Below are positions 1 through 60,477 of a stretch of DNA of 60,477 nucleotides, piece by piece. A program made the position numbers and the translations under genes. The notes under the pieces are model-generated. The model made no database searches. It saw nothing but the letters and a program-made list of their open reading frames with translations, and had not been told where the DNA came from. The stretch comes from Hemiscyllium ocellatum (Eukaryota): NCBI RefSeq assembly GCF_020745735.1, contig NW_026867716.1:62001-122477 (forward strand), read 5' to 3'. The stretch's first letter is position 1. Each line of letters begins with the position of its first letter.

Positions 1-216
1 CCCTTTACCTAACACTACAGGCAATTTAGCTTGGCCAATTCACCTGACTAAATTCATCTTTGGACTGCGGGAGGAAACCGGAGCACCCGGAGGAAACTCA
101 CGCAGACACAGAGAGAATGTGCAAACTCCACACATTTAGTCGCCTGAGTCGGGAATTGAACCCGGGTCTCTGGCGCTGTGAGACAGCAGTGCTAACCACT
201 GTGCCACCGTGCTACC
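1..216 (-). mobile_element. HE1-like tRNA-derived SINE (5' part, cut by window edge)
   Basis: Reverse complement reads ..gcacggtggcacagtggttagcactgctgtctcacagcgccagagacccgggttcaattcc.. (pol III A/B-box head); same family as 4251-4570 and 12814-13132. Confidence 0.9.
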
Positions 217-219
217 CAT

Positions 220-445
220 AATTGATAAAATATTCCAATTCTGGATGAGAGAGGGAAGCAGCACTGATGATGTCATCGACATACAGGAGAAAGAATTGTA
301 TGAGTGACCTGAGGAGGCCTAGAATGAGGAATGTTCTACTTTCCCCGCAATGAGAGAGGCATAACTGGGGCCCATATGGGTACCGATGGCTACACCATTG
401 AAGAGGAGTTGGCTGAAGCTCACTAACCAGTAATTCTGACACTGA
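220..445 (-). mobile_element. Old Penelope-like element RT fragment
   Basis: ORF 212-442 contains LLYVDDIISAASLSHPELEYFIN, matching FLRYIDDCIGAASCSHEEVEQFIN of the young PLE at 49.7 kb; the DNA also matches the gtagccatcggtacccatatgggcccca segment. Confidence 0.75.
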
Positions 446-669
446 TATAAAGTGGCAAAAGAATCACAGATGTAGTTGGGAAGGGCTGGACAAGGTGAGG
501 AAAAATTCAGTCAAGGGAAAAAGAGAGGAGTTCCCTCAGGCAGGAAGAAGCAGGAACCCTGGGTCTGCCCGGGCAGTCCAACTATAGATTTTGGGAAGAA
601 GGTGGAAGTGGGAAAGTCTGGATTGTGGGAATATGAGCTTGGAGGGTGTGGGGGTGGTGGGGAGAGCCT

Positions 670-795
670 GGATCAGATGAACTTGTGACTGTTGTGGACA
701 CAACAGCCTGAGACCAGTCAGTTTGGGGGACATAGGGGTGAATGGAGGAGGACAGAGAAATTAAAATGACCAAGGTAATGTTAGCTGCTCTTGAT
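670..795 (+). repeat. Diverged direct repeat, copy 1 (copy 2 at about 2270-2395)
   Basis: gtgactgttgtggacacaacagcctgag..gtgaatggaggaggacagagaaat vs gtgactggtgtggacagaacagcctgag..gtgaatggaggagggcagagaaat. Confidence 0.65.
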
Positions 796-2178
796 GGACA
801 GGCAAAATCTCCGGTGTGAGATTATTGATGATCATTTCAATCCGTTCAACCACAACATTGATTACTCTTCTTGAGTCATTTAGTCTGTAGCTTGCCTTCT
901 TATCAGGAGTAGCTCCCTTATTCCTTGTTACATTCAGTGTTAACTCTTTCCTGTCTACCCAGAACAGATCCTTGATGTTGCATTGACTCCTTCTTCTCAG
1001 GGATGGCTAATTAACATTTGCTTTTAATTCCTTGATTACAGTTTCTACTTGTCCCTAGTACCACTGCATTTCAGAAAAAAGTCATTATTGATTCATTTAA
1101 GCTCTGAATCATTACCAAAGTTCTGAAGTTTACATTCTCACAGCCCCTCATTATTCTAAACTTCAGGGGAAACAAACCCAGCCTGTCCTCCCTCTCCTCA
1201 TGAGACAACCTCCTTCTCAATCTCAGAAACCTCCTTTGAGCCAGCACCAATATCCTTCATTGTGTACAGCATTTGAGATGTGATCTCAGAACTGCCTTGT
1301 ATATCTAAAATAACATGTTTACATTTATATCCAATTCCTCTTTTATTCAAGGAGAGCATTTTATTAACCTTCCTGAATCCATGGTGTAAGATTGTACCTA
1401 CCTTTGTGACCTGATTCCCACCACATGTTAGAATTCTGCAGTGGTTCTCCATTCACATATTTCTCTACTTTTTCCCTGTGTTTCGTGTGTCTGCCCTGCC
1501 CAATGTCTGTACTCTGTGATCAGTACAGGCGAATCCAACTCTCCTGTTCAGTGCTTTAACCAGATGATGACATCATGATCACATTGTGGTTTGTGGCAGC
1601 TTGCAGTAAGAAATTAGTTGACTGCAAACATAAAAATAGAGCTTCATCTGCTGTAAGGGGTTATTCAGTGCCCTGAGATCATGAAAAGTTAGGCATAAAT
1701 GCATTTATTTTCATTCTTGTAATGAGAAATGCAACAACCAGTTTGTGAAGAGTAATGTCCCACAAACAGCACTGTGTTCAATCAGTTAGCCTGTGTATTT
1801 TCATGATGTAGCCTGAGGGATGAGTGATGGTGAGGACACAATGATCTGGGTTGAGGGATGAGTGACAAGGACACTGTAGAGAGCTCCTCTGTTCTTCATT
1901 GAAATAATGCATGTGGAATTGTTCACATCCACCTGAGAAAGCAGGCCAGTGCAACCTTTAACATCTCAGCCACAAGATAACACTTTAGACATTGCAGCGC
2001 TCCATTCGAACTGCTCCGAAGTCTCAGCATTGATCTTACGTTGTAGCCACTGGAAAGGGGGAATTGAACCCACAGCCTTCTAACTCCGAGGGGTATGTGG
2101 TGTCCACTGAGCTGTTGCTGATACCTAACAACACACCTACCAATAAATATCCCCTTATCATTCCTGTTTGTGTTACAG

Positions 2179-2226
2179 ATCAGGACAGTTCCAGCTTCTG
2201 TGCCAAGATTGACAGCAACAGAACAG
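2179..2226 (+). pseudogene. Degenerate paralog of cytoplasmic-tail exon T1 (DQDSSSFCAKIDSNRT-G)
   Basis: Acceptor tcctgtttgtgttacag vs tcctgtttgtattacag at T1; 3' end gacagcaacagaacag vs gacagcaacagaaaag; phase 1-1, 48 nt; donor reads GG instead of GT; tyrosine absent. Confidence 0.6.
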
Positions 2227-2554
2227 GGAAATGGCTGCACCTTGGTGGTTTTGAGCTTTTGTCTAGATCTGAGATGGGATGAGTGACTGGTGTGGACAGA
2301 ACAGCCTGAGAGTTTTCAGTTCAGTGGGAGAGAGGAGTGAATGGAGGAGGGCAGAGAAATACAAAGACCAGTGTCAGTTCTCAATGAATGGGACAAGTGC
2401 GGCTTAAAGGCCAGAGGGAGAGGTCCAGGTGGAGGAAGAGAGTTGGAGGTGGGTGAAAGGGGTCTGTGGGATGGACAGAGGACTCCTGTCCAAAGAAATG
2501 GGCACAGAGGCAAAGGCAATGGAAGAAGAGATCAACATCATGTCGTGTCTGAAC

Positions 2555-3557
2555 CTCGGTGAGGTGGGAGTGCAAAGTGATTAAAACTGAGACCTTTGCT
2601 GAGTACAGAACATTCAGCATCGGAGAAAGGATAGTGAATGTCCAACAAGAGGTGGAGGTAGGAGAATGGGGAGAGACAAGTGGGACAGTGGGTGGAGGAA
2701 GTTTCCAGAGGGGTGGGGGTACATGGTATCGGGTGAATGAGCCGGAGAATTAAGTCGAACTGGGGCTCAGGACAGCTTTGAGACAGTGTGAAGGGGTGCG
2801 GATAGAGAGAGAGGTCAAGATGTGCATATGATGGCACATAGCACTGAGTGTGGGTCTCAGGATGTGGTGAGAGCAGCTGTCTGAGGAGTGATGGACATCA
2901 TGGAGAGAGCTGTGATCCTGGGTGGATTCAAAGCACAAAGGATGAAACTCTTTCACTGTTTGTGTCAACTAATGACTCCGTTCCCTCCCACCAATCCCTC
3001 TCATCCCTATAGCCTCGGTGCTAACACATGCTGTCTGACTACCAGCCTTTGGCCTTATCGAGAGTAGTGGGAACAGGGTAGGAGAGCGGAACTGAGCCAG
3101 AACCAGATCAGTTATGGTCTTAATGAATTGTGGAGAAAACTCAATGGGCCATAGGGCTTGCCCCTGCTGTGAAGTTCGATGTACATATCTTCTTGAAATT
3201 GAAGCAGATGAGGTTCAAAGTTACTGGCTGTGTGGTTTGGGAATTGGCTTTGGGCCAGGAAGCAGAGCGCTGTGGTCTGTGGTTTTATTTCAGACGGGAG
3301 GGAAGTGTGCAGCACTGGTGATATAATTCTCTTCTTGATCTTTGTGAGTGATCTACACTCAGGGATACAGGACAAACTCCAATGTTTGCAGATGTCACAA
3401 AATTCAAAACCTCAGTGAAGAGTGAGGAAAGTGCTGACAGGCTCTGGGGCATATAGGCTGGTGAAATGGCCAGCCAAATGAAAGTTAACACTGGGAAGGC
3501 TGAAGTGACACATCATGATAGGAAGAACAAAGAGAGGTGTGATAAATGGTGTAATTT
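2555..3557 (+). repeat. Left arm of ~1 kb inverted segmental duplication (partner 17930-18982); composite of PLE-like and CR1 RT remnants
   Basis: Near-identical translated ORFs on opposite strands (3112-3375 minus vs 17894-18373 plus: SCIPECRSxTKIKKRIISPVLHTSLPSEIKPQ...); DNA aligns by eye across the whole arm. Confidence 0.9.
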
Positions 3558-4250
3558 TACAATGGTTACAGGAACAGAAAGTTAGCAGAAATGCACATTG
3601 AGAAATCTTTGAAGCTTGGAGGTTTAATGAAATGGATTAAAATAGGCAAAAGAAATGTTTGTTTTTATTGAATGCCACATGGAGTAGAAAAGCAAGGATG
3701 GACATTTCCAAAACATCAGTTTGAACCCAGCTGCAGACACATGACCAATTCTGTGCACTATCCTTTAAGGAAGATGTTTTTGTACAAAGCAGATGAATCA
3801 AATGGTTCCAGAGAAGAGAGACTTCAGTTCTTTGGAGGAACTGGTGTTGTCTTTACAACAGAGAAGATTCAGGGGAGATTTGATTGGGCTGTGCCAATTC
3901 AAGAAGAGTCTTTCGAAAGCAAGTCATGAGCAACTGTTTCCAAAGGCAGGACAGTCAGTTAGTAAATGGATCCAGGTAAAGGTGGTGATGAAAGAACCAG
4001 AGGTCACATGACTGACTCAATGCAGCAGACCCAGGAAAGGACACGGGGTGTGTGACTAATTTCAATAGGTTTTTCAAAGGGCCAGCCCAGGCACAGGGGG
4101 CTGAGTGGTCTCCTCCTGTTATGTATAATGCAGTACAACGGGAAGACAATATTTCCTGTTTTGCTGCCACACTGGAGTGGCATTCCATAAGAGACACGTG
4201 TGACATAACAGAGTTAACTCTGATCTGTACCTGTCAGAGACTGGAACAGT

Positions 4251-4570
4251 TAATTAGATTAAATTGCTTACAGTGTGGAAACAGGCCTTTCGGCCCACCC
4301 AGTCCACACCGACCCTCCAAAGAGCAACTCACCCAGACCCATTCCCCTACATTTACCCCTTCACCAAACACTATGGGCAAGTTAGCATGGCCAATTCGCT
4401 ACCCTGCACATCTTTGGACTGTGGGAGGACATTGGAGCACCTGGAGGAAACCCACACAGACATGGGAAGAATGTGCAAACTCCACACAGACAGTTGCCCG
4501 AGGTGGGAATTGAACCTGAGTCCCTGGTGCTGTGAGGCAGCAGTGCTGACCACTGTGCCACCGTGGCACC
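4251..4570 (-). mobile_element. HE1-like SINE, near full length
   Basis: tRNA-like head at 4500-4570 in reverse complement, central gtgtgggtttcctcc box, tail ..cactgtaagcaatttaatctaat. Confidence 0.92.
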
Positions 4571-5149
4571 CCTTAATGACCTCTGAGACTCAGAACGATT
4601 TGTATTTAACAAGGTGATTGTGAATTGAAACATTATAAAACATCCTGCAAGATGACCAAATGTTCACAAGCTGCAGTAGTTGGTTAATGAATTGAAGAAG
4701 TCCCAAACACACACAAACAATGAAATGATTTCAAAAATACAGAGGCAAAAGCTTTTGAAGTTTGTGTCTTTGGAAGAACAGGGAATGTGTCCAAACACTG
4801 TTCAGTTTCCTGACCGTGAGGATGCAGTCACTGCATTCCTGTTTGTTACTGCAGTTACACGGGATCACCACCAGCTCCAAGTTCCCTTCCAAGCCACCCA
4901 CTCTGTACCGACATGGAAATATATTGTCGTTCGCTCACTGTCACTGGGTCACAATCCTGGAATTCCCTCCCCAGTGGCATTGTGAGTCTCCCAACATTTA
5001 CACCGACTGATGATGAAAGCAAGGACTTTTTGCTGCCTTGTGGAGAGCTTTGTTGTCAAACAGTCACTGCCATAGTTTCTGGAAGGTTGAGCTGTCTCAG
5101 CTGACCCAGTGTTGGATCTCTTCCCCAATGGGCATTGAGAAGCAGAGTG

Positions 5150-5960
5150 CCCTCGTGGTCACCTATGGGCTGGACTGAGACTGGCAATGATGGGCAGAGC
5201 CAGTGATGTCAGCCCTGGGCACCCTTTGGAGGGAGGTGCCTCCCAAGCTACTGAGAGTGCTAAATGTATCCCGGAGTCTTAGCATATACAAGAGGTAGAA
5301 TATTGAACTGACCAGTGATTTGTGTTTTGGTTTAGCAACACTCAAGCATTGACCAAGTCCCTTGTTTGCAGCATTGAAGAGATCAAGGGTGGCTTGCTAG
5401 TTGGGTGCAGAATGTGAAAACAACAGTGATGTTAGCAGTGCGTACTGCATCTTATGTGGGTCTGTTGTGGTCATTTTATTATTGGCATGGATGAGACTGA
5501 GGTTGAGAGATTTCTATCTGGGCCGTGTTTAATCCTGACACCAGAGGTCAAAGCTGCTGTTTGGTAGATTATAGATAATATGGAGCTATCACACAGCATT
5601 GCTTTACTCTGGTCCTGTTCCTTGAAGCCATCCGTTCCTGAAGATGTCAAGTCATCCCAAAGCAGTTGCAGAATTTGGAAGAAGTTTCTGGACATTCCAA
5701 ATTTTAAGAGTATGTCTCAGCAAGTGATTTACTGAGTCATCTGCTGTGATCAGGTTGAGAAATGTAATACAGAGTTCCTGGTGTTGTTTTTGACATTTTA
5801 CTTGGATTTGTCTGACAACAAAGGTCATGTTGGTGATTCCATTGGAAGGTTTAAAGCTGTAGTGTGTCTTTGGGAGGATTCCCACAGCCATAGGAAGTGG
5901 GAGGGTCAGGAGAATGTGTATCAGGATGTTCTCCACTAAGGACAAGATGCTCCACCATTT
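5150..5960 (-). mobile_element. Decayed RTE-clade LINE reverse-transcriptase fragment
   Basis: ORF 5652-5996: ILPKTHYSFKPSNGITNMTFVVRQIQVKCQKQHQELCITFLNLITADDSVN resembles the RTE RT motif LPESQCGFRPxRGTxDMIFxxRQxQEKCREQ...DLxKAFDSVN. Confidence 0.7.
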
Positions 5961-6340
5961 AAGAGGATCATGTCTGAGCTTGTAGTTCAACACCACTTTC
6001 CTGCACCATCCCGTTACCCCTCAATGCTTTTAATGCCGGGAAATCTATCAATCTCATTCATGAACATACTCAATGGTTAAGCTTCCACAGCTCTCTGATG
6101 AGAGAATTCCCAAGATTAACTACTTCAAAACGATAAATTCCCCCTCATCTCAGTTCCAACCACCTATCCCTCATTCTGAGACTGTATTCCCTGGTTCACG
6201 ACAGTGTATGACTCTCACTCTGTAACAAGGGAATCTTTTTGTTGATATGGAAATCCGATCCGTTCACCACATTCCAGATGGGATCTCACCAAAGATCGAT
6301 ATAATTGCAGTGAGATGTCAGGAATTAAGGGAGGGCCACA

Positions 6341-6466
6341 CCAGGAGTGAAGGAAGGCCTGAACCAGGAGTGAGGGGAGGCCTGCAGCAGGAGTGAAGGA
6401 AGGACTGAACCAGGAGTGAGGGAAGGCCTGCAGCAGGAGTGAAAGAAGGACTGAACCAGGAGTGAG
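6341..6466 (+). repeat. 23-bp minisatellite x5.5 with alternating 46-bp higher-order unit
   Basis: ccaggagtgaaggaaggcctgaa / ccaggagtgaggggaggcctgca / gcaggagtgaaggaaggactgaa / ccaggagtgagggaaggcctgca / gcaggagtgaaagaaggactgaa / ccaggagtgag. Confidence 0.9.
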
Positions 6467-6479
6467 TAAGCTACCCTAG

Positions 6480-7275
6480 ATCTCTTCAATGCTTCTAAGG
6501 GTTGTACCATTTACTGTATACTTCCCTCTTGCATTAGACCTTATGCATCACCACATGTCTCTCAAAATTAAATTACAGCAGCCATTTCTGTGCCCAAGTT
6601 GACAGCCTTTATATGTCCTGCTGTATCCTCTGGCAATCTTCCTCACTATCCAAAGCTCCTTCAATCTTTGTGTCATCTGCAAACTTACTAATCATCCCAC
6701 CTACAATATTCTCCAAAATATTTATAAATGTTGTGAACTAACAGGGGCCCCAACACTGACTCCTGTGGATCACGAATGGTCACAGATTTCCAGTCAGAAA
6801 AACACTCTTCCACCACTACTCTCTGTCTTCTATGACTAAGCCAATTCTGCATCCATCTTACCACCTCTCCGCAGATCCATGTGACTTCAATTTCAGTATC
6901 AGCCTGTCATGAAAAACTTTGTCCAAGGCCTTACGAAAGTCCCTGTGGACAATATCTATCACCCTGTCGTTGTCAATCATGAAACTTGCTCAAAAGGCTG
7001 AATCAAGTTTCTGTGACATGACCTTCCTGCACAAAACCATGTTGCCTCGTGTTAATAAGAAGATATTTTTTCAAATTGTGGAAAGCCAATCATTAAGAAT
7101 CTTCTCCAATATTTTCCCTACCACGGACGTAAGGCTCACCAGCCTGTAAGTTCCTGTATTATCCCTGTTGCCCTCAAACAAAGGAACAATGGTGGCTCTT
7201 CTCCAGTGCTCTGGGACCTGTCCTAGGACTAAACAGAATCCAAGGATTCTGTACAAGCTCCCAACAATTTGCTTC
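6480..7275 (-). mobile_element. CR1/HER1-type LINE ORF2 (RT) fragment
   Basis: ORF 7071-7280 VPEHWRRATIVPLFEGNRDNTGTYRLVSLTSVVGKILEKI is the CR1 RT N-terminal motif. Confidence 0.85.
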
Positions 7276-7599
7276 CTCACCTCAATGAGTCAGAGGAGGC
7301 AAATCTCTGTGTCTTTATATTAAAATATCTGTTTCCGTACCCTCCATTTACCAAAGTAAATGGAAAACCATCCTGTACAATGTTTCTAAATGCAGACTTG
7401 CTGCAGTGCAATCTTTGAGACTGGCTGCTGCTTTCCATCACTTCCTGATGACATTGGCTTCCTCTTTGAGCATGTGGCACCTTGTAGCCCTGTATAAATC
7501 TGCTCACTGACAGCCCCTCCCATTCTTCAACAATTACTGTACCTTACAGCAGTGTCCTTTTGTGGGACTGGAGTCACATGTAGGCCAGACCAGGTATGC

Positions 7600-9470
7600 A
7601 ATGGGATGCATTGAAGAAGGAAATAAGGAGGGTACAGGGCTAAAGGGTGGGACCAACAAATCCAGTGAACCTTGAATACTGAGGAATACACAGCATTGGA
7701 TGAAGGGAAAAGGGAGGCTTATGGCAGATTCTGAGAATTCAAAACAGTAGCAATTTCTGGAGGATTATAAAATGTCCAAGTGGGAAATTAAAGTGGAGAT
7801 TCGGAGTGCTCAAAGGAAATATGAAAGTATACTGACAGGTAATATAAAGAAGCATCCAAAATATTTAAAGGAATATTCATGGTAAAAAGACAACAAGGAC
7901 CATGGTTGTAATTGAAACTTGAACCCAGAGGATATATGAACCCAAGCTGTAATTGACAACTTTATGTTGGTGTTCAGACGTGAGAGGGATGATTTTGGTG
8001 TAGAAATCGGGGAGATAGTCTGTGATAAGATTAAAGAAATTAACAGAGAGAGGAACTGCTGAGTGGTATGGGCAGCAAAAAGTAGATAAATCTCCAGGGC
8101 AGGATGAAATGTATCTCAGGTTGTTGAGTGAGGCAGGGGAGAAAATAGCAGGGGCTTTGGAAATAACTTTCCATTCTTCTCCAGCTGCAGGAGAGGTGCT
8201 GGAGGACAGGAGGACAGCCAGTGTGGTACCTCAAGAAGTGAACAAGGGATAAACCAGGAAACGTCAGGCTAGTCAGTCTAAACTCTGTGTCAAAACATGT
8301 GGCAGATCAGGTTGGTGAACGGCTAGTGTCCAAAACATTGTCCCTCCTGCTCCTCAGTTGCTGCCTGAGCTGCTGTGCTTTTCCAGTGCCACACTGTTTA
8401 ACTCTGACTCTCCAGCATGTGCAGATGTGTAGAATTTGATGCATCTTTTTAATGCAAAGGGAGATAGATTTTAAAAGAGATCTTACTGAATGATGGAGCA
8501 GGCTCGAGGGGCCAGATAGGTAGCATCTGCGGTGCAGGAGAATTGACGTTTCGAGTATAAGCCCTTCATCAGGAAGGATCTTTCTTCCTAATGGAAGGCT
8601 TCTCGAAATGACGACTCTCCTGCATCTCAGATGCTGCCTGACCAGCTGTGCTTTTCCAGCTCCACACTCTTCGACTCTAATCTCCAGCATCCGCAGTCCT
8701 CACATTCTCCTCAAGGGGTCAGATAGCCCTCTCCTGCTCCTATTTCTGATGTTCTTGTGTCTTCTTGGATTTCGGCAAAACTTTTGACCAGGTTCCACAT
8801 GGGAGAACGATAGCAAAGGTGAGAGCTCATGGGATCCAAGGTAATTTGGGGTAAATTGGATGCATAATTTTCTGACTGGCAGGAAACAGAGGGTGATGGT
8901 CGAGGGGCATTTTTGTGACTGGAAGTGTGTGTCCTGGAGGATCCCACAGGGGTCACTGTTGGGGCCCTTGCTATTTGTGGTTTGTCATAAATGATTTAGA
9001 CTTGAATGAAGAAGGGTTGATTAATATGGTCCCAGATGATAAACAAATAGTTGGGGTAATAAATATTGAGGAGGATAGCCTTAGACAACAAGAGGATCTA
9101 TACGGGCTGGTCAGATAGACTGATCAGTAGCAAACAGTATTCAACATGGATAAGGGTGAGGTGATACACTTGGGCAGGACAGAAAAAGCAAAGTAAGACA
9201 TAATGAGCAATAGGACTTAATACAGAGCAGTGAGGTTATGCTGGAACTGTATGAAAAATTGGTTAGGTCACAGCTAGAGAATTATGTGAAGTTCAGGAAT
9301 CCACATTATGGGAGGGATCTGGAGAGGGTAAAGAGCAGATTTGCCAGGATGTTCCCTGGGCTAGAGAGTTTCAATTCTGAAGAGAATTTGGATAGATTGT
9401 TTTCTCCAGAGAGGAGGAGATTGAGAGGAGATCAGTGACCATGGGGCATTAATTTAAGGTACGGGGCAGG
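7600..9470 (+). mobile_element. CR1/HER1-type LINE fragments interrupted by Penelope termini (8340-8710)
   Basis: KSPGQDEMYLRLLSEAGEKIAGAL (8022-8252); RGHCWGPCYLWFVINDLD (frameshifted PQGSxLGP region); LELYEKLVRSQLENYVKF (9238-9438). Confidence 0.85.
8541..8576 (-). ncRNA. Minimal type I hammerhead-ribozyme-like motif in PLE terminus (degenerate)
   Basis: Reverse complement cttc-CTGATGA-A-gggc ttat actc-GAAAC-GTC-aatt. Confidence 0.5.
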
Positions 9471-10575
9471 GCGATTGTTTTTATTCAATCATGAAACATG
9501 CATGTCACTGGCTGGCCAGCATTCATTGCCCATCCCTTGTTGATCTCTTGAGAAGATGGCGATGAGATGCCTTCTTAAACCGTTACAGTCCACGTGCTGG
9601 AGGTTGACCCATAATGCCTTTAGGGAGTGAATTCCAGGATTGTGACCGAACACGAGTGAAAGAGTGATGATATATTTCCAAGCCAGGATGGTGAGTGCCT
9701 TGGAGGGAATTTGCAGGTGGTGGTGTTCCCATTGATCTGCTGCCACTGAATGTTTAGCTGGATGCGGTCGTGGGTTGGGAAGGTGATGTCTCAGGATCTT
9801 TGATGAATGTTAGAGGTTTATCGGAGATGTGAGGGAAACCTTTTCACTCAGAGGATGGCGGCAATCTGGAAGTCATTGCTTTTAAGGGTGACACAGACAT
9901 GAAACCCTCATAATGTTTAAGACCTGTTTAGGTGTGCACTTGCAATTTCGATGTATAAGGCATTGGGCAACTGCTCGATAATAGAATTGGAAAGGGTAGA
10001 TGGTTGGTTTTGACCAGCATGGACTCAATGGGCCAAAGAGCCTTTTACTGTGCTCTACATCTCTATTACTCTATGATTAAGACCATTAGGGGTCTTGTGG
10101 TACAGTGGTAATGTCCCTCCTTCAAAGCCAGGAGGTCTCCGTGAAGTCCCACTTGATCCAGAGGTGTGTAATAATATCTCTAATCAAGGTGTTTGAAAAA
10201 TATCTCCAGGAAAGTATTATTCACTTGAAATACCTGGCAATAGGCATCAAAGTGCCACATCTTAGCATGGTGAGGGGATGGTAAGTGGGTTGTGGAAGGG
10301 GGAGCATAAAAGGTATGCCTTAGCAAGAGGCACACTTTGAATTTAACTCCCAATAAGTTCCCTCATGTAAACTGTGATCCCCAATATCTCTGAGACACTG
10401 TGAACCGTGATTCTTTAAAATCATGGACCGACTGGATGTACATTGTGGAGGAGCAGGATGTGTTTCCCTCTGCAATGGAGGGGATTGGCTCAGAGTGCTG
10501 GGTGCAGGGTTTGTAACCTGACCCATGGGACTGTGGGAAAATTGGAAACCCTAGGATAGGGTTGGGAATCATGGA

Positions 10576-10705
10576 GCTGAAATGATTGAATGAAACGCCC
10601 GAAACGTTGATTCTCCTGCTCCTTGGATGCTGCCTGACCTGCTGCGCTTTTCCAGCAACACATTTTCAGCTCTGATCTCCAGCATCTGCAGTCCTCACTT
10701 TCTCC
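10576..10705 (+). mobile_element. Short non-autonomous Penelope terminus (pLTR) insertion with 14-bp TSD
   Basis: TSD ttgggaatcatgga at 10562-10575 and 10706-10719. Confidence 0.85.
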
Positions 10706-11149
10706 TTGGGAATCATGGAATCAGGAAACCCATGGGAAGGCATCTGAGACTTCCCGAGATGGAGAAAGTGGAAAGATCGTTTATGCTCTTCTTTTCTTGA
10801 GAACTTCAATCAAATCATCCCACACCTTCCAGTGTAACAGGATACAAACATAATTTGTGATCCCACACCTTGTAATTTAACTCTGTGAGACCTGATGTCA
10901 TCATTCTGCACCACACTCTTTCTCAGGTCAGAATATCCTTCCCAAGGTGTGGTGCCCAGAACTGCTCATGAATTGAAAAAGAAATAAAATTAAAGATTAT
11001 CCTTCTCACGTTCAAATTCTTCCACGGCATTGGGTCTGTCATCCTCATAAACTCACAGTATTTCCAAATCTGGCTCCTCCATATCCCTTCCTGTAAATGT
11101 AAACTCACCATAGTCCCAGAGGGCATCAGGCTTTTCTCTCATTAGAGAG

Positions 11150-11297
11150 GAAAAGCTGGGCAAACGTGAGGACTGCAGGTTCTGGAGATCAGAGTCTAGA
11201 TTAGAGTGATGAAGGGCTTTTGCCTGAAATGTCGATTTTCCTGATCCTCGGATGCTGCCTGACCTGCTGTGCTTTTCCAGCACCATTCTATACTACA
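11150..11297. mobile_element. Short Penelope pLTR insertion, two inverted halves, 12-bp TSD
   Basis: TSD ctcattagagag at 11138-11149 and 11298-11309; internal gtgatgaagggcttttgcctgaaatgtc is a decayed hammerhead core. Confidence 0.8.
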
Positions 11298-11635
11298 CTC
11301 ATTAGAGAGAGATGTGTGGTGGTGGTTTCACCGGACTGGAATAGTAACATCACTGGGGTCTAATTTTCAATCTCCAAGACTGTGAGAATTCCTGTCTAAA
11401 CCTCTCCAACTCTCCTTCCCCCTCTTAAGTCACTCCTTAAGACATGCGTGTTGGAACACCACCTGTCCAAATAACTCGGAATATGGTTTGATGTCTGATT
11501 CTCCTGCAGTTCATTGAACATTTTCCAATGGTAAAGCTGTGATGTGAATCCATGATTCTGTATGATTCTTTGATTCTCGAGTCAGAAAGCGAATGCAGTA
11601 AGGCAGTTTCAGAGTGAATCCTGTTTGTATTACAG

Positions 11636-11689
11636 CTCAGCCTGACTCCTGTACCTATGCCAGCATCGTGTTTGACAGCAACAGAAAAG
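11636..11689 (+). CDS. Cytoplasmic-tail exon T1 of an inhibitory-type immune receptor (xQPDSCTYASIVFDSNRK-G)
   Basis: Acceptor cctgtttgtattacag, donor G|gtaacc, 54 nt, phase 1-1, ITIM-like motif C-T-Y-A-S-I; joins T2 in frame across a 95-nt intron. Confidence 0.8.
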
Positions 11690-11784
11690 GTAACCAGCTA
11701 CATACTTTTTTTCCCACATCGTGGTATTTCTAAACATTTAAAATACATCCTCCTCACTAACAGACTATTCTCTTTCATTTCAAG

Positions 11785-11820
11785 GTGGCAAGACTCTCCG
11801 GGTTGCTGATTCAGAAGAGA
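11785..11820 (+). CDS. Cytoplasmic-tail exon T2 (GGKTLRVADSEE-T)
   Basis: Acceptor ctctttcatttcaag, donor A|gtgagt, 36 nt, phase 1-1, in frame with T1 and T3. Confidence 0.8.
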
Positions 11821-12342
11821 GTGAGTCAGGTTTGTCCTTTCCGAATCCTAATCCTAATTCTTTCTCCTATCCCAATCCCTGAAGCCCATTCTCCGATGTG
11901 TGGGACAGTGCTAGTTGGGCCTGGGTGATCCATTTCCTTGTTATTTGAGACCCCAACTTTGGGTGGCGCTATTATGGAGATTTGATCACATGACCTTAAA
12001 GCCCCATTCCCTCACCAGGATGCTGTTGTCATTGGCCCGTCGGTCTGTTCATCTTCATTAGGATGTTCCTTTACTCCACCAATCAGAAAGCAAACAGTCT
12101 CTCCACGATCCCATTGGATGACACTTGACTGTCTCTCAAAAAGCTTGTCTCTCCCAATGTATTTGTGAACGTCATAAAGAGAATGAGGGGGAAATGTACA
12201 ACTGATGGAGTAAATATTTCCCTTTCCTGTAACTACTCTGATAGTGATGGGACTGATATTTGGGTAAATATGCCCCTTTCCTGTATTTACTTTTAAACTG
12301 AATTTATAATTATCATCAGCTCTGATTTCTGTCTCTTTCTAG

Positions 12343-12380
12343 CGGATGTAACCTATGCAGCTGTGGTGAAGACTCATTAG
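12343..12380 (+). CDS. Terminal exon T3 with canonical ITIM (TDVTYAAVVKTH*)
   Basis: Acceptor ctctgatttctgtctctttctag, phase 1, V-T-Y-A-A-V fits the ITIM consensus (I/V/L/S)xYxx(L/V), stop TAG at 12378-12380. Confidence 0.85.
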
Positions 12381-12598
12381 GAGCGAATAAGAACTGAACC
12401 TGTGTAACTGAGGTTGCATTGTTTCTCAGATCAAATTCAAGGAATGTCATGGAACTTACCAGCTCAGAAACTTGGCATTATTATTCTTCAAAAGTGTTTT
12501 TTAATTTTAAAAAAAAAATTGTACCTTTTTTTCTTAGTGTATTTTTAAGTGTTTATGGGATACTGCACACTTTTGAAAGCAAGTAACCTGACACTCAT

Positions 12599-13696
12599 TG
12601 TAAGTGTTGTTTACACAGCTGCTGGGTCAGACAGCAGCAGAAGAAGGTGCAGACGAACTGGAGACATGGACAAGTGGCGATTCAGCCAGAAACAACTATG
12701 TGATTGGTTCCCAGATAATTGAACAATTTGTGGATATGAACATGACAGGGAGAAGCCATCCGACCTCCACTTTCTGAGGAACTGTTCATCATCTGTAGCA
12801 CAGTGGCACAGTAGGCGGCACGGTGGCACAGTGGTTAGCACTGCTGCCTCACAGCGCCAGAGACTCGGGTTCAATTCCCGACTCAGGCGACAGACTGTGT
12901 GGAGTTTGCACGTTCTCCCCGTGTCTGCGTGGGTTTCCTTCGGGTACTCCGGTTTCCTCCCACAGTCCAAAAGATGTGCGGGTCAGGTGAATTGGCCATG
13001 CTAAATTGCCCGTAGTGTTAGATAAGGGGTAAATGTAGGGGAATGGGTGGGTTGCGCTTCGGCGGGTCGGTGTGGACTTGTTGGGCCGAAGGGCCTGTTT
13101 CCACACTGTAAGTAATCTAATCTAATCTAATCAGCTCTGTTCCCGGCAGGAAAAGCTACTTTAAATCTGAGGATAACCAGCTGATTGTCTTTTCCTTCAG
13201 CAGTTGCAGTAAGTTCTGACCTTTAATGAGTAAGTCAGACCTTTTATAAGCCACACACTGTATCTCTAGTAAACCAGTGACAGCATCTGGAGAAGCAGCA
13301 TTCTGATCAGCACAAGAATCATCTCAGCGGATCCTGCAAACAGGGATTGGCGAAACTGTTTTCTGTGTGTTCCTTCCACTTTAGTTTCTGTCTGTGTGTC
13401 TGTGTCTGTGTGTGCACACACACGCGTGTGTGTGTGTGCACGCGCGTGTGTGTGTTTCTGTGTGTGTACAATATGTGCTTGCTTTTAAGGGGACTTGGTT
13501 CATGAGCATCTTAGAGTTTTAACTCATGTTGTTATAGCTCAATGGTCCATCATTTTTCTGTGGAATTAGAGTCTATTTATGTGTGATAAATAGTAATCCT
13601 TGTGAAATCCAGAAACCTAGTCTGTGCCTTCTGTCATCTTTAGTCTAAAACTCAGGAGAATGTTATGGACTTCTATAAAAACTAACTTTTGTGACA
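12599..13696 (+). mobile_element. Probable solo LTR downstream of the ITIM gene stop codon (contains nested SINE and GT microsatellite)
   Basis: TG...CA termini (tgtaag...gtgaca); flanks actcat / actcag (5 of 6 match, TSD-like); internal (GT)n at about 13388-13467. Confidence 0.6.
12814..13132 (+). mobile_element. Young full-length HE1-like SINE nested in the LTR
   Basis: ggcggcacggtggcacagtggttagc...gggttcaattcccg head, CpG-rich, tail gtaagtaatctaatctaatctaatc. Confidence 0.95.
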
Positions 13697-13759
13697 ACTC
13701 AGGGAATAATGCAACTTGATTTTAAACATGCTACCTCAGTGAGGCAGAACAGTATCCAT

Positions 13760-14168
13760 CCATATGTAATAGACCTCACTTGGAATATTGTGTCCAGTTC
13801 TGGTCGCCCTGCTATAGTAAAGATACAGAGAGTTGGGAGAGGGTGCAAAGGAGGTTTACCAGGATGCTGCCTGGACTGGAGAGCTGGCCTTATGAAGAAA
13901 GATTGAATAAATTCGGACTTTTCTCTCTGGAGAGGAGGAAGAAGATGAGACCTGATCAAGGTGTACAGAATAATGAGAGGAATAGATAGAGGCAATAGCC
14001 AGAGAATTTTCCCCTGGGCAGGATTGACTGGTACGAGGGGTCATAGTTTGAAGATATTAGGAGGAAGGTATAAAGGAGACGTCAGAGGCAGGTTCTTTAT
14101 GCAGAGAGTTGTGAATGTATGGAATGCATTGCCAGCTGTGATGGTGGAAGCAGAGTCATTGGGGACTT
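13760..14168 (+). mobile_element. CR1/HER1 LINE 3' fragment
   Basis: [33 protein letters not shown]; TRGHSLKILGGRYKGDVRGRFFMQRVVNVWNALP. Confidence 0.9.
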
Positions 14169-14169
14169 G

Positions 14170-17100
14170 CCTTAAAGGGTCAGTTTCAAGTACCCTACCA
14201 CACAGAGTGCACAACAGGGGGGTAACCACAGGATGTCTACACTGGTCTAAACTACTTAACTGAACAAAGAATTCTCAAGTGCTTGTATTAATAGGTGAGC
14301 TTAAATATTTTACAAATAAAAACAAACAAACTATCCCAACCACTGAAAGCGGCAATGAATTGATAAGTGCATCCTGGATTATTTGATGTGATGAAATAGC
14401 TCTTGCTTGTGGTCCGTGGTTACCCTGGGGAGAGATCTGTTGTTATCCTTGTTTAATAGCTGAACTGTTTTGACACAATACAATGGATATGCTCAGGATG
14501 TAGATGACCTCCCCCTCCTCCACTTTTTTTTTAAACAAAAACAGAACATGGTAATGTGAATCCCAGGTGGAATGTTAGATTGGGGTTAGAGGCCTATTAG
14601 GCTCCAACCTTGGTTTCTAGCGGTAGAGGTTAGGACTGTTTAAATGACCTGACCATGATGTGGTTAGGAGAAAAACAAAATCTGAGACAAGGTGGTCATG
14701 AAGACCAATGTTTCAAAGACGAGTGAATGTGTCGGGGCTTGCAAGAGATCAATCATTGAAATATAAACGAAAGTGAAGCTGGCCTGACTGACAGAGACCA
14801 GTTTAAATGTGGGTCATAGAGATGAAGGTGAGGGTACCATGAAGAATCTGACTTGGAGATTCTATCCAATGAGCAGAAAATTGAAGAATTATAACTTGGT
14901 TAAATTCCTCAGCGTGCAGAGGAATAAAGCTGGAAGAGGTGTGAGCTGCATGAGAGTTTTGATCACCAGAAACAGTTGCACCTTCCCTTGAGTGGCTATC
15001 AGGAGTTGTTTCATCACTTGGATCATTGAATCAGTGCATTTGTCAAAGAGACACCAAACAGAGAGTCTGAATCCTCTGTCTCTGGGGTGTCTGTATCAAA
15101 TCCTCCCTGTTCTCCTGTTGGTGTGCTATCCGTCCCCCTATTGGAGAAAGATGGAATTGCCACCTGGAAGTTTGCATTAGTTTTGTTTAATCTGTAATTC
15201 TCTGGGTTCCCAGACATGGGCCTTGCCATGCCCCCTATTGGAGACATCTGGAATTACCGTCTGGGAGTCTGAGCTCGCCTGCTCTGGGTGTCCCTGTTGG
15301 TATACTGTCACTCCCCCTTTTGGAGTCATCAGGAACTGCTGCCTGACAGTCTGAGTGAGTCTGTTCTGAGTGAGTCTTCTGTCCATGGTGTGGGGATACC
15401 GTTAAGTATCTGAGTTGGGTGGTATCTCCTCACCATGAGGACAAATGGAAGCACTGTCTCCTAGGTTTTGTTATTCTGTTGCACATTCAGTCTGCGGTTC
15501 ATTCTGCCTGTGATCCCACTGGATTGGGGGTGGTAAGTGATGTGGAATTCCTGTTTGATACCAAACATGGTCATCACATTTTGCATTACTTGGCTGGTGA
15601 AATGGGGTTCCCTGATCTGACTCGATACTGCAGGGTAAACCCCACCTCGTGAACACCTGTTGTGTGAGGATCTGGCCTGTTGTTCTCACTGTGTTTGCCC
15701 CAATGGGAAATGCATCGATCCGTTTTGTAAAAGTGTCGATGATGTCATGGATGTAGGTGTATCTGTTTTCACATGGAGGCAGGGCACCTATAGAGTCAAC
15801 TTGGAGGTTTGTCCAGGGCCCTTCCACTGGACGTGTGTGCCAACACAGTTCTTCAAGTGTTCTGTCACAGCCTCGATTCCCTGGTGCCCATGCCATCATG
15901 GAATTAGTAAATAATGTGGTTCCTGTCCTGAGTCAGGACTACATATACTCCTGCCTTTTCGACTAACCCATCATGTACTTGCAGGGAATCTTTCCACATA
16001 GCTTAGGCATCTGGATAAATCCCTGCCACAATCTGTTTTAACGGGTCATCACGATGTTGCTCTTGTCGAAGGTCTTCTACGTTAGTCTGACTTACAGTAA
16101 CTGCATTGGCCTGCTCACCTATAGGTAACTGCCACAATTTTCCAACATGAGCAACATTTTATGGAGAATTCACCTGCTCTGTAGTTACCTTCTGGGATGT
16201 CTTGTGGTGGTGTTTAACTTTAATTATACTGTATTGCCTTCCACGGGCAGACTGCAGTCCATACTGTAATAAAGGAGGCTGTTGGTAGTGATTTCCCATT
16301 GGGAGAAATTAAACCTTTGCTTCCCAGAGTGGTAAGAATTCAGTGAGGTTGTTGCACACACACATACTGTTGGAAAATATATCTGTGGGTGGAGGAACAG
16401 GTTGGAGTGGCTAACTACATAAGCCACAGCTGTTAGTTCCACAGCCTGGGCACTGAGTTGGCTAATTGAAACAATAGCTGTCCCTGAGTGTTGGTCATGT
16501 GTATCCCACAGCCGGTGATCCACATGCCATCCTGTCCAGTGGAGGCTCCACCTACATAAATTCCGATGGCTGTGTCTGCTTGGTTATTCTCTTGTCTCAT
16601 CCCTAACCGTTTTCCCAGCTGTTTGGGTCAGAAAAGTGCCAGTGGGGTGTTTTGTGGCTATGATTTGGCAGTCATGTGGGTCTCCTCCATAATTCAGGCC
16701 ATCAGCTAGGAAGCTAGGCACCTTGGTACGTTTGACCGTGATGTCCCGACTCTGAAGCAGTGGAGTTCATTGTGTGGCTCGAATCTGTCTCACTGAGCCA
16801 TCTTTGATTGGGCTGTCCAGCAGGAGCTGGTTTGGTGTATGTTCAGTCAGTATGGTCAGTGGGTTTAAACCAATAATGTAGTCAAAGTATTGGCCTGCCC
16901 AAAAGACTGTGTGGTGGTGCCATTCCCACATGGAAAGCCCTTGCTCCACGGGCTGTAGGACCCTGGAGACATAAGCCCCTGGCCCTTGCCTACCGTGTCA
17001 CTCTTGCAGTGGAACAGCAGCTATCGTCTGGTCTGTGGCTGCAGCTTCGAGGGCGTATGGTAAATCAGGGTTGGGAACTAGTCAGGCAGGAGCTGTTGTG

Positions 17101-17925
17101 AGGGCGTGTTGTAACTCAGTTACTCCTCTGTGTGTTGAGGTGTCCAATTCCAGGCAGCGTCCTTTATCAGTAACTCTGAGACTGGGGCTGCTTTGATGGT
17201 GAACCCATCAATGTGGTTTCTGCACTATCCCACTAACCCAAGGAAGGATCAAAGTGCACGACCATCTCGGGGGAGTGGGAGTCGTTCTATGGTCTCTAAT
17301 CGCTTTTAGTCTATTTCCCTTTTCCTGTGGGTGATTATCATTCACAAGGATGTGACCCTAGGCTGTAGAATTTGTGTCTTTTTCAGATTAATTTTGCAAT
17401 CCTAGCCTGTGTAACAGATCGAGTAATTCACCTCGGAGCTGAATGTGCTCCTCCTTTGTTTCTGTTTACACAAGTCGGTCGTGTACATATTGTATGAGGC
17501 AAAAGTGAGGCCTGCAGATGCTGGAAACTAGAGTTTAGATCAGAGTGGTGCTGGAAAAGCACAGCAGGTCAGGCAGCATCTGAGGAGTAGGAAAATCGAC
17601 AATTTGGGCAAAAGCCCTTCATCAGGAATATCTCAGCCAGTAGCCTCCTCCAAATAAGGGTACTGGGCACCTCCATGTCGATTGAATTACTCCCTGCTCC
17701 CAATTGTCCCGAGGGTGACATTCCATTGTCCCATTCAAGTCCAGCTTCAGGTGTGTATTGCAGGGTCTGTAGCTGTCAGGTTTGTTTGTAAACCGTCTGT
17801 GAGCAGCTGTAGCCTGTCTGGATCCTGCAGCGTGTGGATTAGCACAGTCACTTTAGTCAAGGCTGGGTTTGATTTCCCAGCATGCTTTAATCATTGTCCA
17901 TCTTTTGCAACGCCATGCTAAGTTT
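14170..17925 (-). mobile_element. Decayed LTR-retroelement / endogenous retrovirus-like internal region: gag remnant, RT, tether, RNase H, integrase
   Basis: RT QYVHD (decayed YVDD) at about 17482-17496; tether with FWAGQYFDYIIGLNPLTILTEHTP (16767-16949); second RNase H IYVGGAS...SAQAVELTAVAYVV (about 16224-16564); integrase GPWTNLQVDSIGALP...DTFTKRIDAFP...FTRWGLPCSIESDQGTPF (15471-15899); many stops and frameshifts. Confidence 0.85.
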
Positions 17926-17929
17926 GTTA

Positions 17930-18982
17930 TTTACACCATTTATCGCACCCCTCTTTGTTCTTCCTATCATGATGTGTCACTTCACTCTTCCCAGTGTTAA
18001 CTTTCATTTGGCTGGCCATTTCACCAGCCTATATGCCCCAGAGCCTGTCAGCACTTTCCTCACTCTTCACTGGGTTTTTGAATTTTGTTTCATCTGCAAA
18101 CATTGGAGTTTGTCCTGTATCCCTGAGTGCAGATCATTCACAAAGATCAAGAAGAGAATTATATCACCAGTGCTGCACACTTCCCTCCCGTCTGAAATAA
18201 AACCACAGACCACAGCGCTCTGCTTCCTGGCCCAAAGCCAATTCCCAAACCACACAGCCAGTAACTTTGAACCTCATCTGCTTCAATTTAAAGAAGATAT
18301 GTACATCGTACTTCACAGCAGGGGCAAGCCCTATGGCCCATCGAGTTTTATCCACAATTCATTAAGACCATAACTGATCTGGTTCTGGCTCAGTTCTGCT
18401 CTCCTCCCTTGTCCCCACTACTCTCGATAAGGCCAAAGGCTGGTAGTCAGACAGCATGTGTTAGCACCGAGGCTACAGGGATGAGAGGGATTGGTGGGAG
18501 GGGATGGAGTCATTTGTTGACACAAATAGTGAATGAGTTTCATCCTTTGTGTTTTGAATCCACCCAGGATCACAGCTCTCTCCATGATGTCCATCACTCC
18601 TCAGGCAGCTGCTCTCACCACACCCTGAGACCCACACAGTGCTATGTGCCATCGTATACACACTCTTGACCTCTCTCTCCATCAGCATCCGTTCACACTG
18701 TCTCAAAGCTGTCCACAGCCCCAGGTTCGACATCATTCTCTGGCTCGTTCAACAGATAACATGAAACTTTTTCTCTTCCTTTCAGGCAATAACACAAGCT
18801 GCAACAATTCAGAGTTACCCCCACCCCTCTGGAACCTTCCTCCACCCACTGTCCCACTTGTCTCTCCCCATTGTCCTACCTCCACCTCTTGTTGGACATT
18901 TACTATCCCTTCTCCGATGCTGAATGTTCTGTACTCAGCAAAGGTCTCAGTTTTAATCACTTTGCACTCCCACCTCACCAGA
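17930..18982 (-). repeat. Right arm of inverted duplication (partner 2555-3557)
   Basis: Reverse-complement alignment to 2555-3557; carries about 50 extra bp near 18765-18815; abuts and truncates the ERV gag remnant. Confidence 0.9.
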
Positions 18983-19939
18983 GCTCCATCTTCTTCAATA
19001 ACCTGCGATCGAGACAAGGTGGGTCAGTCACAGAAACCCGTCAAATAACAGTCAGGGAGCTGCAGGGACAGTGAAACGACACGGGGACACACCCAGAGAG
19101 TGATACCCTTCTCAAGGCTCATCATCTGAGTCGAATCCTGCAAAGCTAACTCCGTGTCTCTCTCCACAGATGCTGTTAGAGCTGCTGAGTTTCTCCAGCT
19201 TTGTCTGATTTTATTTTTTGATTTCCAGCATCCACAGGATGTGGTTTCTGGATTACTCAAACGACAGATGTTCTCTTCAGGTTTTTTGTCTCTTACTCAT
19301 CCGTGCACAATCATGAGAAATGCCACCCCACAATCACTTCGCCAGCCTGGCTGCTGTGAGGAAGGGGGCAGAGTTGGTCAGGCGGTGGTGCCTGGACACA
19401 CTGACCATTTCCTGCAGAGTGTCAGCTGTATCTCACCCAAGTGTAAACCAACAACATCCCCGGGGTAAAAGCTGAAGGAACTACAAACCCTGGAAATCCG
19501 AAACAAAAACAAATAGTTGGAAAAGCTCTGGCAGCATCTGTGGAGAGAAATCAGAGTGAAGGATTCAGGTCCAGTCAGGCCTTGCTCTGTGGTGGAATTG
19601 GCAGCACCGTCAGGCTTGTTCAGTCAGAGCAATGCACAGACTCCTTCCCACTGTGGGACCACTGAACTGATGCTTTGACCAAGCTGAAATTCCCGAGGTT
19701 AGGCAGTGAATGTGGAATCTCCATCTCCAAATCCAGAATGTGGCGCAATACTCCCCACTCCCACCTCACCGAAGTTCAGACACGACATGATGTGGGATAC
19801 GAAGCACAAACAAATCAGCCAAGATCTTCCTGAATGTTGGAGCAGGCTTGAGGGGCTGAATGGTTTACCCCTGCCCCAATTTCTTCTGGTCATGTGTTTC
19901 ATTCGGGGTAGGACCACACAGACTATCCAAAACATTCAT

Positions 19940-20690
19940 GAGAAATGTGATTGGAGCAGGGAGGATATTGGAAGGTAGGAGAGAGTTGAGGTGAGGCAGG
20001 AGCAAATATTAGAGGGTGCAGGGAATGAGAAGATGGTGAGAACAGATTCAGTAGTTTTCATATCCTTGCGAGGCACGTGGGTCTCACAGGCAAGGCCAGC
20101 GTTTGTTGCCCATCCCTGAACACCCTTGAAGTGAGAGGCTTGCTTGGCCATTTCAGAGGGCAGCAGGTCAGAGTCAGACACATTGCATTCAATCGCTCCA
20201 AAAAGGACACACTGAGGTTTGAAATGAGGATTTGAAGTCACCTGTTGTGCCGATAGGGTAAAGGTGGTAGATTTGCTTCCCTGAAGGACATTAATGAAAC
20301 AGGTTCTATCTTTAAACAACAATCGATGTTAATTCAGATGGTCACCATCACAGAGATGAGTTTATGCTTCCAGATTTAATAATTAAAAGTAAATTCTACA
20401 AGTTGCCATGGTGAAAATTGAACCCCTCTCCCCCGAGCATGAACCCGACCCTCAGGTTCCCCACTGGGAGTCATTTGAGATGTGTGACACCCAACTGGAC
20501 TGTTTTCCTTGACCCATACCAAAGCAGCAGACAGACTGGCCGTGAACAGCTCGAGGCAGCAAGGACCGGGCTGAGCCAATTACTCAGCCAGATGATTCAG
20601 GGAATCGGAAATGGTTATTGTCCAAGAATCCATCCAGGGTCAGGGACTGAGGAGATTTCCATCTCCATCGCTCAGATAATAATTTAAAGA
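19940..20690 (+). repeat. Diverged direct segmental duplicate (partner about 24905-25660)
   Basis: Collinear blocks such as gagtcagacacattgcattcaatc, gggagtcatttg(a/g)gatgtgtgac, aaatggttattgt(c/t)caagaatccatc and gctcagataataat in both copies. Confidence 0.85.
20535..20650 (+). pseudogene. Candidate terminal exon, frameshifted copy (TGREQLEAARTG+17nt+PDDSGNRKWLLSKNPSRVRD*)
   Basis: Homologous to 25517-25615; same stop position; 17-nt insertion ctgagccaattactcag breaks the frame. Confidence 0.35.
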
Positions 20691-21066
20691 GCCTGGTCAG
20701 CTCCCTTCATGGAAACCCATTGGTTGTGGGATCGCTTAGGTCCGTCTACCACTTGCTGCTTGTACTGTTTGGTACACAAGTACACCTGTATGGTCACTTC
20801 TCCAGACGAACACCTCAGTTTTAGGTGTGGCTGTTGCTGCTTGTGACATGCCCTCCTATACTCTCCAGTGAACCTGAAGTAATCCCCTGGCTAAATGGTA
20901 ATGGCTGAGTGAGGGAGATGCCGGACTATGAGGTTACAGGTGTGCTGGAGTACAATGTTGCTGCTGCTGATGGCCCACAGTGTCTCATGGATGTGCAGGC
21001 AGGAGTTGCTAGATCTGTTTAAAACCTGTCGCATTTAGCATGGTGATAGAGTCACACAACATGTAG

Positions 21067-21349
21067 NNNNNNNNNNNNNNNNNNNNNNNNNNNNNNNNNN
21101 NNNNNNNNNNNNNNNNNNNNNNNNNNNNNNNNNNNNNNNNNNNNNNNNNNNNNNNNNNNNNNNNNNNNNNNNNNNNNNNNNNNNNNNNNNNNNNNNNNNN
21201 NNNNNNNNNNNNNNNNNNNNNNNNNNNNNNNNNNNNNNNNNNNNNNNNNNNNNNNNNNNNNNNNNNNNNNNNNNNNNNNNNNNNNNNNNNNNNNNNNNNN
21301 NNNNNNNNNNNNNNNNNNNNNNNNNNNNNNNNNNNNNNNNNNNNNNNNN
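21067..21349. other. Assembly gap (283 N) next to a CA/GT microsatellite
   Basis: Run of n in the sequence. Confidence 1.
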
Positions 21350-22710
21350 ACGCACGAACCCACATGCAGACACACACACAGACACACACACACAAACTAA
21401 GCTCTGGTCTTTGGGGAGGGGGAAACCACTTGAAACAGTTTCAATGGTCCTCTGTTCACAAGACCTGCTGAGATGATCCTTGTGCTGATCAGAATGCTGA
21501 TCGTTGTTCTTCCTTCTCCAGGTCAGCACCTGGAATAATTTGTTTTGAAAGTCTGTAATAAACAGAAATCAGAGCAGCTCAGAATTATAATTTCAGTTTG
21601 AGGGGAATTACCTGAAAGGGGAACATTTACCTCAACAATTGTACATTTATTTTATTAATTGATAGGATGGGTGTATCACGGGCCAGGCCAGCACTTATTG
21701 CCCATCCATAGTTGCCCAGAGAGCAACCAAAACCTAACCATACCGCGGTGGGTCTGGAGTTACATGTTGGCAGAAGTGGGTACTGCAGATGTTGGAGATT
21801 AGAGTCAAGATGAGAGTGGTGCTGGAAAAGCACAGCAGGTCAGGCAGCATCTGAAAAGCAGGCAAAAGCCTTTCATCAGGAACTCATCAGGAATCACATG
21901 GAGGCCGGTCCCTGTAAGGATGGCATTTACTGTCCATAAGGACATTACTGACCCAGACGGGTATTTCCTGACAAGTGGTAATGAGTTTGTAGTCACTATT
22001 AGACTCTTAATTCCAGATTGTTTTGTATATAAATTCCACCATTCCCTGTGGAATGATTCAATTCTAGTTCCCCAGAACATTACCTGGTTCTCTGGATTAA
22101 CCATCCAGCCAATTTGCCATGATGCCCTCACATCCTCTTTTCCCTCATTCTCTTCCTGACCGGGATAAACATACTGGGAGAGACAAACTGTTGACCGACG
22201 GTCAAGTACCATCTAATAGGATAGGGGAGAATCTGTTTGCCTTCTGATTGGTGCAGAAAACCAACACCCCAATGAAGATGGGCAGGTTGGCAGACCAATG
22301 CTAGAGCACTGGGATGAGGAGGTGGGGCTTGGAAGTCATGGGATCAACCCCCAGTGATCTGACTGAACAGCATTAGAGATGCCAGGAACAAGGAACTATA
22401 TCACACAGCCCCAACTGGTTCTATCCAATACATGGGAGAGTGGGATCCTGGAGCCTGGGAGCAGGTGGAGTGTCAGAGAAAAAGGGAGAGGAAATTAGAA
22501 CTGGTGTTGAAATGAAAGACTGATTCACTCACGTCTGAATAAGCAACTCAGAGAGTCTTGCTGTTTGAACTGAAGGAGAATTGTTGTTATTGAGGAGGAT
22601 TACTTTTAAACATTTAGATTCATCACAAAATGGAATAGTATATAAAATATGCTGAAGAACAATTATCGTCACTTACCATTTTCTGCTCCTGTGCCTTCCC
22701 TTTCCAGCCT
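21350..22710 (-). pseudogene. Inverted paralog of the ITIM-tail locus (T1'-T2'-intron-T3' acceptor) lacking the ITIM exon
   Basis: 32-nt exon 22677-22708 (acag|gctgg...aaaatg|gtaagt); T2-like segment about 22533-22565 (gcaagactctctgagttgcttattcagac|gtgagt; in-frame TGA in the T2 frame); intron homologous to 11821-12342 (caccaatcagaa.gcaaacag; gagaatgaggg); acceptor ctctgatttctgtttattacag at 21553 is followed by sequence matching the LTR near 13235-13400 instead of VTYAAV. Confidence 0.8.
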
Positions 22711-22734
22711 GTTCAGTGTGAGGAGAAATACAGT

Positions 22735-22984
22735 TACCCCAACATCCTTCCCTTCAGTATGAGGGTAATTACTATGAGAGGAGCATTTACCCCAACATCC
22801 TTCCCTTCGGTGTGAGAGTAATTACTGGGAGGAGAGCATTTGCTCCAACATCCTTCCCTGCAGTGTGGTGGTGATTACTGTGAGGGGAGTATTTACCCCA
22901 ACGTCCTTCCCTTCAGTGTGAGGGTAATTACTCTGAGGGGAGCATTTACCCCATCATCAACCCCTTTCACTCTGAGGGTAATTA
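22735..22984 (+). repeat. 53-bp minisatellite x about 4.7
   Basis: Unit ccccaacatccttcccttcagt(a/g)tgagggtaattact(a/g/c)tgagaggagcattta. Confidence 0.9.
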
Positions 22985-23291
22985 TAGAAAAGAGGAACAT
23001 TAAATGCAATGTTCTGGGACAAAATTAACTGGTACTTAGGGTCACAGAGTCATACAGCACAGAAACAGACCCTTTAGCCTAACATGGAGAAAGTGAGGAC
23101 TGCAGATGCTGGAGATCAGAGCTAAATAATGTGTTGCTGCGCTTTTCCAGCAACACATTTTTCAGCTTGAGCCTAACATGTCCATTCCAGTAAGTTTTCC
23201 CCAACTGAACCAGTCCCATTTTCCTGTGTTTGACCCATATCTCTCTCACCCTCTCCGAACCATGTACCGGTCCAAAATGTCTTTTAATTTG

Positions 23292-23845
23292 GTGGCTGTG
23301 AGGTGGGTCTTTCATCAGAGTGAACCCACTGGTGCGTCAATAGTGAGTGAATCCACTCCAACACTCTGAGCAAGTGAATGGTCTCTCCCCATTATGAACA
23401 TGTTGGTGTGCAGTGAGGTGAGATGATTGCCTGAACCCTGTCCCACAGTGAGACCACCAGAGCAGTCTCTCCCCAGTGCGAACGTGGTGATGGATCATCC
23501 GATGGTGAATACATTTATTGCTTTTCCCACAGTCTGAACTTTTAAAAGCTTCTTAATGTAGTGAATGTGCTGGTGTCTCAGCAGCTGGGATGATTGAGTG
23601 TATCCCTTGCCATACTCTGTGTGGGTGAACGGCCTCTCCCCAGTGTGAACTCACTGATGTACAGTCAGCTGGGATGATCGCCTGAACCCAGTTCCACAGT
23701 GAGAACACTTGAATGGTCTCCTGAATCATCCCCATCAGTGAACACACATTAATGGGACATCAGTTCTCCAGGAGGTTTACAGCATTGCCTCCATCCTGAA
23801 TATTTATAAGGTCTCTCCCCGTGTGAACTCTCCGGTGCCTCCAGA
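23292..23845 (-). pseudogene. Decayed C2H2 zinc-finger array (about 6-7 fingers, TGERP linkers)
   Basis: [52 protein letters not shown] and [44 protein letters not shown]; stops, lost Cys and frameshifts. Confidence 0.9.
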
Positions 23846-24579
23846 CAGACATATACAAAATGTTGAATAAAGTCTTCAGTGCTTGATGTGATGTAGATTT
23901 AATGAGTGATTTGTGTGAATGAGAGGGTTTTTATATGGTGAAGCCGACAACAGATACTTTGAGTTTTATTTTATTTCATCTCAGCGTGGCTCTTGAAGGC
24001 CAGTTGTGATGGAGCTGAGTGAGTTGTTCAGGAAGAAGACCATACGACACAGGAACTGAAGTGGGCTATTCATCCCATCAGGGTCTCGCAGGTACAGTGC
24101 TGCTGTGACTGAGGGGTTGGGAGGATATGAAATGGGAACCATTCACAAACAGGAAACTCCGAACAGACATGTGGCTGTCACTCCTTTTACCAGGATACGA
24201 ATATCGATGTCCTTCCCCTGTGGAAGCAAATGCTTTCCTTTTTGTCTGAGAGAAAAGATGTCAGATGTTGGTGTGACTGTGTGTGTTCCAAAGTATTCAC
24301 TAACCAGATTAGACCATCCTGGAGCATGTGCTGACTCTGTGTCCCCCACCTGCAGAAGGTGCTGGGCTGGGTTTCACCAGCAATTTCTGTTTTTGTTTCT
24401 GATTTCCAGCATCCACCGCTCTTTGTCATTTTTCGATTCCCTGCGGCGAGTGTTTGTATTTCAGACTGGAGGGACGTGTGCTGAAACAAGGCTCTTTTTG
24501 AGCTGTGTGTATGACCTGGACTCAAGTGGACAGGACAGAATTTCAGTACTTGCAGGAAATATGAAGATCCAAAGTGTAG

Positions 24580-24900
24580 TGTAATGGACCAGATCAAACC
24601 ACCTCAAAACATATCAAGGAGATAGCTTTGATCCTAACTTTTTTCTTGTTTAAATGCAAGTTCAAGGCATTGCACTCGAGATGTGATTCCATTGGTCAAA
24701 CTATTCACCTTTAAACAAAACTCAATTTATTCTGACACCACAATTTAAATACAAATGAGAAAAAGAATTGGCATTACTTTACCTTTCATAAAATACTTAA
24801 CAAAATAATATATTATTTAACAACTGCTCATCAACTGCTCCAATACAGCAGCATCACATAAGCACACACTTGGCAAAGGTAACGTCAACAAAGCAGACCT
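24580..24900 (-). mobile_element. LTR fragment related to the solo LTR at 37248-37837
   Basis: Begins tgtaatggaccagatcaaaccacctcaaaac vs tgtcatggaccaggccacaccccctcaaaac. Confidence 0.55.
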
Positions 24901-25516
24901 CCTACACTTGCAGAGATGAGATTGGAGCAGGTGGGATATTGGTTACGAGGGGAGGGTCAAAGGGAAATAAGGGTAGAGAGAGTGAAGTGAAGCAGGGCCA
25001 GGTGTTAGAGGGTGCAGGGACTGAGCAGAGAGTGAGAACAGATAAGGTAGATTTTTAAAATTCAATCAAGGCATGTGGGTCTCGCTGGCAAGGCCAGTAT
25101 TTGTTCCCCATCCCTAACTGTCCTTGAACTGAGAGGCTTGCTTGGCCATTTCAGAGACAAGGACAGAGTCAGACACATTGCATTCAATCTGTCCTCAAAG
25201 GTCACACTGAAGTTTGAAGTGGGATCTGAAGTCACCTGGAGGGCAGATGAGGGAAAGATGGTGGATTTGTTTCCCTGAAGGACATTAGTGAAACAGGGTT
25301 TTTTTTGAGCAAGAAATGATGATAATTCAGATGGCCACCATCAGGAAGAACAAGGCTTCAATCCCAGATTTATTAATTAAATTCCACATCTTGCCATGGT
25401 GAGGATTGAACCCCATTTCCCCAGAGCATAAACCTGATCTTCAGGGTCCCCTCAACAGCCCAGCTATGGGAGTCATTTGGGATGTGTGACTGGACTCTTT
25501 TCCTTGATCCATACAG

Positions 25517-25615
25517 ACCGGCCATAAACAGTTCGAAACAGCAAGGAACGGGCCTGACGATTCAGAAAATCAGAAATGGTTATTGTTCAAGAATCCATCT
25601 AGAGCCAGTGACTGA
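25517..25615 (+). CDS. Candidate tyrosine-free terminal exon (TGHKQFETARNGPDDSENQKWLLFKNPSRASD*)
   Basis: Polypyrimidine acceptor cttttccttgatccatacag; 33 codons to TGA; paralog at 20535 shows several synonymous differences and the same stop. Upstream exons not identified. Confidence 0.35.
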   Translation, partial: TGHKQFETARNGPDDSENQKWLLFKNPSRASD

Positions 25616-26169
25616 GGAAAGGAGTTTTAATCTTCATTGCTCAGATAATAATCTAAAGAAACCAATCAGATCCCTTTCTGGAATGTTATGAAACAGGGAT
25701 AACAAGCCAAACCAAACCCACCTCACTATCACTGGATACACAACACAATGAAAAGAAAACAGTCAATGATCCTCAAAATTCCTGAATGATTCTGACTGAG
25801 ACATAACAAAGAACACATCTTGGACACCAAGTCTACAATTTTAATGAAAATTAACAATTCATTCTGAAGAACAAAACTGAGCACAGATAAACTAAAAGGC
25901 AATAGCATGTTTTGAGTCAATTTGTAGTTCAGGTTGAGGTTCTGGATGTAGATTTGTTATCTGAGCAAACCAATACCCAAACTATAAGGTAATCTAATTA
26001 ATATCTACCACCTAAGCCCAATCTTCATTGATTATAAACATCCAATCAGACATCTGTCACAAATATGTGTGCGCACATACACACACATGCGGAGTTAAGA
26101 TAAATGAGAAAAATAAAAGAATTGTGATTTTCCAGTTTGATGACCATTTTACTGATAAACGTCAGGCCT

Positions 26170-29100
26170 TCATGAAATCCTTGGATGATGAGTTCTCTTA
26201 CAGGAACATTGGTGTACGTCTTGCTTGAATTCCAGAGTCACTGGTCAATACAGACCGCTTCTGCAGATAGAGCTATAGATTCATGGAGTCCTAAAGCACG
26301 GGGACAGGACCTTTGCCCCAAAATGGTCCATGCCCACCAAAATGTCTGTCCACACTCACCCCATTTCCCCTCACTTGGCCCATATCCTTCTAACCCTTTC
26401 CTGGACACGTATTTACCCAAATGCCTTTTAAATGTTGATAATGTATCCAGCTCAACTACTTCCGCTGGCAATTCATTGCAGATAACACTAAGATTGGTGG
26501 AGTAGCAAATAGTGAAAGGGACTGTCAGAGAATTCAGCAGAATATAAATAAATTTGAGAGTTGAGCAGAGAAATGGCAGGTGGAGTTTAATCGACGCAAA
26601 TGTGAGGTGATGCATTTTGGAAGATCCAATTCAAGAGCAAACATTATGGTAAATGGACAAGCCCTGCTGAAAATTAATGCACAGAGAGATCTGGGTGTTC
26701 AGATCCATTGATCCCTGAAGGTTACAATGCAGTTCGATAGAGTGCTCGAGAAGGTATACAGCATGGTTTCCTTTATCAGGCGGGGTATTGAGTACAGGAG
26801 TTGGTAGGTCATGTTATGGTTGTATAAGATTTTGGTTCCGCCATGTTTGAAATCTTATGTACCCATCTGGTCACCACGTAACCAAAAGGATGTGGATGCT
26901 TTGGAGAGGGTGCAAATGAGGTTCACCAGGATATTGTCTGGTATAATGGGATGCTGGCTATGAAAAGAGGTTGAGCAGATTAGGATTATTTTCGTTAGGA
27001 AGACAGAGGTTGAGGGGCACCTGATTGAGGTCTACAAAATCATGAGAGGTAAGACAGGGTGGATAGCAAGAAGCTTTTTCCCGGAGTGGGGTCTCAGTTA
27101 CGAGGGGTCATGAGTTCAAAGTGACAGGGGAAAGGTTTTTTTGTTGGAAATTGATGAGACTCACAGTTGGTGTGTTCCTCCCAGATGCCAGGGTCCATGA
27201 TGTCTTGGATCGTATCTTTGGGGTCCTGAAGGGAGAGGGTGACCAGCCGCAAGTCGTGGTCCATGTAGGTACCGACAACATAGGTAGAAAGAGAGATAGG
27301 GATGTAAGGCAGGATTTCAGGGAGCTAGGGTGGAAGCTGAGAGCTAGAACAAACAGAGTTGTTATCTCTGGTTTGTTTCCCGTGCCACATGATAGCGAGG
27401 CAAGGAATACAGAGAGATATCAGTTGAACATAGATGGTGTAGGAGGGAGGGTTTCAGGTACTTGGACAATTGGGGCTCATTCTGGGGAAGGTGCGACTTG
27501 CACAAACAGGATGGTCTTCACTTGAACCAGAGGGGTACTAATATCCCAGGTGGAAAATTTGCTGGTGCTAATCGGGTGGGTTTAAACAGAGGGATGGGAA
27601 CCTGAGGTGTAGTTCCAGTAGACAGGAGGATGAGAGTAGGGAGGACAGGGACAGGATTTCATGGTCACAGGAGTGTGCTGGCAGACATCAAGCTGGTTTG
27701 AAGTGTGTCTACTTCAATGCCAGGAGTATGCGGAATACAGTAGGTGAGCTTGCAGCATTGATGAGTACCTGGGATTTCGATGTTGTGGCCCTTTTGGATA
27801 CATGGATAGACCAGGGTGAGGAATGGATATTGCAGGTTTTCAGGATTCAGATCATTCATTAAGAACAGGCAAGGCGGTAAAAGAGGGGGAGGTGTAGCCT
27901 TGTTCATCAAGGAAAGTATAATGGTAGCTGAAAGAACTTTTGACACCATACTACTCCTGAGGTAGTTTGGGCTGAGGTTAGAAACAGGAGAGGAGAGGTC
28001 ACACTGCTGGGAGTTTTTTTTATAGGCCTCTGCAGAGATCCAGGGAGGTGGAGGAGAGGATTGGCAAAATGATTCTGAGTAGGAGTGAAAGGAACAGGAT
28101 GATCATTATGGGGACTTTAATTTCCCCAACATTGACTGGAAATGCTATAACTCTAGTACTTCGGTTGGATCAGCTTTTGTCCAATGTGTACAGCAGGGTT
28201 TCCTGACACAGTATGTCGAGGGGCCGACAAGAGGGGAGGCCACACTGGATCTGGTGCTTGGTAATGAACCAGGCCAGGTGTTTGATTTAGTTGTAAGTGA
28301 GCACTTTGGAGAGAGTGACCATAATTCAGTTATGCTTAGTTTAACGATGGAAAGGGATAGGTACATGCCACAAGTCAAGGGGCAAGGGCAATAAGAACAC
28401 GATTAGTCAAGAATTAGGATGCAGAGAATGGGTTATCAAAATGCAGGGGATGGGGACAATGGAAATATGGAACTGGTTTAAGGATCAGATATTGCGTGTC
28501 CTTGATAGGTATGTCCCTGTCAGGCAGGGAGGAAGTTGTAAGGTAAGGGAACCGTGGTTTACTGCGGAAATTGCATCTCTTGTTAAGTGTAAAAAGGAAG
28601 TTTATATGTTGATGAGACAAGATGGTTCAGATGAAGCGATGGTGAGATTAGCTAGGAAGGATTCAAAGAGAATTAAGAAGAGCAAAGAGGGGACATGAGC
28701 AGTTTTTAGCAGGTAGAATAAAGGAAAACCCTAAATCTTTCTATAGATGTGTGAGGAATAAAAGGATGACTAGGGTAGGAATAGGACCAGTCAAAGACAG
28801 AAGTGGGAAGTTGAGTGTGGACACTGTGAAGATCAGAGATGTGCTAAATGAACATTTCTCATCGGTTTTCACTCAGGAAAAGGAGAACATTGTAGAGGAG
28901 ATGAATGAGATACAAGATCAATTCTAGACAAGTCCCCCTGGGCTGGATGGAATTCTCTGGGAAGTTATGGAGGAGATAGCAGAAGCTTTGGCTTTGATAT
29001 TCAAGTCATCATTGTCAACAGGTTTAGTACCAGAGGACTGGAGGATTGCAAATGTTGTGCCCTTGTTCAAGGAGGGCAAGAGGGATGACCAGGTAATTAT

Positions 29101-30445
29101 GGACCAGTGAGTCTCACTTCTGTTGTAGGAAAGGTTTTGGAAAAGATTATAAAAGATAAGATTTATAATCATCTAGCTAGCAACAATTTGATTTCAGATC
29201 GTCAACATAGTTTTGTCAAGGGCAGGTCGTGTCTCACATTGAGTGTTTTGAGAAGGTGACCAAGCATGCAGGTGAGGGTAGGGCAGTTGACGTGGTATAC
29301 ATGGACTTCAGTAAATCCTTTGATAAGGGCTGTTGGAGAAAATGCAGAGGCATGGGATTGAGGGTGATTTAGCAGTTTGAATTAGAAACTAGCTTTCTGA
29401 AAGGAGGCAATGAGTGATGGTTGATGGAAAATATTTAGCCTGGCGTCCAGTTACTCGTAGTGTGCCCCAATGATCTGTTTTGGGACCACTGCTGTTTGTC
29501 ATTTTTATAATTTGGAGATGCCGGTGTTGGACTGGGGTGTACAAAGTTAAAAATCACACAACACCAGGTTATAGTCCAACAGGTTTAATTGGAAGTCATT
29601 TTTATAAATGACTTGGATGCAGGCATAGGTGGATGGGTGAGTAAGTTTACAGATGAAGTTGGTGGAGTGGTGAACAGTGTGGAAGAATGCTACAGGTTGC
29701 AGGGGGACTTGGATAAACTGCAGAACTGGGCTGACAGGTGACAAATGGGGTTCAATGCAGCAAAATGTGAGGTGATTCACATAGGGAAGAATAACAAGAG
29801 GGCAGAGTACTGAGTCAATGGAAAGATTCTTGGTAGTGTGGATGTGCAGAGGGATCTTGGAGTCCATGTACATAGATCCCTGAAAGTTGCCACCCAGATT
29901 GATTGTGCTGTTAAGAAGGCATTCCGTGTGTTAGGTTTCATTGGTAGAGGGATTGAGTTCTGGAGCTGCAATGTCATGTTGCAACTATACAAAATGCTAG
30001 TGCAGCTGCACTTGGAATATTGTGTACAGTTCTGGTCGCCCCATTACAGGAAGGATGTGGAAGCATTGGAAAAGAAGCAGAGGAAATTTACCAGGATGTT
30101 GCCTGGTCTGGAGGGAAGGTCTTATGAGGAAAGGCTGAGAGACTTCAGTCTGTTCTCATTGGAAAGAAGAAGGCTAAGAGGGGATTTGATAGAGACATAC
30201 AAGATGATCAGAGGATGAGATAGAGTAGAAAGTGAGCGCCTTTTTCCTCAGATAATGACATCAGCTTGTACGAGGGGGCATAACTACAAATTGAGGGGTG
30301 ATATATTTAAGACAGATTTTAGAGGCAGGTTCTTTACTCAGAGTGATAAGGGTGTGGAATGCCCGACCTGCTAATGTAGTTAACTCAGCCACATTAGGGA
30401 GATTCAAACAATCCTTGGATAAGCACATGGATAATGATGTGATAG
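26170..30445 (+). mobile_element. Cluster of CR1/HER1 LINE pieces including an internally deleted copy with ORF1 esterase-like part, endonuclease and RT
   Basis: ORF1-like PDARVHDVLDRIFGVLKGEGDQPQVVVHVGTDNIGRK (27121-27525); endonuclease start LKCVYFNARS at about 27696; RT and C-terminal DVQRDLGVHVHRSLKV...[19 protein letters not shown] (29838-30218). Confidence 0.9.
29511..29594. mobile_element. 84-bp insertion (terminus of a second, probably Penelope-like, family) with perfect 13-bp TSD inside the LINE RT
   Basis: TSD gtcatttttataa at 29498-29510 and 29595-29607; related sequence at about 51265-51370. Confidence 0.75.
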
Positions 30446-32017
30446 TGTAGGCAGATGGGCTTAGAATATTTTACAGGTCAGCACAACATTGAGGGCTGCA
30501 GGGCCTGTTCTGTGCTGTACTGTTCGATGCTCTATGTTCTAAGATTAAGGGAGATATGTGTGGAAGGTTGTTTACGCAGATTGGTGGTGAGTGCCTGGAA
30601 CGGGTTGCCAGTGGAGGTGGTAGAGGTGGGCACGATACATTTAAGATGTATCCAGACAGAGACATGAATGGGCGAGAGCAGAGGGGTACAGATCCTTAGA
30701 AAATAGGTGACAGGTTTAGACAAAGGATCTGGAGCAGTACAGGCTTGGAGGGCTGAAGGGCCTGTTCCTGTGCTGTAATTTTCTTTGTTCTTTGTTCCAC
30801 ATCTGGGAAACACCCAACAAATATGTGGTTGAAGATGTGGCTCCAGGATTCACACAAGGACCCACAGAACCCATGAAAAGGGACACAAATTTCCTCAGTA
30901 GATGATAACACTCATGAGTGAGTTATCACCGATGATAATGACAATGACCTTGAATTAACCTGCGTTAGTTTTCCAGACCATATTCCAACAGCAAATGCTT
31001 CCCTTTTCTTCTCTCATCTTTCGTCAAACAACCTATTTTTCAAACTTTAATTCTCAACTTTAAAATCACAGTTCCAAACCAAAAGTGAGGAAACCAAAAG
31101 AAAAGTCGTGATGCTCTCACTGGGTCACACTGAATGGGAAGAGAGTTAGTCCAAAGTGGTCAGGCTGTACAGTGAGGGTGGTACTCTGTCACTGCAGGTC
31201 TGTCCACTGTGTTGATGCTTCACACACTCGATGTTACAGTGTCTGAAATGGATGGTGATTGGTCAGTTCGAGTACAGCCAGTACCTGAGGTCAACGGCTG
31301 CTGGGCCTGATGAGGCTCAGGAATGCTGGATGACCCTGGATCATTCCTGAAATACATACAAGGAACATTAATATTCAGAGGAAGCTAATGGCATAATCCC
31401 AGGTCACAGTAACAAGAATCCTATCTTTTTGCTTATCCCCTCACAGGTCATGGGTCGGGCTGGCTGCTCCTAGCTGTCCATGAGAAGGTGGTGGGGAACT
31501 GTTGCTGGATCAAAATCCTGGAAATCCCTCCCTAAGGGCTCTGTGGCTCTTACCTCCAGAACACCGACTGGAGCAGTTCATGAAGGCAGCTCACCCCCAC
31601 CTTCTCAAGGGCAACTGTGGACAGGTAGTCAATGCTGGCCCAATCAGAGATGCTCACGACCGGCAAATGAATAAACAAAATGTTCAGATTTAGACACAAC
31701 TCACCCATGTCACCCTTGAAGAATTCACCACCAGAAACAGTTCTGCCTTGGTACCAGAATGTACCAAAGCACCCAAGGGTCAGCTTTGAGCAACTGGTTA
31801 CAAGGCAGGGAGGGAGGGTGTTGGAGATGTGGGGAAAATTCCTGCAAGGGCTTCCCATCTGCTGTAACTTTGGAGGATGCTACAGAACATGGAAATCTTG
31901 GAAAGTGGGGGATGATCAGGAAACCACGTTCCCACCCAGTGAAAATTCAGCTGCTCGGAGGGCAAGGGAGAAATAGTAGGATTCACAAAAAAGGTCCTTT
32001 TTATCCTCAGCACTCAC

Positions 32018-32079
32018 TGCAAGTGATAACATTCCAATCTTTCCCTCCATGAAACAGCCATGACAACTCAAAGTGACCA
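32018..32079 (-). other. Candidate small exon (62 nt) downstream of the TM exon; frame unresolved
   Basis: Acceptor ccccatttttctcacag, donor tgca|gtgagt; open in two frames. Confidence 0.3.
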
Positions 32080-32369
32080 CTGTGAGAAAAATGGGGAACA
32101 CTTTCGTTTTATACAAGGATGAATTGTAGATTGATTTGCAGAATAGAGCTCTCAGATTAACCTGGAGCTGAAAACTTACAAACAGCCAGAAATTGACCAA
32201 TTCTGTTCAGAATTTATTTCTCTGTCATTTACCTCTCATTTTCCCAGTGAGTGTTTGAGCAACTTGTAAGCAGGAAAATAACACATTCGGAGATCATTAG
32301 CAGGAGGCTGCATTCTGTCTCTGAAAAGGAGATATTCAATACAACCCTGAACTAGAGCAAAAGTGAGAG

Positions 32370-32405
32370 CTTCCTGATGAAGAGCTTTTGCCCGAAACAT
32401 CGATT
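32370..32405 (+). ncRNA. Hammerhead-like core in PLE terminus (stem II mismatched)
   Basis: cttc-CTGATGA-A-gagc tttt gccc-GAAAC-ATC-gatt. Confidence 0.45.
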
Positions 32406-32511
32406 CTCCTGCTCCTCGGAAGCTGCCTGACCTGCTGTGCTTTTCCAACACCACACTCTCGACTCAGAGAATTTCTACCGCTACTCTCGTGTCAGTCACT
32501 GACTACCTTAC

Positions 32512-32551
32512 CTTTTCAAAGGTGTCGTTCTCTTGATTTGCTGTGAACACC
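32512..32551 (-). CDS. Candidate cytoplasmic-tail exon (40 nt; GCSQQIKRTTPLK or VFTANQENDTFEK depending on phase)
   Basis: Very strong splice sites: tttttttctcttcag| ... aaag|gtaagg; lies 1.3 kb downstream of the TM exon. Confidence 0.45.
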
Positions 32552-33468
32552 CTGAAGAGAAAAAAAGTTTCATAAATATTTTGTAAAATTATGAACAAAT
32601 TTGTCACATTGTCTCCACAATTGGAAATGTTTTCCCCCCATACACTTTCATCCCTTTATCCTCAAGAACTCTAACGCCTTCTTAAAAACATTCTTTGCTT
32701 TGGCCTCAACTGCTTTCTGTGACAGAGAACTCCACAGGATCACAGTAACTCCAAAGGGACTACTCTCCATGTCAATCCTGAATGGTCTACCCCATATCCT
32801 TTGACAGTGACCATTGGTTTTTGTCTCCCCGGTCACTGGAAACATCTTTCCTACATTTACCTCGTCGAGTTTTACTGAAATTTCACACATTTCCCTGAGA
32901 TCCCCCTCATTTTTCCAAACTCCAGTGAATACCATCCGAACCGATCCAATCTCTCTTCATACATCAGCCCTGAAATCCCAGGAGTCTGTCTGAGAAACCT
33001 TCATTGCACTCTGTCCAATGCCAGAACATCCTTCCTCCCATAAGGGGACCAGAACCTCACCCAGTCCTCCAGGTGTGGTTTCTCCAAGACCTTGTACAAT
33101 TACAGCAAGACATTCCTGCTCCTGTATCAAAACTTCTCTCTATGAAGCCAAAATGCAACTGACAAAGAAACGGAGGGAGAGGCCATGAAGATAAGGATCT
33201 GAATTTAAACGTCTCAAGGTCTTCAGCACTGACATAACTGAGCTCAGGATTCTGAGGCCTTCAATATTCCTCAGACATCCTGCCTGTTCAATTTGTTCAG
33301 CCAGAGCAAAGACAAGTAATGAGGGCAGTCCCAAAACAGATCAGTGCCTGAACATTGCACTCACTGCACAGGCCAGAAGAGGAGTCCATGTTACCATTCC
33401 TCCCCAAATATAGCTCTGTTACTCAGACTATCTGAGCCACCGTGTCTATGCCTTTATCCAGCAAACTC

Positions 33469-33545
33469 TCAAAAGCCACTTGAACAATAAATCACATAAG
33501 AATAATGTGGTGAACTGCAACTTCCTTTCTGTTCTGTTTGAGAGT
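33469..33545 (-). CDS. Candidate first cytoplasmic exon after TM (DSQTEQKGSCSSPHYSYVIYCSSGF*)
   Basis: Acceptor cattcattcccactttgtacag; phase 1, compatible with the TM exon; open to TGA at 33469-33471. Confidence 0.45.
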
Positions 33546-33839
33546 CTGTACAAAGTGGGAATGAATGCAAAAGATGTTGTGATTCTGTCAAATGGGAGTG
33601 AATGAAAAGATATTTTAGCGCATTGAGATTCAACAGTGATGGGAGGAGAATGGGGATTGATCCATCAGAGTTCAATGGAATGGGTTTAAATGGATCTCCT
33701 TGTGAAACAGCCTCAATGTTAAATCACTCACAACAAGGCTCCATCCCAGGCAACATCCTGGTGAATCTCCTGTGCACCCCTCCCTCTTGTTATGACAGAA
33801 CCATACTGTTTTATCAAACCTCATTCTCCATGAACCCAC

Positions 33840-33941
33840 CTCCTTTGTTGCTGAAGTTGATGAAGATTATGAAGCAGATGGGCAGGATGAGAAGTGTTGG
33901 AATGACTGGCAGATATACAGTGGTGGGCTCAGTCCTGTTCA
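33840..33941 (-). CDS. Transmembrane exon of the Ig receptor (VNRTEPTTVYLPVIPTLLILPICFIIFINFSNKG)
   Basis: Acceptor ctgttcttgctgttttacag, donor G|gtgggt, 102 nt, phase 1-1; 20-residue uncharged hydrophobic stretch; NRT sequon in the stalk. Confidence 0.8.
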
Positions 33942-35500
33942 CTGTAAAACAGCAAGAACAGCATTATTCAGGAATCCCTCCATGTTGCTGCAGTGAAACT
34001 TGTAGCAGGGTTACAGAGCAAGAGGTTAAATGTACAAACAGGATGTTCTGTAATGGGGCAAACCAGTTCAACACTCTCACCTGCTGTTTCCCACAGACCA
34101 GGAATGTGCTCCCCTCCAAATACTTACCCAATTATCGCCTGAAAGATCACTCTATTAAATCTATTTCCATTGGCCTTTCAGGCAGTGCATTGCAGTTCAG
34201 AACAACTCCTGAAGGAGGCAACTGCTTAATTCTGTGATACAGAATATAAGGTTAGATGGATACTTTAAAACATTCTGCAGGGTATTTCCTGGACCCAGTC
34301 TTGACTCACCAACACAAGGGCACCCATTACTGAGCACTGATCTACCATCCCACCCTGTCCTGTGTCCTACATGTAGGCCAGACCAAGTAAGGAAGGCAGA
34401 TTTCATACTGTAAAGGACCTGACTGATTCAAATGAACTTTCCCAACTGTCAACAGTGGTCACATGTGACCATAAGGTTACTTTTTCATTTAAATTCCAAA
34501 TGTTTAAAATTTCATTTATCTTTCACCTTCCGCCGTGGTAGGATTTGAACTCATGGCCCCAGACATGAGTGTCTGGATTAGTTGCCCAGTGACAGCAGCA
34601 GTATACCACTATCTCCTTTTATAACCCATGTGTGAATGCAGGGCTAGGATAGGTCCCATGTGGCTGTGATGCCTCACACAGTCAGACAGAAACTGGGGAA
34701 TGTACTTGCACTGATGGAACTATTCCCGATGAAGGTGTGAACACTTTCATTGTAACCAAGAGGGACACATTACTCTGCAGCACCTTCCTGCTCGAGGAGA
34801 TGATCCCATTGTCAGTTTAACTTTGGATCGTTTGAAGATTGAACTGAATATTCTGAGTGTGTCAATGCCTTTCAATACTGACATCAGAATGTACCTAAAA
34901 GGATCAACACATCAAATTACATTAAATGTTTAAAAAGTCAAATTTCAAACACAAAAGCAAAATACTGCAGATGTTGGAAATTTGAAATAAAAATCAAAAT
35001 GCTGTAAATACTCAGCAGGCCAGACCCCACCTATGGAGAGAAACAGGGTTAATATTTTAGTTTCAATGACCAAATCATTAAAAATTCACAGAACCTGCTG
35101 CACTCTCACTGTACACCCTCTACAGACGGAATACTTCTTCATATTCATTAAATTACAGGATGAGAAGGACATTGGGTAGGGCAGCATTGATTACTCATCC
35201 CTATTAGTTAAGAATAAACCACATTGCTGTGTGTCTGGAGTCACAAGTAGGCCAGGCCAGGTTAGGATGACAGTTCCCTTCACGAAAGATCATTAGTGAA
35301 CCAGATGGGTTTTTACAACAATAAACAGTGGTCACATAGTCAGCTTTTGACTCTTACTTTGAGAATTTTATTAATTTCAAATTCCACCATCTGCCATGGT
35401 AGGATTTGAATCCTACTCCCAGAACATTACCTGGGTGTTGGATTAACCATCCAACGATTATACGATCAATTGTTGTTTTCCATCCAGAATGATTTCTTAC

Positions 35501-35849
35501 CATAAACCCACACCCGTGTCTCTTTCTAGATCAGATACTGAGAATCAGTTTCTGACCTGTATTCCACCAGACACAGGTAAGTGTGATTGTCCCTCACACT
35601 CAGCTGGTTTATCCTGGTCGAGGCGTTTCCCTCCTCTGGGTTCCCGATGAGCTCGTACCGATTTCCACCGTGTCCAGTTGTCCAAGTTCCTTGTGATTGG
35701 GCTGTAAATGTAATGAAGTGTTGGGAGGCCTCCTTCCTCATCCAGGTAACAGTGGTCAGGGGCGTGGGAGTCCCAGCTCCTGAAGATACAGGATAAAGTA
35801 ACTGAATCTCCCTCTGTCCCACTCACTACTGAGACATTTCCTTGAGCAG
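35501..35849 (-). pseudogene. V-set Ig exon V2B, disrupted
   Basis: Paralog of V2A with splice sites intact (ctcag| , TATG|gtaaga); 349 nt vs 348; +1 frameshift after the B-strand Cys (tgggactcccacgcccctg) and CAG>TAG nonsense near the end (ATC TAG AAA). Confidence 0.9.
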
Positions 35850-35874
35850 CTGAGGAAGGACGAACATCAAAATG

Positions 35875-36930
35875 GTAAAAATTCTGGGAAGCATCAAGAG
35901 AGATAAGTGTCCAGGGCCGGATCAGATATATCCAAGGTTACTATGGGAAGCGAGGAATGAGATTGCTGCTCCTCTGGTGATGATCTCTGAATCCTCACTC
36001 TCCATGGGAGTAGTAATGGATGATTGGAGGGAGGCGAGTGTTATTCCTCTGTTCGAGAAAAGGAATAGAAAAATCTCTGGGAATTACAAACCTGTCAGTC
36101 TGATGTCTGTGGTAAGCAACTTCCTGGAAAGGATTTATGACTATTTGGAAGAACATAGTTTGATTAAAGATTGTCAGCGTGGCTTTGTGAGGGTCAGGTG
36201 ATGCCTCACAAGCCTGATTGGGTTGTTTGAGGATGTGATGAGATAAATTGATGAAGGTCGAGCATTGGGTATGGTGATTATGGATTTCAATAAGGCATTT
36301 GATAGTCAATTAATTCAGACAGTTAGGAGGTATGAGACACAGGGAGATGTGGCTGTCTGGATACAAAATTGGCTCGCTGAATGAAGACAGCAAGTGATAG
36401 TGAATGGAAAGTAGGCGGATGGTGTTTTGGTTTTCATTAACAGGTGGAATTGAGTTTAAGAGCCGCGAGGTTTTGCTTCAGCTCTATAAAATCCTGGTTA
36501 GACCACACTTGGAATATTATGTCCAGTTCTGGGTTGTCCCATTACTGGAAGGATGTAGATGCTTTAGAGAGGGTTCAGAGGATATTTGCCAGGATACTCA
36601 CAGGATTGGACGACTTGTCTTATGAAGAGAGGTTGAGTGAGTGAGGGCTTTTTGCACTGGAGAGAAGCAGGAAGAGAGGTGACTTGATAGAGGTATACAA
36701 GGTAATGAGAGGCATAGACAGAGTAGATAGCCAGAGACTCTTCCTAAGGCAGAAATGACTGTCACAAGGAGTCATCATTTTAAGGTGATTGGAGGAAGGT
36801 ATTGGGGAGATGTCAGAGGTAGTTTATTTATGCAGAGACTGGTGGATATGTGGAAGGCAGTGGTAGTAAAGTCAGAAACATTAGGGATATTCAAACGACT
36901 GTTGGACAAACACAAAGATTGAGGGTGTGG
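35875..36930 (+). mobile_element. CR1/HER1 LINE fragment inserted immediately upstream of the V2B acceptor
   Basis: DKCPGPDQIYPRLLWEARNEIAAPL...DWREASVIPLF (35872-36201); homology with the V2A flank stops here. Confidence 0.85.
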
Positions 36931-37247
36931 AGGATATTTTGATCTAAGGTTAAGATAAATGGTCAGCACAACATCGTGGGCTGTAGGGTCTATACTGTGC
37001 TGTACTGTTCTGTGTTCTATGTAACATACAAGGCTATGGACCAAATGCTGGAAGGTTGGACAGGTGCAGACTGACAGTGATGTTTTTGTTGGTGTAGACT
37101 GTATGGCTCAAGGGCCTCTTCCATCCTGTCTAATTCTATAATTGTATGGATCAGCCTTCCTTATGGTTCCTTCCATAAGGAACAAAAACGGAAATAAGAT
37201 ATTGTGGGAGTAAACCATGGGTCCCATAGCAGTAGCTAAATGGTGGG

Positions 37248-37837
37248 TGTCATGGACCAGGCCACACCCCCTCAAAACACTTCAGGAAATTCGCCCAGAC
37301 CCTAACTTATTGAGTTGTTTTATGCAAATGTCGATTGGATAATCCAGGAGAGATGCATATGGCCCAACCACTCACTTTTAACAAAACAGTATTTATTCAC
37401 ACATGAACAAAAGAAAAACACATTTGAATCCCAGAACTATTTAAAACCCAATCGCCTCGATTGCAACTTAATGATGCTGTTCCAAATACTTGGAATGTCC
37501 CCATAAACACTCTCTTGGCAAAAAAGCTACAGTCAAACCCTGGTTCACACAGGAGAGATGTCAGAGAGAGAGAGGATCAACATGGAGCTGTTTCTTTGAC
37601 CAGCAACCTCCAAAAACTGACTGCTTGCTGAACCAAACCAAACCAGAAAAAGTTAAGCTGGGTTAACTGGCCACTTCCCTTTCATTGCATAATTCTTTTC
37701 TGTTTTAATTTGAAAGCCTATTTCCTGAGGCAGTATCTGTTATCTATAATCAAATAGGCCCTAAAACTTCTCTGTTTACAACCCCTCTCAATAAACCAAG
37801 AACAGAATATCCTTGTCAAAGGAGCAGTATTGTCACA
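37248..37837 (-). mobile_element. Solo LTR (590 bp) with 5-bp TSD
   Basis: Termini tgtca...tgtcaca; TSD gtggg at 37243-37247 and 37838-37842. Strand inferred. Confidence 0.85.
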
Positions 37838-37844
37838 GTGGGGA

Positions 37845-39600
37845 AGGGAATAAATCAGCAGATAGTAAAGGCATGTAACAGAGGCAGTTCATTAATCATG
37901 GGTGACTTGAATCTTCGTGCACATTGGGATAGTCAGATTAGCAGAGGGAGCCATGAGGAAGAATTCAGAGACATATTGAAGGCAGTCTCTGAGAACAATG
38001 TGATGTGGATCCAACCAGGGATCAGGCTAGTTTGGGTTTGGTGATGTGTCATGATTCAGGCTTAATAACTGATGACAGAGTGAAAGATACCCTGGAATCT
38101 GTTACCATAACACGATAGCATTGAATATTCAGTTTGAGGGGGAGGAGCTTGGGTTGGCAGCTACTGTGCTTAGCTTACCAAAGGGAATGAGAGCAGAACT
38201 GGCTGGAGTGAGCTGCAGAAACAGTTTAGCAGCAAAAACAGATGAGGAACAATGGCAGACTTGTAACAAGATAGTTTATGGCTCCACAGCTCCAAACCAA
38301 AGGGGTTGCCATGGACACCCGCATGGGCCCCAGCTATGCCTGTCTCTTCGTAGGATATGTGGAACAGTCCATCTTCCGCAACTACACTGGCACCACCCAC
38401 CACCTTTTCCTCCACAACATCGATGACTGTATCGGCGCTGCCTCATGCTCCCACGAGGAGGTTGAACAGTTCATCCACTTTACCAACACCTTCCACCCTG
38501 ACCTCAAATTCACCTGGACCGTCTCAGACTCCTCCCTCCCCTTCCTAGACCTCTCCATTTCTATCTCGGGCGACCGAATCAACACGGACATCTACTATAA
38601 ACCGACTGACTCCCACAGCTACCTAGATTACACCTCAGTTCTGTTGGTTACACAAACTGATAGAAAACAGAGAGTTGGGATAAGGTGGGAGTGATATCCA
38701 GCCAGCAAACTGTAATTAGTGGTGTATCACAGGATCTGAGATGGGGCCACATTTATTATAATATACATTAATGATTTGGATGAGGTCAGTGAATGCACTG
38801 TAGCTGGAGAGAGATGTCGACAGGTTAAATAAGTGAGAAAAACTTAGCAATTGGAATATAATGTGGAAAATGTAAGGTCATACATTTGGCACAAAGAATA
38901 GAGAGGCTGAATATTCGTGAAACAGAGAAAGCCTGCAGAAAGTTCCAGAACAGAAGAACATGCAAATTTCACAAAAACATTCAGCAGAGAGTAGGGAAGG
39001 TCAATGAAATGCTCACCTTTATTTCAAATGGAATCGAATTTTAAAGTGGGGAGGTTTTACCAGACACTAGTTAGTTCACAGCTGGAATATTGTGGATAGG
39101 TTTGGTCCCTTATCAAAGGAAAGTGAAACTGGCATTGGAGGCAGGCCAGAGAAGATTCAATTGGTTGATGCCAGGTCGGGAGGGGCTGTCTTATGGGCAG
39201 CGTTTGACAAGATTGAGCCTGTGCTTGATGGATTACAGAAGAATGACAAGTGACCAAATTGAGACATTAAAGATGCTTCGAGTGCTTGATAAGGTGGATG
39301 CAGCGTGGTTGTCCCCCTTGTCAGGAACAGAGGGCATCAGCTCAGAATGAGGGGTTACACATTTCAGATGAGAGGAATGTTTTCTCTAAGAGGGTAGTGA
39401 ATCTCTGGACTACTTTACCACAGAGAGCAGTTAATGTTGGGTCATTGAGAATAGTCAAGGCTGAGACAGACAAATTTTTAATCATTCACGGAATCAGGGA
39501 TTGTGAAGATAAAGCAAGAATGGGGAATTGACGTTTATCATCGCAGTCATGATCTCACTGAATGTGGAACAGACTCAATGGGCTGAATGGCCTTCCTCTG
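37845..39600 (+). mobile_element. Old CR1-type LINE fragments
   Basis: Endonuclease-like SSLIMGDLNLRAHWDSQISRGSHEEEF; C-terminal KLALEAGQRRFNWLMPG and NVFSKRVVNLWTTLPQRAV. Confidence 0.75.
38290..38636 (+). mobile_element. Young internal Penelope RT fragment without termini, embedded in the old LINE
   Basis: QTKGVAMDTRMGPSYACLFVGYVEQSIFRNY...PTDSHSYLDYTS, nearly identical to 49628-49955. Confidence 0.9.
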
Positions 39601-39938
39601 TTCCTATATCTTATGGGCTACCTGCCTCAGTTCTCAACACCTCCATTTCTGAAACCTGTAAATCCCATTTCCTTTTCCAACCACATTCTTAACATGTCCT
39701 GACATCTTCAAAAACAAATTAGGGAGTTGATGGGATACCATGGGAAGTTTCAGACACGGTGATGGAATGGTCCATAAATCCCAGCCTCATCTCTCTCTCT
39801 CTCCTTCTCACTGCCTCCTGCCTGAGACCAACTGAAAGAGCCCAAGAGAAGGAGCTAACCCGAGAGCTCCCGGTCCAGGTGGATCCTGTTCTCATTGAGC
39901 TATCGGGACAGTGACACCATCCAAACATTGTTCCTTAC

Positions 39939-40319
39939 CTTCAACTTCCAGCGTTGTTGGAGACTTTGTTTGAAAATTCTCAATATTGAGCTCTACACAA
40001 TAGGGATCAGCATCCTCCTGGCTCAGTCCTTTCATCATTATTGAGACATTGTGGTTGGTGAGACCCCCCACGAATCTGAATCGATTCCCACCCTCGTGCT
40101 GTATCACATTCTCACACAGCTCACCCTGGGAATGGTCTGGACCAGGATATGTACACTTAAAGATAAAAGCCCGTATTTCCTCCTTGTACCATAAGATGGA
40201 GCCGGTGAGTGTGAGGTGAGTGTCAGGGTGGGTGAAGCTGCAGGGTAAGACAGCGGAGCCTCCTTCCTCAGCCCTCACTCCATCCGCGACTGTCATTGAC
40301 CAACCATTAACAGAAACCA
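39939..40319 (-). CDS. SIGLEC15-like: V-set Ig exon V1B, Siglec-15-like, open frame but lacking the sialic-acid-binding Arg
   Basis: Acceptor ccctcacag, donor G|gtaagg, 381 nt, phase 1-1. GWSMTVADGVRAEEGGSAVLPCSFTHP...ILW...FIFKCTYPGPDHSQGELCEN...RFRFVGGL...EDADPYCVELN matches the Siglec-15 V-set pattern as recalled (WSMQVPPEVSAEAGDAAVLPCTFTHP; extra Cys pair FRC...ELC; RFRLLGN; YFCRVE). Orthology not established. Confidence 0.85.
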
Positions 40320-40789
40320 CTGTGAGGGAAGAGGGAGAGAGAGAGAGGGAGGTAGAGTCTGAACACAGCACTGGGACAGACATCAGTGTGTGGAAGTGAA
40401 ACTTGGAGACTCTATTCTGAGTATGTTATTTAGTGAGAACAGGTTAAACAGCTATAATGAGAGGGAGTGAACAAATAGTAATGTAAATTCATGAGCAATC
40501 CAATACACTGGGGACAGAGTTTCTGTTCCCACCATGGCAGCTGCTGGAAATTCAAATCAGTTATTACATCAGGAATTAAACACCAATCTAATGGGAACCA
40601 TGAAACCATGATCAATTGTTGGAAAAAATCCATCTGGTTCACTGATGTTCTTTAGAAAAGGGAAATACCGTCCTTACCCAGTCTGACCTGCATGTGACTC
40701 CAGTCCCACAGCAACAGATTTGACTCTAAACATCCCACATCAATGACAAAGGGAGACACTGAGTTGGACAAAAACAGTATAAAATGTGA

Positions 40790-42020
40790 AAGGGAAGTTA
40801 CAGAGATGTGCAGCACAGAAACAGACCCTTCAGTCCAACTTGCCCATGCCCATCAGATATCCTGAATAAATCTTGTCCCATTTGCCATATTTGGCCAATA
40901 CCCCTCAGACCCCTTCCTATTAATATACCATCCTTTTAAATGTTATAATTATACCAGCCTCTACCACATCCCCTGGCAGTTCATTTCATTCTCACACCAC
41001 ACTCTGCATGAAAACGGTGTCCCTTCGGTCCCTTTTAAATCTTGCCCCTCCCACCTTAAACCTGTGCCCTCTAGTTTTGGACGCCCGTACCCTGGAGAAA
41101 AGACCTTGACTATTTATCATGTTTAAATTACGATTTGATGAACACCTTTAAGGTCACCCGTCAGCCACCAACACTCCAGGGAATCTTGCCCCAGCTTATT
41201 CAGCTTCGCCCACAACTCAAGCCTTTCAGGCCTGGTATCATTCTCCTCAATCTTTTCTGAACTCTTTTGAGTTTCACAGCATCTTTGCTATAGCAGGGAG
41301 GCCAGAAATGAATGCAGTATTCCAAAAGTGGGCCAACCAACATCCTGTACAGCCATGACAAGACCTCCTCATTCCTGTACTCAATGCATTGATCAATAAA
41401 GGTGAGTTTATCAAATGCTTCCTTCATTAACCAGTCTACCCTTTGACTCCACTTTCAAAGAACAATGAACCTGCACTCCAAGGTCTCTTTGTTTGGCAAC
41501 ACTCCCCAGTACCTTACCAGGAAGTGTATAAGTCCTGCCCTGATTTGCCTTAACAAAATGCAACACCTCAAAATTATCTAAGTTAAACTCCATCTGCCAC
41601 TCCTCAGCCCATTGGCCCATCTGATCAAAGTCCCATTGTTCTCTGTGATAACCTTCTTTGCTGTTCACTACACCTCCAATTTTGGTGTCATCTGGAAACT
41701 TACTGACCATTTCTCTGATATTCACATCTGAGCCATTTATATAAATGATAAGAAGCAGTGGATCCAGCACCGATCCTTGCAGCACACCGCTGGGTACAGG
41801 CCTCCAGTCTAAAAAGCAATCCTGCACCACCACACTCTGTGTCCTATCTTCAAGCCAGTTAGGTATCTATATGGCTAGTTTCCCCTGTATTCCATGTGAT
41901 CTAACCTTGTTAACCAGTCTATCATGCAGAACCCTGTCAAATACCTTGCTGAAGTCCATTTAGGCCATGTCCACCACTCTCCATTCATCAATCATCTTCA
42001 TCACTCCTTCATAAAACTCA
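40790..42020 (-). mobile_element. CR1/HER1 LINE 3' part
   Basis: DWRPVPSGVLQGSVLDPLLLIIYIN...SKFPDDTKIGG (41411-41833). Confidence 0.9.
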
Positions 42021-42028
42021 ATGGGTCA

Positions 42029-42274
42029 TGTTATGTCTGAACATGTCCTACTGATCCACACATTATCAGGAGCTACACAAATGTACAAGAATCCCAATAG
42101 GATGACCCCAACACCCAAAGTGCCTGACAGACTGTTACTCAGGACAGAACTGAGCAACACCAGGATTCTTCAGTAACAGTTAAATAATTCCATGAATGAA
42201 TAATTCCAGTAATAAGAGCAGTGAAAGAAATGGATACCTAATTAATGCTCCTAAACAGCATCCCTTCAAAGCCA

Positions 42275-42321
<47 letters not shown>

Positions 42322-42885
42322 AAGACAGAGAAAAGATAGACGATTTATATGAGTGACAAAAGAATGTAGACAGGGTAACAGGGTAAACAAAACTCTGAAA
42401 ATAAAAGTCCTGATCACAAGATGGAAGGATCGTTCTCTCTCACAGTTCTTGTGTTTTTTGTAGCAGGAATGAGATGCTGTGTTCCGGACAGTGATGGTTA
42501 TGCTTCAAATTCAACGGCCATTCAGGAGAACTTAGAACTTTTCACATGTGACTTCTTTCTTTCCAGATTACTTGTGTTTTCTCTGCTTTTCTCTCCAGTG
42601 ATGGGGGAGAGGCAGAGCTGGCTGCTTTCTCTCTGTAGGCCCCAGATACTTTCCACTTTCAGAGACTCCAGGAATATATAACTTTGTAACAGCACAGTTC
42701 AACCAATCAGACAGCAGTTGCTGAGCAGAATTTTCTGAACTCGAAACATTATCATGAAGTCCGATGACATCAGGTCAAACATGAGCAAGGGAATCTCCGG
42801 ATGACTACCCACTGCCACATTCCCCCCACTCCCAGGCTTCTGATCATGTTTATCACCACTTGGAGGAAGCACTGAGGTCAACACT
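42029..42885 (-). mobile_element. Probable LTR-like repeat with (CA)n at 42278-42319
   Basis: Starts tgttatg; internal microsatellite and CCAAT-like motif resemble the layout of the other solo LTRs; no TSD found. Confidence 0.4.
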
Positions 42886-44479
42886 GGCACAGAATGTACT
42901 CTGGGTGGGAGACGTCACTGTCCAACACCAAGACAGACTCAGCAGCTTTACTACTGCCTGAGCTGGTGGAATCTGAAATGACATAGCTCTTGGACTGGGT
43001 CTGTGGCGGGTGGTGAGGGAACCAACAAGAGAGAAAAGCTTGACCTTGTCCTCAGTCGTCTATCTGCCTATTATAGAATTGGGAGGAGTAACTATCACAC
43101 AGTCCCGTGGAGACAAATTCCCATCTTCACACTGAGGTACATCCCCATCATGTATGGCACTAGGCCTGTGTTAAATGGGACAGACTTTGAACAGATCGAG
43201 CAAGTCAAGACTGGGATCCCTGAGACACTGTGGGCCATCAGTACAGCAGAGTGAGCTGTAACACAATCTGTAAGCTCATGGCATGTAATTCTCCCCCACT
43301 CAGCCATTACAATCAAGTCAGAACATCAATTCTGGTTCAATGAACAATGCAGGAGGTGATGCCAGGAACATCACCAGCAAACCTGAAAATGAGATGTCAG
43401 CTCTAAAACTACTTCTGTGTCAAACAGCATAAACCACAATTGATGCTCTGGGGGAAGTGATTCCACTGTCAGTGCATCAGATATAAGCTCAGCAGACCTG
43501 TCACATGCAGTTATGAATGGGTGAGGACAATTAAGCAACTAACAGGAATATGAGTCTCCACAAATATCCCCATCCTCAATGAGGGGGGGCCCTGCTCATC
43601 AGTGCAAATAATAGGGCTGTGGCATTCACACCTAACTTGACCCAGAAGATGTCCCCAGCATCATAGAAGATTCCTTACCCAGCGGCAAATATAATTCAGT
43701 GGGTCAGCATTCACGTGTAGATAGGGCTAGGGACAGAAATCATGGGATCTAGTGCTGTTCCTCACACAGCCCCTGGCCCAACCTCCAGGACATACACTCA
43801 CTTCCACTGACCTGACACAGTGAACACCCTTCTTCAATCCTGATGTACTGTCCACCCCTGTCCTGGAGAGACCTGACCAAGTAAGGATGGCAGAGACAAA
43901 AACAGAAATTGTGGGAAAAACTCAGCAGGTATGGTGACATCTGTGGAGAGAAAGTAAAGTTAATGTTTTGGGTCCAGTGACACTTCTTCAGAAATAAAAT
44001 GATCAAAAACAGTGGACTGAGAGGAGTGTGGGTCTTGCAGCTGCTCCTGAGATTCAGATTTATTTTCAAATTTACTTCCAGCTTTCTTACATTTATTACA
44101 TTTCAGTCAGAAAAGCTTTTTGTTTGATTCACTTTTAGTTATTTTATATTCAATAACACAAAAGAAATTCCCAAAATGGACAGGCACAATTTATTTTATC
44201 AAACAGAGTCCTATCAATGGACTTTTTGGATAGGCCCACATGTGGGCTGTGGGAAGTTTTGCTGATGGAAAATCATTGCTGAGGGAAGTTTTGTTTCAAA
44301 CCAAGTTGTGGTCACAGAGCTCTTGGACAGGTTAACACGTGGTTGGCTCTGGAGTGGGATTTTATTTTTAATCAGAACATTGATAGCTGTCTGCTGACCA
44401 CTTGTGCTTAATATTAGCTCTTTTGATAAAGAAATGTAGTTTATTTTAGAGTTAAAATGTCAGTGTAAGTTGCTTCTTT

Positions 44480-47400
44480 TTTGACTTAATGACATTGAGG
44501 ACATACAAGAGACACAGAGTTAGATGGCCAGTAGATTTCGAGAGGTGATAACACAGCAGGATCAGTCAGATAGGATGACTGTCAGGAAAGGTAAGAAGGT
44601 AGTTCAGAAATCTCTCGGACTGTTGAAAGGATAATCTCTCAGGGGAAATTAGAAGGGACAGTCAGATCTCGGGCGCTAAAAATGAACCTTATGTTCAAAG
44701 GGATTTGACAACATTTAAAAGAATAATTGTTGTAGGTGATTCTCCTGTCAAGGCGACAGACAGGAGGTTCTGCAGCAGTGAGCATGGATCTAGGATATTA
44801 GACTGTTTTCTTGGTGCTAGGATTAAGGACATTGCAAAATGTTTGAAGCATACTGTTAAAGGGAATAATGAGAAACCAGAAGTTTTTGTACACATTGATG
44901 GGAATGACATAGTTAGGGAAAGGATTAAGTCTTCACAAAGTAATATCAAAGGTTAGGTCGAAGATTAAAAAACAGACCCACAAAAGTAATAATCTCTGGT
45001 TTACTCCCAAAGCCAAGTTCAGATGAGGGAACAAAAGGATAAAGGAGACAAATCAATGGCTGAAGAGGGATTCAGATTCTTGGATCACTGTGTCCTCTTC
45101 TGAGACAGAAAAGACCATTCACAAAGGACGGTTTCAACTGTACTGCTTTCGGGAACAATGTGTGAACAAAGGGATTGAGTTTCCAGTCAGGGATAGGAGA
45201 GAATCGTACACTAAATATAAACAACTGGATCCAAATGGATCTCTTGCACCATATAATGAGTGTCGGGGCATTCATACGAGGGCGATCAGGAAGTCAAAGA
45301 AAGGACATGAGATAGCCTCAGCAAATAAGGTTAAGGATAATCCAAAGGGATTCTATAAATACATTAAGACCAAGACAGCAACAAGAGACAGAGTATAGGG
45401 CAAAGAGATTGCCTTTGTATTCAACCTCAAGAGCTGGAAGAGATCTTAAGTGAATATTTGTTGTCAGTTTTTACTGTGGAGAGAGAAGTGGAGGTGAGAG
45501 AACGCTGAGAAATAAATATTGATGTTTTGAAAACCGTTTGCATTACAGAAGAGGAAGGGCTGGAGGTCTTTGAAAATATAAATCTCTGAGCCCTGATCTC
45601 ATGAATCCCAGGACTTTGTCAGAAGTTAAGATGAAATTGCTGGGCACCTTGCAGAAACATTTGTATCATCTATAAATACGAGTGAGACGCTGAGTGAGTG
45701 GAGAGTGACTAATGTTCAAGAAGGGATGTCAGGGGAAGCCTGGGAACTTCAGACCTGTGTGTCTGACTTCAGTGGTGGATAAGTTGTTGAAAATAATTCT
45801 GAAATTTGGGATTTATATGCATTTGGAGAGGCAAGGAATGAATAGGGATAGTCAACATGGGAGACTGATCAACAAGATTAGATCTCATGGAATACAGGGA
45901 GAACCAGTTATTTGGATACAGAACTGGCTCAAAGGGAGAGGACAGTGGGTGGTGGTGGAGGGATGTTTTTCAGACTGGAGGCCTGTGACCAGTGGAGTGC
46001 CACAAGGACTGGTGCTGGGTCCTCTACTTTTTGTCATATACATAAATGATTTGGATGTGAGCATAAGAGGTACAGTTAGTAAGTTTTCAGATGACACCAA
46101 AAGTGAAGGTGTAGTGGACAGCAAAGAAGGTTACCTCAGATTACAACAGGATCTTGACCAGATGGGGCAATGGGCTGAGAAGTGGCAGATGGAACTTAAT
46201 TCAGATAAATGCGAGGTGCTGCATTTTGGGAAAGCAAATCTTAACAGGACTTATACACTTAATGGTAAGGTCCTAGGGAGTGTTGCTGAACAAAGAGACC
46301 TTGGAGTGCAGGTTCATAGCTCCTTGAAAGTGGAGTCGCAGTTAGATAGGATAGTGAAGTAGGCATTTGGTATGCTTTCCTTTATTGATCAGAGTATTGA
46401 ATACAGGAGCCGGGGGGGGGGGGGGGGGGGGGGGGTCATGTTGCAGCTGTACAGGACATTGGTTAGGCCACTGTTGGAAGATTGTGTGCAATTCTGGTCT
46501 CCTTCCTACTGGAAAGAAGTTGTGAAACTTGACAGGGTTCAGAAAGGATTTACAAGGATGTTGCCAAGATTGGATGATTTGAGCTAAATGGAGAGGCTGA
46601 ACAGACTGGGGCTATTTTCCCTGGAGCATCAGAGGCTGAGGGGTGACCTTACAGAGGCTTACAAAATTATGAAGGGTATGGATAGGATAAATAGGCAAAG
46701 TCTTTTCCCTGGGGTCGGGGAGTCCAGAACTAGAGGGCATAGGTTTAGGATGAGGGGGAAAGATATAAAGCAGATCTAAGGAGCAAATGTTTCACACAGA
46801 GAGTGGTACATGTATGGAATGAGCTGCTGGAGGAAGTGGTGGAGGCTGGTACAATTGCAACATTTAAGAGGCATTTGGATGGGTACATGAATAGGAAGGG
46901 TTTGGCGGGATATGGGCCGGGTGCTGGCAGGTGGGACTCGAGTGGGTTGGGATATCTGGTCAGCATGGATGGGTTGGACTGAAGGGTCTGTTTCCATGCT
47001 ATACATCTCTATGGCTCTATGACTCTAGAGATAGTCAGCATGGTTTTGTGCAAGTGATATTGTGTCTCACAAACTTGATTGAGATTTTTGAAGAGGTAAA
47101 CAAGAAAATTGATGAGGGCAGAGGGGTTAACATTGTTTACTTAGACTTTGGTAAATCCTTTGACAAGGTTCCGCATTGTAGACTAATTAGTGAAGTTAGA
47201 TCCCATGGGATTCCGGGTGAGCTTGGCAAGTGGATGCACAATTGGCTGAAAGGCAGAAGACAGAGAGTGACGGTGGAGGGAGGGTTTTGTTTCGGAGGCC
47301 TGTGACCAGCAGGGTTCCACGGGGATCGGGGCTGGGCCCACTTTTGTCAGTCATTTGTTTTAAAAATTTAGATAAGAACACAGAAAGAATGTTTTACAAG

Positions 47401-48240
47401 TTTGCGGTTGACACCAACATTGATGGTACATTGAACAATGAAAGAAGGTTATCTTAGAATACAAAGAGATCGTCATCAAATGGGTTAATGGGCTGAAGAG
47501 CGACAGATGGAGTTTAAGATAAGTGTGAGGTATTGCACTTTGTGAAAACAAACAAAGGCAAGACTTATACAATTAAAATTAGGGCCTTGGGTAGTGCTGT
47601 AGAACAGAGACCTTGGGATTCAGGCATCATCTATATATACAGTGGTTCAGCAGCAGTTGGGATATTATGTTCAGGGTGGACAGGATGCTGGTGAGTCCTC
47701 TATAGTGTCCAGTTCTGGTCACCCTGTTATTGCAAGGATATCATTTAGCTGGAGAGGGTTCAGAAGAGATTTACCAGGAAGTTGCTGAGAAAGTAGGCCT
47801 TGAGTTACCGGAAGAGGCTGGAGCGACTGGGACTTTTCTCACTGGAGTGTACAAGGTTGAGAGGTGACCTTATCAAGATCGATAAAAGCCTGAGGAATAT
47901 AGATAAGGTGAATGGCAGGTGTCTTTTTGCTCAGGTGGGAGATTTCAAGACTGGGGCATATCTTTAAGGTGAGAGGAGAAAGGTTTTAAAAAGACATAAG
48001 GGGCAGTTTTTATTTTACACAGAGAGTGGTTCATGTGGAATGAGCTTCCAGAGGAAATGGTGGATGTGGGTACAGTTACAATGCTTAAAAGACATTTAGA
48101 TAATTTCATGAAAAAGAAATGTTTGGAGGGATACAGGCCAAGTGCAGGCAGGTGGGAGTACTTTAGTTTGGGATTATGGTCAGTGTGGACTAGTTGAACT
48201 GAAAGGTCTGCTCCTGTGCTGTATGACTCTATAACTGATT
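44480..48240 (+). mobile_element. Stack of CR1/HER1 LINE fragments (ORF1 esterase-like, RT, 3' ends), includes G24 run at 46412-46435
   Basis: RIIVVGDSPVKATDRRFCS...FLGARIKD (44705-44956); DWRPVTSGVPQGLVLGPLLFVIYINDLD...KFSDDTK (45712-46362). Confidence 0.9.
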
Positions 48241-49266
48241 ATAGCTGGGAAAAGGTTGGTATAGATGCTGAAGATGGGGAGGTGGGTGAGGGGGCAGGAG
48301 TAAAAACTCAGTGGGAAGGGACCCCAGACAGAGAGAAAAACAATTGGACAGACAAACGAAAGGGGAAAGGTCGGCCTGGGAGAATGAACAGCTGCTGATG
48401 GGGACCATGCGTCACTGACAATGGATTGTTTTGGTCGTAGCCCATGTGATGACAAGGCCTGGTGTGTGGGGGTTGGGGGAAGGAGATAGGAGAAGGTGCT
48501 GAGGCACTAAAATTATTGACCTCAATATTGAGTCCAGAAGGTCACTGGGTCCCCAAAAGCTGGTGTGTCAATCTGGCAGGCAACTGGATGTTCAGCCTCA
48601 TTTTTGTGGACGAACATTTCTGTTCTGCAAAGTAATCACCCAGTCTGTGTTTTGTTTACCCAATACAGAGTTTGAAGTGGACTGTGCAGAGTTGGTGGAT
48701 TATGAGCAGCCCCGAGCCTGCGTGAGGTGGTGCTGATGGAGAGAGAGGGCTCAATATTGTGCGTATGGCAACAAATGACACTGAGTATGAATGGCAGATT
48801 TCATTCTCTAAATCAAGTCACCGTATTCCTACCAGACCATGGGCTGCTTTCTCTTGAGAGAGAGAGAGAAATGTTGGTGGTTTAACCTGAGGGCCACCGC
48901 ACCTCAGTGAGGGGAGAGTTGAGAAGGAGGGTCCCTCATGGTCACCTGAGCCAATGTGGGGATTGAACCCACACGATTGGCATCACACTGCTTAGCAAGC
49001 CGACCGCCCAGCTAACTGAACCAAACTCCAGATTCCCTGAAGTGTACAACTGAATCAGATCAGATTTTCCAAATCTCAGCCATGAGGTTAGCTTTACTTT
49101 CAAATTCCAGATTTTAAAAAACATTTATTCACAGTTCACCTTCTGTTGTGATGGGATTTGAACCCATAGCCACAGACTTGCGTGTCTGGATTAGTCAACC
49201 AGCAACAGTAACAAATGTGTTGCTGGTCAAAGCACAGCAGGCCAGGCAGCATCTCAGGAATAGAGA

Positions 49267-49302
49267 ATTCGACGTTTCGAGCATAAGCCCTTCATCAGGA
49301 AT
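49267..49302 (-). ncRNA. Minimal type I hammerhead ribozyme motif (best-preserved copy)
   Basis: AUUC-CUGAUGA-A-GGGC UUAU GCUC-GAAAC-GUC-GAAU: stem I AUUC/GAAU, stem II GGGC/GCUC, GUC cleavage triplet, palindromic ACGU in place of stem III. Confidence 0.75.
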
Positions 49303-60344: not shown

Positions 60345-60477
60345 TGTCAATGTGTTGCTGGAAAAGCACAGCAGGTCAGGCAGCATCCAAGGAGCAGGAG
60401 AATCGACGTTTCGGGTCATGAGCCCTTCTCCAGAAATGAGGAGAGTATGCCAAACAGGCTAAGATAAAAGGTAGGGA
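60345..60477 (-). mobile_element. 3' end (pLTR) of a further Penelope-like element running off the window
   Basis: aatgtgttgctggaaaagcacagcagg...aatcgacgtttcggg...aggctaagataaaaggtaggga, same as 54795-54920. Confidence 0.85.

Follow-up and report, generated by a model that had tools for sequence, protein, structure and literature searches.

Three terminal micro-exons encode the tyrosine-motif tail of a probable inhibitory Siglec-15-like receptor in the shark Hemiscyllium ocellatum

The plus strand of a 60,477-nucleotide stretch of the Hemiscyllium ocellatum genome (hereafter the window) carries three short exons which are, very probably, the last three coding exons of a type I Siglec-15-like V-set receptor, LOC132826527 or LOC132809452, with its body upstream of the window and a tail that would operate by an inhibitory mechanism. 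Assignment to one or the other of these two loci rests on 41–44 identical residues. Within an unstudied receptor family of sharks and rays the gene is nothing out of the ordinary, and the exons themselves are already modelled in RefSeq, as parts of predicted, uncharacterised proteins.

The three-exon tail, its RefSeq counterparts and its conservation

Direct reading of positions 11400–12600, combined with a scripted rebuild, resolved three plus-strand exons of 54, 36 and 38 nt with AG/GT borders and in-phase joins. Tail exon 1 (11636–11689, +; 54 nt, phase 1 at both ends) is preceded by ttacag and followed by gtaacc, and encodes ...QPDSCTYASIVFDSNRK, its first two bases completing a codon begun in an upstream exon. 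It harbours the ITIM-like motif CTYASI at 11650–11667 (Tyr codon 11656–11658). Tail exon 2 exists in two forms. The short form (11785–11820, +; 36 nt, ttcaag before and gtgagt after), found in RefSeq isoform X2, encodes GGKTLRVADSEE, while the long form (11785–11829, +; 45 nt) uses an alternative donor at 11829/11830 (CAG/gtttgt), which adds SES and changes the junction residue from T to A. Tail exon 3 (12343–12380, +; 38 nt, ttctag before) encodes DVTYAAVVKTH and the stop codon TAG at 12378–12380, and contains the canonical ITIM VTYAAV at 12348–12365 (Tyr codon 12354–12356). Read from the third base, the joined exons give 41 stop-free codons, and all six splice sites and the reading frame of the three-exon tail are intact. 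The description given in the sequence-only reading, of three micro-exons of these lengths splicing in phase to a 41-residue tail, proved exact on re-reading, in the script and by identity with RefSeq. Its spacing of 27 residues between the two tyrosines is likewise confirmed for the short exon 2, to which we add a spacing of 30 residues for the long form used by RefSeq isoforms X1, X3 and X4. Rfam gave no match anywhere in the window.

The protein family was reached by a protein search with the window's Siglec-15-like V-domain open reading frame (39895–40425, minus strand) as query, and the C-termini of 100 listed matching proteins were compared with the window by script. P0146 (XP_060698488.1, LOC132826527 isoform X2, Hemiscyllium ocellatum) has a C-terminus identical (100%) to the 41-residue product, and its ending ...EETDVTY... 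is that of the short exon 2 form. The long-form tail, ...EESESADVTY..., ends P0159, P0160 and P0149 (LOC132826527 isoforms X1, X3 and X4) as well as P0121 and P0126 (LOC132809452 isoforms X4 and X5), and the C-terminus of XP_060698480.1 (LOC132826527 isoform X1) is identical to the window's long-form product. The 45-nt exon 2 is therefore the commoner version among the RefSeq isoforms, and in neither form of exon 2 do the tails of LOC132826527 X2/X1 and LOC132809452 X4/X5 differ from that of the window. In tblastn against the window, pieces of P0159 match 11638–11697 and 11781–11828 with a joint E value of 9e-11; residues 255–270 fall on 11781–11828, and residues 271–282 on 12342–12377 at 100% identity. 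The contig that carries LOC132826527 is 153.6 Mb long, and the scaffold with LOC132809452 is 122 kb long. Given that RefSeq models already end in exactly this tail, the earlier description of it as hidden does not hold.

In two of the long-form models, P0149 and P0121, the membrane exon is skipped (...LQVH/GGSQQ...), and a secreted protein keeping the tyrosine-motif tail would result. Most likely, these membrane-exon-skipping isoforms result from faulty prediction or from non-productive splicing.

Tails homologous to that of the window end proteins of other sharks, among them P0006 (Mustelus asterias, of V-V-membrane-tail layout) and P0007 (Heterodontus francisci). In tblastn, residues 367–384 of P0006 map to 11635–11688 at 83% identity, and exon 1 is identical at 17 of 17 residues to whale-shark P0104 and at 83–88% to P0006 and zebra-shark P0102. 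Proteins of Stegostoma, Rhincodon, Heptranchias and Heterodontus with this tail also came up in a word search using that of P0006, rays have the same tail in a more diverged form, and a search with P0102 returned many RefSeq proteins of Hemiscyllium ocellatum. In an alignment of 24 shark and ray tails both tyrosines are invariant, as are the Ala that follows the first and the Val at −2 of the second; CTYA is kept in more than 90% of the relatives, and the stretch between the motifs varies freely.

The zebra-shark gene of P0102 (locus L001) has the same three exons as the window, in the same order and with the same borders and TAG. L001 28102–28767 is collinear with window 1601–2265, and L001 32420–33275 with 11604–12487, a correspondence that covers the 3' part of the gene only. 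Between the two species 112 of 128 exon positions are identical (87.5%), as are 444 of 571 positions in the two introns (77.8%). Exon 1 is 94% identical at the DNA level with the same borders, and exon 3 shows 7 nucleotide differences, 5 of them synonymous, before the same TAG. Over the 41 codons we counted 8.5 synonymous changes across 28 sites and 7.5 non-synonymous changes across 95 sites, corresponding to a dN/dS of 0.21 (Fisher p about 0.003–0.006), a value drawn from 41 codons only and from a zebra-shark gene that may be a paralogue and not an orthologue.

Because synonymous change is in excess, exon borders are shared and the tyrosines are invariant, we regard the coding reading of the three-exon tail as secure. 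The exons are very short, and the introns too are well conserved (77–83% against zebra shark) in a slowly evolving genome, both of which can be counted in favour of chance open frames that happen to be bounded by AG and GT and have no coding role. However, annotated C-termini match the product at 100% identity, another shark has orthologous exons with the same borders, and the synonymous excess and the tyrosines conserved across sharks and rays point the same way. The probability of a chance origin appears negligible on these comparisons, and we consider it refuted in practice.

A discrepancy with the other sharks is seen at the start of exon 2, where alignment with zebra shark reveals a migrated acceptor (11776–11784, +). 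The ancestral cag is now cat at 11776–11778 (11778 being T), which destroys the old AG, and a new AG at 11783–11784, 6 nt downstream and in frame, takes its place with the loss of residues VQ (tttcag/TTCAAC in zebra shark versus tttcatttcaag/G in the window). The zebra-shark 'sialic acid-binding Ig-like lectin 12' (P0102, L001) and the whale-shark 'Siglec-15 isoform X3'/LOC109922807 (P0104–P0106) have the same terminal exons, borders, stop and tyrosine motifs as the window but, unlike it, keep the ancestral acceptor and hence the two extra residues. VQ stands at the start of exon 2 in zebra shark, whale shark and more distant sharks (RKVQGG), whereas the hemiscylliid tails all lack it (RKGGK or RKGDK). 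Replacement of a lost acceptor by an in-frame AG would fit continued use of the exon.

The owning receptor and its relation to Siglec-15

The RefSeq products P0146 and P0159, on which domain content was tested in place of the window DNA, consist of a leader, a V-set domain and a membrane anchor without Lys or Arg. Proteins with such tails vary in the number of V-set domains, from one (P0159) through two (P0113, P0161 and P0121) up to four (P0108); the owning proteins have an uncharged membrane segment and a cytoplasmic part of 100–113 residues. A third tyrosine motif, the canonical ILYAEI, is contributed by an upstream exon of the RefSeq product that lies outside the window. The P0159 gene spans 72.4 kb, and none of its leader, V, membrane or proximal cytoplasmic exons was found on the window's plus strand; nor was a GKRF-type cassette, or a membrane or proximal cytoplasmic exon, found on the plus strand between 1 and 11635. 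Because the body exons of P0159 are missing from this strand and the collinearity with zebra shark is confined to the 3' part, we take the gene's body to lie upstream of the window. The proposal that the ectodomain lies there is thereby supported, as is membership in the same Ig cluster, in the sense that the receptor belongs to the same Ig family as the Siglec-15-like exons on the window's minus strand. A hydrophobic stretch at 5428–5487 (+) was considered as a membrane exon and rejected: it lacks homology to the family, its acceptor is weak and the phase of its donor does not fit exon 1.

The minus strand carries, by exon matches, the body of a Siglec-15-like gene at 40296–31223. It comprises a V1 exon (40296–39940, −) with small deletions near the F strand, a V2 exon (35850–35490, −) with a frameshift and an in-frame stop, a membrane exon (33942–33838, −) that matches RefSeq P0003 (XP_060690388.1, 'Siglec-15 isoform X1') at 100%, and two cytoplasmic exons (32579–32511 and 31348–31223, −) that match P0003 at 100% and 97.6%, respectively. 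The P0003 model ends by donor read-through, without any tyrosine motif. A further V1-type exon (58791–58350, −) carries a disrupting stop or frame break (HPP*HS), and a V2-type exon at 51040–50657 (−) is intact (V-set E 2.7e-16). The V1-type and V2-type exons suggest a tandemly repeated V1–V2 block upstream of the minus-strand gene.

The best PDB match of the family's V1 domain is human Siglec-15 (7ZOZ; E 7e-15), and its second V domain resembles V domains of the pIgR/TIM type. P0113 and P0102 have two V-set domains and no separate C2-type domain (Pfam), and the Siglec-type V1 is present in both, with a full V1–V2 ectodomain in zebra-shark P0102; the LOC132826527 products P0159 and P0146 carry the second-type V only. 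The likeness to human Siglec-15 thus lies in V1 and, for the short-tailed members that have a membrane lysine, in the DAP12-type anchor. Human Siglec-15, however, is built from a V and a C2 domain with a membrane lysine and no ITIM, whereas in the family C2 is replaced by a second V-set domain, and the present gene has an uncharged anchor and a long tyrosine-motif tail. Since a second V replaces C2 and the DAP12-type lysine is absent, the gene is not Siglec-15 proper, although its ectodomain family descends from Siglec-15. In the literature library searched, no paper dealt with a Siglec-15-related receptor family of sharks or rays; the MDIR receptors of skate, reportedly the subject of Cannon et al. 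in 2006, may be an earlier description of related genes.

Modular exons and decayed copies

In the zebra-shark gene and in the RefSeq isoforms, all cytoplasmic exons after the membrane exon start and end in phase 1 and have lengths that are multiples of three (48, 36, 54 and 36/42/45 nt), so that skipping or duplicating a tail exon leaves the frame intact. For example, one exon is left out in isoform X3, up to three CTYA cassettes are present in Heterodontus relatives, and the tails of relatives contain up to four tyrosine motifs.

The window retains a decayed upstream tyrosine cassette (2179–2282, +), whose 48-nt exon at 2179–2226 aligns to the zebra-shark DQD...FYVEI exon. In the window the Tyr codon has become TGT (2199–2201) and the donor gt has become gg (2227–2228), whereas the zebra-shark cassette still has both the tyrosine (FYVEI) and the donor. 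Read-through of the decayed cassette leads to a TGA at 2280–2282. In Chiloscyllium punctatum the equivalent exon is read through to form the annotated end of P0109, with 90.6% identity over 32 residues to 2181–2276, and the Hemiscyllium ocellatum RefSeq models skip the cassette. Between the upstream cassette and the tail, the zebra-shark gene has 3.1 kb (L001 28768–31932, including a GKRF-type exon) that have no counterpart in the window. In their place the window has 9.3 kb (2266–11547, +) consisting mostly of repeats, with SINE-like copies at 4253–4574, 8330–8711 and 10597–10706 as well as reverse-transcriptase open reading frames.

A second copy of the tail locus, inverted and decayed, lies at 21562–22618 (−) beside an N gap (21067–21349) and is ~69% identical to 11729–12332. 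Its equivalent of exon 2 (22569–22529) keeps the ancestral cag acceptor but has lost one nucleotide and meets stops in the frames tried. The coding sequence of exon 3 is absent, homology resuming only with 13281–13416. We considered this copy as the tyrosine-less partner of a receptor pair, and set the idea aside in favour of a dead remnant on account of the deletion, the stops and the missing exon 3. A (TG)n microsatellite follows both tail copies at matching positions (13420–13500, +, and 21350–21400, −), after a homologous stretch (13281–13416 versus 21499–21365). The implication is that the duplicated unit extended past the end of the gene.

Decay of this kind could mean that the tail itself is an orphan or pseudogene, that is, a young and still intact copy whose gene is dead or rearranged upstream, the RefSeq models being derived from an identical paralogue elsewhere. 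The cassette upstream on the same strand has lost its tyrosine and donor, the inverted tail copy is clearly dead, family V exons in the window have stops and frameshifts, and an identical tail is common to two RefSeq loci. Against this, the three exons have kept all six splice sites and an open frame, the dN/dS is 0.21, and a new in-frame AG has made up for the lost ancestral acceptor. Furthermore, the dead cassette is of a skippable type (48 nt, phase 1 at both ends) and is in fact skipped in the RefSeq models. We therefore judge an orphan tail to be quite improbable, and retain the reading of the exons as the end of a receptor gene with its body upstream.

Tentatively, the modular micro-exon tail could be a device that tunes inhibitory strength in the Siglec-15-derived receptors of sharks and rays, with duplication, cassette death and splicing setting the number (one to four) and spacing of ITIM-type motifs. 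We put this forward as a possibility that we would not favour at present. If true, the window would show three such steps in one gene, namely a dead cassette serving as an ITIM-less alternative end (2179–2282), the 6-nt in-frame move of an acceptor, and a dual donor that shifts the tyrosine spacing from 27 to 30 residues.

Motif class and proposed inhibitory mechanism

The distal motif VTYAAV meets the ITIM rule (S/I/V/L)xYxx(I/V/L). With Cys at −2, the proximal motif CTYASI fits neither the ITIM rule (S/I/V/L at this position) nor that of an ITSM (T at −2), leaving no canonical tandem pair inside the window. The earlier proposal of tandem ITIMs thus stands for VTYAAV, with CTYASI being only ITIM-like.

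Two kinds of member, encoded by separate genes, are cleanly distinguished in the family: those whose membrane segment contains a lysine and whose tail is short, and those that combine an uncharged membrane segment with a long tail of tyrosine motifs; the lysine-anchored relatives include P0133, P0137 and P0140. By analogy, this two-kind split matches that of activating receptors paired with inhibitory ones. The sequence-only reading had set an inhibitory receptor of this type apart from DAP12-coupled Siglec-15, which is right in that the present gene is of the tyrosine-motif type, with the correction that the DAP12-type forms would be its sister genes with a membrane lysine.

Tails of CD33-related Siglecs, KIR, LILRB and LAIR-1 have two tyrosine motifs ~20–30 residues apart, the distal one being of the VTYAxV/ITYAAV type in LILRB and LAIR-1. 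These receptors have an uncharged anchor, together with activating partners anchored by lysine or arginine. The shark tail is like them in spacing, distal motif, anchor and partners, a likeness of layout, and it differs in the Cys at −2 of the proximal motif and in its assembly from phase-1 micro-exon cassettes.

We postulate that ligand binding would lead Src-family kinases to phosphorylate the tail tyrosines, and that the tandem SH2 domains of SHP-1, SHP-2 or SHP-2L may then dock on the two phosphotyrosines, 27–30 residues apart. The docked phosphatases would damp activating signals, giving an inhibitory outcome, and the short-tailed members with a membrane lysine would be the activating, DAP12-type counterparts. 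All three phosphatases, along with their SH2 pockets, are conserved in sharks. We infer recruitment of SHP-1/2 by the tail. Ala follows Tyr in both window motifs (CTYASI and VTYAAV), and on PD-1 an Ala after Tyr has been reported to favour SHP-1 (PMC12151841).

The same tyrosines might instead serve mainly as YxxPhi signals for sorting or endocytosis, or as a switch motif for other SH2 adaptors, and not as phosphatase-recruiting ITIMs. Both YASI and YAAV fit YxxPhi, and at −2 the proximal motif departs from the canonical ITIM rule. ITIMs of CD22 and of CD33-type Siglecs double as endocytic signals, a precedent that can be counted on this side. However, VTYAAV does fit the ITIM rule, and its invariant Val at −2 is not needed for AP-2 binding and is typical of SHP SH2 ligands. 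In addition, the 27–30 residue spacing suits tandem SH2 domains, and the existence of lysine-anchored relatives recalls the known activating/inhibitory pairs. A mainly sorting or adaptor role appears unlikely to us, and sorting and ITIM functions are in any case mutually compatible. We keep an inhibitory tail as the preferred reading.

Taken alone, the finding adds little, as the exons are already in RefSeq. Its value is that of a checked example from a receptor family of sharks and rays that is large and has no name, and of a clean case in which a signalling tail is assembled from skippable micro-exons. The family comes in what would be a brake form, with a tyrosine-motif tail, and an accelerator form, with a membrane lysine, and paired activating and inhibitory signalling on a Siglec-15-type scaffold would thereby be pushed back to the cartilaginous fishes.
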